64,000 nt of DNA, taken from NCBI GenBank assembly GCA_001797675.1, contig MGQB01000001.1, forward strand, positions 321,531-385,530. Direction: 5' to 3'. The translations under genes were made by a program, and so were the position numbers. A model generated the notes under the pieces. That model ran no database searches. It saw only the letters and a list, made by a program, of their open reading frames with translations, and was not told the DNA's origin. This DNA comes from Deltaproteobacteria bacterium RBG_13_43_22 (lineage in GTDB: Bacteria > Desulfobacterota > RBG-13-43-22). Shown in pieces: positions 1 to 64,000 of this stretch. How positions within the stretch are numbered: the stretch's first letter is position 1; every line of letters begins with the position of its first letter.

Positions 1-68
1 ATGACCACATCGATATTTTTCAGGTTATGTTCCCTGGCCCCTTTGACCAGGATCCGGTCTAAGGCCAT
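1..68 (-). CDS. uvrA: UvrA excinuclease subunit A, N-terminal 22 codons only (gene continues beyond window start)
   Basis: Reverse-complement of 1..68 reads MALDRILVKGAREHNLKNIDVV, matching the UvrA N-terminal consensus (I.VRGAR.HNLKNI). The ATG overlaps the pdxA stop (TGATG). Confidence 0.55.
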   Translation of the reverse strand, partial: MALDRILVKGAREHNLKNIDVV

Positions 69-1078
69 CAGGGTTTCCTCCGGGCAAAAGCGGAGGCCAG
101 CAAAATAGACTGAATCAGGCTGTCCGGGTTGGCGATCCCTTTACCGGCGATATCAAAGGCCGTGCCGTGGTCCACCGAAGTGCGGATAAAGGGCAGGCCC
201 ATGGTGATATTGACGGCCTTATCGAAATGGAGAAGTTTTAGAGGGATGAGCCCCTGATCGTGATAGTGGGCCACCACCGCATCGTAACGGCCTTGGGCGG
301 CCCAATAAAAAAGGGTATCCGGTGGATAAGGGCCGGAGACGTTCATCCCCTGATCCCGGGCCGCCTGGATTGCCGGGCTAATAATCGTTTTTTCTTCCGA
401 ACCGAAGGCTCCCTGTTCTCCGGCATGTGGATTAAGCCCGGCCACGGCTATATGGGGAGCTTTGATCCCAAAAAAACCAGTCAAAGTGAAATGAGTCAGT
501 TCAATACTCCGGAAAATTTTTGTAGTATCCAATCTCCGAATGGCTTTTTTAAGGGAGAGGTGGATGGTCACCAGGCTGACCTTTAATTGCTCTCCGGCCA
601 GCATCATGCCAAAGGCCCTGGTTCGGGATAATTTTGCCAGTAACTCAGTATGGCCGGTAAAAGAGGGACGAAAGCGGCGGATCATTTCCTTGCTGACAGG
701 GCAGGTGACCAGGGCCTCAACCTGGCCTTTTAAAGCCGACTTTGCGGCCAGATGGATATATTGTATGGTCTGAGGCCCCCATTGAGGATCCGGTCGGCCC
801 GGGATCCATTGATCGACAGGCAAACAGGAGGCCTCATACAGCAGGGGTGATTCTTTCATGTCTTTGGCCTGTTCAATTGTTCGAATCGATTGGATATGAA
901 ACGACTTCCCCAATCTCCGGGCGGATGCTTCCAAGACCCGCCGGTCTCCGATAATCAGGGGGCGACAGGCTTTCAGGACCAGAGGATTATCCAGGGACTT
1001 GAGGATAATCTCCGGTCCGATTCCGGCCGGATCTCCCATGGTGATAGCTATAAGGGGTTTTTTCATTTTGGCTTTCAA
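68..1078 (-). CDS. pdxA: 4-hydroxythreonine-4-phosphate dehydrogenase PdxA
   Basis: 336 aa protein with PdxA family motifs (ITMGDPAGIGPEI, GHTELLA, GLNPHAGE, HGTAFDIAGKG). Confidence 0.85.
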   Translation of the reverse strand: MKAKMKKPLIAITMGDPAGIGPEIILKSLDNPLVLKACRPLIIGDRRVLEASARRLGKSFHIQSIRTIEQAKDMKESPLLYEASCLPVDQWIPGRPDPQWGPQTIQYIHLAAKSALKGQVEALVTCPVSKEMIRRFRPSFTGHTELLAKLSRTRAFGMMLAGEQLKVSLVTIHLSLKKAIRRLDTTKIFRSIELTHFTLTGFFGIKAPHIAVAGLNPHAGEQGAFGSEEKTIISPAIQAARDQGMNVSGPYPPDTLFYWAAQGRYDAVVAHYHDQGLIPLKLLHFDKAVNITMGLPFIRTSVDHGTAFDIAGKGIANPDSLIQSILLASAFARRKP

Positions 1079-1332
1079 AAATTAAAATTTGAATTAATCA
1101 TTTTAACCGAAAAGCTTTTTTTTCTCAAGTCCAATTTAAAAATGAAAAGAGGCAAGAAGCTATGGGCAAGGGGCTATGGTTAGTGTGAAAATACCCTATT
1201 TCATCCCCTTCCCTCCCCCCTCGGAGAGGGAGGGTTAGGGAGGGGGGGATATTTTCATGCTTCGTGGCGCCCCCAAGGGGCAAGAAAGGATTGTTAGTTA
1301 AATAACACCTCGGGCCTATGGCTTAATTTTCT

Positions 1333-1839
1333 TTAAGCCAGAAATTCCCGGCTGTCTCCCACGATGCTTTCCAAAGGCAGGGCGATCAGTCCTGTTCTGG
1401 CTAATTCCTTGATTTTAAAAGGGGCCAAGGCCATCAGCAGGGTGTTGACTCGGCGTTCGTTGCCGGAAAATTCCAGCGTGGCCGTTTGATCGGATATGTC
1501 CACAATGGCGGCCCCGAAGGAATTGGCCACTTGGATCAATTCAACGCGTTTTTCCGGCGGCAAATAGACGGTCATCAGGATCAATTCCCGGGTGATGGAT
1601 TGGGAATATTTCAAATCAATGACGCCGATGACATCAATCAATTTCCTGAGCTGCTTGGTCACCTGTTCCAGGATCGACTCGTCTCCGGTGACCACCATCG
1701 TAATCCGGGTGATGTCCGTCCTTTCGGTGACCCCGGCTACAATACTTTCAATATTATAAGCCCGCCGAGCGAAGAGGCCGGCCACATGGGACAGGACCCC
1801 GGGGTGGTTTCGAACCAAAACTGAAATGACCTGACGCAT
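1333..1839 (-). CDS. ilvN: Acetolactate synthase small (regulatory) subunit
   Basis: 168 aa protein with ACT-domain N-terminus (VLVRNHPGVLSHVAGLFARRAYNIESI). Sits immediately downstream of ilvB. Confidence 0.9.
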   Translation of the reverse strand: MRQVISVLVRNHPGVLSHVAGLFARRAYNIESIVAGVTERTDITRITMVVTGDESILEQVTKQLRKLIDVIGVIDLKYSQSITRELILMTVYLPPEKRVELIQVANSFGAAIVDISDQTATLEFSGNERRVNTLLMALAPFKIKELARTGLIALPLESIVGDSREFLA

Positions 1840-1841
1840 AA

Positions 1842-3530
1842 TTATTGCTCCTCGATAAATTCGCTGATGCCTTTTCCGGCCGGGACCATGGGAGTGACAT
1901 TTTCTTCCGGGGCCACCCTAAAGTCGATTAAATAGGGTTCAGGATACGACAAAGCCTCTTCCAGGGCCGGGATGACCTCTTCCGAGGTTCGAACGACCTT
2001 TCCTTTGATCCCATACCCTTCGGCAACTTTGACAAATTCTGGGTTGAATTCAAAATGGGTCTGGGAATAGCGTTTGTCGCAAAAAAATTCCTGCCATTGG
2101 CGGACCATGCCCAGATAGCCGTTATTGAAGAGACATATCTTGACCGGGATATTATAGGTCCGGGCCGTAGCCAGTTCCTGGATGTTCATCTGAAAACTGC
2201 CGTCTCCGGAAATCACGACCACGGTTTTGTCCGGGCAACCCACCTGGGCCCCGATGGCCGCCGGGAAACCAAAACCCATAGTTCCCAATCCCCCTGAAGA
2301 AATAAAGGATCTGGGTTTGGTCGAGGTGATATATTGGGCCGCCCACATCTGGTGCTGTCCTACATCGGTGGCTACAATCAGTTCAGGGGTTTTTAAAGCA
2401 TTAACGCATTCCAAAATATATTGGGGCTTGAGTTCCCCTTCTTTCTTATAATGCAGGGGAAACTCCTTCCTCCACTGAGCGATCCGGTCCAGCCACTTTT
2501 TCCGTTCGATAAATTTGATTTTCCCCTGGATTTGTCCAAGGACGGTTTTCAAATCGCCCACGATAGGAATGTCTATATTGACCCTTTTACCGATTTCCGC
2601 CGGATCGATATCCACATGGATGATCCTGGCCTGGGGGGAAAATTTATTGACATCACCGGCTACCCGGTCATCAAATCGCACCCCCAAGGCCAGGACCAGG
2701 TCCGAATGATAAACGGAATAGTTGGCATAGCGGGTCCCGTGCATACCGAGCATGCCCAGGGAAAGGGGATCGTCTTCCGGGAAACTTCCCTTTCCCATCA
2801 GGGTGGTGGTAATCGGGATATTGGCCGAGCGGATAAAGGCCGCCAGTTCTTCGGTAGCCCCGGCCGAGATGACGCCGCCCCCCACATAGGCTACCGGTCT
2901 TTCGGCTTCCTTGACGGCCCGGATCATGGCCTCGATCTGTTTGGGATGCCCTTTAACCGTCGGATGGTAACTGGGGAGCTGAACTTCCTTGACCGGTTTG
3001 TATTTGGTGCGGGCCTCCTGGATGTCCTTGGGTATGTCCACCAAGACAGGCCCGGGCCGGCCGGTCCGGGCGATATAAAAGGCCTCTTTAAGAATCCGGG
3101 CTAGATCGTTTAAGTCTTTGACCAGGTAATTATATTTGGTGATCGGGATACTGATCCCGTAAATATCGGCTTCTTGAAAGCTGTCGTTACCGATCATGGA
3201 GGTGGCGACTTGTCCGGTCAAGGCCACCATCGGCACGGAGTCCATATAGGCATTGGCCAGACCGGTTACCAGATTGGTCGCTCCCGGCCCGGAGGTGGCG
3301 ATACAGACCCCCACCTTTCCGGTGGCCCGGGCATAGCCGTCGGCCGCATGGGCCGCGCCCTGTTCATGGCGGGTGAGGATGTGCCGAATAGGGCAATGAT
3401 AAAGGGCGTCATAAAGGGGGATGACCGCTCCTCCGGGAAAACCAAAGAGGACATCCACCCCTTCTTCCTGTAAAACTTCGACGATAATTTCAGAACCTTT
3501 TTTTAATCCCGAAGACATAATGCTAGGCAT
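1842..3530 (-). CDS. ilvB: Acetolactate synthase large subunit (ThDP-dependent)
   Basis: 562 aa protein with a ThDP-binding motif (GDGSFQMNIQELAT) and AHAS-type N-terminus. Confidence 0.9.
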   Translation of the reverse strand: MPSIMSSGLKKGSEIIVEVLQEEGVDVLFGFPGGAVIPLYDALYHCPIRHILTRHEQGAAHAADGYARATGKVGVCIATSGPGATNLVTGLANAYMDSVPMVALTGQVATSMIGNDSFQEADIYGISIPITKYNYLVKDLNDLARILKEAFYIARTGRPGPVLVDIPKDIQEARTKYKPVKEVQLPSYHPTVKGHPKQIEAMIRAVKEAERPVAYVGGGVISAGATEELAAFIRSANIPITTTLMGKGSFPEDDPLSLGMLGMHGTRYANYSVYHSDLVLALGVRFDDRVAGDVNKFSPQARIIHVDIDPAEIGKRVNIDIPIVGDLKTVLGQIQGKIKFIERKKWLDRIAQWRKEFPLHYKKEGELKPQYILECVNALKTPELIVATDVGQHQMWAAQYITSTKPRSFISSGGLGTMGFGFPAAIGAQVGCPDKTVVVISGDGSFQMNIQELATARTYNIPVKICLFNNGYLGMVRQWQEFFCDKRYSQTHFEFNPEFVKVAEGYGIKGKVVRTSEEVIPALEEALSYPEPYLIDFRVAPEENVTPMVPAGKGISEFIEEQ

Positions 3531-4134
3531 CCCTTCTGCTGTCTAAAGCCATCTTGATCGTCCAGTTATCCATATATTTGAGATCCCCTCCCATGGGAAT
3601 CCCATAAGCAATCCTCGTTAATCTGATTTCCGGCCTTCTGGTCTTGATCTGTTCCACTAAAAAGGAAACGGTGGCTTCTCCCTCCGTGGTAGGATTGATC
3701 GCCAGAACGATTTCGGAAATTTTTTCCTTCTCAAGTCGTTCCAATAACTCCCGGATACGTAAATCCTTTGGGCCGACCCCGTCGATAGGAGACAAGGTCC
3801 CTTGAAGCACATGATACTTTCCTTTGAGGCCACCGGCCTTTTCCAGGGCCAGCAGATCACCGGGTCCTTCCACCACACACAAGATCCCTGATTCCCGACT
3901 ATGGTTTTCGCAAAGAGGACAGGGGTCTGCCTCGGTTAAATTAAAACAGACCGAACAGGAACGGATCTTCTCCTTAACGTCCGTCAGGGTGCGGGCCAAT
4001 TCGGCTACTTCCGCTTGGGGTCGTCGAAGGATATGCAAGGCCAGACGGGTGGCCGTTTTCTCACCCAATCCCGGAAGGCGGGAAAGAGAAGCAATCAACC
4101 GGGCCAAGGGTGGGGGATAGACCGCTGTTCCCAT
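3523..4134 (-). CDS. recR: Recombination protein RecR
   Basis: 203 aa protein with HhH motif (LPGLGEKTATRLALHIL), C4 zinc finger (CSVCFNLTE..CPLC) and Toprim domain. Confidence 0.9.
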   Translation of the reverse strand: MGTAVYPPPLARLIASLSRLPGLGEKTATRLALHILRRPQAEVAELARTLTDVKEKIRSCSVCFNLTEADPCPLCENHSRESGILCVVEGPGDLLALEKAGGLKGKYHVLQGTLSPIDGVGPKDLRIRELLERLEKEKISEIVLAINPTTEGEATVSFLVEQIKTRRPEIRLTRIAYGIPMGGDLKYMDNWTIKMALDSRRDA

Positions 4135-4136
4135 AA

Positions 4137-4448
4137 TTAAAATAGCCCGGGGATTTTAAGTCCCCCGGTAACCTTGGCCATTTCCGTGGCAGCCATTTCC
4201 TGGACCTTGCGCAGAGCGTCATTCACAGCGGCCTGGATCAGGTCCTGGAGCATCTCCACATCTTCCGGATTGACGACTTCTGGTTCTATCTTGACCGAAA
4301 GGATCTCCTGGCGGCCGTTGGCTGTTACGGTCACCATACCGCCCCCGGAGGAAGCCTCTACGGTTTTATTGCCCATTTCTTCTTGGATCTGGGCCAATCG
4401 ATTTTGCATCATCTTAGCCTGGTTCATAATGTTGCCTAAGTTTTTCAT
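4137..4448 (-). CDS. ybaB: Nucleoid-associated protein YbaB/EbfC
   Basis: 103 aa protein whose N-terminus ([18 protein letters not shown]) is typical of YbaB. Conserved recR-ybaB gene pair. Confidence 0.85.
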
Positions 4449-4653
4449 AGACCTTTCTCCTGTTTCCTGTTTCCCTGAACTTTTTTAATCAAAAGTCATT
4501 TTTTTTGTATTTTAAAAAAAAATCCATGAATTGTAAAGTATTCTTTGGTAGTTTCAAAACGTCTCGAAAAGGGAGCGCTTCGCTGGCAGGTCGATTCTTT
4601 TCCTGTTGCCTCCCTCCGCTCACCATCAAACTGGGGGAGGTTCAGGAGCCGTT

Positions 4654-5688
4654 TTAACGGAATACCTGCTTAAAGGCCTGCAGGGTTTTATCGACATCGG
4701 CATCGGAGATATCGAGATGGGTGACCAGACGGATCTGGGTCTTGCCGAAGGCATGGATTAAAACGCCCTTTCCCCTCATGGCCTCAGCTACCTGCAAAGG
4801 CGTTTTCCCGCTATCGGTCACATCAAAGATGACGATATTTGTTTCCACTTGGCCGGGATCGATGGAGACCCCCGGGCATTTGGAAAGACCGAGAGCCAGG
4901 TGTTTGGCCCGATCATGATCTAATTTTAGTCTTTCCAAATGATGGTCCAAGGCATAGATCCCCGCAGCCGCCAGGATTCCGGCCTGACGCATCCCCCCGC
5001 CGAACATTTTACGAAACCGGTGGACACGAGCAATAAAGTCCGAAGAACCGGCCACCAGGGACCCGACAGGGGCCCCCAATCCTTTTGAAAGGCAAACCGA
5101 TACAGAATCAGCCCATTGGGCATATTCTCCCGGTCCGACCCCCGAGGCCGCCGATGCGTTCCAAAGTCTCGCTCCGTCCAGATGGACCAGAAGGTCTTTG
5201 GATTTGGCCAGTTTGAAGATCTCGGATATGTTTTTTATGGGATAAACGGATCCGCCTCCCCGATTATGGGTGTTTTCGAGACAGACAAGCCTAGATACCG
5301 GAAAGTGGGCGTCAAAAGGTCGTATGGCTCCCTCGACCTGAGAAACATCCAGGATACCGCGGGTCCCCGGGAGACAGCAGAATTGGACTCCCGATAAAGC
5401 GGCCCCTGCCCCGCCTTCAAAATTGTAGGCATGGGAAAAATTTTCGAGGATAACCTCGTCTCCTGGTTGCGTGTGAGACTTAACGGATAACTGGTTAGCC
5501 ATCGTCCCGGAGGGAACAAAAATGGCCCTCTCCTTTCCCAGCAGTCCGGCCACTTTTTCCTGCAGGGTGTTAACCGTAGGGTCTTCCCCATAGACGTCAT
5601 CGCCTACCTCGGCCTTGGCCATCGCCTTTCGCATAGCCGGTGTGGGCTTGGTGACCGTATCACTTCTCAGATCGATCAAGGTCTTCAT
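4654..5688 (-). CDS. ltaE: Low-specificity L-threonine aldolase (PLP-dependent)
   Basis: [17 protein letters not shown]-terminus and beta-eliminating lyase fold. The ATG at 5688 is preceded by AGGAGG. The ORF track's 5712 start is a short upstream extension. Confidence 0.75.
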
Positions 5689-5776
5689 TTTTCCTCCTAT
5701 GGATTGACCCATTTAAAAGTTGCGGAGACTTGTTAATTAAAAAAAAGAAAGAATCGGAGCTGACAGAAAGAAGAAC

Positions 5777-6433
5777 TTAAAATGATTCTTTTTTATAAGC
5801 CATCCCGATGAGCGGGTAAACGACCATACCGGAGAGGACGGCAATATCCTCGGCCGACAGGTATTTCGAGATGCTGGCATCAAAGAGAAGGTTGCCGTCG
5901 GGCGGAAATTCATCGTCTCCGGCCCAGAGAATCAGACAGACGGAAATTCGGGGGAAAACCTGAAAGCCCAGGGAGGCATCCCCTTCTTCCCGTTGTACTC
6001 CGCCCAGGCCGGTTCCCAGTTCGATTAGCAGTCCTGGATTTTTCCCAAAGGTCTGAACCAGAGGATCCTTGGCCCTTTTGGCAAAAGCCGAATAATAAAA
6101 TTCCCCGGAAGGGATTTCGCGGAAGGTGACCCAGGTATTGGTCAGAGGAGCACCCGTGGCCTGAATCAGGTAATGCATGATCAGTCCCTGTTCCTGGAGC
6201 GAGAGTTCTTTTGTGCCTTCAGGGGTAATCACTTCCCCCTCAGGCCAAGTGATTTGGATCTTCCGGTTGAGAAAAGGTAATTCAAGGACGGCCCCTTTTG
6301 TTTCCAGCTGATAAACCGTTCCACTGTTCCGGGCCAGGGCTTGCGGGTCTTTTTGTTTGAATGCCTCCCGGGCAATCTCCAGAGTGTTCTTATAATCGTC
6401 TACTCGGGGCATCGGGCTTCCTTTTGGCTGCAT
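5777..6433 (-). CDS. Conserved hypothetical protein (possibly DUF3786-like)
   Basis: 218 aa ORF in consistent coding context. It overlaps the cysKS 3' end by 34 nt. No recognisable catalytic motifs. Confidence 0.4.
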   Translation of the reverse strand: MQPKGSPMPRVDDYKNTLEIAREAFKQKDPQALARNSGTVYQLETKGAVLELPFLNRKIQITWPEGEVITPEGTKELSLQEQGLIMHYLIQATGAPLTNTWVTFREIPSGEFYYSAFAKRAKDPLVQTFGKNPGLLIELGTGLGGVQREEGDASLGFQVFPRISVCLILWAGDDEFPPDGNLLFDASISKYLSAEDIAVLSGMVVYPLIGMAYKKESF

Positions 6434-8784
6434 TGGGTGCAGATGGTCTTGTCTTTGAGATCGATCAGACGATAGCCCCGGGCGCAGATCTGATCCCGCA
6501 GCCGGTCGGCCTCGGCGAACTCTTTCCGCCGGCGGGCCGTTTCCCGGCGATTTAACAGGTTTTGCACTTCCACCGGCAACCCCGTTTCCGGGAAGTCCAG
6601 GATCTGCAATACTGAATTGACATTTCGCAGGACCTGGTCGATTTCCGTAAATTCCGAGGCTGAGATCCTTTTTCCCACCAGGATGGGATTGATGGCCCGG
6701 ACTAGTTTGAATAAGGCCGACAGGGCCAGGGCAATGTTCAGGTCATCATCCATAGCCTCCTTAAACTGGGTCTTAAAAAGGAAAAGGGTTTCTCCCACCT
6801 CGGCGGTTTCCTCCGAACCGGGCTGAACCGTATAGAGTTTTTGAATAAATTCATCCAGACGTTTTAAGGTCTTCCGTGAGGCCTCCAGGGACTTCAGGGT
6901 AAAGGCCAGGGGTTTACGGTAGTGGGTGGAAAGGAGCCAGTAGCGGATCTCGCGTCCGGTAAACCCCTGCTCCAGGATATCCCGCAAGGTCCGGGCATTG
7001 CCGGCGGCCCTGGACATCTTCTTTCCATCCACCATGACCAATTCGCTGTGCAGCCAATAATTGACGAATTTTTTCCCGCTGGCGGCTTCGCTGATGGCGA
7101 TTTCATTTTCATGATGGGGGAAAATCAGATCCACGCCGCTGGTATGGATGTCAAAGGTCTCTCCCAGGTATTTCTGGGCCATGGCTGAACACTCGATATG
7201 CCACCCCGGACGGACATTACCCCATTCGCTGGCCACATAAATTCCTTTTTTCAGTTCCGCCAGATTGGAGCGCTTGAGCAGCGTAAAGTCCCTGGGGTTG
7301 TCCTTCTCATATTCATCCAGGTCCACGGTTTTTCCCACCTGGATCTGTTTTAAATCCACCCGGGAAAGACGGCCGTAATCCTTAAACCGGGAGATGTCAA
7401 AATATAAGGATCGGAGTTTTTCATAGGCAAAGCCTTTGTTCAGTAACGTCCGGGTCAGGGCGAGCATGTCTTCCACATGTTCACTGGCCTTGGGATAATG
7501 GGCGGCCCGCTTGATTCGCAGGGTATCGATGTCTTTTAAGAATTCTTCCGCATAATAACCGGTAAACTCGTTTAAAGGCTGCCCTGCGGCCTCGGCCCCA
7601 AAAATGGTCCGATCATGCAAATCAGTGATATTCATGATATGGAAAACTTCCAGGCCCTTGAATTCCAGATAACGGCGCAGCAGGTCGGCCATAACAAACC
7701 GTCGGCAAGGACCCAGATGAAGCAGATTATCCACCGTCGGACCGCAGGAATAGATGGAGACTTTCCCTTCTTTTATCGGGACAAAAGCTTCTTTTTCCCG
7801 GGTCAGGGTATTATAAAAGACCAAGCCGGCCTTTTCCTTTTCCGCAAACAGGGTTGTGCTCAGATACCGTTCTCCTCCGTCCGGGCAGATGACCACGATC
7901 AGCCCTTTTTTCATATTTTGGGCCTGATGCAGGGCTGCGGCGACAGCCGCTCCGGAACTCATCCCCACCAGGAGCCCTTCTTCCCGGGCCATCTTCCGGG
8001 CGATATCAAAGGCTTCCTCGTCTTCCACATGCATTACTTCGTCCAGGATGCTTTTATCATAGATCCCCGGTTTATAGGATTCTTTCATGTTTTTGAGTCC
8101 CTGTATCTTATGGCCCAGATAAGGTTCCACCCCGATGATTTTAATGGCCGGATTCAATTCTTTCAGCCGCCGGGTCATACCCATCAGGGTTCCGGTGGTC
8201 CCCATGGTGGCCACGACCATGGTCACCTTACCTTTGGTTTGTTCCCAGATTTCCAGCCCTGTGCCCTGGTAATGGGCGTCGATATTGTCCGGATTGTTAA
8301 ATTGATCGAGAAGGCAGTATTGGTCCGGATGCTCCCGGGCCATCTGATACACCGTTTCGATGGAACCGTCGGTCCCCTGGTGGGCCGGGGTCAAAAGGAG
8401 CCTGGCCCCGTAAGCCTTGAGGATCTTTTGCCGTTCCACACTGGCCGATTCAGGCATGGTCAACAGGAGAGGATAACCTTTGACGGCCGCCACCATGGCC
8501 AAACCGATTCCGGTGTTTCCGGAAGTGGCTTCGATGATGGTCTTGCCTCTGGTCAGGACTCCGCTTTTTTCCGCGGACTCGATCATAGACAGGGCGATGC
8601 GGTCCTTGACCGATCCCCCGGGATTAAAGGATTCTATTTTAGCCCAGAGGGTTACCTTTTTATTGGGATTCAACCGGTTCAATCGGACCAGGGGTGTATG
8701 ACCGATCAGTTTTAGGATGTCGGGATAAGCCTGTTTCATGACCTTACTGCTTTCTTTTGGTTTTCTTTTTATTGATTCGTTCAT
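6400..8784 (-). CDS. Fusion protein: cysteine synthase (O-acetylserine sulfhydrylase, PLP) N-terminal domain plus cysteinyl-tRNA synthetase-like C-terminal domain
   Basis: Residues 16-320 match CysK/CysM (GHTPLVRLN, PGGSVKDR, GNTG, SSGAAV). Residues 325-794 align end to end with CysRS, including zinc ligands (YSCGPT, WHIECSAM, HHENE) and the anticodon-binding region (DDDLNIALALSALF). The class-I motifs are altered: HIGH reads HLGP and KMSKS reads KMSRA. The probable start is the internal ATG at 8739 (MKQAYPDILKLIGHTPLV). Confidence 0.8.
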   Translation of the reverse strand: MNESIKRKPKESSKVMKQAYPDILKLIGHTPLVRLNRLNPNKKVTLWAKIESFNPGGSVKDRIALSMIESAEKSGVLTRGKTIIEATSGNTGIGLAMVAAVKGYPLLLTMPESASVERQKILKAYGARLLLTPAHQGTDGSIETVYQMAREHPDQYCLLDQFNNPDNIDAHYQGTGLEIWEQTKGKVTMVVATMGTTGTLMGMTRRLKELNPAIKIIGVEPYLGHKIQGLKNMKESYKPGIYDKSILDEVMHVEDEEAFDIARKMAREEGLLVGMSSGAAVAAALHQAQNMKKGLIVVICPDGGERYLSTTLFAEKEKAGLVFYNTLTREKEAFVPIKEGKVSIYSCGPTVDNLLHLGPCRRFVMADLLRRYLEFKGLEVFHIMNITDLHDRTIFGAEAAGQPLNEFTGYYAEEFLKDIDTLRIKRAAHYPKASEHVEDMLALTRTLLNKGFAYEKLRSLYFDISRFKDYGRLSRVDLKQIQVGKTVDLDEYEKDNPRDFTLLKRSNLAELKKGIYVASEWGNVRPGWHIECSAMAQKYLGETFDIHTSGVDLIFPHHENEIAISEAASGKKFVNYWLHSELVMVDGKKMSRAAGNARTLRDILEQGFTGREIRYWLLSTHYRKPLAFTLKSLEASRKTLKRLDEFIQKLYTVQPGSEETAEVGETLFLFKTQFKEAMDDDLNIALALSALFKLVRAINPILVGKRISASEFTEIDQVLRNVNSVLQILDFPETGLPVEVQNLLNRRETARRRKEFAEADRLRDQICARGYRLIDLKDKTICTQCSQKEARCPE

Positions 8785-9119
8785 ATAAAGCGATCTGTTC
8801 GGAAATTGAGAGCTTCTTATGAGCCGCTTTTTGGGGAGACCGGCACAGGCGACAACGATCCTGAGAACAGCCCTGACAAAAACGGCAGTCCGGACAAGGA
8901 CGTTTTTTCAAAACAACGGGGGCAAGGTTCAAGGGGCAAGGTTGAGGATTCAAGGGTCGAGGTTCAATCAATTGATAAGGAGGAAATACTTTTTTATGTT
9001 CCTTTTCCCTTTGGCCTATTGCCTCTTGCCTATCGCCTATTTCTTGTTTGCTTTTACTTCGCACCTTGCACCTTATCCCTTAAACCCTGGCCCTTTCCCC
9101 TTTCGCCTATTGCCTGTTT

Positions 9120-10949
9120 TTATTCCACCGTTACACTCTTGGCCAGGTTGCGGGGCTGATCTACGTCGGTCCCCCGCAAGACGGCAATATGATAAGCCAG
9201 CAATTGCATGGGGATAGAATAAATAATCGGGGAAAGCCCCCATCCCACCCTGGGGAGGCGGATTTGTTCCTGGGCTTTAAATTCCTGCCGAGTCCCTTTT
9301 TCTTCATCCGTAAAAGAGATAATGATCCCTCCGCGGGCCCTCACCTCTTCCATATTGCTGAACACCTTCTCCTGAATATCGTTTTGGGGGACCAGAAAAA
9401 CCGTGGGCATCTTCTCATCAATCAGAGCGATGGGACCATGTTTCATTTCACCGGCCGGATATCCTTCGGCATGGATATAAGAGATTTCTTTTAATTTCAA
9501 GGCCCCTTCCAGGGCAATGGGGTAATGGATGCCCCGGCCCAGAAATAAAAAATCCTGGGCCTGAAAATACTTCTGGGCAATAGCCTGAATCTGGTCTTCC
9601 CCCTCCAAAACCTGCTCGATTCCATGGGGGATGCGTAGCAATTCCTGGATCATGGCCAGCCGGTCTTTCCGGGTAATCTTTTTAAGAGTTTGACCGAAAT
9701 ATAGAGTCATCAGAAAAAGGGCCGTCAACTGGGTGGTAAAGGCCTTGGTCGAGGCCACTCCTATTTCCGGGCCGGCATGGGTATAGATCACCCCGTCGGC
9801 CTCCCGGGCAATACTGCTCCCTACGACATTACAGACAGCCAAAACCCTGGCCTTTTTCTTTTTGCCCTCCCGTAAGGCGGCCAGGGTATCGGCCGTCTCT
9901 CCGGATTGGGAAATCAGGATCAGCAGGGTCTTGGGATTGACGATCGGATTCCGGTAACGGTATTCCGAGGCATAATCCACGGCTGTGGGGATGCGGCAAT
10001 ATTCTTCCAGAAGAAATTTGCCGACCAGGGCTGCATGCCAGGCCGTTCCGCAGGCAACGATATGGACCTGATCGATCTCTTTTAATTCCTCGGCGGTCAA
10101 GCCGATTTCCGGCAGGAGGACCTCCCCTTTTTCCGGTGAAACCCGGCCGCGAAAGGTATCGATAATCGCCTGGGGTTGTTCGAAGATCTCTTTCTGCATG
10201 AAATGTTTATAGCCGGCCTTTTCGGCCATGACCGGGCTCCAGGTGATCTTCTGGACTTCCTTTTTAATTATTTTCTTTTTTAAAGAAAGGATCCGGGGAA
10301 AGGGTTTCTCAATTACAGCCATTTCTCCGTCTTCGAGATAAATGACCCGGCTGGTATGATGGAGAAAGGCCAGAACGTCGGAGGCAATAAAAAATTCCCC
10401 TTCCCCAATCCCCACGATCAAGGGACATTCTTTTCGGACGGCCACGATCCGATCCGGGTCCTGGCTGTCCATGATAACCAACGCATAAGAGCCTCGGATC
10501 TTTTCCTGGGCCGTTTGAACGGCTTGAACCAAATCCTGACCTTTTATATATTTGTCGATTAGATGAGCGACAATCTCAGAATCGGTTTCCGATGAAAATT
10601 GACAACCTTCAGCCGAGAGTTGTTTTTTAAGATCCAGATAATTTTCGATGATCCCGTTATGGACCAGAGCGATCCGTCCGGCTACATGGGGATGGGCATT
10701 GGTCTCCGAGGGCCGGCCGTGGGTGGCCCAGCGGGTATGTCCGATACCGATCCGGCCGGAAACAGGGCTTTGGGAAAGAAGACGGCCCAATTCACTGAGT
10801 TTGCCCTGGCTCCGACGCACCTCAAAGTGTTCGTTTTGGATCAGGGCGATTCCAGCCGAATCATAGCCCCGGTATTCCAATTTTTTTAACCCTTCAAAAA
10901 TGACCTCAACGGGATTTTGAGGACCGAGGTATCCGATAATACCGCACAT
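9120..10949 (-). CDS. glmS: Glutamine--fructose-6-phosphate aminotransferase
   Basis: 609 aa protein with MCGIIGY Ntn-amidotransferase start, two SIS domains and the C-terminal VTVE typical of GlmS. Confidence 0.95.
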   Translation of the reverse strand: MCGIIGYLGPQNPVEVIFEGLKKLEYRGYDSAGIALIQNEHFEVRRSQGKLSELGRLLSQSPVSGRIGIGHTRWATHGRPSETNAHPHVAGRIALVHNGIIENYLDLKKQLSAEGCQFSSETDSEIVAHLIDKYIKGQDLVQAVQTAQEKIRGSYALVIMDSQDPDRIVAVRKECPLIVGIGEGEFFIASDVLAFLHHTSRVIYLEDGEMAVIEKPFPRILSLKKKIIKKEVQKITWSPVMAEKAGYKHFMQKEIFEQPQAIIDTFRGRVSPEKGEVLLPEIGLTAEELKEIDQVHIVACGTAWHAALVGKFLLEEYCRIPTAVDYASEYRYRNPIVNPKTLLILISQSGETADTLAALREGKKKKARVLAVCNVVGSSIAREADGVIYTHAGPEIGVASTKAFTTQLTALFLMTLYFGQTLKKITRKDRLAMIQELLRIPHGIEQVLEGEDQIQAIAQKYFQAQDFLFLGRGIHYPIALEGALKLKEISYIHAEGYPAGEMKHGPIALIDEKMPTVFLVPQNDIQEKVFSNMEEVRARGGIIISFTDEEKGTRQEFKAQEQIRLPRVGWGLSPIIYSIPMQLLAYHIAVLRGTDVDQPRNLAKSVTVE

Positions 10950-11076
10950 AATAGGCTCCTTTCCGCAACGGCATTCTTTTGGCCAATAAGGGGCAAAGGC
11001 TCAACCATGCGTTAATCCAAGGTAAAGGTCGGGGTTCGGAATGGTGAGTTTAAGCTCCGAACTGATTACTCCAAAC

Positions 11077-12078
11077 TCAAACCGGCCCCTTTGAATCCTT
11101 CGCCCTAACCAGGCTTTTGTTGGTCCAGGAAAACGGAGGGACAATAGTCCCATCCTTAATCATAGCTGATTCTATAACAACATGAGAAGAAATGACACAG
11201 TTAGAACCGATCCGGGTCTTCCCCCGAATCAGCGTGAAGGGACCGATGACCGTATCAGATCCAATTTGGACCGAACTTTCAATATAAGTGGTCATCGGAT
11301 CGATAATATTGACCCCCCGGAGCATCCAGTCCTTGAGGATTCTTTGTCGAAGCACCTGACTGGAACGGGACAGTTCAGACCGGTCGTTGATCCCCAGGAC
11401 CTCTTCCGACTTGGGGTGAAAAATTGTCGACATGGGCAATTCCCGTTCCCGGGCCATTTGAACGAGGTCGGTCAGATAATATTCCTTTTGACTGTTTTTT
11501 CGCGTCAATCCGGAAAGGGATGAAAAAAGGAAGGCCGAATCGAAGCAATAAATCCCGGTGTTGATTTCCCGAATTTGCCTTTGCTGAGCTGTAGCATCTT
11601 TCTCTTCGACAATTTTAAGCAGGTGCCCTTGCGGGTCCCGGATAATCCGGCCGTATCCTTTTGGATTCTCCAATTCAGTGCTGATGAGGGTTAAAGCGGC
11701 CTTCCCGCGCCTATGGACTTGAAGCAATTTTTTCAAGGTTTCCTTTTCGATCAGAGGGACATCTCCGTAAAGGACCAACACCGTGCCCCGAAACGTTTTC
11801 ATTTTTTTTTGGGCCAGTTGAAGGGCATGTCCGGTTCCTAACTGGGGAACCTGGTTGACAAAAATTCCCGGCCAGTCCCTGAAGGCCGCAACGACTTTTC
11901 CCGATCGATGGCCCACAACCAGGAGACTTTTTTGGGGTCTCAAACTCCCGGCCGCGTCCAACACATAACTCAGCATCGGTTTCCCCACCAGAGGGTGGAG
12001 CACCTTCGGAAGGTCCGATTTCATCCGGGTCCCCTTCCCGGCGGCCAGGATAACCACAGCTAAAGATTTTCTCGTCAT
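11077..12078 (-). CDS. GlmU-like sugar-1-phosphate uridyltransferase, short form lacking the C-terminal acetyltransferase active-site region
   Basis: N-terminus (VVILAAGKGTRMKSDLPKVLHPLVGKPM) matches the GlmU pyrophosphorylase domain. Only about 70 aa of left-handed beta-helix follow before the stop, giving 333 aa against about 456 aa for GlmU. It sits directly upstream of glmS. Confidence 0.7.
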   Translation of the reverse strand: MTRKSLAVVILAAGKGTRMKSDLPKVLHPLVGKPMLSYVLDAAGSLRPQKSLLVVGHRSGKVVAAFRDWPGIFVNQVPQLGTGHALQLAQKKMKTFRGTVLVLYGDVPLIEKETLKKLLQVHRRGKAALTLISTELENPKGYGRIIRDPQGHLLKIVEEKDATAQQRQIREINTGIYCFDSAFLFSSLSGLTRKNSQKEYYLTDLVQMARERELPMSTIFHPKSEEVLGINDRSELSRSSQVLRQRILKDWMLRGVNIIDPMTTYIESSVQIGSDTVIGPFTLIRGKTRIGSNCVISSHVVIESAMIKDGTIVPPFSWTNKSLVRAKDSKGPV

Positions 12079-12369
12079 TGAAATTGAAATTCCTTTTTTT
12101 TCTCAATTTTTAATGATTATTGGGGGAAAAGGCAAGTCAAAAGACTGATAGATGGATAAAAAAACCCAAAAATTCAGGGAAACAGGATAATTATCTCGAA
12201 ACAATTCCATCACCGATCTTTTTTATCAACGCAACAAAGATGACAATAAATCAAAAAAATGGTATAGGAAATCCCAGACGAGCCTCGAATTTTTATCCTC
12301 AGGGTTAGAAAGGGAAAGGTCATGAAGAAAAGGACTTTGATTTAAAAAAAGAAGAGGAAATATTTTTTA

Positions 12370-13083
12370 ATGTTCAAAATAATTTTTTGTTTGTCGGTAC
12401 TGGTCTGGGCTTTTACGGCAAACGGATCCACAGAGGCCGAATTAAAAAAGATGACTTCCAATCTCCACTGGCTGGGGCATGATGCCTTTCGGATCGACGG
12501 GGATGGGGTGGTGATCTATCTGGATCCTTTTATGATTAAAGAAGGTCCCAAGGCCGATCTGATCCTGATTACTCATGATCATCCGGATCATTGTTCGCCG
12601 GCCGATGTGGCCAAAATTCAGAAGCCCGAGACCGTTATTGTCACCGTGGCCCAGGCCGCAGCTAAACTCAAGGGCCAGATCAAGACGGTAAAACCGGGAG
12701 ACGAATTAACGATTCAAGGAATCTCCATAAAGAGCATCCCGGCCTACAACGTGAATAAATTTCGCAGCCCCGGTGTACCCTTCCATCCCAGGGAATCGGG
12801 CTATGTCGGTTTTATAATAACGGTTAAAGGACAGCGTATTTACCATGCCGGAGATACGGACTTTATTCCGGAAATGAAGGGAATTGGGGCGGATATCGCC
12901 CTTCTACCTGTAAGCGGCATCTATGTCATGACCGCTGAAGAGGCGGTTGAAGCCGCCACGGCCATAAAACCCAAGCTGGCCGTCCCCATGCATGTGGGCG
13001 GTCCGGCGGGTTCTCTTTCCGTTGCCGGAACTTTTAAGGAAAGGGCTGCGGTTCCAGTGATGGTGCTGCCTGTAGAGAAATAG
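12370..13083 (+). CDS. Secreted metallo-beta-lactamase-fold hydrolase
   Basis: Signal peptide (MFKIIFCLSVLVWAFTANG) followed by an HxHxDH motif (ITHDHPDHC). Confidence 0.7.
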   Translation: MFKIIFCLSVLVWAFTANGSTEAELKKMTSNLHWLGHDAFRIDGDGVVIYLDPFMIKEGPKADLILITHDHPDHCSPADVAKIQKPETVIVTVAQAAAKLKGQIKTVKPGDELTIQGISIKSIPAYNVNKFRSPGVPFHPRESGYVGFIITVKGQRIYHAGDTDFIPEMKGIGADIALLPVSGIYVMTAEEAVEAATAIKPKLAVPMHVGGPAGSLSVAGTFKERAAVPVMVLPVEK

Positions 13084-13188
13084 ATAAAAAATCAGGCTAT
13101 AGGCAATGGGCTATAGGGATAGGCCATAAAACGTTCTTACTTCTTTATAACCCATTTTCTCGTGCCTATTTCCTTTTGCCTGACTTTT

Positions 13189-14403
13189 TTAATAAATCAC
13201 CTCTTCCTTTTCAAGCTCCGCCATCTCTTCCCCGGACAGGCCGAGCATCTGCCCAAAAATTTCTTCGTTGTGCTCCCCAAGCAATGGAGAATGACGCTGT
13301 ATCCGGGCCGGGGTTTCCGAAAACCGCCAGGGAGGGCCGACAACCCAATCCTTTCCCATAACAGGATGATCTACTTGGAAATATACTCCCCGTGCTTGTA
13401 GGTGAGGATCCTGAAAGAGCCCTTCCGAACTCAATGACGGGGCAGAACCTACCCCTGCTTCTTGTAATACTTTGGTGACTTCATAATAATCCCGGTCCAT
13501 GGTCCATTGGTTAATAATCTCGTCCAGTACCCCCTGATTTTTAAGTCTGCCTTTAGAAGAAGAAAACCTGGCATCCTCCATCAATTCCGGCTTCCCCATG
13601 ACCCGGCAAAGGGCCTGCCATTCCTCATCAGTGGCCACGGCAATACTGACCCAGTTATCCTCCCCTTGGCAGCGGTAGCAATTATGAGGCGCCAGGACCT
13701 CATCCTTATTGCCTTTTCGCCCGGCCACCCTGTGGTTCATGAAATAATCCAAAAATAAATCTCCGGCCAGAACCGCAATGGTCTCCTGAGAGGCCAAGTC
13801 GATATACTGTCCTTCCCCGGTCCTCTGACGATAGATCAAGGCGGCCAGTATAACAAAGGTTGAGGTGGTTGCGCTGCGAAGATCCATGGACCCCATAAAG
13901 TTGCTGGGCGGCCAGTCCTCATAGCCGGTAATATGGGAAACACCACCCAGGGCGGCAAAAGTCGGGGCGTAACCCACATATTCTCTCTCCGGTCCGGTTT
14001 GGCCGCAAGACGACGAGGAAAGGTAAATCAGGTCGGATTTGATATCCCTCAACACCTCATATCCCAAACCTAACCTCGGGATTACGCCGGGTCTCATATT
14101 CTCCATGACCACATCGCTTACCCGTACCAGTTGTTTGGCGATTTCAACCGCCTTCGGTTTGGACAAGTTCAGAGTAACGCTTTTTTTGTTCAGATTAAGA
14201 TTATTGAAAACGGAAGATTCATTCGGGCCTGAAAATCTTCTGCCGGTACTGAAGGAAAGATTTCTGGCGTGGTCCAGTCTCCTTCGACTTTCTACTTTAA
14301 TGACCTCGGCTCCAAGAAACCCCAACAAACAGGTGGCATAAGGGCCGGCCCAGGCCGAGGTGAATTCCGTAACACGAATTCCCGCTAACGGTCCATTATT
14401 CAT
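13189..14403 (-). CDS. CoA-transferase family III (CaiB/BaiF/Frc-like)
   Basis: 404 aa protein with N-terminal motif LAGIRVTEFTSAWAGPYATCLLGFLGAEVIKVE typical of family-III CoA-transferases. Confidence 0.8.
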   Translation of the reverse strand: MNNGPLAGIRVTEFTSAWAGPYATCLLGFLGAEVIKVESRRRLDHARNLSFSTGRRFSGPNESSVFNNLNLNKKSVTLNLSKPKAVEIAKQLVRVSDVVMENMRPGVIPRLGLGYEVLRDIKSDLIYLSSSSCGQTGPEREYVGYAPTFAALGGVSHITGYEDWPPSNFMGSMDLRSATTSTFVILAALIYRQRTGEGQYIDLASQETIAVLAGDLFLDYFMNHRVAGRKGNKDEVLAPHNCYRCQGEDNWVSIAVATDEEWQALCRVMGKPELMEDARFSSSKGRLKNQGVLDEIINQWTMDRDYYEVTKVLQEAGVGSAPSLSSEGLFQDPHLQARGVYFQVDHPVMGKDWVVGPPWRFSETPARIQRHSPLLGEHNEEIFGQMLGLSGEEMAELEKEEVIY

Positions 14404-14533
14404 TCATGGCTCCTTTATAAATCCCAAATTAGGTTTTTTAAAACGAAACAAAACGATTTTGAAATATTTTGGTTAACGGTTAAAATCGATTGTTTCAATC
14501 AACAACAACCCGAAACACGAAACCCGCAACGGG

Positions 14534-15748
14534 TTAAAAAACCCCCTCGTTTTTAAGGGCGGCCAGTTCTTCGTTGGAATATCCCAAATGACGGCCATAG
14601 ATCTCCTCATTGTGTTCACCCAGCATAGGGGCGGCCTGGACCAGTTGCCAGGGTGTTTTTGAAAAACGATAGGCCGAGGAAGGAAAGGGGATTTTTCCCA
14701 AGACCGGGTGCTCCAAATCAACAAAAAAATTTCTGGCCTTGAATTGTTCCGAATGATAAATGTCCTCCGCAGTATTTACCGGCGCGATGGGGCAGCTTAA
14801 AGCCTGCCCCCTGCGGAATATCTCTTCTTTGGTATGTTGCATGGTCCACTCCATAATCCATTCATTGATTTGGCCGGCATTCTCTGACCGGACTAAAGCA
14901 TTTTGACAACCATCCTCTTTGGCCCACTCCGGATCGCCGATTAGTTTAACCAGGGCCTGCCATTGATGCTCCTCCGGCATTACAACCACGATATAGCCGT
15001 CCTTACAAGGCATGATACCGCCGGGCATCCGTCTGACCTGATCGCCACCCCGGCTTATGACCACCTGGTCGTTAGCGAAGGTAACACTCTCCACCCGCTG
15101 CATGGACATCAGGGCCTCCTGTTTCGACATTTCGATGTACTGTCCCTTGCCGGTCAGGACCTTCCAATAGAAAGCGGCGGTGACGGCTACTACAGCCACG
15201 AGTCCTACGTCAAATCCGCTGCTGTGACCGCCGACCTTGACCGGTGGACGGTCCATGTCCAGAGCGGGGATGGGCAGCAAATATCCCTGGCCGCTGACGT
15301 GAACGGTGTTGAGTTGGTAGGCCTTATAATCCTTAAAGGGACCGCGATCTCCATAGGGGGTGATGGATATCATGATCAGACCGGGATTAAGGCTCTTGAG
15401 CTTTTCATAGCCCAGATCCAAGGCCTCCAGTTCACCCGGGGGCCGGTCCTCAATGAGCACATCCGTTTTTTCAACCAGTTTTTTAAAGATCTTTTTCCCT
15501 TCCGGTTTTTTAACGTCCAGCGTCAGGCCTTTTTTATTGCTGTTCAAATAGAGAAACAGTCCGCTTTTTTCCTGATGGGGGATATCTCCCGGGAACGGAC
15601 CCCGTCTTCTGGAATCATCACCGGTGTGGGGCGGCTCAATTTTAAGAACCTCGGCGCCCATATCGGCTAATAGTTTGGAACAATAGGGTCCGCTGACCAT
15701 ATTACAATATTCTACGATCTTCATGCCCTCCAGGGCCCTTGGGGTCAT
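14534..15748 (-). CDS. CoA-transferase family III (paralog)
   Basis: 404 aa protein with LEGMKIVEYCNMVSGPYCSKLLADMGAEVLKIEPP. Tandem paralog of the 13189..14403 gene. Confidence 0.8.
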   Translation of the reverse strand: MTPRALEGMKIVEYCNMVSGPYCSKLLADMGAEVLKIEPPHTGDDSRRRGPFPGDIPHQEKSGLFLYLNSNKKGLTLDVKKPEGKKIFKKLVEKTDVLIEDRPPGELEALDLGYEKLKSLNPGLIMISITPYGDRGPFKDYKAYQLNTVHVSGQGYLLPIPALDMDRPPVKVGGHSSGFDVGLVAVVAVTAAFYWKVLTGKGQYIEMSKQEALMSMQRVESVTFANDQVVISRGGDQVRRMPGGIMPCKDGYIVVVMPEEHQWQALVKLIGDPEWAKEDGCQNALVRSENAGQINEWIMEWTMQHTKEEIFRRGQALSCPIAPVNTAEDIYHSEQFKARNFFVDLEHPVLGKIPFPSSAYRFSKTPWQLVQAAPMLGEHNEEIYGRHLGYSNEELAALKNEGVF

Positions 15749-15867
15749 TGACTTCCTCCTTCAAACAAAATAATTCTCCGTCACATCGAAAATCTTTTCC
15801 GTGTGCCCGTTTTTGATGGTTGGCGATGCCTGCTTATCGTTCTTGTTTATAAGATTACCCCTCTTTT

Positions 15868-18123
15868 TTATACGGCCTCAACTCTGCATCGAATATAACG
15901 GTGATAAGGGGTCCCGGCCAGGCGATCCCGATGAGTGTTTTTAGCCAACCTGTTCGCATTCGCTCCATATACTTTCCCCTGATGCACCAGGCCGAATCCA
16001 TGGGGTATCACCAGGTAACCGGGCCTGGTCACTTCCGTGACTTCAAGTTCGATTGTTTCTTCCCCGGCTTCGGTGGTCACTTTAACCATCTGGCCGTCAC
16101 TGAATCCGAACTTCGCCGAATCCTTCGGGTGCATAGTCGCCGTACAAGCCCGTTTCCCTTTGTTCCAGTCGGGATCGCGCATCTGCGTATTGGCATTCAC
16201 ATCCCAGTGCCGTCCGGAGGACATGACCAATGGGTATGCTTCCCCGTCTTCACTCAGTCGGTTCAGTTCCGGTACCGGTTCAATTTCCTCAAGCCATTGT
16301 CCCATCTCGGGTACATCCAGGTTGATACGTCCATCCTCGGTAGCCAATGACTTAAAATGGTCCCATGTTTTAGAATCGACTGAACCAATCCACAAACCTT
16401 CGGGATGTTCAAGGGTCGCTTTAAAAATATCTTCCCCAAGAGTGGGGGTTGGCTTGAGCCCTTCCCGTTCGGCTATTTCCTGAAATGAGGTCGGCAGGCT
16501 TTGCAAAGACCCCCAAAGGGATGCCAAATGAACCGAATCCAATTTTTTCCCCAGGGTTTTCCCCAAAATATAGGGCAAACTTCTTACGACCGCAGGATTA
16601 GTTTTTAAATATTGTGTCAGAGCCATCCCAAATTTTAACCGGTCTCCGCTATCGACTGCTCTATACAGTGTTTCAGGAATGTCGGGGACCAAACCCAAAC
16701 GGTCGGCTATTCGCAGGAATATTTCTCCGGCTTCGAGTCGTTCTCCTTCCGGGGTGAGGGCCGGATGTCGAACCTGCATGAATATCTTTGGGAAATCTCT
16801 TCTCATGCCCCCATCCCAGGATTCATACCCTGACCGGACTGGAAGAATATAATGGGATAGGGTGGCCGTTTCGGTCATGGCCAATTCCATGGTAACCAAA
16901 AGGTCCAGACGTTTGAAGGCCTTTTCATAGACGGAGGTATCGGCATAGGATCTTAGTGGGTTGGCGGTGCTCACAATCACTGCACGAAGTCGTTCGGGGT
17001 GGTCCGACAATATCTCTTCGGGCATCGCATTCGGGGGATAAACATTGTTGATGGCCGGAAAATTCGTCACCAGGGTTCGCCACATACGAGCCTCGCGTTC
17101 ATCGGGAGTTTCCTTTTTTCTCCTGCCATCGCGCGTATTAGCTGGAAAAATATTACCACCCTCAACCCCAATCCGCCCGCTGACCGCCCGAAGCACATTC
17201 TCAAGATAGGAGATAAGCGTGCTGTGACGGTTCAAAAGTACACCCAGGTCGCTGTGATGGCTGGATTTACGGGTTGTAAACAGCCGGCAGATCTCTTTCA
17301 CCTTACCATAATCCAGTTCGCAGACCTCAAGGGCGGCTTTGGCGTCAAAACCGGCAAACCAGCTCTGAATCTTATCGAAGCCGTTAACGTGTTTTTCGAT
17401 ATATTCCTGGTCGTGCCACCCTTCTTTAAGAATGATGGATATCATCGCCCGGTAGAAAAGGGCATCCGTTCCCGGGCGGATGGGCAGGTGAATATGGGCG
17501 ATCTTGGCCGTCTCTGACAGGCGCGGATCAACGACCACCAACAACTTATCCGGGTCCTTACTGAATTTTGTGAGTACCCGGCGGGCCTGGGGGGTGTGAT
17601 GGCTCATCATCGGATTCCAGCCCACGAGTAAAAGCATATCGGTTTCATCAAGGTCCGGGTGGGTATGGAGGTTCTGATCGCCATAGGTTTTTCCATCCAC
17701 CCAAAATCTGCCGGTAAGCTCTTGAGCCAGGGCGGTATAAAAATACTGAGACCCCAACCCCCGAAGCAGATTAAACGCAAAGGGACCCTGCGCCGGACAA
17801 CCGATACTGCCGTTTCCCATCATCAAGGCCAGAGATCGCGGACCGTGTTCATTGACCATGTCGGAGAGTTTTGCGGCGATTTCGTCAATGGCCTGCTCCC
17901 AGGAGATTCTTTCAAATGAACCCCCCACCCTCTTAAGCGGATGCATCAGACGGTCGGCATGGTGCTGATAGAATTTGATGTTCAACCCCTTGCGGCAGGC
18001 ATACCCCTCGCTGAGCGGGTTGTCCTTGTCTCCGCGCACCTTAATGATTTGATTGTTCTCGACTCGAACCTCGAGTCCGCACTGATTGCCTCATAATACA
18101 CAGGATGTCTTTTTCCATTCCAT
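15868..18123 (-). CDS. Molybdopterin (MopB/DMSO reductase family) oxidoreductase, predicted selenoprotein with in-frame UGA at codon 11
   Basis: The ORF track starts at GTG 18039 (RGDKDNPLSEGYACRKG). The in-frame upstream sequence encodes MEWKKTSCVL-TGA-GNQCGLEVRVENNQIIKV, completing the N-terminal C-x2-[C/U]-x3-C-x27-C Fe-S motif of MopB proteins. The ATG at 18123 is preceded by a GAGGAGG ribosome-binding site. The TGA lies at 18091-18093. No Tat signal is present, so the protein is cytoplasmic. Confidence 0.75.
18058..18093 (-). promoter_or_regulatory. UGA codon plus SECIS-like stem-loop (GACUCGA-GGU-UCGAGUC) beginning 13 nt downstream of the UGA
   Basis: On the minus strand: TGA GGCAATCAGTGCG GACTCGA GGT TCGAGTC GAG. 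A perfect 7-bp stem with GGU in the apical loop, as in bacterial SECIS elements. Confidence 0.55.
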
Positions 18124-18207
18124 GGTAAAATCCTCCTCTTAATGGGATGATCTGGAGTGTGTCTTGGTTTTGATTAAATAGAATTTTAATCGGGCCTGTC
18201 CGTCATA

Positions 18208-18223
18208 GGTTTGTAGGCAAACA
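18208..18223. promoter_or_regulatory. Second related half-palindrome GGTTTGTAGGCAAACA (13/16 match to the 18700 site), candidate operator upstream of the MopB selenoprotein gene
   Basis: Located in the 5' leader/promoter region of the MopB gene (ATG 18123). Shares the TTTGTA..CAAACA half-sites with the 18700 palindrome. Confidence 0.4.
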
Positions 18224-18267
18224 TTAGAGTGATAACCATCCTTCCCCGTCCTTTCCCCGGCCTTTCC

Positions 18268-18690
18268 TTAGACGATCTCTAAAAGCAATCGCCGTAAAAG
18301 GATCCGTTCTTCCAGGGTGAATCGGGAAAGCAAAATTTCATTGGCTTTTTCCCGTTCTTTAACCAGTCTTTTTCTTAAATCATTCGCTTTCTTTGAGGGG
18401 AGGAGTCGAACAATCCGTTTATCCCCCTTATCCCGCTGCTTCTTTATCCAGCCACCCTCGTCCATCCGGTCAAGGATCCCGGAAAGAGTGGCCTTATCAA
18501 TACTGAGCAGTTCACCCAGTTCAGCAGCTTTTATTTTTTCCTTTTGCCAAAGAACCTCCAACACCAAATATTGAATATTGGTCAATTTGTAGGGTTTGAG
18601 GCGGGTCTGAACAAGTCCATGGGCCTTCTGATAGGCCTTGGCCAGGAGAAAAATATAGCAATCCGTATTGATCAGTAAATTTTCAGGCAT
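18268..18690 (-). CDS. MarR family transcriptional regulator
   Basis: 140 aa winged-helix protein (LTNIQYLVLEVLWQKEKIKAAELGELLSIDKATLSGILDRMDEGGWIKKQRDKGDKRIV). Confidence 0.85.
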   Translation of the reverse strand: MPENLLINTDCYIFLLAKAYQKAHGLVQTRLKPYKLTNIQYLVLEVLWQKEKIKAAELGELLSIDKATLSGILDRMDEGGWIKKQRDKGDKRIVRLLPSKKANDLRKRLVKEREKANEILLSRFTLEERILLRRLLLEIV

Positions 18691-18699
18691 AGCATGATT

Positions 18700-18715
18700 T
18701 GTTTGTATACAAACA
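18700..18715. promoter_or_regulatory. Perfect 16-bp palindrome TGTTTGTATACAAACA, candidate MarR operator
   Basis: Lies 10 bp upstream of the MarR start codon, in the divergent promoter region shared with the ACD-like gene. Confidence 0.5.
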
Positions 18716-18982
18716 TATCAAGGGGTTTACTCTAAGTCAATCCCAAAATCGGCCCATCCTGCAGCCGGTTTACGATTTTCCGAAAACCTGGATGTTTTGA
18801 ACCGTTCGGTAGAGTGGATCGCCGATGACCTTGATCCCGGATTTCTTATTTTTTCATTGACTCCGGTCCCTGATCCGATTAAATTTATTTCCTTCTCAAA
18901 AGAAACGTTATCACCTATTTCAAGAGGGTTATCAAAGGATACCGTTAGACTTCAGAAGAATTTGTATTAAAGGGACGTTTAT

Positions 18983-20425
18983 ATGTCTGAGCCTATTTTG
19001 CAGGAGTTACATTATCTTTTTCACCCCAAAAACATCGCCGTGGTCGGCGCATCCCCCAAGTCCGACCCCATGATGATGAATCAGGGGAACAACTATATCA
19101 AAGGTTCCATTGAACAGAATTTTTCAGGGAAAATATTTCCGGTTCACCCAGGGGCCAAAGCCATCCTTGGATTTCAGGCCTTTCCACGAGTCCGGGATAT
19201 CCCTGATTCGGTGGATCTGGTCATCTTCACCGTTCCGGCTGAGGCGTCTGTGGAGGTCATGAAGGATTGTGTCGAAAAAGGGGTGAAATTCGTCCATCTC
19301 TATACGGCGGGCTTCGGCGAATCCGGGCGGGAAGCTTTCGTGAAAATGGAAAAAAAACTGATCGATATGGCCCGAAAGAACGGCATACGGATTGTCGGAC
19401 CGAATTGTATGGGAATCTACTGCCCGGAAGGTGGTTTGGCTTTTCAGCCCTTTTTTCCTACGACACCCGGTCCGGTGGGATTTTTTTCCCAGAGCGGTCA
19501 AATGGCCGGGATGTTTGTCATGAATGCCGCGGCCCAAGGTTTGAGGTTCAGTAAGGTAGTCAGTTTTGGAAATGCCAGGGATTTAAAAGCCCATGATTTT
19601 CTAAACTACCTGGCCCAGGATGAGAAAACAAAAATCATCGGATCCTACCTGGAAGGATTGGAAGACGGAAGGTCCTTTATAGAAGCAGCCCGGAAAATAA
19701 CGCAAAAAAAGCCCATGGTTATTTTTAAAGGCGGGTTGACCGAAGGAGGATCCCGGGCGGCCATGTCTCATACGGCGGCGATCGCCGGTTCGTCCCGGAT
19801 TTGGAGGGCCTTATGCCGTCAGGCCGGGATCATTTCCGTGACCTCTCTGGAGGAGTTGGTTTTCACGCTTTCCGCTTTACAGAGGATGCCGTTACCCGGA
19901 GGAAAGAACATGGTCATTCTCGGCGGGGCCGGAGGCGGAAGCGTCACCATGACCGATCAAGCCGAAGCCGAAGGGCTTAAAGTACCCCAGCTTTCACCAG
20001 AGACTATCCGGCAGCTCGAAACCATCGTGCCCCCTCAGGGCACGAGTGTGAAAAATCCCCTGGACGTGGGAAGGCGTTTTTTCGCCGAGGGGAATTTTCC
20101 CAAAATTCTGGAACTGCTCCGGGACGATCCCAACGTCGATGCCCTGATCTTCATGCAGCCCATTGCCATGTTCAGTCGATTTGGCGGCCGGGCCGGAATA
20201 AGCATGCTCCTAAAAATGACCATTGCCGGGCAAAAAATTTTAAAGAAACCAATGGTTCTTGTGGTAGAAAAAAATGACGGGTTCGGCGGTGACCGTATTG
20301 TGAAAGAAGCAATTGAGCGGTATCATGCCGCCCATCTGGCCACCTTTCCCGATTTTCGGCTGGCCGTCCGGGTGACCGGTTATCTGGCCGAATATCAGGC
20401 CTTCTTGGATCGGCAGGAAGGTTAA
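18983..20425 (+). CDS. Acyl-CoA synthetase (NDP-forming) alpha-like, CoA-binding/ligase-CoA domain protein
   Basis: 480 aa protein with N-terminal CoA-binding Rossmann motif (NIAVVGASPKSDP..IFPVHPGAKAILGFQAFPRVRDIPDSVDLVIFTVPA..RIVGPNCMGIY), as in ADP-forming acetyl-CoA synthetase alpha subunits. Confidence 0.7.
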   Translation: MSEPILQELHYLFHPKNIAVVGASPKSDPMMMNQGNNYIKGSIEQNFSGKIFPVHPGAKAILGFQAFPRVRDIPDSVDLVIFTVPAEASVEVMKDCVEKGVKFVHLYTAGFGESGREAFVKMEKKLIDMARKNGIRIVGPNCMGIYCPEGGLAFQPFFPTTPGPVGFFSQSGQMAGMFVMNAAAQGLRFSKVVSFGNARDLKAHDFLNYLAQDEKTKIIGSYLEGLEDGRSFIEAARKITQKKPMVIFKGGLTEGGSRAAMSHTAAIAGSSRIWRALCRQAGIISVTSLEELVFTLSALQRMPLPGGKNMVILGGAGGGSVTMTDQAEAEGLKVPQLSPETIRQLETIVPPQGTSVKNPLDVGRRFFAEGNFPKILELLRDDPNVDALIFMQPIAMFSRFGGRAGISMLLKMTIAGQKILKKPMVLVVEKNDGFGGDRIVKEAIERYHAAHLATFPDFRLAVRVTGYLAEYQAFLDRQEG

Positions 20426-20549
20426 ATCCGGGAGAAAACAAGGTTGATAGGCTGAAGACTGAAGGTTGTTAGTGCCTTTAGCCTTTACTTTCGTTCTTCA
20501 GCCTTCAGTCTTGGATCATTTCTTCTCCCAACACATTCGGATTATAAAA

Positions 20550-21998
20550 ATGGAGACACGTATGTCCTTTCAGGAACTGGAAACCATTTTACACCCCCGG
20601 TCAGTGGCCGTAGTCGGCGCTTCGGTCAATACTTTTTCATTCGGTTACAGTTATGCCCATCATCTGGTGGAGTATGGTTTTAAGGGACCGATCTACCTGG
20701 TCAATCCCAACTATCCGGAAATCGTTGGATTGAAAACCTACCCCAGTGTGCGGGATATTCCGGGACCGGTTGATTTCGCCATTTCCTGCGTCAACGCTTC
20801 TCAGGTGACCGCTATGCTGGAAGATCTGGCGGAGAAAAACGTTAAATGTGTACACTTATACACCGCCCGCTTTAGTGAAACCGGCCGGCAAGATGCCGCC
20901 GAACTGGAACAAACCGTACTGACACTGGCTCGCCGCAAAGGTATTCGCCTCATCGGCCCGAACTGCATGGGTGTTTATTATCCCCAAATGGGGCTCTCTT
21001 TCGGTTTTAATCTCCCCAAGGATTCCGGCCCCGCAGGTATGATCTCCCAATCCGGAGGCGGTGCCTCCGGTTTTGTGCATCTGGCCTCTTTGCGGGGAAT
21101 CCGGTTCAGCAAGGTCATCAGCTACGGCAATGGCCTGGATCTGACTGAATGCGATTACCTGGATTATTTTATTCAGGATAGAGAAACCAAAATCGTCCTT
21201 CTTTATGTCGAAGGGGTAAAAGACGGCCGGCGGTTTTTTGATACGCTAAGTCGGGCCGCCCGGGTCAAACCGGTGATCGTTATGAAGGGCGGCCGGGGCC
21301 AGGCCGGCTCACGGATGACCTTTTCTCACACCGCATCTTTGGCCGGTTCTTTTCCGGTTTGGGAAGCCTTGGTCAAGCAGGCCGGGGCTGTTTCGGCGGG
21401 TGATTTTGATGAGTTGATCGACCTGACAGTAGCATTTCGTTTTTTGCCGCAGGTGACCGGAAAGCGGGTCGGTGTCATCGGCGGCGGGGGCGGTCCCAGC
21501 GTTATTGCCGCCGAAGAGTGTGAAGAATCGGGACTGGAAGTGATCCCTATCCCTCAGGATATGCGTAAAGAACTCAAGGACCGGGGAGTCAACATCTGGG
21601 ACTGGATCAGCAATCCTGTGGATCTCTCGATTGTCGCCGGTTCGGGAGTTACGGATATCGATATGCTTCACCTCATGGGCAAGCATCCGGCATTCGATAT
21701 ACTCATGGCCAATGTCAACGAATGGGTCTTCATGACCCTGGCCTCGGATGAAAGATTCCTGGGTATGAAAAACCAGGTAAAAAACCATATCAGCCTGAGG
21801 GATACCTACCCTAAACCTTTCGTGGTGATCTTCGGGGAACGGGGGGTCATCACTGGGGAACAGGATAACTGGCGCTGGAAAGTGATTGCCGAAGCGCGGG
21901 AAGAGTTGATCGGGGCCGGGATGGCCACTTTTCCGACTTTCAGACGGGCGGCCATCGCCGTACGAAAAGTGCAGGAGTACTTCGCCGGATTGGATTAA
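20550..21998 (+). CDS. Acyl-CoA synthetase (NDP-forming) alpha-like paralog
   Basis: METRMSFQELETILHPRSVAVVGAS...RLIGPNCMGVYYPQ. The start is moved to the ATG at 20550, in register with the paralog's N-terminus. The ORF track's 20466 start is an upstream extension. Confidence 0.7.
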   Translation: METRMSFQELETILHPRSVAVVGASVNTFSFGYSYAHHLVEYGFKGPIYLVNPNYPEIVGLKTYPSVRDIPGPVDFAISCVNASQVTAMLEDLAEKNVKCVHLYTARFSETGRQDAAELEQTVLTLARRKGIRLIGPNCMGVYYPQMGLSFGFNLPKDSGPAGMISQSGGGASGFVHLASLRGIRFSKVISYGNGLDLTECDYLDYFIQDRETKIVLLYVEGVKDGRRFFDTLSRAARVKPVIVMKGGRGQAGSRMTFSHTASLAGSFPVWEALVKQAGAVSAGDFDELIDLTVAFRFLPQVTGKRVGVIGGGGGPSVIAAEECEESGLEVIPIPQDMRKELKDRGVNIWDWISNPVDLSIVAGSGVTDIDMLHLMGKHPAFDILMANVNEWVFMTLASDERFLGMKNQVKNHISLRDTYPKPFVVIFGERGVITGEQDNWRWKVIAEAREELIGAGMATFPTFRRAAIAVRKVQEYFAGLD

Positions 21999-22112
21999 GG
22001 TTTTACAGCCCATCGGCCCCTAATAGCCAGTTTGATCAGCAGCACAAAAAGTTCGTCCTGATCTTGTAATACATTTTTTCTCCGCGCTGCTCATTCAGCA
22101 ATAGGATGAATC

Positions 22113-22634
22113 ATGATTTTATCCGGATTGGAAATTTGTTCAAAAATCGGCAAAGAAATTATTATTGACCCCTTTGACCGGGCCAAAGTCAATCCGAACA
22201 GCTACAACCTGTCCTTACATAATGAATTGATCACCTATACCGATTTTCCTTTGGATATGAAAAGAGAGAATCCTTTTACCGAGATCACCATACCGGAAGA
22301 TGGATTAGTGTTGGTGCCTAATCGTTTATATCTGGGAAGGACCGTGGAATATACGGAAACCCACGGTTATGTCCCCATGTTGGAAGGTCGATCTTCCATT
22401 GGGCGGCTCGGTATTTTTGTGCACGTTACCGCCGGATTCGGCGATGTCGGATTTAAAGGGTATTGGACCCTGGAAATTTTTTGCGTTCAACCGGTCCGAA
22501 TCTATACGGGGGTCGAGGTCTGCCAGATTTATTACCACACCATCGAAGGGCCGTATGAACCCTATTCAAGCCGGAAGTACCAGAACAACCGGGGCATTCA
22601 ACCCAGTTTTCTGTTTAAGGATTTTAAAAAATAG
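22113..22634 (+). CDS. dcd: dCTP deaminase
   Basis: 173 aa protein with C-terminal ICQIYYHTIEG...YSSRKYQNNRGIQPS typical of Dcd. Confidence 0.9.
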   Translation: MILSGLEICSKIGKEIIIDPFDRAKVNPNSYNLSLHNELITYTDFPLDMKRENPFTEITIPEDGLVLVPNRLYLGRTVEYTETHGYVPMLEGRSSIGRLGIFVHVTAGFGDVGFKGYWTLEIFCVQPVRIYTGVEVCQIYYHTIEGPYEPYSSRKYQNNRGIQPSFLFKDFKK

Positions 22635-22661
22635 GATCAAACCGGTCAAAAGGATATTTCA

Positions 22662-22716
22662 AATGTGATTAGAATTCAATTTAAAGGCCCAAAGCTTGCT
22701 GCCCAGGAAGTTACTT
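22662..22716 (-). pseudogene. 3'-terminal remnant (last ~17 codons) of a gtrA-like gene
   Basis: Reverse strand reads LSNFLGSKLWAFKLNSNHI*. This matches the C-terminus of the intact GtrA-like gene at 25790..26263 and is part of the 22517..22716 duplicated junction. Confidence 0.5.
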
Positions 22717-23400
22717 AATAAATGCGGTCTATAGGATGCAGAGGGAGCAGTTCGTCCAAACTTTGGAAGTCTGCCTCTTCTTTTCCCCTTATCCCCTTCT
22801 ATTTGTAAAGTCCAGACCTGCAAAGTCCTATTTTTCTCCTTGACCTTGCTTTTTTCTTTCTTTATATTCTTTCCATCAAAAAGCAAATTCTATCAAATCA
22901 AATATCGGAACGTACGATTCTTCCAAAAAAATTATAGAAAAATCAGATTGTTTCACATTAATCGGAAAAGATTCCAATGCCTGACAGGAAATCCTGCTGC
23001 TAAAAGAGGAATTCCCGGTTCCGGCGCTCATCCCTATTCCTATTTTATTGCAATTATTACTTAAAGTTATGATCAAGCAGGCAATTGGCTGTCAACGTTT
23101 TTATCATTGGGTGAACCCGTTCCGCATTCCGGGTTTAAACTGAAAAAACCCTGAGATAGGAGGAGACCATATGTTCGACCTGATGTCATGGAAAAAAAGA
23201 GACCCCAGAGCCTCGCCCGTTTTCGGGGGGAACTCGACAACCGGTTCAATTAAGAGGACCGATAATCATTACAGCAAGAAGATTTATCGATTGAGCTCCG
23301 GCTTAAATCCGATTTTTACCAGACGAGAGGTATAAATCTCGACGGGAAAGAGGTGACAGCCGGCAGGTGATCATCAACCATTTTGCAAAGGAGGATTAAA

Positions 23401-25155
23401 ATGGCAGAGACCAAACCTCAACCCACCTCAGACGACATCGTTGTCGACCAAGCTAAGGGAGACATTTCCGATTTGTGGAAAAAAGAGGACTACTGGGCCA
23501 TATGGCTCGGTTTTCTAATTCTGGCTGTGGGTCTTTTGATTTTTCTTCCGCGGCCGCCTGCAAAAATGGATGAGCAGTTCGCCAAATACAATGCCGCCAT
23601 GAAAGAGGAAGCGGCTAAAGCCCCTTTTAAAACCGTCGCTTGGCATGAAGCTTCCATGGCTAAAAAAAAGATTCGGGTCAGCAACGAAGGGTATGCAAAA
23701 AACATTAAAAATTTTCTGGCTGCGCCGGATCGATGGAAAGCCAACCCCGTCGATTCTCTGTATCGGAGCAAGGAAGCGGCCGATGCCATGAACGCCAAGG
23801 CGTTGCCCGGTTTTGAAAAAACAAAGGCAGCGGCAGGGGCGGCCCTTGCGTCGGCAAAAGCGGCTGAAAAGGATGCTGCAGATGCAGGTTTCAAAGACAA
23901 TGATCGAAATGAGAAGGCGAAGGAAAGCATTGCCGGATGGTTGAAAGCCGATCAGGCAGCTTCCAAAGCCAAGGCCAAAACAGCGAACAAGCCTTACAAC
24001 CGGATTCCGTATCTTATCGGCATTTCGATTATACTGGCGGTGCTGTTCGGCATCGGGAGTTCCATCATGGGAAATTCCTTTACAGCGTTCGTGAAAGGCT
24101 TCTTCTTTGTTTTCTTTCTGGCTGTTTTGGCCTACATGGCGGAAATGCAGGAAACTATCCGGTACTACGGGTTCGGGTTTCCGCTATGGGCCATCGTCTT
24201 CGGAATGCTGATCAGCAATACCATCGGTACGCCTAAATGGATCAAACCCGCCGTACAGACCGAATACTACATCAAAACCGGTCTGGTCCTGCTGGGGGCG
24301 GAGGTTCTATTCGGAAAAATTCTCGACATCGGCATCCCGGGCATCTTCGTGGCCTGGGTGGTCACCCCTATCGTGCTGATCTGCACATACTGGTTCGGGC
24401 AGCGGGTGTTGAATTTCCCGTCAAAGACGTTGAATATCACCATTTCCGCCGATATGTCGGTCTGCGGGGTGTCGGCAGCCATCGCCACAGCATCCGCTTG
24501 CCGGGCCAAAAAGGAAGAGTTGACCCTGGCCATCGGCCTTTCCATGGTGTTCACAGCCATTATGATGGTGGCCATGCCGGCGTTTATAAAGGCCGTGGGC
24601 ATGAATCACGTTTTGGGCGGAGCCTGGATGGGAGGCACCATCGATTCCACCGGGGCGGTGGCCGCGGCAGGGGCTTTCTTGAGCGACCGGGCACTCTATG
24701 TAGCGGCCACAGTGAAAATGATCCAGAATATTCTCATCGGCATCATCGCATTCGGTGTGGCGGTGTACTGGTGCGCTCGCGTGGAGTGTGCGCCGGGCCA
24801 GCAGGTGAGATGGATGGAGATCTGGTATCGTTTTCCAAAGTTCGTTCTCGGTTTTATAGCGGCCTCGATCATCTTCTCCCTGATCGACGGGGCTATGGCA
24901 AAAGATGCCGCTGCTGCGGTGCTGGATCAGGGTGTGCTGCGCGGTTTCAGCCGGCTGCTGAGGGAATGGTTCTTTGCGCTGGCTTTTACCTCCATCGGCC
25001 TTGCCACCAATTTCAGGGAGCTGGCCAAATATTTTAAAGGGGGCAAGCCGCTCATCCTTTATGTCTGCGGCCAGTCTTTCAACCTGATCCTGACGTTGCT
25101 GGTGGCCTATATCATGTTTTTTATCGTATTTCCTGAGATTACCTCGAGAATCTAA
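23401..25155 (+). CDS. Membrane protein: N-terminal TM plus Ala/Lys-rich extracytoplasmic domain fused to a YeiH/UPF0324 (putative sulfate exporter family) 10-TM domain
   Basis: The ATG at 23401 is preceded by AGGAGG. The C-terminal ~380 aa carry the YeiH-type SVCGVSAAIATASA motif and multiple TM helices. The ORF track's TTG start at 23383 is an upstream extension. Confidence 0.65.
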   Translation: MAETKPQPTSDDIVVDQAKGDISDLWKKEDYWAIWLGFLILAVGLLIFLPRPPAKMDEQFAKYNAAMKEEAAKAPFKTVAWHEASMAKKKIRVSNEGYAKNIKNFLAAPDRWKANPVDSLYRSKEAADAMNAKALPGFEKTKAAAGAALASAKAAEKDAADAGFKDNDRNEKAKESIAGWLKADQAASKAKAKTANKPYNRIPYLIGISIILAVLFGIGSSIMGNSFTAFVKGFFFVFFLAVLAYMAEMQETIRYYGFGFPLWAIVFGMLISNTIGTPKWIKPAVQTEYYIKTGLVLLGAEVLFGKILDIGIPGIFVAWVVTPIVLICTYWFGQRVLNFPSKTLNITISADMSVCGVSAAIATASACRAKKEELTLAIGLSMVFTAIMMVAMPAFIKAVGMNHVLGGAWMGGTIDSTGAVAAAGAFLSDRALYVAATVKMIQNILIGIIAFGVAVYWCARVECAPGQQVRWMEIWYRFPKFVLGFIAASIIFSLIDGAMAKDAAAAVLDQGVLRGFSRLLREWFFALAFTSIGLATNFRELAKYFKGGKPLILYVCGQSFNLILTLLVAYIMFFIVFPEITSRI

Positions 25156-25476
25156 ATGCAAAATACAGATCGACAACCGGACGGGCCCGCGGGCCCGTCC
25201 GCAAAGCTTAAATCCTGGCTTTACTTGCTCATCGGAGTCGCTATTCTGTGGGTGTTCATGCAGTGGGTGGGACCACTTATTTTCCAACTGCCCGGGTTTT
25301 CATCCATGGCGCGGTTGATCAAGGAACAAAACATCCACACCACGGGGTTCTTCTATACCGATATCGAAGAGTTTGCCCTTGCGGAATCGGTTATCAGGGA
25401 CCGGTTGGCCTATGCGCCTCAGATGGAGTCTCCGGCGGGAATTAGGGTGGAAGCCTTTGATAAACAAACCCCTTAA
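25156..25476 (+). CDS. Small membrane protein, translationally coupled to the YeiH-like gene
   Basis: The ATG directly abuts the upstream TAA (TAAATG). One predicted TM helix (LYLLIGVAILWVFMQWVGPLIF). Confidence 0.35.
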   Translation: MQNTDRQPDGPAGPSAKLKSWLYLLIGVAILWVFMQWVGPLIFQLPGFSSMARLIKEQNIHTTGFFYTDIEEFALAESVIRDRLAYAPQMESPAGIRVEAFDKQTP

Positions 25477-25533
25477 GGCCCTTAGCGGCGCACACGGCAT
25501 TTGCTGGTTTTGGTTCAGAGATGACGAGTGGAA

Positions 25534-25745
25534 GTCTGCCAGATTTATTACCACACCATCGAAGGGCCGTATGAACCCTATTGAAGCTCCCTGCACCAAG
25601 GTGCAGGGAATCTTCCAGGCAAGGAAAGGGTTTATTTGTTGTAGTTCGCTCGCTAACCCACGCAGCAAGCTGCGGGGAATGCGCTCGCTATTCCTGTTCA
25701 AGCCGGAAGTACCAGAACAACCGGGGCATTCAACCCAGTCTTCTG
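25534..25745 (+). pseudogene. Duplicated 3' fragment of dcd (last ~25 codons) interrupted by a dispersed repeat element
   Basis: 25534-25582 and 25700-25745 are near-identical to dcd 22517-22612. The 115-bp element is inserted between ...GAACCCTATT and CAAGCCGG. Confidence 0.55.
25581..25700 (+). repeat. Dual-hairpin dispersed repeat element, copy A (short form, ~118 bp)
   Basis: TTGAAGCTCCCTGCACCAAGGTGCAGGG...CCCACGCAGCAAGCTGCGGGG...CCTGTTCA. Near-identical copies at 30137, 35231 and 47551. Confidence 0.7.
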
Positions 25746-25789
25746 AATAAAGATTTAAAAAATAGGGTCTGACCGGGCAAAAGGATATT

Positions 25790-26263
25790 TTAATTATGAT
25801 TAGAATTCAATTTAAAGGCCCAGAGCTTGCTGCCCAGGAAGTTGCTTAAGGTGGTTATAAAAATGGCGGCCAATTGGGCGATGATCTTGTGCCAATGCTG
25901 AAGATCGACCAGAAACCATAAGACGGCTATATTGATTCCGTAGCTGACCAGGGTAACCATCGCATATTTCAGATATTGGTCGCGGATGGCCTTGATTCCC
26001 TGCTCGTGGGTTTTAAAAGTCCAGCGCAGATTCAGGAAAAAATTGCTGGACATGGCCGTTAAAAAAGAGAAGGTGGCTGCCAGCAGATAATGAACGTTCA
26101 GCAGGTAAATGGAGCCTGAATAAACGGCCAGATTAACCAATACCCCGCTGCTGCCCACCAGGGCGAAGCGGACAAACTGATTTCCGGTGTGGCCGCTGGT
26201 AATCAGACTATTGACCATATAGGCCCAATTGAGTTTCTCGGCATATCCCTTGAAGCGACTCAA
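25790..26263 (-). CDS. GtrA-family polysaccharide-synthesis membrane protein
   Basis: 157 aa protein with 4 TM helices and a GtrA-like N-terminus (VRFALVGSSGVLVNLAVY). Confidence 0.7.
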   Translation of the reverse strand: MSRFKGYAEKLNWAYMVNSLITSGHTGNQFVRFALVGSSGVLVNLAVYSGSIYLLNVHYLLAATFSFLTAMSSNFFLNLRWTFKTHEQGIKAIRDQYLKYAMVTLVSYGINIAVLWFLVDLQHWHKIIAQLAAIFITTLSNFLGSKLWAFKLNSNHN

Positions 26264-28581
26264 CGGCCCTCCAAAAACGGCGCCAGATGGACCTGCAGCC
26301 GTTCCTTATTTTTTTCCAGGGACAAATCCTTAAGCCTTTCCTTTTGACCGGCAATAAGGCTTTCTCGAAGCTCCCGATCCTCCAGTACCAGCGACATCAG
26401 TTCAGCAATGGCTTCGAAGTTTTTTTCGGGAATACCGATCCCGGCTCCTCCCAAAGTTTCAGGAATGCCCCCGGTCAGGTAAGCCATCACCGGCAGACCG
26501 AAAAACATGCTTTCCATCAAGGGGACACAAAATCCTTCGTGTTCGCTTAAACAAAGGTAGAGATGAGAGGCAGTATAATAGGTGATGAGTTCCCGGATAG
26601 AGGCAAAACCGGCAAATAGAACTTTTTCGGTTATGGCCAAATCTTCAACCATCCTTTTAACGGCCCGGCTGTAGTTGCGTACCCCGCTGTCCGTGCCGAC
26701 CAGAATCAGGCGGCTTTCGGGAAGAAGGCGTTTTTGAAAAAGATAAAAAACCTTGATCAGGTCCTCGATTTTTTTCTGAGGTACCAGCCGGCCTACATGA
26801 AGGATGTTGATCTTTCCGTCCTGAAGACTTTTCTTCAGGGGCGCCTCTTGGGCCAGATAATAATTATTGAAATCCAAAAAAATGGGTAGTACCCCGGTCT
26901 TCCTAAATCCCGCCCGTTCCAACTCCTGACGGTTAAAGTCGGACACGCCCAGAGCCAGGTCGAAATAGGGGGCCAGCTTTCTCAATTCCTCATACCCCCA
27001 GGCACAGCGCCTTTCCACTTCGGCATTGATCCCTTTGAAGAAGTGCGCAGGCGTGATATTGTGATAGATCAAAATCTTTCGATCCGGAAGCCGTTTGACA
27101 AACTCCGAAAGTTCGGAACCGATGGAGAAATGAAAGATCAAGATTTTATCGGGACCGCTGATTTCCTTATATTCCTGGAAAGGTCGTGCTGTACCGATTA
27201 ATCTGGAATGGACGTGCTGGGCGTAAATTTCAGAGTCATAACCCCAGTCTTTCAAGGCCTTTTGGATGCCCAGGACATCGTTGCCGATAGCGTCCCCATA
27301 ACTGAAATCAGGGAGCATCTGGTGAATAGCGATGTTGGACTGCTTTGGCCGGGTATTCATGGAATTCTCCTTTGGTCCGGGGTCCCTGGTGCCTTTTTCC
27401 AGAACCGGCCCGGTTTGATGGATCAATTGAATATACCGCCCGCTGATCAAATCCCAATGAAAATGGGACCAAACATATTCACGGCCGTTTCGGGCCATTT
27501 CCTCGGCCAGGTCGGGCTGAGCCCTCATTTCAAGGAGGCATTCTTCAAACTCCAGGTAATCTTTAAAAAACAATCCCCCCTGACTGTTTTGGCAGTGTTC
27601 TACGGTTACCGGACAATGGGCATTGACCAGGACCGGGGTCCCGCACAGCCAGGATTCCATAATGACAATGGAAAAACTTTCCATTACCGAAGGCTGGCAA
27701 AAAAGTTCAGCCCCGCCATAGGCATCATATTTATCTTGTCTGGAGACAAAGCCCAGGTCCAGAATGTCTTTCTGACCGTCGAGAGGGATCTGTACCGGCA
27801 GGTTACCGATTAAAACAAGCTTCAGATCGGAAGGATTCCGTTTTTTAAACAGGACAAAATAATGTATCAACAAAGGGGTGTTTTTCCCGGCGTCTCTTCG
27901 GCCGGCATAGAGAAGATAAGGGTCCTTTATTTGAAACTTCCGGCGAAATCTTTCCGGATCAGTCTGGATCTCCGTATCAATCCCTTCACCGAAAAGAAGG
28001 GCCTGGTCTTTAGTCAAACCATACAAACGCTGACCCAGGTTTTGCTCAAACCGGGTATGAAAAATCATGCCCCGCACCCGGTGAAACAAATCTCCCAGGA
28101 TTTCCATATGGGCATACCCTTCATCGTGAAGGCAGGGGATAATGTAAGAACGATCCGGAAATATCCGAGCCCCATAATAAGTGGTACTGAAAAGGTAGGG
28201 GATAAAGAATAAAAGCGTGTCAGAGCCATGACGCCGGATGTATTGGTAAAGCAAAGGGCTGTTGATCATGTGCTGGAAGAAGAGGTCTTCTTCCTGGCGG
28301 GAAAGTTTCTCTCCGGCCATGATCCGCCGGTTCAGGGAACTGAAAAGTTCCCCGTTTCGGGGACTGACCGGGAACCGTTTGACCGGGACACCGTTGACTT
28401 GAGCCTCTCCGGCCGGATAATCATTCCGCGACCAGTCTCCTTCAAAGTCTTTAACGCAGGTCGTCCAGACCTCCACCGGAATCCCTCTTTGATGGAGGTT
28501 TTCTACGGTTCTCCGGGCCTCGGCTTCAGCCCCTCCAGGGATATCCGGCCCGTACCAGGGGCAGATAAAGGCAATTTTCAT
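26260..28581 (-). CDS. Tandem (double) GT4-family glycosyltransferase
   Basis: 773 aa protein with two glycosyltransferase-group-1 halves (MKIAFICPWYGPDIPGGAE... and a second ...HVGRLVPQKKIEDLI...FCVPLMESMFFGLPVMAY). Confidence 0.8.
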   Translation of the reverse strand: MKIAFICPWYGPDIPGGAEAEARRTVENLHQRGIPVEVWTTCVKDFEGDWSRNDYPAGEAQVNGVPVKRFPVSPRNGELFSSLNRRIMAGEKLSRQEEDLFFQHMINSPLLYQYIRRHGSDTLLFFIPYLFSTTYYGARIFPDRSYIIPCLHDEGYAHMEILGDLFHRVRGMIFHTRFEQNLGQRLYGLTKDQALLFGEGIDTEIQTDPERFRRKFQIKDPYLLYAGRRDAGKNTPLLIHYFVLFKKRNPSDLKLVLIGNLPVQIPLDGQKDILDLGFVSRQDKYDAYGGAELFCQPSVMESFSIVIMESWLCGTPVLVNAHCPVTVEHCQNSQGGLFFKDYLEFEECLLEMRAQPDLAEEMARNGREYVWSHFHWDLISGRYIQLIHQTGPVLEKGTRDPGPKENSMNTRPKQSNIAIHQMLPDFSYGDAIGNDVLGIQKALKDWGYDSEIYAQHVHSRLIGTARPFQEYKEISGPDKILIFHFSIGSELSEFVKRLPDRKILIYHNITPAHFFKGINAEVERRCAWGYEELRKLAPYFDLALGVSDFNRQELERAGFRKTGVLPIFLDFNNYYLAQEAPLKKSLQDGKINILHVGRLVPQKKIEDLIKVFYLFQKRLLPESRLILVGTDSGVRNYSRAVKRMVEDLAITEKVLFAGFASIRELITYYTASHLYLCLSEHEGFCVPLMESMFFGLPVMAYLTGGIPETLGGAGIGIPEKNFEAIAELMSLVLEDRELRESLIAGQKERLKDLSLEKNKERLQVHLAPFLEGR

Positions 28582-28719
28582 CTTGGTTTGTCTGGCCTGT
28601 TTAGTCTGTTTAGTTTTTTGGGTCTATTTATTTTATTTCGTTTAGTGTGCGTCGTAAGGCATAAGGTATAAGAGTCATTGCACCTATTGCCCATAGTCTA
28701 TTGCCTATTGCCTGTTTTT

Positions 28720-29997
28720 TTATTTATATCCCACCACCGCATAATCCTGAAATCCATATATCAGGGCATTGAGACTTCGGACGTTCTCGTTTAAGATCCG
28801 GGCCAGTTCATCCTCATAAGAATCATCCTCCCGGCGGACCATCTCTTTGAGTTTCATCTCTTCGGGAAAAGGAGAGACATAGAGGAGTTCCATCTGCCTA
28901 AATCCAAAAGATTCCCAGAGATAGCGGGCCGCCTCGGGATGGATCGGATTTTTATGGGAAAGATCCAGATAAAAGGCCCCGCTGAAAGTACTTAGACACT
29001 GGGGATTAATAGTCTCCGCCAGCAGGATACCGCCCGGACGCAGTTTGGCAAAACTGACCCTGACCAGTTCCCGAAGCGCTTCCGGTTCCAGGTGTTCAAT
29101 AACCTGGGACAAAAAAATCCCGCCCAAACTCTGGTCCGGTAAACCCCTTAAATGGACCAGGCCGTCTTGGTGAACGGCCTCCAGGCCTTTTGCCCGGCAT
29201 TGGCGGACCATTTCCTGGTTGGTATCCACCCCCGAAGCCGGTATTCCGGCCTCTTTTAAAAGCTCTAGGAATTCCCCCCGGCCGCATCCAATATCCAAAA
29301 CCGGCCCCCGGTCTTTAAAATAGGAAAGAAAATTCTTCTGTTTCCACTTTACGGCCTCTTCACTGCCCCGATGCAACTCTTCGAAACGCACATATTCCGG
29401 TTCCCTGATTTTTGATTTCAGGTCATCCAGCCGGCTGTCCAGTTCAACCACCGGGTTTTTTATGGTTTTAATTTGGGATAAAACCTCTTCAAAAACATTT
29501 TTTTGTGTCTTGAGTTCCTGGGGGATTGCTTCAAGGGATTGGGTTACCTGTTCTCCCCTTTTTTGCAAAAGGGTCATTTCTTTTTCCAGGATAGACCAGC
29601 GATAACGAAAATCCAGGGTCATCTGATTTAGAAGGCGCACCAATTCCACGTTGAACTCCACCTGGCGTTTGAGGACCATCTGGATGTAAGGCTCGGTCAG
29701 TTTACGAAGGATTTTTTTGAATCCGGTAACCAGGGAACCGAGGACCTTGCGGTGAGAGGAGATTTCCGGGGGCCTTCCGGTGTCGCAGAGATAATTAATC
29801 TGGGACAACTGATATTGAATATCCCCTTCCTGCGGATCCGAATCTTCGGATTGTATCTGAAGGGTCATCCGATCGATTCTTTCCAACTCCTCGGAGGAAT
29901 ATTGACCGATCTTTTTTTTCTCTTCGATACGGGAGCGGACCTGCTCCATAATGCGACCCATGTCTACTTTTGGTTTCTCCTGGTTTTCGTGTTCCAT
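28720..29997 (-). CDS. Class I SAM-dependent methyltransferase with N-terminal coiled-coil region (WbdD-like candidate polysaccharide chain terminator)
   Basis: SAM motif VLDIGCGRGEFLELL in the C-terminal half. The N-terminal ~200 aa are heptad-rich and predicted coiled-coil. Adjacent to wzt/wzm. Confidence 0.7.
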   Translation of the reverse strand: MEHENQEKPKVDMGRIMEQVRSRIEEKKKIGQYSSEELERIDRMTLQIQSEDSDPQEGDIQYQLSQINYLCDTGRPPEISSHRKVLGSLVTGFKKILRKLTEPYIQMVLKRQVEFNVELVRLLNQMTLDFRYRWSILEKEMTLLQKRGEQVTQSLEAIPQELKTQKNVFEEVLSQIKTIKNPVVELDSRLDDLKSKIREPEYVRFEELHRGSEEAVKWKQKNFLSYFKDRGPVLDIGCGRGEFLELLKEAGIPASGVDTNQEMVRQCRAKGLEAVHQDGLVHLRGLPDQSLGGIFLSQVIEHLEPEALRELVRVSFAKLRPGGILLAETINPQCLSTFSGAFYLDLSHKNPIHPEAARYLWESFGFRQMELLYVSPFPEEMKLKEMVRREDDSYEDELARILNENVRSLNALIYGFQDYAVVGYK

Positions 29998-30136
29998 AAA
30001 AAATCTTTCAATTAAGATTTGAAGTTATATCTGACTCAATCCCTGGTCCGAGTTGCGGGCAGTTAAAAAAGGACTTGGTTTCTTAACCCGTAATGCGTAA
30101 CCCGTAACAAGGTTTTTCATCTATTTTGTTATGCTT

Positions 30137-30258
30137 ATTGAAGCTCCCTGCACCAAGGTGCAGGGAATCTTCCAGGCAAGGAAAGGGTTTATTTGTTGTA
30201 GTTCGCTCGCTAACCCACGCAGCAAACTGCGGGGAATGCGCTCGCTATTCCTGTTCAA
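30137..30258 (+). repeat. Dual-hairpin dispersed repeat element, copy B (short form)
   Basis: About 97% identical to copy A. Intergenic between the methyltransferase and wzt. Confidence 0.7.
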
Positions 30259-31492
30259 CTATCCAGCGATGGGGGATTCGATAGATCCCGGCGTCTTTTT
30301 TAGTCGAGCGGACGGCAAAGGACATACAACCGCTTTGATAATCGTAATTGTGGCCGTCGTGGGCATGAACCGCCACATCCAGCAAATAATTCCCTTCTAT
30401 CAAATGAACCTGCTCGAGCTTGATCTTGATTTGACCGGTTTCTTGAAAGGGAGGCAGCACCACCTCATCCAGGTCGGTGTTGGTCCCATAGCAACAGGTC
30501 CCTTTCCCGTCAAAAACACCTACGCCGAAAACGCAATCCAGAGTGGGACGATTAACTTGAAAATCCATCTCCACCAATATATCCTCTCCGTCTTGAAAGA
30601 CGTGTCTTTCCTGACCCCGGCTGTCACGGAGACGGACCCGGATAATTTCGATGTCTCCGTTACCCCACCGGTCTTTGGAAATCAATCTTTCTGTTCCGCT
30701 GGAGGCTGCTTTTGATTGTTCTTCTTTATAGCGTTCGTCATCCCTTCGGGCCACCGCTTGCCGGTAGGCGTCTATCACCTGACGGGGTTCTCCCTGGGCC
30801 TGGATACAACCCGAGTCCAGCCAGAGGGCCTGATCGCAAAACCGTTCCACGGTGGGCAGATCATGGGTCACCAGGACGATCGTCTTCCCCGACTTCTTGA
30901 AAGTCGTCATCCGGTCAATACATTTCCGGGAAAAGGATTCGTCTCCCACGGCCAGGACCTCATCGACCAGCAAAATATCCGGATCGACATTGACGGCCAC
31001 GGAAAACCCCAGGCGGACATACATGCCCGAGGAATAGGTCCGGACCGGTACATCAATAAAAGACTCCAACTCGGCAAAACGAACGATCCGGTCAAACCGT
31101 TTTTCAATTTCTTTGCGGCTCAATCCCAGAATGGTCCCGTTGATAAACACATTCTCCCGGCCGGTGAACTCCGGATGAAATCCGGCTCCTAATTCGATTA
31201 AAGAAGAAACCCGCCCGTTCATCTGAACCGTCCCGGAATCCGGTTTATAAATTCCGGTCATGACCTTGAGGAGTGTGCTTTTACCGGATCCGTTCCGGCC
31301 GATGACCCCCAGACTGATTCCCTGGGAAATTTCCAGATTCAGGTCCTGAAAAACAACCCTGGTTTCTTCTTTGGGTCGGCCCTTTCGTGAAAAGGGATTC
31401 AGGAACAGGGATTTTAAGGTAATGTAGTCGCGGCGCAAGGTGGTTTGTTTAAATCCTTTGGAGATCCCTTTTAAGATGACGGCTGGGGGCAT
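30245..31492 (-). CDS. wzt: O-polysaccharide ABC transporter ATP-binding protein Wzt with C-terminal carbohydrate-binding extension
   Basis: Walker A (GRNGSGKST), LSGG-like and Walker B motifs, plus a ~160 aa C-terminal extension as in Wzt/TagH. Confidence 0.85.
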   Translation of the reverse strand: MPPAVILKGISKGFKQTTLRRDYITLKSLFLNPFSRKGRPKEETRVVFQDLNLEISQGISLGVIGRNGSGKSTLLKVMTGIYKPDSGTVQMNGRVSSLIELGAGFHPEFTGRENVFINGTILGLSRKEIEKRFDRIVRFAELESFIDVPVRTYSSGMYVRLGFSVAVNVDPDILLVDEVLAVGDESFSRKCIDRMTTFKKSGKTIVLVTHDLPTVERFCDQALWLDSGCIQAQGEPRQVIDAYRQAVARRDDERYKEEQSKAASSGTERLISKDRWGNGDIEIIRVRLRDSRGQERHVFQDGEDILVEMDFQVNRPTLDCVFGVGVFDGKGTCCYGTNTDLDEVVLPPFQETGQIKIKLEQVHLIEGNYLLDVAVHAHDGHNYDYQSGCMSFAVRSTKKDAGIYRIPHRWIVEQE

Positions 31493-31498
31493 GGATGG

Positions 31499-32287
31499 TT
31501 ATACCTTCTCTGGAAAGGTTTCTTTATACCGTTCAAAAAAGAACATGCCGATTCCCAACAAAATCAGAGAAAGGGCCATAAAAACTAAAAGAATTCTTAG
31601 GTCCGGTGCGCGGTTATAAAAAAAAATGTCCTGATAAGACAAGGTGATTTGGGTCATGGGAATGAGTTTCACCCATTTATTAAAAGGGGGCGGTACCTGG
31701 GAAAGGGGATAGAGAATGGGGGTTAAAAAAAACAAAAGGGTTAAAAAATTAGCCAGGATATGTTGGACATCCCTGAAAAAGACATTGATAGTAGCCAGTA
31801 TCAAAACCAAACCTTCGATAAACAACAAATGGAGAAAAAGGATCAACGGCAGCCAGAGCAGGGGCCACCCTTGATAGACCCCCATAGCCCAAAGGAAACC
31901 AAAAAGAATCGGCAAACTCAACAGGTAGTTTAACAAGTTGGCTAAAATTTTAACTATCGGCAGGACCTGACTGGGAAAGAGGACCTTGGTAACAAGGCTG
32001 CCGCCGGCGGTAATCGAGTTGGTCCCCTCCAATAAAGAGGAAGAAAACCAGATCCAGGGGAGTAACCCGACAAACATGAATCCGGCATAATGTTCCATCC
32101 GAATTCTAAGATAAAAATTAAAAACCAGAGCATAGACCCCCAAGAGCAAAAGGGGATTTAGAAAAGTCCATAAGAACCCAAGGAAAGACCCTCGATAACG
32201 GGCTTTCAGTTCCCGGATCACGAGACTGTTCACCAGACTTCGGTAGCGAATCAATTCCTGAATATGTTGACGGATCAATGGGAACAT
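31499..32287 (-). CDS. wzm: ABC-2 type polysaccharide export permease Wzm
   Basis: 262 aa protein with 6 TM helices (ABC-2 family), immediately upstream of wzt. Confidence 0.8.
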   Translation of the reverse strand: MFPLIRQHIQELIRYRSLVNSLVIRELKARYRGSFLGFLWTFLNPLLLLGVYALVFNFYLRIRMEHYAGFMFVGLLPWIWFSSSLLEGTNSITAGGSLVTKVLFPSQVLPIVKILANLLNYLLSLPILFGFLWAMGVYQGWPLLWLPLILFLHLLFIEGLVLILATINVFFRDVQHILANFLTLLFFLTPILYPLSQVPPPFNKWVKLIPMTQITLSYQDIFFYNRAPDLRILLVFMALSLILLGIGMFFFERYKETFPEKV

Positions 32288-32413
32288 GTTTTTGACTCTA
32301 GGAATTCAGAAGCCAGAATTAAAACACAACAACGAGTTCGAATTACAAAGGCATTGGGAAGACATTTTTCATTCTCTATTCTGGATTCTGACTCCTGTCT
32401 TCTGGCTTCTGTT

Positions 32414-33811
32414 TTAATACGCTTCCTTGCTGAATACTCCCTTCCAAAGGGTCTTGATTAATATTTTTGAGTCCAAAGGGAGGGACCAGTTTTCAATATA
32501 ATACAGATCAAACTCGATTCGTTTTTCCAAAGAGGTGTTCCCCCGCCAGCCGTTAATTTGGGCCCATCCGGTCATCCCGGCCTTCATTTTATGGCGCAGC
32601 ATGTATTTGGGAATCTTGTCTTTGAAACTTTGAATCAACTCCGGACGCTCCGGCCGGGGGCCGACCAAGCTCATTTCCCCTTTGATAACATTAAAAAGTT
32701 GCGGCAGTTCATCCAAACTGAATCTTCTGATGATCCGTCCCACCAGGGTTCTTCTGGGGTCTTCTTTTTTTGCCCAAACCGGTCCGGTCTCCTTTTCCGC
32801 TCCGACCACCATGGAGCGAAACTTAAGCATTTCAAAGACACGACCATCCAGCCCCATCCGTATCTGACGATACAAGACCGGGCCTTTCGATGTGACTTTG
32901 ATGGTCAGGGCAATCAACAAGAGTAAAGGGGAAAACAAAATCAGAACCAGACAGGCCAGAAGGATGTCGAAGGACCTTTTCAGAATTCGATTCCAGCCGA
33001 CCATGGGGGATTCCCTTAAATTGATAAAGGGCAGGCCCTCAAATTCCTCAATCCCGCCCCGAAGACTGATAAACCGATATAAATCAGGAACAATCTTGAT
33101 ATCCACCATCTCGTCCCGAATCCGGTTCAGCAACTCTTCCAGTTTCTGATGAGCGGTTAAGGACAAAGCGAATATGACCAGATTGATCCCCTGATCTTGG
33201 ATCACCTGATCGATCTCTTCATACAATCCGAGCACCTCGATCCCCTGAATATGGGTTCCCACCTTTTGAGGCACCTGGGTTAAAAACCCACTGATCGTCA
33301 GGCCTAATTCAGGATGCTTCCGGATGGTTTCAGCGACACCCTGGGCTAATTCTCGAACTCCAACGATTAAGACCCGTTCTGATCTGAGATGCTTTTTTTG
33401 CAGGAAGAGGTAATAGCCTTTAAAAAAAAGACGGCTTAGAGAAAGAAACAGAAGACTCAGGAGACCAAAAAGGAGGAAGACCAAGCGTGAAAATTCGGTC
33501 CTTTTAAAGAAAAAGGTCAGAAAAACCAGGATCATCAAAGCGATGAAGTTGGCCTTAAACAGGGTCATGATTTCCTGGGTTCGATTAAAAAAACGGCGGT
33601 ACACCCCGGTTAGATGAAGGGTACCTATCCAGATGGTCAGAACAAAAACAAGCAGGATCAAATAATCGCTGAGGAGAGGGATGCCCTTGGTTACCGGGAT
33701 GAAGGGGGCATAAAATCTGAGATAAAAAGCAGCAATCCAACAAGCCGTGAGAATAAAGAGATCGTTAAAAAGAAGTAGGGATTGAAATAACTGCAATCTT
33801 TTTTTAAACAT
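32414..33811 (-). CDS. Undecaprenyl-phosphate hexose-1-phosphate transferase (WbaP/bacterial sugar transferase family)
   Basis: N-terminal TM bundle. The C-terminal catalytic domain carries DELPQLFNVIKGEMSLVGPRPERP and YYIENWSLPLDSKIL. Confidence 0.8.
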   Translation of the reverse strand: MFKKRLQLFQSLLLFNDLFILTACWIAAFYLRFYAPFIPVTKGIPLLSDYLILLVFVLTIWIGTLHLTGVYRRFFNRTQEIMTLFKANFIALMILVFLTFFFKRTEFSRLVFLLFGLLSLLFLSLSRLFFKGYYLFLQKKHLRSERVLIVGVRELAQGVAETIRKHPELGLTISGFLTQVPQKVGTHIQGIEVLGLYEEIDQVIQDQGINLVIFALSLTAHQKLEELLNRIRDEMVDIKIVPDLYRFISLRGGIEEFEGLPFINLRESPMVGWNRILKRSFDILLACLVLILFSPLLLLIALTIKVTSKGPVLYRQIRMGLDGRVFEMLKFRSMVVGAEKETGPVWAKKEDPRRTLVGRIIRRFSLDELPQLFNVIKGEMSLVGPRPERPELIQSFKDKIPKYMLRHKMKAGMTGWAQINGWRGNTSLEKRIEFDLYYIENWSLPLDSKILIKTLWKGVFSKEAY

Positions 33812-33878
33812 GTTTTAAAGGCCTCTTTACGGCTTAAAGGAGAAGGGGAGATCAGGCAGGAGAAAAAAAGGGCCTTTC

Positions 33879-34241
33879 TCAGTCCCCTCGAGCCTTTTCC
33901 ATGGCTTCTTCTCTTTTCTTGCAGTCTATACAGTGGGTAGTGACCGGACGGGCCTTTAAGCGCTGCTCGGAAATATCCTCGCCGCATTTTTCACAGATCC
34001 CAAAGCTCCCATCCTCGATCCGTTCCAGGGCTTCCTCAATCTTTAAAATGAGCTTTCGTTCCCGTCCCCTTATCCTGAGCAGAAAATTACGATCCGATTC
34101 CAGTGTGGCCCGGTCCGTCGGATCAGGGAAATTTTCTTTGGAATCAGTCATTCCACTGACCGTTTTTTGAGCTTCCAGAATCAAGACATTCCTTTGTTCC
34201 TTCAGGAGTTTCTTGAAATAGGCAATTTTTTTGGCGTTCAT
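33879..34241 (-). CDS. dksA: DksA/TraR-family C4 zinc-finger RNA polymerase-binding regulator
   Basis: 120 aa protein with coiled-coil N-terminus and CEKCGEDI...CIDC zinc finger. Confidence 0.8.
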   Translation of the reverse strand: MNAKKIAYFKKLLKEQRNVLILEAQKTVSGMTDSKENFPDPTDRATLESDRNFLLRIRGRERKLILKIEEALERIEDGSFGICEKCGEDISEQRLKARPVTTHCIDCKKREEAMEKARGD

Positions 34242-34275
34242 TACTCCTCTCCTATCTCTTGACTCACTTCTTTAC

Positions 34276-34824
34276 CTAAGCAAATATATTACTTAGATAA
34301 ACACCACTCTTCCCCCCTGATTTTCTAATCAACCCGATATCCGTAATCCGAATCCCTCGATCTATAGCCTTGCACATATCATAAATCGTTAGGGCGGCTG
34401 TGGCCACGGCTGCCAAGGCCTCCATTTCCACCCCGGTTCTGTCCTTGGCCTGCACTTTAGCCCGTATATCCACCCGGGGAGGTTCTTTTAACAAGGAAAA
34501 GGATAGTTCCACCCCGGTAATCTGAAGCGGATGGCACATGGGAATGAGATCATGGGTTTTTTTGGCTGCCATAATGGCCGAGACCTTAGCGACACTCAGG
34601 ACATCCCCTTTTTCTATTTGATTATCCTCTATTTTCTTTAAGGTTTCCGCCTGGAGCAGAACCGTTCCAGCGGCTATGGCTTCCCGCTGAGTTATCCTCT
34701 TGGTACTGACATTAACCATCCTGACCCGGCCCTTCGAATCCACATGGGTCCATTCCTTCACACCCCGGGAAGAATTCCGGTTGTCAGTTTGATTAGGGAA
34801 ACTATTCCCGGCCTTTTTCCGCAC
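34276..34824 (-). CDS. moaC: Cyclic pyranopterin monophosphate synthase MoaC
   Basis: MoaC core (MVNVSTK..TQREAIA..AKKTHDLIPMCHPL..TGVEMEAL). The annotated N-terminal ~35 aa extension is probably an over-called start. Confidence 0.8.
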   Translation of the reverse strand: MRKKAGNSFPNQTDNRNSSRGVKEWTHVDSKGRVRMVNVSTKRITQREAIAAGTVLLQAETLKKIEDNQIEKGDVLSVAKVSAIMAAKKTHDLIPMCHPLQITGVELSFSLLKEPPRVDIRAKVQAKDRTGVEMEALAAVATAALTIYDMCKAIDRGIRITDIGLIRKSGGKSGVYLSNIFA

Positions 34825-34833
34825 TATCCTTTC

Positions 34834-35052
34834 CTAATCTTTTTTCTTTACAAGGGGTAACTCTTTTTCGAATGGGAAATCCACTTTCCCGGCAGCGATT
34901 TCCCGGAGGGCGACAACCACTTCCTTATTCTTGGTCTGGACCCTTTGAGGATCTCCGGCCCGCAATTGCTTAACCCTTTGAAATGCTAAATGAATTAATG
35001 AAAACCGATTAGGAACTTGCTCAAGGCAATCTTCAACGGTAACTCTGGCCAC
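34834..35052 (-). CDS. rpoZ: DNA-directed RNA polymerase subunit omega
   Basis: 72 aa protein MARVTVEDCLEQVPNRFSLIHLAFQRVKQLRAG, canonical RpoZ. Confidence 0.8.
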   Translation of the reverse strand: MARVTVEDCLEQVPNRFSLIHLAFQRVKQLRAGDPQRVQTKNKEVVVALREIAAGKVDFPFEKELPLVKKKD

Positions 35053-35230
35053 GTTTGATCCTCCCCAAAGAATTATTCTAAATTAAATTAGGAAATATAA
35101 CTCATTCTGAGGGAAATGTAAATTGTTTTCTTCAAAAACCTATCCGCTTTAAATTGAATAACTTCCCTTGCAAAGATATCTTCTTTTTTCTATAATTTAT
35201 GGTAAAAGAGCTTTATCTATCAAAAATCAA

Positions 35231-35398
35231 TTGAAGCTCCCTGCACCAAGACTTCGGCGAGCTCAGTCGAGTCGGTGCAGGGAATCTTCCAGGCAAGGAA
35301 AAGGTCTATTTATTGTATTTCGCTCGCTAACCCACGCAGCAAGACTTCGACGAGCTCAGTCGAGACGCTGCGGGGAATGCGCTCGCTACACCTGTTCA
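35231..35398 (+). repeat. Dual-hairpin dispersed repeat element, copy C (long form, ~168 bp: both hairpin loops carry the same ~21-nt extension ACTTCGRCGAGCTCAGTCGAG)
   Basis: Same ends and spacer as copies A, B and D, but each hairpin loop is extended by an almost identical 21-nt palindromic insert. Confidence 0.7.
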
Positions 35399-35419
35399 GC
35401 AAAGGCCCAATAAAAGCCG

Positions 35420-36949
35420 ATGATCGCTAAAATTTTCAGTAGTGCCATCTCAGGGATTGATGCCTATATCGTTCAGGTTGAAGTCGATATTGCCAGGGGG
35501 TTACCGGCCTTTTCCACGGTTGGATTGCCGGAAGGGGCTGTCCGGGAAAGTAAAGATCGGGTCAAATCGGCCATTAAGAATTCAGGTTTTGAATTCCCCA
35601 GCCACCGAATTACCGTTAATCTGGCTCCGGCCGATATAAAAAAAGAAGGGTCGGCCTTTGACCTTCCTATAGCCATAGGTATTCTTACGGCTGAAGATTT
35701 AATTTCTTCCACCATCGTGTCGTCATACCTTATTTTAGGGGAGCTTTCTCTGAATGGGGAAATTAAGCCGATTCGAGGCACATTGCCCACCGCTTTATCG
35801 GTTAAGGATAACGGCTTTCGTGGACTGATTGTCCCCGAGGCCAATGCTCTTGAGGCCTCCGTGGTAGAAGGGATTGAGATCATTCCGGCGCAAACGCTTG
35901 GACAGGTGACTGAATTTCTTAGAGGCCTCTCACCGATCCAACCATTAAACCAGGAACCAAAACGGCCCTTTTCTCTTCTTCAGGATTATCCTTTTGATTT
36001 CAATGAGGTGAAAGGCCAGGAACAGGTCAAACGGGCACTGGAAATTGCAGCCGCCGGAGGTCATAACATCATTATGGTCGGACCTCCCGGTTCCGGAAAA
36101 ACCATGCTGGCCCAAAGGCTGCCCTCTATTTTGCCCGACCTGACTTTCGAAGAGGCCTTGGAAACCTCGAAAATTTACAGTGTCATCGGTCTGATGCCGA
36201 GAGATCAGGCCCTGATTACTTCCCGGCCCTTTCGATCCCCTCATCATACGGTTTCCGACGCCGGTCTGATTGGAGGCGGGCAAGTCCCCCGCCCCGGTGA
36301 AGTCAGCCTGGCCCATAACGGGGTTCTGTTTTTGGATGAATTACCTGAATTCAAAAAAAATGTCTTGGAGGTTCTTCGTCAGCCCCTCGAAGACGGTCGG
36401 GTGACCATTTCCCGGGCCATCACTTCCCTGACCTATCCGGCCCGCTTTATGCTGGTGGCGGCCATGAATCCCTGCCCCTGCGGGTTTCTCTCGGATCCCC
36501 AGCGGGAATGTCATTGCACCTATCCGCAGATCCAGCGCTATAAATCAAAAATATCCGGTCCCCTGTTGGACCGTATCGATCTCCACGTAGAGGTCCCTTC
36601 GGTGAAATTCAAAGAACTGGCTGGCCAGTCCGATGGAGAATCCTCGAACACCATCCGGGAACGGGTCAAAGCCGCCCGGGAAAGGCAAAAAACCCGCTTT
36701 CACAGCAAAACCCTTTTTTGTAACGCCCAGATGGGACCGAGGCTGATCAAAAAATATTGCACCCTGTCTCCGGACTCCCAAAACCTTCTGGAACAGGCCA
36801 TGGAATATCTGGGATTAAGTGCCCGGGCCTATCATCGCATATTAAAGATCTCCCGAACCATTGCGGATTTGGAGAATAGCGAGGATATTGCTCCTCATCA
36901 TATCTCGGAAGCCATCCAATACCGGAATTTGGACCGCCGTCTCCTTTAA
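35420..36949 (+). CDS. comM: YifB/ComM family Mg-chelatase-like AAA+ ATPase
   Basis: 509 aa protein with Lon-like N-terminus, Walker A (GPPGSGKTM) and a C-terminal Mg-chelatase ChlI-like domain. Confidence 0.85.
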
Positions 36950-37057
36950 TCAATGCCTCCACAACCTCCTAAATACCGGTCTCATCCCAAACCAAAAAAA
37001 TCGATAAACTATTTGGTCTGGTTTTTCGTCTTCCTGATGGCCTTTATGTTGATCACC
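36936..37057 (+). repeat. Direct repeat DR1: duplicated copy of the comM 3' end, mrcA promoter/RBS and mrcA codons 1-36
   Basis: About 92% identical over ~122 bp to 38651..38771, including the mrcA ATG context (ATGCCTCCACAA...CTATTTGGTCTGGTTTTTCGTCTT). Flanks the macB-like insertion. Confidence 0.7.
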
Positions 37058-37139
37058 ACCAATACCCCCCCGATAATCCATTTCAAGGATGGGGTGGTTA
37101 TGGATCCGGCCCGAGGGACCGGATAATAGGGTAAGTCCT

Positions 37140-38366
37140 ATGAAACCCATTTCAAGTCTCAAGGTGGCCCTTCGTGCCTTGCGGATCAACAAGATGCGCT
37201 CTTTTTTGACCATGCTGGGCATTATCATCGGTGTCGGAGCGGTCATTGTCATGGTGGCCTTAGGTTCCGGAGCCAGGGAAATGATCGCCCAGGTGATCGC
37301 CAATATGGGGTCGAATCTGCTTATTGTGGTTCCCGGTGCGACTACGGCCGGCGGGGCCCGTATGGGAGAAGGCAGCGCCCCCACTCTGACTTCCGATGAC
37401 GCCAAAGCCATCAAGGAGGAATGCCCGGCCGTCAAGACCGTAGCCGCCTTTTGGGGCGGGGTTACCCAAGTGGTTTATGGCAATCAAAATTGGAATACCA
37501 GTGTTTCCGGGATGACACCGTCTCATTTTGAAATCCGGGATTGGCCCATTGCCTCCGGCCGGAATTTTTCCGACCAGGAAGTCTACGGTGCGGTAAAAGT
37601 AGCCATAATCGGGAAATCAGTGGTTGAAAACCTCTTCGGATCGGAGGACCCGCTCGGGCAGATCATCCGGATTAAAAAAATACCTTTTACCGTTATCGGT
37701 GTCCTTTCTTCAAAAGGACAAACCCCGATGGGAACAGACCAGGACGATGTCGTTTATATCCCCTTGACCACCTCGCAAAAAAGAATCTTCGGAAGCCAGC
37801 TTCCCAACCGGGTTCGGCTGATCATGGTTCAGGCTAAAGATATCAGCCTGATGAATGATGCCGAAAACCAGGTCAACGACCTTTTAACGGAGAGACATCA
37901 TGTTCAGAATGGACAACTGGTTGATTTCACCATCCGGAACCTGACCGAACTCCTGGCCACGGCTGAAAAATCAGCCGGGGTTATGTCCCTTCTGCTGGGT
38001 TCTATCGCCCTGGTTTCCCTGCTGGTGGGAGGCATCGGGATTATGAATATCATGCTGGTTTCGGTTACGGAGCGCACCCGTGAAATCGGCATCCGCATGG
38101 CCGTGGGCGCCCGTGGAATCGATATCCTCCTTCAATTTCTGACCGAATCGGTGGTCATAAGCCTGGTGGGAGGACTGATCGGGATCGCCTTAGGGGCCCT
38201 GGGTGCCCAGGTGATCTCAAAATTCACCGGATGGAACGTCTTTATTTCAGTTTGGGCCCTGTTGATCTCTTTTTCTTTTGCCGCCGCCGTGGGTATCTTT
38301 TTCGGCTATTACCCGGCCCTCAAGGCCTCCCGCCTGAATCCGATCGATGCCTTGAGGTATGAATAG
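37140..38366 (+). CDS. MacB-like ABC transporter permease (MacB periplasmic domain plus FtsX), no adjacent ATPase
   Basis: 409 aa from the ATG at 37140 (MKPISSLKVALRALRINKMRSFLTMLGIIIGV). Four TM helices and a C-terminal FtsX motif region. The ORF track's 37089 start is an upstream extension. Confidence 0.75.
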   Translation: MKPISSLKVALRALRINKMRSFLTMLGIIIGVGAVIVMVALGSGAREMIAQVIANMGSNLLIVVPGATTAGGARMGEGSAPTLTSDDAKAIKEECPAVKTVAAFWGGVTQVVYGNQNWNTSVSGMTPSHFEIRDWPIASGRNFSDQEVYGAVKVAIIGKSVVENLFGSEDPLGQIIRIKKIPFTVIGVLSSKGQTPMGTDQDDVVYIPLTTSQKRIFGSQLPNRVRLIMVQAKDISLMNDAENQVNDLLTERHHVQNGQLVDFTIRNLTELLATAEKSAGVMSLLLGSIALVSLLVGGIGIMNIMLVSVTERTREIGIRMAVGARGIDILLQFLTESVVISLVGGLIGIALGALGAQVISKFTGWNVFISVWALLISFSFAAAVGIFFGYYPALKASRLNPIDALRYE

Positions 38367-38650
38367 GATCGACAGGACACCGAAGTCCAGATCTTTCTTT
38401 TCTCCCCGTTGTTCAATGAAAAGTAAAGCCTCATCCCTTTTCTGACCACTTAGCTTATCTCCATCCGCCGCACCGGCTGCGTCTGACAGCACCCTCCCGC
38501 AGTGGCTCTTTTATGCCCCTCCTTTAGAGTCGTTCCCAAAATTCGGCGGACCCTGATTATTCTTTCTCCAAGGCCTTCGTTTGTGGTATCATTCGGCTCA
38601 TATTCAAGAAACTCGATGACCTTGGGAATATAATACTGAAATTTAGATCG

Positions 38651-38771
38651 GCGTCTACTTTAATCAATGCCTCCACAAACCTCTAAATACCGGTCTCATC
38701 CCAAACCAAAAAAATCGATAAACTATTTGGTCTGGTTTTTCGTCTTTCTGATGGCTTTTATGCTGTTCACC
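38651..38771 (+). repeat. Direct repeat DR2 (native mrcA promoter and 5' end)
   Basis: Partner of DR1. Here it continues into the intact mrcA ORF. Confidence 0.7.
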
Positions 38772-40925
38772 TCTTTTCTGGCCGGCTTTTATTATCTGTC
38801 CCTGCTGTATCAATTACCGAACATAAAAACCCTGAACGATTACAATCCCCCACTGGCCACCCGGATTTTAGCCGCCGATGGAACGGTAATCGGATACCTT
38901 TTTAAAGAAAAAAGGACCCTGGTTCCCCTATCCGAATTACCCCCCCGTTTGATCCAGGCCTTTGTCGCATCGGAGGATGCCCGGTTTTTCAAGCATCGCG
39001 GTTTGGATTTTTGGGGTATCATTAGGGCCCTGTGGAAAAATATCTGGGCCGGCGAGATTGTCCAGGGCGGAAGCACCATAACCCAACAGGTTACCAAATC
39101 TCTGCTTCTTTCCCCTGAAAAAACCCTTTCCAGAAAGATCAAAGAGGCCGTCCTGGCCTATCGTTTGGACCAGAATCTTTCCAAAGCGGATATTCTCTAT
39201 ATCTATCTGAATCAGATTTATCTGGGGCATGGGGCTTATGGGGTGGAATCAGCGGCCCAGACCTATTTCGGGAAAAAAGCCCAGGACCTCACCCTGACCG
39301 AAAGTGCCCTGCTGGCCGGTCTTCCTCAAGCCCCCAGCCGGTATTCGCCCTTGCTGAATCCCCAAAAGGCCTTGGAAAGGCAGCGATATGTCCTCAAGAG
39401 AATGACCGAAGAGGGTTATATTTCCGAATCCGAGGCCCAAGCCGCTGCTGAAACCCCAATCTTTTATGCCAACATTCAAGACCCTAATTTGACTTTAGCC
39501 CCCCATTTTACAGATCTGGTTCGAAAATATTTATTTCAGACCTGGGGTTCGGAATTTGTATTGAAGGCCGGACTGGTGGTACAAACCACTTTGGACCCCT
39601 CTTTCCAGAAGGCAGCCCTGGAAGCCGTGCTCAAGGGAACACAGGCCGTTCAAAGTCGACATATATACACCAAAACCTTCGAAAAGGTTCCTCTGGAAAA
39701 AATACACGAATATTGTCCTAAACTGGACCAGCCCATCCCTAAAGAAAACAAGAAACGGCCTGAATTTTCCACCGGGGTTGTCGTTCAAGTGGATCCTATC
39801 GCCCAAACCGCTAAAGTTTGTATGGGCCAGGAGTGGGCGGTCTTGCCCCTGTCCAAGCCGGTTGTTTCTGCCTCCCAGATCAAAGGACAAAAGGATGATG
39901 AAGAACTGGCTAAAAATGAAACCTCTCCCCCGCCTTTAATGATTGGAGACGTCGTTCGTCTGCGTTGGGATCCGGTCCGCTACTCGCTGACGATCTTAGA
40001 TCAGAACCAGGTGGAAGCCGCCCTTCTTTGTGTCGAAGCCCGAACCGGATCAGTAAAGGCTCTGGTCGGGGGGAAAAATTACAACCAGACCGAATTTAAT
40101 CGAGCGGTGCAATCCAAACGTCAGCCGGGTTCCTCTTTTAAGCCGATTATTTATGCTGCCGCCATTGAAAAAGGGCTTACTCCGGCCATGATCGTTATGG
40201 ACAGCCCCCTCTATTTCGGAGGACCTCCTGCCTGGGTCCCGCAGAATTTCGACCATAAGTTTCTGGGACCAACCACCTTAAGAACCGGTCTAATCCAGTC
40301 TAGAAATATTGTTTCCATTAAGATCCTCCAACGAATCGGAATTCAATATGCCATTAACTTCGCCCAGCGGCTCGGCATTTCCTCCCCCTTATATCCCAAT
40401 CTATCCCTGGCCCTGGGTTCTTCCGGGATATCCTTATGGGAGATGGTTACGGCTTATAGCTGTTTCCCCAACTTGGGACAACGAGTACCCCCATATTATA
40501 TTCAACAAATCACCGATCGATATAAGCGAACCATCTATGCCTATCCTCCTAAAGCAGAACAGGTCATGCAAATTAATACCGCCTACACGATGAATCAGCT
40601 TCTTGAAGCCGTCGTCAAAGAAGGGACCGGCTGGAAGTTAAAGTCCCTCGGAAAACCCGTTGCCGGCAAGACCGGTACCACCAACGATTTTCGAGATGCC
40701 TGGTTTATCGGCTTCACACCCCAATATACGGCCGGAGTATGGGTAGGGATTGATGATCTAACCCCTTTAGGATCTGGGGAAACCGGAGCCCAGGCGGCCA
40801 GTCCAATCATTTTGGATTTTTTTCAGAAAGCCCTGTCCCAAACGGCGCCACAAGAATTTCCGGTTCCAAAAATCCAAGAAAAAGAGTCAGATTCATTTCA
40901 GGACGTGCAGGAAGAGGCTGAATAA
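38667..40925 (+). CDS. mrcA: Penicillin-binding protein 1A (bifunctional transglycosylase/transpeptidase)
   Basis: GT51 motifs (EDARFFKHRG, GGSTITQQVTK), a transpeptidase SxxK motif (SSFKP) and a KTG motif (KTGTT). Confidence 0.9.
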   Translation: MPPQTSKYRSHPKPKKSINYLVWFFVFLMAFMLFTSFLAGFYYLSLLYQLPNIKTLNDYNPPLATRILAADGTVIGYLFKEKRTLVPLSELPPRLIQAFVASEDARFFKHRGLDFWGIIRALWKNIWAGEIVQGGSTITQQVTKSLLLSPEKTLSRKIKEAVLAYRLDQNLSKADILYIYLNQIYLGHGAYGVESAAQTYFGKKAQDLTLTESALLAGLPQAPSRYSPLLNPQKALERQRYVLKRMTEEGYISESEAQAAAETPIFYANIQDPNLTLAPHFTDLVRKYLFQTWGSEFVLKAGLVVQTTLDPSFQKAALEAVLKGTQAVQSRHIYTKTFEKVPLEKIHEYCPKLDQPIPKENKKRPEFSTGVVVQVDPIAQTAKVCMGQEWAVLPLSKPVVSASQIKGQKDDEELAKNETSPPPLMIGDVVRLRWDPVRYSLTILDQNQVEAALLCVEARTGSVKALVGGKNYNQTEFNRAVQSKRQPGSSFKPIIYAAAIEKGLTPAMIVMDSPLYFGGPPAWVPQNFDHKFLGPTTLRTGLIQSRNIVSIKILQRIGIQYAINFAQRLGISSPLYPNLSLALGSSGISLWEMVTAYSCFPNLGQRVPPYYIQQITDRYKRTIYAYPPKAEQVMQINTAYTMNQLLEAVVKEGTGWKLKSLGKPVAGKTGTTNDFRDAWFIGFTPQYTAGVWVGIDDLTPLGSGETGAQAASPIILDFFQKALSQTAPQEFPVPKIQEKESDSFQDVQEEAE

Positions 40926-40933
40926 AAAATGAA

Positions 40934-40975
40934 AAGCCCCTTGACCACCATTGCTGATGGCCAAGGGGCTTTTCG
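40934..40975 (+). terminator. Rho-independent terminator (likely bidirectional) between convergent mrcA and the CBS-domain gene
   Basis: AAGCCCCTTG...CAAGGGGCTTTTC: a 10-bp GC-rich stem followed by a T-run, with an A-run on the other side. Confidence 0.6.
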
Positions 40976-40997
40976 AACTGCTTGGACTGGAAAAAGA

Positions 40998-41666
40998 TTA
41001 CACGTCTTGAAGCGTATCTTTAACCATATAAAGAAGGATAAAGTTTTTGTCCAGCTCTTCGGATAAGGCTTTTAATTTGTGCTCAGGTATTTCCTTGATC
41101 CGGATATACACGTGACGGCAATTCTCCTCACACATATCATAAGAGGTCAGGATACTGACCATTCGGCCTCCATGTTTTCGTATCACATCGGACACCTCTT
41201 TTATGGAGCCCGGCCGATCCTCCAGGTTAAAAGCAAATTGGATACCCCCTCGATAAATACCGGTCAGGGAAATCAGGACTTTGAAGATATCCCCCTGAGT
41301 GATGACTCCGACCACCTTTCCTTTGTCGTTGACGACCGGCAGTCCTGAAATCCTATGTTCCAGCATCTTAACGGCCGCCTTTTCCACCGTTTCTTCCGGC
41401 CCAACGCTGACTAAATTTTTGTTCATAAGATCTTTTATTTTTAATTCCGAAAGCAGGTAATACAGTTCATGAATATCTAAAGTGGTAGCCTTGGAAGGGG
41501 ATGCTTCTTTAATATCCCGATCAGTAATCATTCCAACCAGTTTCCCTTTACGCATGACCGGTAGGCGTCGGATATTATTTTCCTTCATTATCTGAGAGGC
41601 CTTCATCATGGAAGTATCTTCATCTACGGTTATGACATCGCTGGTCATCCATCCTTTAACTAACAT
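40998..41666 (-). CDS. CBS-pair plus ACT domain protein
   Basis: Two CBS motifs (VITVDEDTSMMKASQIMKENNIRRLPV; NLVSVGPEETVEKAAVKMLEHRISGLPV) followed by an ACT-like C-terminus. Confidence 0.7.
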   Translation of the reverse strand: MLVKGWMTSDVITVDEDTSMMKASQIMKENNIRRLPVMRKGKLVGMITDRDIKEASPSKATTLDIHELYYLLSELKIKDLMNKNLVSVGPEETVEKAAVKMLEHRISGLPVVNDKGKVVGVITQGDIFKVLISLTGIYRGGIQFAFNLEDRPGSIKEVSDVIRKHGGRMVSILTSYDMCEENCRHVYIRIKEIPEHKLKALSEELDKNFILLYMVKDTLQDV

Positions 41667-42019
41667 GGTTATCCTCCGCTGGTAAGAATTAAAAGCTCTG
41701 ACATCCCCAAATTACAACATCATGTTTGAATCCCCAATTCTTAGAAAATTTTATAGCAATTACCAACATTGTCAAGTTTTTTTTGGAACAAAGAGGGGTG
41801 TTTTTAAACCCCCTTTACAGAATGCAGTTCACCTCAGGAAGATTCCTTAGATAGTCCTGGGATCGTTTTCCTCTATTTCTTTTCATGCCTTCCTTCAAGA
41901 CCAAAGGGATTTAAAGAAAAGGGGCTTCCCCAAACCGCCGCCTCTTTGTATTGACCATGCCTTTCCCTTGAACTCTCAAATCATTCTATCATCGCCAATC
42001 CTATTGGTGATGAATCAAT

Positions 42020-42670
42020 TTAACTTTCCTCCCGGTTGTGATCGATCCAGTAAGCCCAGGCTACCAACAGCCATTGAAGGAAACCGATATAGACAATCGG
42101 TTTCACCGCCGGCGGCGGGGGACCGAAAAGATTGCCGAGATAAGTCATTATTAAAAAAGCCACTAATCCCCATAAGGCCCATCGGCCGGTTTTATTTTTG
42201 GCTTTGGTTGAGGTTGCATAAAGATAAACCCCGACAACAAACAACCCCCCTTCGACCAGGAGGGTCCCGATCAGGGAATTCCACAGACCAAGTCCCACTT
42301 TGGTATCCAGGCCGGGCAGCAAGGGCAGGTCCGGGCGATGGGTGAACAAATCCAGGATCCAGTGACCGACCACCAGAAGTCCAAGCCATAGGGCTGTTTT
42401 CAAATCTTTTTTGATGACCCAATAGATCCCTCCGAACAGCAACCCCCAGATAAGCACTGAAAGTAACCCATGGGAAATGGGATAATGGGTAAAATTAAGG
42501 GGGGTAACCGCCGTATTGCCGGGCTCGATCAACATCTGTTCCCAACCCAGTAAAAGCAGAAGCGGAAAAAGCAGATCGATGAACTGCGTTGCCAAAAACA
42601 AGGTTCCCAATGACGCTTTGGGTGCAACCTTCTTGGCTGCAAAACCCAGGGCATAATGACCGATATACAT
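42020..42670 (-). CDS. Integral membrane protein, possibly DUF457/YdjM-like metal-dependent hydrolase
   Basis: 216 aa protein with 5-6 TM helices and conserved His residues (HYPISHG, VGHWILDLFTHRPD). Confidence 0.4.
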   Translation of the reverse strand: MYIGHYALGFAAKKVAPKASLGTLFLATQFIDLLFPLLLLLGWEQMLIEPGNTAVTPLNFTHYPISHGLLSVLIWGLLFGGIYWVIKKDLKTALWLGLLVVGHWILDLFTHRPDLPLLPGLDTKVGLGLWNSLIGTLLVEGGLFVVGVYLYATSTKAKNKTGRWALWGLVAFLIMTYLGNLFGPPPPAVKPIVYIGFLQWLLVAWAYWIDHNREES

Positions 42671-42691
42671 GCCGTTTCCTTTCCATGTTTT

Positions 42692-43435
42692 TTATTGGCT
42701 TTCGATACGGAAAGCATACTGGATAACATCGGACGGACACCCGTCGATGCAGGTTCCGCAAAGGATACATTCGGAATTTTCCATTCTATCTTGATGGACC
42801 ATAGTTTCTACCGGAAGGCTCATCGGGCAGTTTTCGGTGCAGGTATGACAGTGCGTGCATTTCTCGGGTTCTGCTTGAAGCCGAAGAGAGGCCCAATGAA
42901 AAAGGTTTCTAATCTTCCTGCCAATTATCATAAAGGGGGCCATCCAGCAAAGATGATGGCAGAACGACCTTTTCCCGAAAATAAACGACGGCAGGACGAT
43001 TAAGAGGAGAACCACCAAATAGGCGATGAGGGCGGGAAGATCTCCGATAGAAAAGCCGTAATGGGTCTGGTAAAAAAAATCGACCTGGGAATATCCTCCC
43101 CCTATGATGGCCAGAATGACTATAGTACCTACCCAGGGGATCCAGATCAACCACTTGATAGAATCCCCTTTAAGGACCCTTTTCTCTCGGGCTGAAAATA
43201 GGGCCTCCTGACAGCCGGCACCCGGACAGACCCATCCGCAATAAGCCCGTCCAAGAAGCAAAGCGCTGAGAAACAGGAGCAGAAACAGGATGAAACTCCC
43301 GTTGATAATACCGCCCTGGGTGGCTTGAATAATCATTACCGGGGACAGATAATAGAAGAGTGCCGGAAACAAAAAAAATGAAGACAGAATAATTCCTTGT
43401 CTCAGCTTTTGTCTGGATTTCATGGTTCGACTCAA
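42692..43435 (-). CDS. Membrane-bound 4Fe-4S ferredoxin-type protein (NapH/MauN/CcoG-like)
   Basis: GRAYCGWVCP motif plus two CxxCxxCxxxCP clusters (CTHCHTCTENCP; CILCGTCIDGCP), with TM helices. Confidence 0.6.
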   Translation of the reverse strand: MSRTMKSRQKLRQGIILSSFFLFPALFYYLSPVMIIQATQGGIINGSFILFLLLFLSALLLGRAYCGWVCPGAGCQEALFSAREKRVLKGDSIKWLIWIPWVGTIVILAIIGGGYSQVDFFYQTHYGFSIGDLPALIAYLVVLLLIVLPSFIFGKRSFCHHLCWMAPFMIIGRKIRNLFHWASLRLQAEPEKCTHCHTCTENCPMSLPVETMVHQDRMENSECILCGTCIDGCPSDVIQYAFRIESQ

Positions 43436-43519
43436 AAAAGAAGTTTATTCGTTCAGCAGTTTTCCGGAAACCGATCGATCACTCGGTTGAGAATCTGATC
43501 CAACCGAGTCCTGCCCCTT

Positions 43520-43903
43520 TTAAGGGGCATAGCTGGACCGGGCTTGTATGCCCCAACGCCCGTCTTTCCTGGTAACGATCCACAGGGAATGATGAACCGC
43601 ATATCTGGAACCGTCCGCCTGGTAGCGGCTGAATTGGATATTAAAATGCACCTTCACCGGTGAAGCATGGATGACTTCCACCGAATCCAGAGTGCTATGG
43701 TGCCATCCCTCGTGCTTGGTCAGGTAGTTGAGTACCGAATCAAGGGGCAGGTATTCAGAGGCGTTTTGAACGATAGCGACCTGGCCTTTGTCGTTGATGC
43801 GGATATGAGGAAAATGATGGGTGTTCAGGTGTGCTTCACCGTCATGGGCGTTAAAGGCGTCAAAAAAGGCCTTAATGGCTTTGGCGGCTTCGACTTCAGA
43901 CAT
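43520..43903 (-). CDS. NTF2-like/SnoaL-like small protein
   Basis: 127 aa protein. Its N-terminus (AIKAFFDAFNAHDGEA) is typical of the SnoaL/NTF2 fold. Confidence 0.4.
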   Translation of the reverse strand: MSEVEAAKAIKAFFDAFNAHDGEAHLNTHHFPHIRINDKGQVAIVQNASEYLPLDSVLNYLTKHEGWHHSTLDSVEVIHASPVKVHFNIQFSRYQADGSRYAVHHSLWIVTRKDGRWGIQARSSYAP

Positions 43904-44126
43904 GGGCTCTCCTCCAAAATATTAATTATCTCGAAATAATGACTACTTTTCCGGGTAGCTACTAACCAACAATAATAGAAATTATTTGCTTACGAGTGGC
44001 GGGTTACGAGTTACCCGTTTTAAAGAAAGGGTTTCGATTTACAAACCCGCAACCCGTAAATAATTATTGGTGGAGATAAATTCTCGGACTTAACCAATTA
44101 AGAATCTACACTAAGACCGTTAATAA

Positions 44127-44528
44127 CTATTCCCACTTTCCCAAAAGGGCAAATACGGATTCAGGAATGCGTACCAATTTACCTTCCTGATCCAAACAGG
44201 CATGGACCGTGTATCCTTGAACCAAAAGATCGTTCTCCTGGTTCAAAATTCTATAGTCAAAGCGCATAGAGGCCTTGCGAACGAACCCCACACCGGTATT
44301 GATCAATAAAATATCATCATAGCGGGCCGATTTACTATATTTGCAAAAGGCCTCGGTAACCGGCAATAAATAGCCCATGGCCTCTATCTCGGCATAGGGA
44401 AGGCCCAAATGGCGGATCAATTCGGAACGGCCGATTTCAAACCAGCGCAGATAATTGGCATAATAGGCCATTTTCATGGAATCCACATCACCGTAAATAA
44501 CCCGGTAAGTCGTCTGAAAAAATTTCAT
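44127..44528 (-). CDS. Acyl-CoA thioesterase, 4HBT/YbgC family
   Basis: 133 aa protein with a hotdog-fold motif (YRVIYGDVDSMKMAYYANYLRWFEIGR). Confidence 0.75.
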   Translation of the reverse strand: MKFFQTTYRVIYGDVDSMKMAYYANYLRWFEIGRSELIRHLGLPYAEIEAMGYLLPVTEAFCKYSKSARYDDILLINTGVGFVRKASMRFDYRILNQENDLLVQGYTVHACLDQEGKLVRIPESVFALLGKWE

Positions 44529-44820
44529 TTGGTTACTCCTGAACTCGAAAAAAGTGAAGGCCGAGGAATCCTCTTTTCAGTGTTGTCCACTTAAATGCCC
44601 TTAGCTTCTCTGCCGGGCCAAATCTCAAATTATGTTTCAGGAGCAGGCCCCTGGGGGCCTCCAGGACCAAAGCTGGAAATTGACCCAGGTGAAGGCTCTA
44701 TTCCCGATTAACTTAGCTTTTGGGCCGGGTTGGGGCGAGAGATTACCTTTTGGACAACTTTGAAAAGAGGACCCCTCGGCCCCTGTACACTGGAGGTTAA
44801 CTTTTAAATGGTTATCATCC

Positions 44821-46044
44821 CTAACGGACTCCTAAAAACCAGGGCATCAGTTGATCCCCATTTATAAAAGCGACCTCTCCCTCAAAAGCCGATCTTTCCG
44901 AAAAACCCCTTTTTCGAACCGGCCGGGACCGGTCTTCAGAGCAGAAGATCGAAAAAGGGACCGGTTCCCTGGTGTGGGTCATCACCTGGACAGGCGTGAA
45001 ATGATCGGTAACAATCATCAGGGAATAGGCTTCAAAATGGTTCAATCCTTCCAGGACCGGCCCCACGACCTCCCGATCGAAGGCTTCAATGGCCTGGATC
45101 TTCTTTTCCCGGCTTCCTTCATGAGAAGCCTCATCCGGGGCCTCCACATGAACATAGACCAGGTCTTTCTCGGCCAGGAAGGCCAAGGCCTTTTCAGCCT
45201 TCCCCCGGAAATTGGTGTCTAAATATCCGGTTATCCCTTCCACAAAAATGGATTCCAACCCGGCAGACAATCCTATCCCTTTCAAAAGATCCACGGCGGA
45301 AATCACTCCCCCTCGAAGGCCGAATCTTTTCAGGAAAGAGGGCATGGCCGGAGTTTTTCCTTGACCCCACAACCAAATGGAATTGGCTGGAACCAGGCCT
45401 CGGCCCTGCCTTGACTGATTAACCGGGTGTTGGCTCAAAAAGGACCAGGAACGGCGCATAAGATCCACAATCGGTCCCAACTCCCCCTGGGTATTCAAAT
45501 AGCCCGTCACATCCTGCCCGGTCAGGTCATGCGGCGGTGTGGTCTTGACCGATGGATCAGCCCCGGTCCAGACCAGGATATGCCGATAACTGACCCCTGG
45601 ATAGAAAGATAAATTGGGGTGAGCTAAGAATCCCTTGAGGTCGTTGATTAAAATCTTGGCTTCTTCCGTAGAAATATGCCCGGCGCTGTATGAGTTCATC
45701 CTTACCGTCTCATTTTCCCGGTGGTCCAGGCAAACCAGATTACAGCGGAAGGCCACGTCCTCTTCCTTTAGTCGGATCCCCATACTAACCGCTTCCAAGG
45801 GCGCACGGCCTGAATGGTAGACCAATGGGTCATATCCCAGGAGGGAAAGATTGGCAATATCACTTCCCGGTTCACAGGCTGAGGGTACGGTTTGGGCCCA
45901 CCCCATAATCCCCCGGGAGGCCGCGGTATCCATATTGGGCGTATGAGCCGCTTCCAAGGGAGTCTTTCCGTCCAGGGCCTCCTGAGGGTAATCCCCCATC
46001 CCGTCCCCGACCAAAATAATATATTTTCTGTCTTTCGATTTCAT
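44821..46044 (-). CDS. Cofactor-independent phosphoglycerate mutase, archaeal-type (ApgM family), candidate non-orthologous homoserine kinase
   Basis: 407 aa protein. The N-terminus (YIILVGDGMGDYP) and metalloenzyme domain are typical of ApgM. Located immediately downstream of hom. Confidence 0.75.
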   Translation of the reverse strand: MKSKDRKYIILVGDGMGDYPQEALDGKTPLEAAHTPNMDTAASRGIMGWAQTVPSACEPGSDIANLSLLGYDPLVYHSGRAPLEAVSMGIRLKEEDVAFRCNLVCLDHRENETVRMNSYSAGHISTEEAKILINDLKGFLAHPNLSFYPGVSYRHILVWTGADPSVKTTPPHDLTGQDVTGYLNTQGELGPIVDLMRRSWSFLSQHPVNQSRQGRGLVPANSIWLWGQGKTPAMPSFLKRFGLRGGVISAVDLLKGIGLSAGLESIFVEGITGYLDTNFRGKAEKALAFLAEKDLVYVHVEAPDEASHEGSREKKIQAIEAFDREVVGPVLEGLNHFEAYSLMIVTDHFTPVQVMTHTREPVPFSIFCSEDRSRPVRKRGFSERSAFEGEVAFINGDQLMPWFLGVR

Positions 46045-46144
46045 AAAAAAATACAGATCTCTTTAGATGGATCAAAGTTACGGGTTGGGTGTTTCGGGTT
46101 TGAAAACCAAAAGCCTTTAACCGGCAACCCGTAACCCGTCACTT

Positions 46145-47449
46145 TTAATTTTCCACCCGGACAATCACCGTTCGATCGGTTATCACCGCTAGACGGTCAA
46201 TCTCCTGGATGGCCTTCTGAACGTCTGATTCTCTGGCCTCGTGGGTCATCATGACAATAGGAACGGATCCTTCAATCTCTCTGCCTTTTTGGATCACCGA
46301 GGCCACACTGATTTGATTGGCCCCAAGGATGCCGGCGATGGTCGAAAGGACCCCGGGTCGATCCAGGGCGGAAAATCGAAAATAATAGTGGGTCATCACT
46401 TCCTGAAAGGGTTTAAAGGACAAACCTTTTTCTTTAAATCGTTGAATCGAAAGATTCTGGGGTATTCTTTGGGCAATCCCCTTGTTGATATTTCGTCCCA
46501 TATTGACCAGGTCACTGACTACCGCGCTTCCGGTCGGCATCATTCCGGCGCCCTGTCCGTAGAGCAAAATATCCCCCACCGAATCTCCTTTGATATGAAG
46601 GGCATTATAGGCCCCTTGAACATTGGCCAACATATGGCTTTTAGGGATCATGGTCGGGTGGACCCGGGCTTCCAACAGACTCCCCTCCTTTCGGCAGATA
46701 GCCAGAAGTTTGATGGAGTATCCGAATTCCCTGGCAAAGGCAATGTCCAATGCCCCGATTCGAGTGATGCCTTCCACAAATACCGCTTCGGGGTTTAATG
46801 GAGCTCCATAGGCCAGATACATCAAAATGGAAAGTTTATGAACCGTGTCCAACCCTTCTACATCCAGGGTCGGATCGGCCTCGGCATAGCCCATTTGTTG
46901 GGCCTCCTTTAGGGCCGCTGAATAAGGCAGTTCTTGTTCGGTCATCCGGGTCAGGATAAAATTGGAGGTCCCATTGAAGATCCCAAAAATGCTTTCAATT
47001 TCATTGGCCACCAACCCCTGTTGCAGGGCCAGAATAACCGGGATACCACCGCAGACGCTGGCTTCAAAGCCGACATCCAATTTACTGTCCATGGCCTTCT
47101 TGAAAATCTCATTCCCTTTGTGAGCCAGCAAGGCCTTGTTGGCCGTAACCACATGTTTCCCTTTTTCCAAAGCCTTTAAAATAAAACTACGGGCCGGTTC
47201 CAGACCCCCGATCAATTCTATGACAATGGATATATCCGGATCTTCAAGAATTTGTTCCACTTGATCCGTCAGAACCCCTTTGGGAACCGGGACACCCCGA
47301 TCCCGATTCAAATCCTGATCGGCGATCCGTTTTAATTTTATCGGAACCCCGACCAGGGAACTAAGAAGGTCGCCTTTTTCACGTAAAATCTTTACCACCC
47401 CGGTTCCTACGGTGCCAAAACCGATTAAACCTACCTGAATTTCTTTCAT
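46145..47449 (-). CDS. hom: Homoserine dehydrogenase
   Basis: 434 aa protein with NAD-binding motif (GLIGFGTVG), catalytic domain and a C-terminal ACT domain. Confidence 0.9.
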   Translation of the reverse strand: MKEIQVGLIGFGTVGTGVVKILREKGDLLSSLVGVPIKLKRIADQDLNRDRGVPVPKGVLTDQVEQILEDPDISIVIELIGGLEPARSFILKALEKGKHVVTANKALLAHKGNEIFKKAMDSKLDVGFEASVCGGIPVILALQQGLVANEIESIFGIFNGTSNFILTRMTEQELPYSAALKEAQQMGYAEADPTLDVEGLDTVHKLSILMYLAYGAPLNPEAVFVEGITRIGALDIAFAREFGYSIKLLAICRKEGSLLEARVHPTMIPKSHMLANVQGAYNALHIKGDSVGDILLYGQGAGMMPTGSAVVSDLVNMGRNINKGIAQRIPQNLSIQRFKEKGLSFKPFQEVMTHYYFRFSALDRPGVLSTIAGILGANQISVASVIQKGREIEGSVPIVMMTHEARESDVQKAIQEIDRLAVITDRTVIVRVEN

Positions 47450-47550
47450 GATCCCCTCACACGATTCTATAGGTTGGATTCAAAGATCCTTTTTAAACCC
47501 TCATGCCCGCCTGGACGGGTGCTACAAAACACAATGATTAAATTTTAGGA

Positions 47551-47670
47551 TTGAAGCTCCCTGCACCAAGGTGCAGGGAATCTTCCAGGCAAGGAAAGGG
47601 GTTATTTGTTGTAGTTCGCTCGCTAACCCACGCAGCAAGCTGCGGGGAATGCGCTCGCTATTCCTGTTCA
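47551..47670 (+). repeat. Dual-hairpin dispersed repeat element, copy D (short form)
   Basis: About 98% identical to copy A. Intergenic between hom and the aminotransferase. Confidence 0.7.
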
Positions 47671-47777
47671 AGGGACCACGGGGTCAAGGACCGCGGGGCG
47701 GAGTGAAAGACATGGAAGTTAAAACCCTCGAACCCTTGAATCCTGGAACCCTTGAACCCTATTTTGAATTTTAGCTA

Positions 47778-48953
47778 TTACCCTTTATTTAAGGCCTTTT
47801 TGATGCCCCTAACGGCCTGTTGGATTCGGTGAGAGTTTTCGACCAGAGCGAACCGGACATATTCATCCCCGTATTCACCAAAACCCCGGCCGGGCGCTAC
47901 GGCCACTTTTCCCTCGCGGATAAGAAACTTGGAAAATTCCACCGAACCCATTTTTCTGAAGGGTTCCGGGATCCTGGACCAGACAAACATCGTCCCTTTG
48001 GGTTTCTCCATCTTCCAACCGATCCGGTTAAGCCCCTGAATCAGGGTATCCCTTCTTTCTTTATAGGTGCTGACGATCTCCTGTACACATTCCTGAGGCC
48101 CGTTTAAGGCAATAATGGAGGCGATCTGGATCGGCTGAAAGACCCCATAATCCAAATAGCTTTTAATTCGGGTCAGGGCATGAATCAATTGTGGATTCCC
48201 GACAGCAAACCCCACCCGCCAGCCGGCCATGCTGTAACTTTTGGATAAAGAAAAGAGTTCCACCCCGACATCCTTAGCCCCGGGAATCTGCAAAAAGCTG
48301 GGGGCCTTGTACCCGTCAAAAACCAGATCGGCATAGGCGAAGTCATGGACGACCATCAGGTGATGCTCTTGGGCAAAGGCCACGATATTCTTAAAAAAAT
48401 CCTTATCCACCACCATGGTGGTGGGGTTGTGGGGAAAGGAGATGATCAGCATTTTCGGACTAGGCCAGGTCTGCTTGGTGGCGGCTAGCAGGTCCTCAAA
48501 GAAATCCCGATCATGACTCATGGGGATACTTCTCAAGTCCCCTCCGGCAATGATAACCGAAAAGGGGTGAATCGGGTAGGTGGGGTCAGGCGCAAAGACC
48601 ACATCGCCGGGACTGGTGGTGGCCAAAATCAAATGAGATATCCCCTCTTTGGCCCCTATGGTCACAATGGCTTCGGTTTCCGGGTCCAGCTCCACCTGGT
48701 AACGCCGCTTATACCAATCACAGATGGCTGTTCGGAGCCGGGTGATCCCTTTGGAAGCCGAATATCGGTGGTTATGGGATTTAAGAGAGGCTTCCCGGAG
48801 TTTATCCACGATATGTTTAGGAGTGGCCAAATCCGGATTCCCCATCCCCAGATCGATAATATCTTCCCCCTGACGCCGTAATTCCATTTTCAGGGTGTTG
48901 ACTGTAGCAAAAACATAAGGGGGGAGGCGGGTCATGCGTCTGAATTCTTCCAT
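47778..48953 (-). CDS. PLP-dependent aminotransferase class I (AlaA/aspartate aminotransferase-like)
   Basis: 391 aa protein with fold-type I motifs ([20 protein letters not shown]). Confidence 0.8.
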
Positions 48954-49128
48954 ATCAATCTCCTCTTTTTTATGGTAAAATAGACATTAAACTAAAAATA
49001 CCCTTAAAGTCAAAATTTTTCCTCCGGATTTTTTGTAGGTATTGACAATCACGCTAAAGGGATTTAGAATTCTTCTACCTTTTTATTATCCTAACGGGTT
49101 AACCAAAGAATTATGGAAGGGAGAGATC

Positions 49129-49458
49129 ATGGGTGAAAAAAATATTACCGAAGTAACCGATGAAAATTTCCAAACGGAAATTTTGGAAAGTTCCACGCCG
49201 GTTCTGGTTGATTTTTGGGCCGTCTGGTGCGGTCCCTGCAAGGCGATTGCCCCGACCGTGGAAGAATTAGCCGTTCAATTTCAAGGGCAGGTCAAAATAG
49301 GCAAATTGAATGTGGATGAAAATCCTAAAACACCAGGCCAGTATGGGATTCGAGCCATCCCCACCCTGATCCTCTTTAAAAACGGAACCGTAGTCGAACA
49401 GATCACCGGAGCAGTTTCCAAAAGCACCCTGGAAACCGCTATCAAAAAGACCCTTTAG
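49129..49458 (+). CDS. trxA: Thioredoxin
   Basis: WCGPCK active site. The ATG at 49129 is preceded by GGAAGGGAG. The ORF track's 49042 start is an upstream extension. Confidence 0.9.
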   Translation: MGEKNITEVTDENFQTEILESSTPVLVDFWAVWCGPCKAIAPTVEELAVQFQGQVKIGKLNVDENPKTPGQYGIRAIPTLILFKNGTVVEQITGAVSKSTLETAIKKTL

Positions 49459-49465
49459 TGCGTCT

Positions 49466-50389
49466 GTGGAACATCCTGTTTACGATCTTATAATCGTGGG
49501 GGGAGGTCCAGCCGGACTAACCGCAGGGCTGTACGCCCGGCGTTCCCGTCTTAACACCCTTCTCATAGAGAAGCTCATCCCCGGGGGCCAGGTTTTGACC
49601 ACCGACTGGGTGGACAATTACCCCGGGTTTCCCGAAGGAATTTCCGGGTTTGACCTGGTGGAAAAGATGCGCCGGCAGACCGAACGGTTTGAATTGCCGG
49701 TTATCAATGATGAAATCCTCTCCCTGTCTCTGCAAGATCCGGATAAAATCATCAAGGGAACCCAAGGAACTTATACGGCCAAGGCCTTGATTATCGCCAG
49801 CGGGGCTGCCCATAAAAAACTGGGGGTCCCCGGAGAGGATCTTCTTGGCGGCAAAGGGGTTTCTTATTGCGCCACCTGTGACGGCCCCTTTTTCAGGGAT
49901 CAGGAAATCGCCGTGGTCGGCGGCGGGGACACCGCCGTTCAAGAAGCCCTTTATTTGACCCGTTTTGCAAAAAAAATTTATCTGATCCATCGAAGGGATC
50001 AGCTTAGGGCCACCCGAATCCTTCAAGAGAAAGCCCTGGCCCATACGGCTATTCAACCGGTTTGGAATTCTATGGTGGAATCCATCCAGGGCACAGATCA
50101 AGTGGAGGGTGTTAGTATCAAGAATAAAGACGGTTCTTCCGGCCGGACGCTTTCGGTTGAAGGGGTTTTTATTCTGGTCGGGACCCTGCCCAATACCGAG
50201 TGGTTGAAACCGGTGGTACCGTTGGACCCTCAAGGATTTATTCAAACCGATCCCCATATGGCAACTCCCATCCCGGGAATCTTTGCCGCCGGAGATGTTC
50301 GCCAAAAGCTGTTAAGACAAATATCTACGGCCGTTGGAGATGGGGCCACCGCCGTTTTCGCCGCTGAAAGATACCTGGAGGCCTTATGA
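49466..50389 (+). CDS. trxB: Thioredoxin-disulfide reductase
   Basis: FAD motif (GGGPAGLTAG), redox CATC motif and NADPH motif (GGGDTA). Confidence 0.9.
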   Translation: MEHPVYDLIIVGGGPAGLTAGLYARRSRLNTLLIEKLIPGGQVLTTDWVDNYPGFPEGISGFDLVEKMRRQTERFELPVINDEILSLSLQDPDKIIKGTQGTYTAKALIIASGAAHKKLGVPGEDLLGGKGVSYCATCDGPFFRDQEIAVVGGGDTAVQEALYLTRFAKKIYLIHRRDQLRATRILQEKALAHTAIQPVWNSMVESIQGTDQVEGVSIKNKDGSSGRTLSVEGVFILVGTLPNTEWLKPVVPLDPQGFIQTDPHMATPIPGIFAAGDVRQKLLRQISTAVGDGATAVFAAERYLEAL

Positions 50390-51117
50390 AGGAATTTACC
50401 CTGTTTACCCGATCTCCAATAAAACACACCCTGTTTTTATTAATCATGGCCTGGATCTTATTATCCCTGGCGGGATGTGGGTTGTACGAGTGGTTCAAAA
50501 GCAAAGATTCCAAAGAACTGGAAAAGACCGCTGAAGCCTTGATTATGGAAGGTCTGGATGCCTACCAGCGGAAAAAATATGAAAAGGCCGCTGACGCCTT
50601 TCAGAAACTGAAAGATCGTTTTCCTTACAATCAATATGCCATCGTGGCCGAGCTGAAATTGGCCGACAGTTATTTTTTGAAGAAGGATTATCTTTTGGCT
50701 GCCACGGCCTATAAGGAATTCGAAAAAATGCACCCCACCAATGAAATCACCCCCTATGTGATTTTTCAAACGGCCCTGTGTTACTTTAAACAGATGCCCA
50801 CGATCGACCGGGACCAGAGTTACGCTTTTCAGGCGGTTCAGGAATTTGAACGATTGATCAAAAACTATCCCCAGAGCGAATATGTCTCCCAAGCCCAAAC
50901 CCATCTGATAACCGCCCAAAAAAACCTGGCCTTCCATGAATTTGCTATAGGGGAATACTACTTTAATGAAAAAAAATATGAGGCTGCTCTGGGCAGGTTT
51001 GAAATTATCGCGCAACAGTTCCCCGACGCCGCTCACCCGCCTAACTTAAAAAAATATATCGAGATCTGCAAGGAAAAACTGGCTCAAGCCCAGGCTCAAA
51101 AATCAAAAACCCCTTGA
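50386..51117 (+). CDS. bamD: Outer-membrane protein assembly factor BamD (TPR lipoprotein)
   Basis: Lipobox (LSLAGC) followed by TPR repeats. ATGA overlap with the trxB stop. Confidence 0.7.
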   Translation: MKEFTLFTRSPIKHTLFLLIMAWILLSLAGCGLYEWFKSKDSKELEKTAEALIMEGLDAYQRKKYEKAADAFQKLKDRFPYNQYAIVAELKLADSYFLKKDYLLAATAYKEFEKMHPTNEITPYVIFQTALCYFKQMPTIDRDQSYAFQAVQEFERLIKNYPQSEYVSQAQTHLITAQKNLAFHEFAIGEYYFNEKKYEAALGRFEIIAQQFPDAAHPPNLKKYIEICKEKLAQAQAQKSKTP

Positions 51118-51308
51118 TGCCGGATATTTTGGGAGATGTTTTCTTGTTACCATTCGGGAGAAGAAAAACGAAAGGGTAAATATTCTTATCTTTTTCTACC
51201 TGGTTGGATTAGGTTCATTTAACCGGAATCCGCAATCGGAAATCCAAATTTGAAAGTGGCGCCCAAAATACGTTGAGTTTAGGGCAGCCATGAACCTTAC
51301 CTGGTTCA

Positions 51309-51401
51309 TGGCGGAGAGAGAGGGATTCGAACCCTCGGTAGAGGTTTCCCCCTACACTCGCTTAGCAGGCGAGCACCTTAAGCCTACTCGGTCATCTCTC
51401 C
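51309..51401 (-). tRNA. tRNA-Ser (anticodon GCU)
   Basis: Reverse-complement folds as GGAGAGA acceptor stem, anticodon loop CUGCUAA, long variable arm, T-loop GGTTCGAAT and a genomically encoded CCA. Confidence 0.85.
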
Positions 51402-51517
51402 GTAATGCAGTCGCAGTCCTTTTCCAACAAAACCCTCTTCCCTCTTAGAACACTCCTAAGCAACATCTCAGGGTTTGTGGATTCCGAAATCCGCAATCCG
51501 ATATCGGAAATAATGGA

Positions 51518-51609
51518 TGGCGGAGGGAGAGGGATTCGAACCCCCGTTCCCCGGAAGGAAAGCGGTTTTCAAGACCGCCGCCTTAAACCACTCGGCCATC
51601 CCTCCCTCC
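51518..51609 (-). tRNA. tRNA-Ser (anticodon UGA)
   Basis: Reverse-complement folds as GGAGGGA acceptor stem, anticodon loop CUUGAAA, long variable arm, T-loop GGTTCGAAT and an encoded CCA. Confidence 0.85.
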
Positions 51610-51951
51610 TTAAATTAGTATCTTTTTACCATTCTCCTCTCTTTCTGTCAACCACAAGCAATTTTACCTTGGCAGGAAATTTTCTTCACCGGTCCCGGTT
51701 TCTTGGACAAAAGATCCCGCTGAAACCCGGGAAGTTTTTTTGGTGGTGGTCTTTGACAATTTATCCATATTAGACGAATTTCGGTTTTGCTCCATATCAT
51801 AAGAAACGATGTCCTTTTTATCGATAATTATTGGTTAATATGACAATTTTCCCTATTACCAATATTTAAAGTATGTTATAATATATAATATAGATACATT
51901 GGGAAATAGAGAACTTCGTATGTTAATTGTTAGCCGTTACGAACATTAATT

Positions 51952-52329
51952 ATGACCGAACAGTCATCCCCAAGCTCTCGCAATATCCCATTGCCGATTC
52001 AGCGGGAGGTGCGGCGGCGCTGCGGCTTTGGCTGCGTTATTTGTGGCATGCCGCTATATGAATTCGAGCACATGCTTGGTTGGGCCAAGGTCCAAAGGCA
52101 TGTCACAGAGGAAATCACTCTATTGTGCGATCAACATCACCGAGAACGCACGGCAGGCCTTCTTCCAATTGAGGCCGTAAGCGAGGCAAACGCCAATCCC
52201 TACAATTTGCGCGGGGAGTATCAAAACCCTATGACCTCCATTTCGCGGGGAATAAATGCGAAGCTGTACTCGGTTCGAATACCTTCACCTTTGAGTATCT
52301 CGGCGTGCCAACATTTACCGTCCCTGTAG
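51952..52329 (+). CDS. HNH-family endonuclease-like protein
   Basis: RRCGFGCVIC...YEFEHMLGW...LLCDQHHRE matches the HNH C-x2-C / E-H / C-x2-H architecture. Sits in an AT-rich islet next to the tRNA-Ser genes. Confidence 0.5.
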   Translation: MTEQSSPSSRNIPLPIQREVRRRCGFGCVICGMPLYEFEHMLGWAKVQRHVTEEITLLCDQHHRERTAGLLPIEAVSEANANPYNLRGEYQNPMTSISRGINAKLYSVRIPSPLSISACQHLPSL

Positions 52330-52387
52330 GTGTTGATGGCGTACCTCTCCTAGCCTTTCTGCTTGATGATGATCACCTGCTTCTGCT

Positions 52388-52801
52388 TTGCGACTCTTCG
52401 ACGAGGTAAATAATCCGGTCCTTCAGATCATCAACAATCAACTCATTTACTCAGTTGCACCTTGGGACATTCATCTCGTCGGCACGAATCTGGTAATTAG
52501 GGATGCACCACGAAAAATACTCGTGGATATCACGTTTGGCGTACCGAACAGGATCGTGATTAATCGAGGTCGATTTCTCTTCAATGGCGTGGAGATCTTG
52601 TTAACGCCAGAGTATTTTCTTGTCGTTAACAACGCGACGATGATGTCTCAATGTCATATGGAGAATTGTCATGGAGGAATCATCATCGGCTCGCAAGATT
52701 TTGGGGGCGGAACGGCATTCCGAATCGCCGGGGTTTCGCGGTACCTCGGCGACCGGACTGCGGCAATTCAGTGGGCCGAACAATCGCTTGGTAACGGCTA
52801 A
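52388..52801 (+). CDS. Hypothetical protein (no canonical ATG start; possibly a decayed or frameshifted partner of the HNH gene)
   Basis: 137 aa ORF opening at TTG. The next frame is open across the gap to the HNH ORF. No recognisable motifs. Confidence 0.3.
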   Translation: MRLFDEVNNPVLQIINNQLIYSVAPWDIHLVGTNLVIRDAPRKILVDITFGVPNRIVINRGRFLFNGVEILLTPEYFLVVNNATMMSQCHMENCHGGIIIGSQDFGGGTAFRIAGVSRYLGDRTAAIQWAEQSLGNG

Positions 52802-52941
52802 CCCCCAATTCGAGAAGGATGCTTCGCGAGCAGCACTTCGTGCGCTCGCTCGCGCCTCTCAATTGGACCGTTCGCCATAATTAACTTGACACTGCCAAAT
52901 ATTAAGCGTACCATATGTGGTACGTTTAGGAGGTGAAAGAT

Positions 52942-53184
52942 ATGACAGCATTGTCCGCATCAGAAGCAAGAAAGCGTTTATATACTCTGGTGGATGAAGT
53001 AAAAGAGACCCACCAACCGGTACAAATCGTCGGCAAGAGAAGTTCTGCGGTTCTTGTATCCGAAGAAGACTGGAAAGCAATTGAAGAAACACTCTTCCTT
53101 ACGTCAATTCCCGGCATGAGGGAATCCATTAAGAAGGGTCTTAAGACACCCGTAGAAAAGTGCTCGAAGGAGCCCGGCTGGTGA
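52942..53184 (+). CDS. yefM: Type II antitoxin, Phd/YefM family
   Basis: MTALSASEARKRLYTLVDEV...PVQIVGKRSSAVLVSEEDWKAIEETL is canonical YefM. An AGGAGG ribosome-binding site lies 8 nt upstream of the ATG at 52942. Confidence 0.8.
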   Translation: MTALSASEARKRLYTLVDEVKETHQPVQIVGKRSSAVLVSEEDWKAIEETLFLTSIPGMRESIKKGLKTPVEKCSKEPGW

Positions 53185-53444
53185 GTTGGCGATTGAGGTA
53201 TACCAAACAGGCTCAAAAAGACGCAAAGAAAATCGCACAGTCTGGTCTTAAGCCCCAATCATCAAAGCTATTAGAAATAATCCAAAATAATCCTTACCAA
53301 AACCCTCCGCCTTACGAGAAGCTGGTCGGTGATCTCACTGAGGCGTTGTCCCGAAGAATCAATATTCAACATCGTCTTATCTATCAGGTTCTTGAAGACA
53401 TCAAAACTGTGAAAGTGCTACGTATGTGGACACATCATGAATAA
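53181..53444 (+). CDS. yoeB: Type II toxin, YoeB/Txe (RelE superfamily)
   Basis: C-terminus (RRINIQHRLIYQVLEDIKTVKVLRMWTHHE) matches YoeB (RRITEEHRLVY...RYHY). The GTG start overlaps the yefM stop (GTGA). Confidence 0.75.
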   Translation: MSWRLRYTKQAQKDAKKIAQSGLKPQSSKLLEIIQNNPYQNPPPYEKLVGDLTEALSRRINIQHRLIYQVLEDIKTVKVLRMWTHHE

Positions 53445-53527
53445 AACGGCGAACAAGTCATTCCACCGGATCGGCCAAAAGGCGGGCCTCCCGGTGAACT
53501 CGCCGTTGACCTGAGGTGTTTCCAACT

Positions 53528-54709
53528 TTATTTTCTTTTTACAATCCTGAGCCCGTCCTTGATCTGATTGGAGGGATGGAGAAAGACCTCCTCCCCTTCC
53601 TTCAATCCTTTTACGATCTCCGCCTCAAAGGTTCCCTGTCGGCCCACTTCGACCACACGCCGCCTGGCCCGGCCCTCCTGGTTAACGAAAACCGCCCAAT
53701 TCTGTCCAATCCTGAAAAGTGCACTGGCGGGAATTTTCAGGACCTCTTCTCCCTTCCAGATAACGATCCGGGCCTCGACCCGAAAACCGTCTCCCAGGGA
53801 AGCCGGCGGGTCCACAAAGTCGGCAATGACATTGACCCGTTTTTCTTCCACACCCAAAGCCGACACCTTGGTAAACCCCCAGGGTTCCACCAGCCTCACC
53901 CTGGCCTCAAGCGGTTGATTCCCTCCCCAGTTGTCCAGCAAAACCGTATGGCCCGGTTTGACCTTAACGGCCTCCGTAGTCAGCAGGTCGATCACCACTT
54001 CGAGTTGAGAAGGATTCCCAAGCACCAACAGCGGTGTTCCGGGTGCGACGACCTGCTCGTTTTTTTCCAGGACTTTGAGCACCCGACCGGACACAGGAGA
54101 ACGAACAGCGATGGTTTGAGGCTCTCCTTTTACTTCTTCCAGGGCCAGCAGACCGGCCTGGATGGCCTTAACCTCAAAGGCCGCGGCCTGGGCCTTCATT
54201 TGGACGGCACGGAGTTCCTCATTTCGCAGCTTTTCCGCATCCCTGGAGAATTCCATTTCCTGCTGGGTGGCCAAACCGTTTTTTTGCAGCTGCTCCATCC
54301 GCTGTCTCTCCCGCCGGGACTTTTCAACATTAATCCGGGTCTGCTCGATCAGGACCTCCGTTTCCCGGTGCAAGGCTTCGGCGGCCTGGAGCCTGGCCCG
54401 AATCTCGGTCGATTCCCGCCTTCCCAGGGGCAGGGGGTGGATCACGGCGATCGATTGATTGAATCCCACGGGATCCCCTTCTTTAAGTCGGATACGGGTC
54501 AATCGACCGGCTACAGGAGAAGCAACGATAAAGCGATCCTTGGCCCGGGTTTCACCTTCCTCATCCACCGTGACCATCAAAGGGCCTTTCTGGGCCCGTT
54601 GCAGATCCACTTCGACCGGAGAAGGAAGAAAGACCCAAATGATAACGCCTAATAAAATGACGGCCGAAATGATATAGAGTAGTCCCTTTTTTCTGTTTTT
54701 TTTCATCAT
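53528..54709 (-). CDS. HlyD-family periplasmic adaptor (DevB/MacA-like) of the ABC efflux system
   Basis: Start moved to the ATGATG at 54709 (MMKKNRKKGLLYIISAVILLGVIIW) with a GAGG ribosome-binding site. The upstream ORF-track extension runs through a structured repeat. Coiled-coil and beta-barrel adaptor domains are present. Confidence 0.75.
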   Translation of the reverse strand: MMKKNRKKGLLYIISAVILLGVIIWVFLPSPVEVDLQRAQKGPLMVTVDEEGETRAKDRFIVASPVAGRLTRIRLKEGDPVGFNQSIAVIHPLPLGRRESTEIRARLQAAEALHRETEVLIEQTRINVEKSRRERQRMEQLQKNGLATQQEMEFSRDAEKLRNEELRAVQMKAQAAAFEVKAIQAGLLALEEVKGEPQTIAVRSPVSGRVLKVLEKNEQVVAPGTPLLVLGNPSQLEVVIDLLTTEAVKVKPGHTVLLDNWGGNQPLEARVRLVEPWGFTKVSALGVEEKRVNVIADFVDPPASLGDGFRVEARIVIWKGEEVLKIPASALFRIGQNWAVFVNQEGRARRRVVEVGRQGTFEAEIVKGLKEGEEVFLHPSNQIKDGLRIVKRK

Positions 54710-54727
54710 AGATGACCTCACATTGTT

Positions 54728-54925
54728 CACCGCAAAGACGCAAAGGGCGCAAAGGGCGCAAAGAAGAACCTTTATCAATTGCCGGTGAGAGGCCGGCAAT
54801 CGATAAACTACGCTACCCTCCGGGTAATTATTCGGCCAGAAGCCAAAGTTGCTTTGTTCAATCCCGAATTTCACGGGATTGAACAAAAAAATGGTTTTCT
54901 TAGCGTTCTTTGCGTCTTTGCGGTG
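54728..54925. repeat. ~200 bp inverted-repeat-bounded structured element between the permease and adaptor genes
   Basis: Terminal inverted repeats CACCGCAAAGACGCAAAG...(GGGCGCAAAG x2) and CTTTGCGTCTTTGCGGTG. Two internal perfect hairpins (TTGCCGG..CCGGCAA; GTTCAATCCCG..CGGGATTGAAC). Confidence 0.45.
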
Positions 54926-54998
54926 AAAGATTTTTACCAATAAAAAATTAAAAACTATCAACCAGTTGACGTGATTGAACCAATTTCCAAATCCGAAA

Positions 54999-57362
54999 TT
55001 ACTCCCTGGTCTTCAACACGGCGATGAGATCCAAGTGTTTTAACCGTCGGCGAACGAAGAGACCGGAAATAAAAGCAGCCAGGACAGTGACGCCCAATGA
55101 ATAAATTACACTTTTCCCGGTCAGAACCAGCGGGAAACGGTAAAGCTCCGTTTCCAGGGCCTTGGACATGAGCCAGCAAAAATAATATCCGATGATCAGC
55201 CCGACGGGAAGGGCCGTTAAGGTGAGGAAGGCCTGTTCCCCCAGGAGAATACGGGCGATCTCCTGCTCGGTGAACCCCAGGACCCTGAGGGAGGCCATTT
55301 CATGACCCCGTTCCGAAAGAGAGATCCGGGCGCTGTTATAAACCAGTCCGAAGGCAATGACCGAGGCGAAAATGATCAAGACGAACGTTGAAATATACAT
55401 GCTCTGGGCAATGGTGTCCCGAAAGCCCTGAACCATGTGTTTACGGAAGGCTACCCCGGCTACGGCCGGAACCTTTTTGATTTTGGTAAAAAAGTCCGGT
55501 TCCTGAAGGGGGTCCACGGTTAAAAAAGCCCCGGAAACAGCCGGGCCTTCATGCATATGTTTATTTAAAGACCGGAGGTCCATATAAGCGGAGATCCCCA
55601 GCAGTTCATCAATAATTCCGGCAACGGGTATGGTCAGGACCGGTCGTTTCCCCTCCAGGACTTCGACCGACAGTAAATATCCGGGCCTGACCTGGAGTGA
55701 ATCGGCCAACTGTTTGGTCAGCACCAGACCCTCTGATGGAAGGTTCACCGGCCGCAGGTCCTTGTCCAGAAGCTGTCTCAATCGGCCGGTGGGTGATATC
55801 CCCTGGATGCCGATCCGCCTGCTGCGATGTTCGAAGCGCAGGCGGGCGGGAACCAGACGAAAGGACTCCACACTGCGCACTCCGGGCAAACGGGTGGTGT
55901 CATAACGGGCACCCGAACCGACAGGATGGTTAAAAATCAGCATGGCATCCTCCCGCTGGATGGTCTCAAACTGGACCCGTATCAGGTACTCAACGGAATC
56001 GAAGCTGTATCGCCCCACCAGGAGAATGGCCACGGCAAAGGCGATACCGAGCAGGGTAAAACCGGCCTTGGCCCGGTTTCGCCCCAGGTTGCGGATAATC
56101 ATGCGCAACGCCGGCGAGATAAACCGCTGGAGACCGATTCGTTCAATCAATCCCGGACGAAAACGGGCCGGGGGTTCAGGGCGCATAGCCTCGGCCGGAG
56201 GCAGGGAAACGGCCTTCCGGACCGAAAGTAGGGCCCCCAACCCGGCGGCCGCAAAGCTGATGAAAATGACCAGCACCAGCAAGTCCGGACGAATTCGGGA
56301 ATAAAAAACCGGGAAACGATAAAACTGCTGATAGATTTCGGCGATCAAACTCCCCAGCCAGAGCCCCAGAACGGTGCCCGGTAAGGACCCGGCGAAAATC
56401 ACCACCAGGGCAAACTTCAGGTAGTGAAAACCAATGGCGCTGCTGCTGTAACCGAAAGCCTTCAACAGGGCGATCTGGTTGCGCTGCAGGATGATCAGGC
56501 GGGACAGAACGATGTGAATCAGGAAAACGGCGACGCCCAAAAAGATGGAAGGGACGATCATACCGGAAACCCGGTTCTGGGCGATCTCATCGGACAGGAA
56601 ACGGTTGGAAAGCTGGTCGCTCCGTCCATAGGCCCCCAGTCCCCCATAGGGTTCGAGAACACGATCCAGCCGGGCAATGACCTCGGCTTCCTGGGTTCCG
56701 GGGGCCAGGGTCAAGGACAGATCGTTAAAGGCCCCTTTCATTTGAAAGGCCGGCCCCATGGCCTCCCGGCTCATCCACAAGACCCCGAACCGTTTGCTGT
56801 CCGGCAGTATGGTGCCGCTGGGAATTTCAATGACATATTCCGGGGAAAGGGCCACCCCGACAATGAGCAGGTGCTCCCAGCGGCCGTTGATAATCGCCCC
56901 CAGCGTGTTCCCGGGTTTGAGCTGATTGGCCTGGGCGAAGGCCTCACTGATGATGACCTCGTTTCTTCTTCCGGGTTCGATGGTTCGGCCTTGCCGCAAG
57001 GCCAGGTCGTTGAGTAAAGGTTTGCCTGATCCCGGGATAGAAACCAGCCGGCCCGTAGCCGGTTCCTTCAAACCGGGTACGTCCAGGATCACTTCAAAGA
57101 CAATCCGCGTTTGAAGGGCCGTGACGCCGGGGATGGCGGCGATAGACGAAGTCAAGGATTCAGGTGCCCGTTTAAGCTGGGCAAAGACCTCGGCGAAACG
57201 GTATTCGCTGTAATAGGCCGACTGGGAAACCACCAGGGACTGAAAGGTGTTGTGCATGGTTACAAAGGCCGAAAGACCGCAAAGCACCACCAGGGCCACG
57301 GCTATGGCCTGTCCCCGGTAGTGGATGAGGTCGCGGAGAAGTTTTCGGTCAAGGGAGGTCAT
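54999..57362 (-). CDS. ABC efflux permease with duplicated FtsX domains (DevC/MacB-like, 787 aa)
   Basis: Two MacB-periplasmic-plus-FtsX 4-TM modules. ABC ATPase upstream and HlyD adaptor downstream. Confidence 0.8.
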   Translation of the reverse strand: MTSLDRKLLRDLIHYRGQAIAVALVVLCGLSAFVTMHNTFQSLVVSQSAYYSEYRFAEVFAQLKRAPESLTSSIAAIPGVTALQTRIVFEVILDVPGLKEPATGRLVSIPGSGKPLLNDLALRQGRTIEPGRRNEVIISEAFAQANQLKPGNTLGAIINGRWEHLLIVGVALSPEYVIEIPSGTILPDSKRFGVLWMSREAMGPAFQMKGAFNDLSLTLAPGTQEAEVIARLDRVLEPYGGLGAYGRSDQLSNRFLSDEIAQNRVSGMIVPSIFLGVAVFLIHIVLSRLIILQRNQIALLKAFGYSSSAIGFHYLKFALVVIFAGSLPGTVLGLWLGSLIAEIYQQFYRFPVFYSRIRPDLLVLVIFISFAAAGLGALLSVRKAVSLPPAEAMRPEPPARFRPGLIERIGLQRFISPALRMIIRNLGRNRAKAGFTLLGIAFAVAILLVGRYSFDSVEYLIRVQFETIQREDAMLIFNHPVGSGARYDTTRLPGVRSVESFRLVPARLRFEHRSRRIGIQGISPTGRLRQLLDKDLRPVNLPSEGLVLTKQLADSLQVRPGYLLSVEVLEGKRPVLTIPVAGIIDELLGISAYMDLRSLNKHMHEGPAVSGAFLTVDPLQEPDFFTKIKKVPAVAGVAFRKHMVQGFRDTIAQSMYISTFVLIIFASVIAFGLVYNSARISLSERGHEMASLRVLGFTEQEIARILLGEQAFLTLTALPVGLIIGYYFCWLMSKALETELYRFPLVLTGKSVIYSLGVTVLAAFISGLFVRRRLKHLDLIAVLKTRE

Positions 57363-57368
57363 GCGGTC

Positions 57369-58082
57369 CTACCAACTTAAATCTTTGGGAGAGGCTTTTG
57401 TCAGATTTTGCTGCAGATCAATAATCCTGCCGCTGCTGATGCGGATGACCCGGTCGGCCATGGAAGCGATGGCCGCATTGTGGGTAATAACGGCCGTGGT
57501 GGTGCCCAGCTGCTCATTGACCTGCTGAAGGGCCTCCAAAACCCGGATGCCGGTGGTGATGTCCAGGGCGCCGGTGGGTTCATCACACAGCAGGACATCT
57601 GGGCGTTTGACAATCGCCCGGGCAATGGCGATACGCTGTTGCTCGCCTCCGGAAAGCTGGGCCGGGAAATGGTGGAGCCGGTCCCCCAGGTCGACTAAAT
57701 TCAGGGCCTCTGCTGGCTCCATGGGATTTTCGGCAATCTCGGCCACCAGGGCCACATTTTCCAAAGCGGTGAGGCTGGGAATCAGGTTGTAGAATTGGAA
57801 GACGAAGCCCACATGTTCGCGCCTGAATCGGGTCAGCTCTTTATCGTCGTATCGGGAAAGGTTGTGATCGAAATAAAAAACCTCGCCGGCAGTAGGCACA
57901 TCCAGGCCGCCCAGGATGTTGAGCAGGGTGGACTTACCGCTTCCGGAAGGCCCCAGAAGAACCGCGAATTCCCCTTCAAAGAGATCCAGATCCACGCCGT
58001 TTAAGGCGCGCACCTCCACCTCACCCACCTGATAGAACTTGGTGACTCCATGGATATGAAAGACGGCCTTGGGGTTTTTCAC
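57369..58082 (-). CDS. ABC transporter ATP-binding protein (MacB/LolD-type)
   Basis: Walker A (GPSGSGKST), signature (LSGGEQQR) and Walker B (LLCDEPT). Confidence 0.9.
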
Positions 58083-58231
58083 CTGAGGGAGTATTTCCTT
58101 AGAGAATCAGTTCATAGGGTTAACTTTTTAATAATATTATCGGAATGATTATTTTCTGTCAAATTAATTGAAAATGGTTGATCGGTTAGTCGTTGAGACA
58201 AAACCTCTTTCAAAATCCAACCAGCGCCAAC

Positions 58232-58262
58232 AAAAAAAAGGCAAGTCCGAAGGACTTGCCTT
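58232..58262 (-). terminator. Rho-independent terminator downstream of atpC
   Basis: On the minus strand: GGCAAGTCC-TTCG-GGACTTGCC followed by T8. Confidence 0.7.
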
Positions 58263-58291
58263 TTCAGGAGTAATTGATGTGCGGTTAAAAG

Positions 58292-58708
58292 TTACCGGCC
58301 CTTTTCGGCAATGCGCAGGCGCAGCAGGGACCGCTTTAAGGCCGATTCCGCCCGCAGGAAATCAATGGCCTCGGTCCTGGCTATGGCCAGACGTTTTTCC
58401 GCCCGTTCCCTGGCCCGTGTGGCCCGGTCGATGTCAATCTCCCTCGCCCGTTCAGCCGCCTCGGCCAGAATGGTGACTTTATTATCGGAAACCTCGGCAA
58501 ACCCGCCGGTAACCGCCAAATATTCCAGTTGATTGTCTTTGCGATAACGCAGCTCTCCGGGCTGAAGGGTGGTCAGGAAGGGGATATGATTGGGCAGGAT
58601 GCCGAATTCCCCCAAGGCACCCGTGGCCATGACAATATCCACCTTCTCTTGGACCACCAGCCGGTCCGGGGTAACCACTTCTAATTCTAACTCCAGTTTT
58701 TCGGCCAT
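58292..58708 (-). CDS. atpC: F0F1 ATP synthase epsilon subunit
   Basis: 138 aa protein. [12 protein letters not shown]...[14 protein letters not shown] is canonical. Confidence 0.9.
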
Positions 58709-58735
58709 TTTCTTTTTTCCGTCTCTTATAGTTTG

Positions 58736-60199
<1,464 letters not shown>

Positions 60200-60317
60200 T
60201 TATACAATAAATTTAGGGTTCAAAGATTCCGGGATTCAAGGGTTCAAGTTTTTATTCAATTGGTTTTTGATTTATCACTTGAATCCTTGAACCCTTGGCT
60301 CCTTGAATCCTTTTTAA

Positions 60318-61187
60318 TTATTTCTTTAAAGCCTCAGCCCCGCCGACGATATCCATCAGTTCCTTGGTAATCGCGCTCTGGCGGGCCTTGTTATAAATTA
60401 AGGACAAGCTTGTAATCAGTTCCTTGCAATTACGAGTGGCATTGTCCATAGCCGTCATCCGGGCGGCCTGTTCGCTGGCCGCGTTTTCCAGCATGCCCCG
60501 GTAGATTTGAACATTGATATAACGGGGCAACAAGTCGTTGAAAATACCTTCCACCGACGGTTCATAGAGATATTCCAGTCCTTGTTCTTCTTCCCCTTTT
60601 TGGGTCAAAGGGGCGATGGGCAGGAGGCGAAGCACTTTGGGCCTCTGAACCCCCATATTGATAAATTCTCCGTAGAGGATATGGACCTCATCCGATCCGC
60701 CGGCCAGGAAGTTTTCAATCACATCCCGGCCGATACCGGCGGCTGTAACCATATCAAAGGAATTGAAAATATCTGTGTACCGGGAGCGAACGTCATATTT
60801 CCTGCGCTTATAATATTCGGCCCCTTTTTTACCCACCGGAACCAAAGTTGTTTCCACCTGTTCCTGTTTCCGGGCTTTAATAAACTTTTCCCCGGTATTG
60901 ATCAGGTTGACATTGAAACTTCCGCACAGACCCCGGTCCGCGGTAAGCGAAATCAATTCCACTTTTTTCACCGGCCTCTGGGCCATCAATGGGAAGGCCT
61001 CGGGATCGATCCGGGAGGAAAGATTATTGATGACTTCCAGAAATTTTCCGGCATAGGGGCGAAAATTTTCCATCCGGATCTGGGCGCCCCGCAGTTTGGC
61101 CGCCGCCACCATGTTCATGGCCTTGGTAATCTGCTGAGTCTTTTTGACTCCCCCGATTTTTCTTCTGATATCCTGAAGTGTCGCCAT
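60318..61187 (-). CDS. atpG: F0F1 ATP synthase gamma subunit
   Basis: 289 aa protein. N-terminus (MATLQDIRRKIGGVKKTQQITKAM) and C-terminus (AITKELMDIVGGAEAL) are canonical. Confidence 0.9.
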   Translation of the reverse strand: MATLQDIRRKIGGVKKTQQITKAMNMVAAAKLRGAQIRMENFRPYAGKFLEVINNLSSRIDPEAFPLMAQRPVKKVELISLTADRGLCGSFNVNLINTGEKFIKARKQEQVETTLVPVGKKGAEYYKRRKYDVRSRYTDIFNSFDMVTAAGIGRDVIENFLAGGSDEVHILYGEFINMGVQRPKVLRLLPIAPLTQKGEEEQGLEYLYEPSVEGIFNDLLPRYINVQIYRGMLENAASEQAARMTAMDNATRNCKELITSLSLIYNKARQSAITKELMDIVGGAEALKK

Positions 61188-61261
61188 GTTTAAGACTCTC
61201 TATTATTTTCAGCCTTCAGCCTTCAGCCTTCAGCCTGATTTTTTTTGCTATGCGCTATAAG

Positions 61262-62779
61262 CTATTTACTTTGTGCCTGGAATTGAGTCTTGAATTCCCC
61301 AATGGCCTTTTTCAATTTTTCTTCCAATTCCGGGCTGATTTCCTTCTTTTCTTTGATCTCGGAAAGAAGGGCCTGATGTTTGGATTCCAGAAAGGCGATC
61401 ATTTGGGGTTCAAAATCCTTCAGCACATCAACCGGGAGATCATCCAGAAAGCCCCTGGCCCCGGCAAAGAGGCTGGTAATCATCTTTTCCATGGGCATGG
61501 GTTGATACTGGGGCTGTTTCAGGATTTCCACCAGGCGGACCCCGCGGTTCAACTGGGCCTGGGTAGACTTATCGAGCTCACTCCCGAACTGGGCAAAGGC
61601 CGCCAGTTCCCGGTACTGGGCCATGTCCAACCGCAGGCTTCCGGCCACCTGTTTCATGGCTTTGACCTGGGCATTGCCGCCGACCCGGGAGACGGAAAGA
61701 CCGACGTTGATGGCCGGACGGACCCCGGAGAAGAACAGACTCGGTTCCAGATAAACCTGGCCGTCGGTAATGGAAATAACGTTGGTCGGAATATAGGCCG
61801 AAACGTCGCCCGCCTGGGTTTCAATGATGGGCAAAGCGGTTAAACTGCCGCCGCCCAGGTCTTCTCGAACCTTGGCCGCCCGTTCGAGCAGACGGGAATG
61901 GTTGTAAAAAATATCCCCGGGAAAGGCCTCCCGTCCGGGAGGACGACGAAGGAGCAGAGAAAGCTGCCGATAGGCCACGGCCTGTTTAGACAGATCATCA
62001 TAGATGACCAGGGCATGGCGGCCCGAATCCCGGAAATATTCTCCCATGGTGCAGCCGGCAAAGGCGGCGACATACTGCATGGGGGCCGGGTCGCTGGCAC
62101 AGGCGGCCACCACCACGGTTTTCTCTAAGACCCCGTTGCGCCGGAAGGCCTCAACCACCTGGGCCACGGTGGATTTCTTCTGGCCGATGGCCACATAGAT
62201 ACAAAAAATATCCGAATCTTTCTGGTTGATGATGGCGTCTACGCACAGGGCGGTTTTACCGATCTGGCGGTCGCCGATGATCAGTTCCCGCTGGCCCCGG
62301 CCGATGGGGGTCATGGCGTCAATGGCCTTATACCCGGTATACATGGGCTCCTTGACCGGCTGGCGATCGATAACCCCGGGGGCCTTCAGCTCGATCTTCC
62401 TGAATTCCTTGGCATTGAGCGGGCCCAGACCGTCGATGGGTTGTCCTACGGCGTCAATAACCCGGCCCAGGATAGCCTCGCCCACCGGGACTTCAGCAAT
62501 TCGGCCGGTCCGTTTGACCACATCCCCTTCCTTAATATGGAAGTCTTCCCCCAGGATGGCGCAACCGACATTGTCTTCCTCCAGGTTCAGGGCAATGCCG
62601 TAAATACCCCCGGGAAACTCCAGGAGCTCCATGGCCATGGTCTTTTCCACCCCATAAACCCGGGCAATACCATCCCCGACGGAAAGCACGGTTCCCGTCT
62701 CGCTGAGTTCCACTTTTTTATCAAAATCTTGAATCTGCTGTCTTATGACCTGACTGATTTCTTCGGCTCTGATTTCCAT
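61262..62779 (-). CDS. atpA: F0F1 ATP synthase alpha subunit
   Basis: Walker A (GDRQIGKT). 505 aa. Confidence 0.95.
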
Positions 62780-62781
62780 AC

Positions 62782-63333
62782 TTAGACACCCTCACCCCTT
62801 CTTAAGGATTCCTTTAAACTCTTAAGTTGAGTTCGTAAACTTCCATCCAAGGTCAAATCCCCCACCTGGGCGACAATCCCGCCGATAATGGAAGGGTCTT
62901 GATTGACCGTAACCACCACTTCTTTTTGAACGACCTCTTTCAAGGCCGCCTGAATTCTTTGAATAATATCATCGCTAAGCCGGACCGCTGCGGTGACCAT
63001 GGCCCTCTTGATATTGGAAAGATCATCGGTCAATTGGGCATAGTAGATACTGATATCTTCCAGATAACGGATGCGACCCTTGGTCAAGAGAAGTTGAATA
63101 AAATTGTTAACGGTTGGGGAGAACCCGGCCTTTCCCAATATCGCTTTCAATAGTTTATCCCGACTGGCAAAATCATAGATCGGACTTTGGAGGATATAAC
63201 GGGCCTGGGTTTCTCTCTTCAATAACTCACTGAAGGCGTTCAACTCTTCCCCATACTGCAGATAGTTTCCATCTTCTTTTCCCAGGGAGAGGAGCGCCCT
63301 TGCATATCTTCGGGAAATAGTAAAATTTCTCAA
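62782..63333 (-). CDS. atpH: F0F1 ATP synthase delta subunit (OSCP)
   Basis: 183 aa protein in conserved operon position, with OSCP-like helices. Confidence 0.85.
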
Positions 63334-63993
63334 TTAATGGGTCACCACCTTTGCTAAATATTCACCGATTAAAAGTTTCTGGTCGTTCTCGGTGATGTTC
63401 TTTTTCAATAGTTCTTCGGCCATCCGGACGGCCGTTTCAGACATTTCCTGCCTCAGGGATTGGCCGGCCTTCTGTATTTCCTGCTGGATGGTATTTTGGG
63501 CCTGATCGACGATTCGTGAAGCCATTTTTTGGGCGTTGTCTATGATCTTCTGCTTTTCTTTTTCCGCCTCGGCCTTATATTCGGCCAGGATGGCCTCTCG
63601 TTCCTCTTTGATATTGGAAATCCGTTTTTCCAGGGCCTGAAATTCCCGGTTGGCCTCTTCTTTTTTGGCCTCTAAATCCTGCAATTCTTTTTGGATGGAA
63701 TCCCGTCGGTTGGCCAAAAATTGTTTCAAGGGTTTCCTAAGCAGGAAAAAAAGGACCCCGAAAAAGATGATAAAATTAATTGACCGGTATAAAAGGTCCA
63801 ACAACCGGGCGGTTGTTTCCCCGCCGTGGGCTGCAGCAGCCCCGTGTTCGGTGGCCCCGCCTTCACCGCCTGAAGAGGCATAGGCCAATCCCCCATAAAG
63901 AATCAGAAAGACAATTAAAGGGAGATTGGTTACGATGTATTTTAACAAGGTATGACAAAAGGTTTTTAAAGAAGAAAAATGAGGAGAAAACAT
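63334..63993 (-). CDS. atpF: F0F1 ATP synthase b (or b') subunit with N-terminal extension; start uncertain and may lie outside the window
   Basis: Single TM (INFIIFFGVLFFLL) followed by a long charged coiled-coil typical of subunit b. The window ends 7 nt upstream of the called start. Confidence 0.65.
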   Translation of the reverse strand: MFSPHFSSLKTFCHTLLKYIVTNLPLIVFLILYGGLAYASSGGEGGATEHGAAAAHGGETTARLLDLLYRSINFIIFFGVLFFLLRKPLKQFLANRRDSIQKELQDLEAKKEEANREFQALEKRISNIKEEREAILAEYKAEAEKEKQKIIDNAQKMASRIVDQAQNTIQQEIQKAGQSLRQEMSETAVRMAEELLKKNITENDQKLLIGEYLAKVVTH

Positions 63994-64000
63994 TTAAATG

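Follow-up and report, generated by a model that had tools for sequence, protein, structure and literature searches.

A probable two-cassette integron array without an integrase between tRNA-Ser genes and an hlyD-family gene

What occupies the interval between the tandem tRNA-Ser genes and the hlyD-family gene of this chromosome, and by what route might it have arrived? The earlier note on this DNA took it for a remnant or minimal integrative element at a tRNA-Ser hotspot or, alternatively, for a small defence module stabilised by a toxin-antitoxin (TA) pair. Following up this locus in the whole 64-kb stretch of DNA that was analysed (the window), we find that positions 51929-53511 very probably form a two-cassette integron array without an integron-integrase, i.e. 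a CALIN. Elements of this kind are known and fairly common, and the locus is neither a tRNA-targeted island nor a new defence system. The annotation thereby moves from a speculative tRNA islet or defence module to a CALIN of two cassettes, one with a freshly formed pseudogene and the other with an intact TA pair (Table 1).

Table 1. Features of the tRNA-Ser to hlyD interval, in window coordinates (CM, covariance model)
Feature	Position	Strand	Basis or remark
tRNA-Ser(GCU)	51309-51401	-	ARAGORN; Rfam tRNA 57.8 bits; native flank
tRNA-Ser(UGA)	51518-51605	-	ARAGORN, Rfam tRNA; native flank
TTGACA, promoter-like, of tRNA-Ser(UGA)	51646-51651	-	
AT-rich left flank	51666-51928	.	263 bp, 33.5% GC; native intergenic DNA with secondary GTT site, or attI/Pc remnant
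Left crossover G|TTAGCC, first bases of cassette 1	51929-51935	+	foreign-array homology begins exactly there
Cassette 1 gene, pseudogene of the 283-aa HNH-like/beta-domain family	51952-52801	+	three-frame translation, alignment
attC of cassette 1, R'' GGCTAAC ... R' G|TTCGCC	52796-52876	+	CM R1, R2; fold
Cassette 2, self-promoted yefM-yoeB	52871-53505	+	DNA identity to L037, L036
TA promoter TTGACA-17-TACCAT over palindrome CGTACCATATGTGGTACG (putative operator)	52886-52924	+	promoter match, conservation
yefM antitoxin, 80 aa	52942-53184	+	PF02604, TIGR01552, independent gene calls; RBS AGGAGG 52928-52933
yoeB toxin, 87 aa	53181-53444	+	TIGR02116 Txe/YoeB
attC of cassette 2, R'' GGCGAAC ... 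TTCCACCGG ... CCGGTGAA ... R' G|TTGACC	53448-53511	+	weak CM; comparative
hlyD-family membrane-fusion gene	53528-54709	-	Pfam HlyD_3; native right flank

Two cassettes with their own attC sites

As a gene cassette we counted an ORF followed by a same-strand attC site (R''-L''...L'-R'), an imperfect palindrome of the form RYYYAAC...GTTRRRY. In cassette 1, a 125-aa HNH ORF (51952-52329) and a 137-aa ORF (52388-52801) had been read as two successive genes with possible decay. Decay is indeed present, but the two ORFs are fragments of one gene, in which the reading frame passes from 1 to 3 to 2 via two 1-nt deletions, one near 52214 and the other near 52384. With both restored, the gene has 283 codons without a stop, and its product showed 85% identity over 100% of intact 283-aa homologues (e.g. 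P0001). The same two frameshifts were present in five metagenome contigs from at least five assemblies, and a dN/dS of 0.05 for the gene indicates that its inactivation was recent.

The attC site of cassette 1, whose R'' box contains the stop codon of the gene (TAA, 52799-52801), scored 33.1 bits (E=3.6e-6) in a window scan with CM R1, an attC covariance model made from foreign sites only and without window sequences, and 29.5 bits (E=1.1e-5) with a second model, CM R2, made from 58 hits. Its bottom strand folded at -21.9 kcal/mol (z=-3.7), with the R boxes paired and a single bulged T and G. The first bases of the cassette, GTTAGCC (51929), are the exact reverse complement (7/7) of R'' GGCTAAC (52796-52802). 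DNA homology to foreign cassette arrays at three loci (L007-L009) extended from 51929 to GGCTAACCCC (52796-52805), and in these arrays the same gene has attC sites on its flanks.

Cassette 2 carries the overlapping yefM-yoeB pair that the earlier note had recognised, with an overlap of 4 nt. The antitoxin matched PF02604 (E=4e-15, 55.8 bits against a cutoff of 29.8) and the toxin TIGR02116 (87.7 bits against a cutoff of 51.8), so that the pair, with the antitoxin upstream of an overlapping toxin and both above curated cutoffs, is predicted to be a YefM-YoeB type II TA system. The yoeB product has a 100% identical counterpart in Deltaproteobacteria bacterium RBG_13_43_22. The TA promoter was the best promoter match of the region (10/12), and six further TA-module copies share the palindrome beneath it.

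The attC site of cassette 2 was not significant on its own, with 11.1-11.9 bits, E=1-2 and rank 2-3 window-wide in the two models. CM R2 gave it no higher score, and its minimum-free-energy fold was not better than shuffled sequences (z=-1.45). It lies exactly downstream of yoeB, among the next-ranked R1 candidates after 52796-52876, and its R'' GGCGAAC is the exact reverse complement (7/7) of the cassette start GTTCGCC (52870-52876). Its core is identical to that of a Marinobacter attC. In addition, it follows the TA pair in four other genomic contexts, with homology stopping at GTT each time. Over 52870-53501 the TA cassette showed 94.6% DNA identity to a solo TA insertion in AT-rich non-attC DNA (L037; ATTATTTG|TTCGCC) and over 52879-53500 94.9% identity to a copy held in a long same-strand array (L036), with unrelated DNA outside these intervals in both cases. 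Two diverged TA copies (L043, L047) have the same attC, and here too homology ends at GTT with unrelated DNA beyond. One locus family (L039-L042) has a related TA pair without attC, indicating that the module is not always cassette-borne. On this comparative evidence, the TA pair moves independently as a cassette of its own and is not a partner of the HNH-like gene.

Each R'' box matched the 5' start of its own cassette at 7/7 positions, compared with 5/7 for the R' box that follows, which is the circular-permutation signature of excised cassettes. The region thus contains an attC after each ORF, mobile units that run to G|TT, and circular permutation. CALINs are defined as clusters of two or more attC sites on the same strand, with less than 4 kb between them (PMC4889954; 2016, IntegronFinder); here, one site is significant and the second, with E about 1-2 in R1 and R2, is backed by comparison. 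That no integrase is present held up throughout the 64-kb window: gene calls in the neighbourhood and their Pfam matches revealed no integron-integrase or tyrosine recombinase, and all ORFs of 300-430 aa are housekeeping genes. A tblastn search with an approximate IntI1 query sequence had no match in the window, and there was no intI pseudogene nearby. With no intI, the locus is not a complete integron, in which intI, attI and Pc adjoin the array, and its left junction lacks an attC.

As in known CALINs, same-strand cassettes bounded by attC sites, the second of them putative here, lie close together (about 0.6 kb apart), and for more than 10 kb to the left and to the right there is no intI. 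Its small size is not unusual, since 1362 of 2961 CALINs likewise consist of two cassettes only (10.1101/2022.09.11.507474). The locus departs from these in the weak covariance-model score of its second attC, in its host, which belongs to an uncultivated Thermodesulfobacteriota MAG lineage, and in its position, with a tRNA promoter directly on one side and an efflux operon on the other. TA cassettes with their own promoters stabilise arrays (PMC13108822). In sedentary chromosomal integrons such as the Vibrio cholerae superintegron, two-gene type II TA modules likewise have their own promoter/operator and attC, and the present TA cassette also occurs within larger arrays (L036, L043, L047). Unlike in the Vibrio cholerae superintegron, it is one of two cassettes and lies outside an integron platform, where it would play a stabilising role.

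The interval in related genomes

In 13 related Thermodesulfobacteriota MAGs the order trxB-bamD-tRNA-Ser-tRNA-Ser is kept, and none of the 13 has HNH or TA genes at this locus. The only relative sharing hlyD/ftsX (L020) has 311 bp from tRNA to hlyD, i.e. an empty interval. Homology to it on the left extends through 51635 by BLAST and, by eye, to about 51665, including the TTGACA; beyond that its spacer is unrelated, and homology returns at 53528. The MAG of this relative carries a TA cassette, 94.6% identical to the present one, at a locus unrelated to this interval. No closer relatives of the interval turned up when metagenomes were scanned with HlyD. Among relatives, synteny breaks at this locus, and one of them (L018) has transposase genes there. 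This comparison supports the view, favoured in the earlier note over a core origin, that the cassette DNA was probably acquired and is strain-specific. A 21-nt direct repeat at 51615 and 53528, considered as an att site, was rejected, as both copies are also found in L020 and one of them is hlyD coding sequence.

The flanks themselves were largely as the earlier note had described. Both minus-strand tRNA-Ser genes are real by ARAGORN and Rfam, and an Rfam scan returned only tRNAs besides sub-threshold antisense artefacts. The tRNA-Ser(GCU) gene adjoining bamD is kept in 16 related MAG loci. A motif described as repeated upstream of the tRNA genes is indeed repeated (CCGCAATC, at 51230 and 51491) but sits 3' of each of them; since related MAGs also carry it 3' of tRNA-Ser(GCU), it is native. 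The very AT-rich DNA beside the tRNA genes was also confirmed, its GC content falling within the lowest 0.4% of 263-nt windows. The mean of the 64-kb window is 49.9% GC and not the roughly 55% previously given.

Possible origins of the array

Mechanistically, the cassettes would have been delivered by an integron integrase whose gene either lies elsewhere or has been lost. Acting on the folded bottom strands of the attC sites, this enzyme would have recombined each of them at the G|TT of its R' box, so that the cassettes ended up with the promoter region of tRNA-Ser(UGA) on one side and the hlyD 3' end on the other. Expression of the TA cassette would then make loss of this DNA costly through post-segregational toxicity, favouring its persistence, and the promoter-less HNH cassette would be free to decay.

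Within the CALIN reading, there is a little less than an even chance that an integrase acting in trans used a non-canonical GTT ('attG') in older AT-rich intergenic DNA, for which the ancestral site would be ...GTATGTTAATTG|TTGACCTGAGG.... Cassette insertion at GWT 'attG' sites has been described, and the two outer junctions, both G|TT, are consistent with GWT (10.1101/2022.09.11.507474). The solo TA insertion of L037 in AT-rich non-attC DNA and the lack of intI or an intI pseudogene nearby point the same way. A terminator-like hairpin at 51715-51732 could be the former terminator of the hlyD operon, in which case the AT-rich DNA would be native. Against this, the AT-rich flank is missing from L020, whose spacer is unrelated past about 51665, and an exact metagenome search with the left flank plus GTT, aimed at empty or alternative-cassette sites, recovered a contig of the same strain only and no empty site with the AT-rich flank. 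Insertions of this kind and SALINs (Loot et al.) likewise have outer G|TT junctions in non-att DNA, as does the solo TA insertion in the related MAG; unlike SALINs, the present array has two cassettes, not one.

A more tentative possibility is that the array descends from a complete integron that decayed, with the 263 bp as former attI and Pc and intI deleted. The motif GTATGTTA occurs only twice in 64 kb, at 51871 and 51918 (58 and 11 nt upstream of the left crossover), a pairing that we take to resemble the direct repeats to which the integrase binds in attI1. A perfect extended -10, TGTTATAAT (51874-51882, plus strand), points into cassette 1. The usual entry point of new cassettes is attI, and the first position of the HNH cassette fits such entry. 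To our knowledge, attI is not recognisable from sequence. In the AT-rich flank, models R1 and R2 with filters off detected no attC, and no significant fold was found. The GTATGTTA repeat was spotted post hoc in AT-rich DNA, tblastn detected no intI remnant, and a deletion would have had to stop neatly beside an intact tRNA promoter. Nearby intI pseudogenes are absent for 95% of CALINs, indicating that loss of intI is not their default origin (PMC4889954).

We consider it unlikely that the 263-bp segment, with its two GTATGTTA copies and outward-facing extended -10, is a functional orphan attI/Pc landing pad served in trans by an integrase from elsewhere in the genome, or that the widespread 283-aa family is an unrecognised single-gene anti-phage system; if the former were true, the segment would be an integrase-less capture site beside tRNA genes.

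That the DNA is the remnant of a tRNA-Ser-targeting integrative island whose tyrosine integrase was lost is very improbable: the tRNA genes are adjacent and the locus is a breakpoint with transposase genes in L018, but tRNA-targeted islands sit at the tRNA 3' end, and this DNA lies at the 5'/promoter side of tRNA-Ser(UGA), has internal and outer boundaries of attC and G|TT, and contains no tRNA-derived repeat longer than 10 nt in 51606-54200, where the direct repeat of the tRNA end proposed as a mark of integration was sought.

Hardly any credence attaches to a functional defence module of an HNH nuclease and a partner ORF stabilised by the TA pair, even though defence genes, among them HNH-like single-gene systems, are over-represented in integron cassettes (10.1101/2024.07.02.601686) and the family is present in phage genomes too, because the two ORFs are one pseudogene, with two frameshifts fixed in the population, and PADLOC 2.0 gave no match for the fragments, the TA proteins or even the intact homologues; moreover, HNH and TA move independently.

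The preferred two-cassette CALIN reading provides a natural example of cassettes spreading beyond integron platforms in uncultivated, sulfate-reducer-related lineages, with the TA cassette occurring in large arrays, singly in L037 and at this locus, together with an empty site in a relative.

The HNH-like protein family of cassette 1

The description of the cassette 1 product as an HNH-motif protein was borne out in part. The family (at least 619 sequences) has an HNH-like N-terminus with CxxC...CxxH and invariant His residues, as in HNH (His-Me finger) endonucleases (phrog_6544/phrog_7785), and the PHROG HNH match (E about 1e-6 to 1e-7) is supportive only. In contrast, Pfam HNH (PF01844) remained below its gathering threshold, the best value coming from one homologue (E=0.13, 12.8 bits against 21.4). 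The family also differs from HNH endonucleases in its C-terminal domain of about 180 all-beta residues, for which neither PDB nor BFVD offered a relative by sequence or fold, and the copy in the window is a pseudogene. PDB sequence and profile searches were empty, the AF2 model was of low confidence across residues 1-95, and tblastn against phages and plasmids yielded distant or unannotated matches only. The family matches phrog_6544 over its full length, which places it in phage genomes. With its HNH-like N-terminus and a beta domain without fold relatives, and its occurrence in both cassettes and phages, the family may merit functional testing.

Gene content beyond the tRNA-Ser pair in related genomes

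The DNA at 51929-53511, between a tandem pair of tRNA-Ser genes and hlyD, is very probably a CALIN (integron cassettes without an integrase) and a clean but ordinary member of this known class, in which two-cassette examples are common (10.1101/2022.09.11.507474). An earlier note had described 51309-53500 as acquired DNA without an integrase, which held, but its mechanism and gene model did not. The tandem minus-strand tRNA-Ser genes and the overlapping yefM-yoeB pair that it reported were confirmed.

Annotated features of the tRNA-Ser to hlyD region
Feature	Position	Strand	Support
tRNA-Ser(GCU)	51309-51401	minus	ARAGORN and Rfam
tRNA-Ser(UGA)	51518-51605	minus	ARAGORN and Rfam
yefM	52942-53184		PF02604, E=4e-15, passes curated threshold
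yoeB	53181-53444		TIGR02116 Txe/YoeB, 87.7 bits vs cutoff 51.8

BamD groups the organism with uncultivated Thermodesulfobacteriota ('deltaproteobacterial') MAGs, and its YoeB shows 100% identity to a Deltaproteobacteria bacterium RBG_13_43_22 protein. In these relatives, the order trxB-bamD-tRNA-Ser-tRNA-Ser is kept and the genes past the tRNAs differ; none of them carries the HNH gene, the TA genes or attC sites beyond the tRNAs. Only the window and L020, a related MAG locus with an empty interval, share hlyD and ftsX (80% and 89% amino acid identity, respectively). The L020 tRNA-to-hlyD spacer measures 311 bp, and its homology to the window breaks at ~51635-51665 and restarts at 53528. Comparison of this interval, as the note had proposed, thus supports acquired DNA. 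Synteny in the lineage breaks at the tRNA-Ser pair, downstream of tRNA-Ser(UGA) (L014-L028, tRNA-Ser loci of relatives), with CvpA/MazG-like, acyl-CoA ligase, TatC or ATP synthase genes beyond it and IS21-type transposase genes in L018; the adjoining MacAB/HlyD efflux operon was seen in the window organism and L020 only.

Cassette 1 and its HNH-like gene

Where an HNH protein and a separate 137-aa ORF had been proposed, three-frame translation revealed a single conserved reading that leaves frame 1 for frame 3 near 52214 and moves on into frame 2 near 52384. The spliced conceptual protein (283 aa) matched 619 proteins at E<=1e-3, with at most 85% identity over 100% of the length to intact 283-aa proteins. 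When its DNA was aligned to that of the nearest intact copies, the window showed two 1-nt deletions: a G5 run is one G short, and CTGCAGCTG has become CTGC-TTTG. Restoring one base per site yielded 283 codons with zero stops. Four metagenome contigs carry 51100-53600 with 100% identity, and a fifth agrees throughout its 2198 nt of coverage, both deletions included; the frameshifts are therefore real. The repaired gene (dN=0.108) has a dN/dS of ~0.05, with dS saturated, indicating recent inactivation.

Searches of Pfam, NCBIfam, PADLOC and PDB sequences returned zero matches to the 283-aa family. In PHROGs it matched phrog_6544, which has no function assigned there (E down to 5e-43), and, over residues ~10-69, an HNH endonuclease family (E 2e-7 to 9e-6); invariant residues include C24, C28, C31, H40, C59, H62 and H63. 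The AlphaFold model has a low-confidence N-terminal region and a confident all-beta domain (residues 100-280), for which Foldseek found no neighbour in PDB or BFVD. HNH-like defence genes borne by integrons, Sirona and Nemetona, have been described (10.1101/2024.07.02.601686). Several family members (P0011, P0013, P0015, P0019, P0051, P0080, P0102, P0118) carry the label 'trigger factor' in JGI or 'cell division protein' in NCBI/UniRef; neither name gained support from the family and domain searches run, and both are probably propagated misannotations.

The gene of the closest intact homologue (P0001) sits in arrays of small same-strand ORFs without Pfam matches, whose spacers are GC-rich imperfect palindromes, (G/C)CTAAC...GTTAG(G/C)C, and are textbook attC sites. 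The stretch of the window homologous to these arrays starts exactly at GTTAGCC (51929) and ends with GGTAACGGCTAACCCC (52788-52805). A covariance model of 16 attC sites from the P0001 arrays and a Marinobacter array, window sites excluded, matched 52796-52876 (33.1 bits, E=3.6e-6). Its bottom strand has a folding energy of -21.9 kcal/mol (z=-3.7), with paired R boxes and a single bulged T and G, like canonical attC, and the stop codon lies within R''. Non-coding cassettes of ~420 nt bounded by GTTATAGC...GCTATAAC occur in foreign arrays with an intact HNH cassette (L008 4927-5348; L009 865-1586 and 5824-6245), where an IS3-family insertion (rve) splits the GC-rich array beside that cassette.

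The TA cassette

The yefM and yoeB genes, both above curated thresholds, overlap by 4 nt. Their cassette holds the region's best sigma-70-like promoter (TTGACA-17-TACCAT, 52886-52914), which overlaps a conserved palindrome, CGTACCATATGTGGTACG, a likely operator. In carrying its own promoter it resembles published TA cassettes, which are known to stabilise arrays (PMC13108822). The expressed TA cassette would have retained the DNA, and the HNH cassette, having no promoter, would have decayed.

Just past the yoeB stop, 53448-53510 was the second-best attC match in the whole window with filters off, at only 11.1 bits (E=1.9); a broader second model scored similarly. This predicted attC gained support from comparison with other loci. 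A TTCCACCGG...CCGGTGAA core, identical to that of a Marinobacter attC significant by covariance model, follows the yoeB stop in five of five contexts (window, L036, L037, L043, L047), and homology stops at GTT with unrelated DNA beyond (GTTGACC, GTTATGC, GTTATGC, GTTCGGC and GTTAGGT, respectively). The copies in L037 and L036 show 94.6-94.9% DNA identity, confined to 52870-53501. In both cassettes, reverse-complementing the cassette's own first 7 nt gives R'' exactly (GGCTAAC from GTTAGCC at 51929; GGCGAAC from GTTCGCC at 52870), but R'' matches the R' downstream of it at only 5/7 positions, the permutation expected of units circularising by G|TT exchange.

In the MAG containing L020 (JACQYK01), the TA cassette is inserted singly at L037, an unrelated locus. 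MAG172 (JBFMBU01) has it within longer arrays, L036 (1-7000) and L047 (2000-9200). These are long, same-strand and rich in TA modules (RelE/HTH, DUF4160/DUF2442, BrnT, YefM-YoeB); an SRA-HNH protein is encoded there too, as are two Y1 transposases of the REP-associated type. Active integron-type arrays are clearly present in this lineage. L039-L042 (4100-5300) have a related yefM-yoeB pair beside mazEF; it shares the promoter and the palindrome and lacks both attC and GTT boundary, so that the module also occurs outside cassettes.

The AT-rich segment and the tRNA-Ser flank

The segment 51666-51928 has 33.5% GC and lies within the lowest 0.4% of 263-nt windows; the AT-rich DNA noted beside the tRNAs is genuine, but the background is the window mean of 49.9%, not ~55%. 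Since further short AT-rich intergenic stretches (31-36% GC) occur at ~12000, ~34800 and 48900-49200, low GC by itself is not diagnostic of foreign DNA here. These 263 bp may be native DNA holding an attG insertion site: integrases can use GWT 'attG' sites in the genome for cassette insertion (10.1101/2022.09.11.507474), G|TT is found at both outer junctions, the solo insertion in L037 offers an analogue, and a terminator-like hairpin (51715-51732) could once have served hlyD. A somewhat less probable origin is a remnant attI/Pc, to which point GTATGTTA, present only twice in the 64 kb, 58 and 11 nt upstream of the crossover, and an extended -10, TGTTATAAT (51874-51882), directed toward cassette 1. 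Metagenome searches (a HlyD scan and an exact left-flank search, which matched only the same strain) found no empty or alternative-cassette site. A classical tRNA-targeted island that lost its integrase, the mechanism first proposed, is highly improbable: the 64 kb indeed contain no tyrosine recombinase, the suggested search for a direct repeat of the tRNA 3' end found no tRNA-derived repeat >10 nt in the region, and the insert sits 5' of tRNA-Ser(UGA).

A 21-nt direct repeat (81% identity; 51615-51635 and 53528-53548) brackets the whole variable interval, but was judged coincidental as an att site, both copies being present in empty-site L020 and one being hlyD C-terminal coding sequence. Rfam matches to 'Plastid-psbl-rps4 3'UTR' antisense to both tRNAs (51312-51365(+), 49.8 bits; 51521-51570(+), 30.3 bits; gathering score 68) are almost certainly artefacts of a tRNA-Ser antisense segment within the plastid model. 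The shared motif CCGCAATC, formerly placed upstream of both tRNAs, lies 3' of each (copies at 51230 and 51491 only); as this element is retained 3' of tRNA-Ser(GCU) in related MAGs, it is native and unrelated to the islet. The tRNA-Ser 3' trailers (window 51223-51308 and 51484-51517; also L014, L016-L018, L020 and L028) contain conserved elements: one of GAAATCCGCAATCG type and a pair of hairpins, GCCCTAAAC...GTTTAGGGC and CCATGAACC...GGTTCATGG, of which the second overlaps the CCA end of the tRNA. This unit, duplicated so as to follow both tRNAs in L020 and L018, may represent processing or terminator signals.
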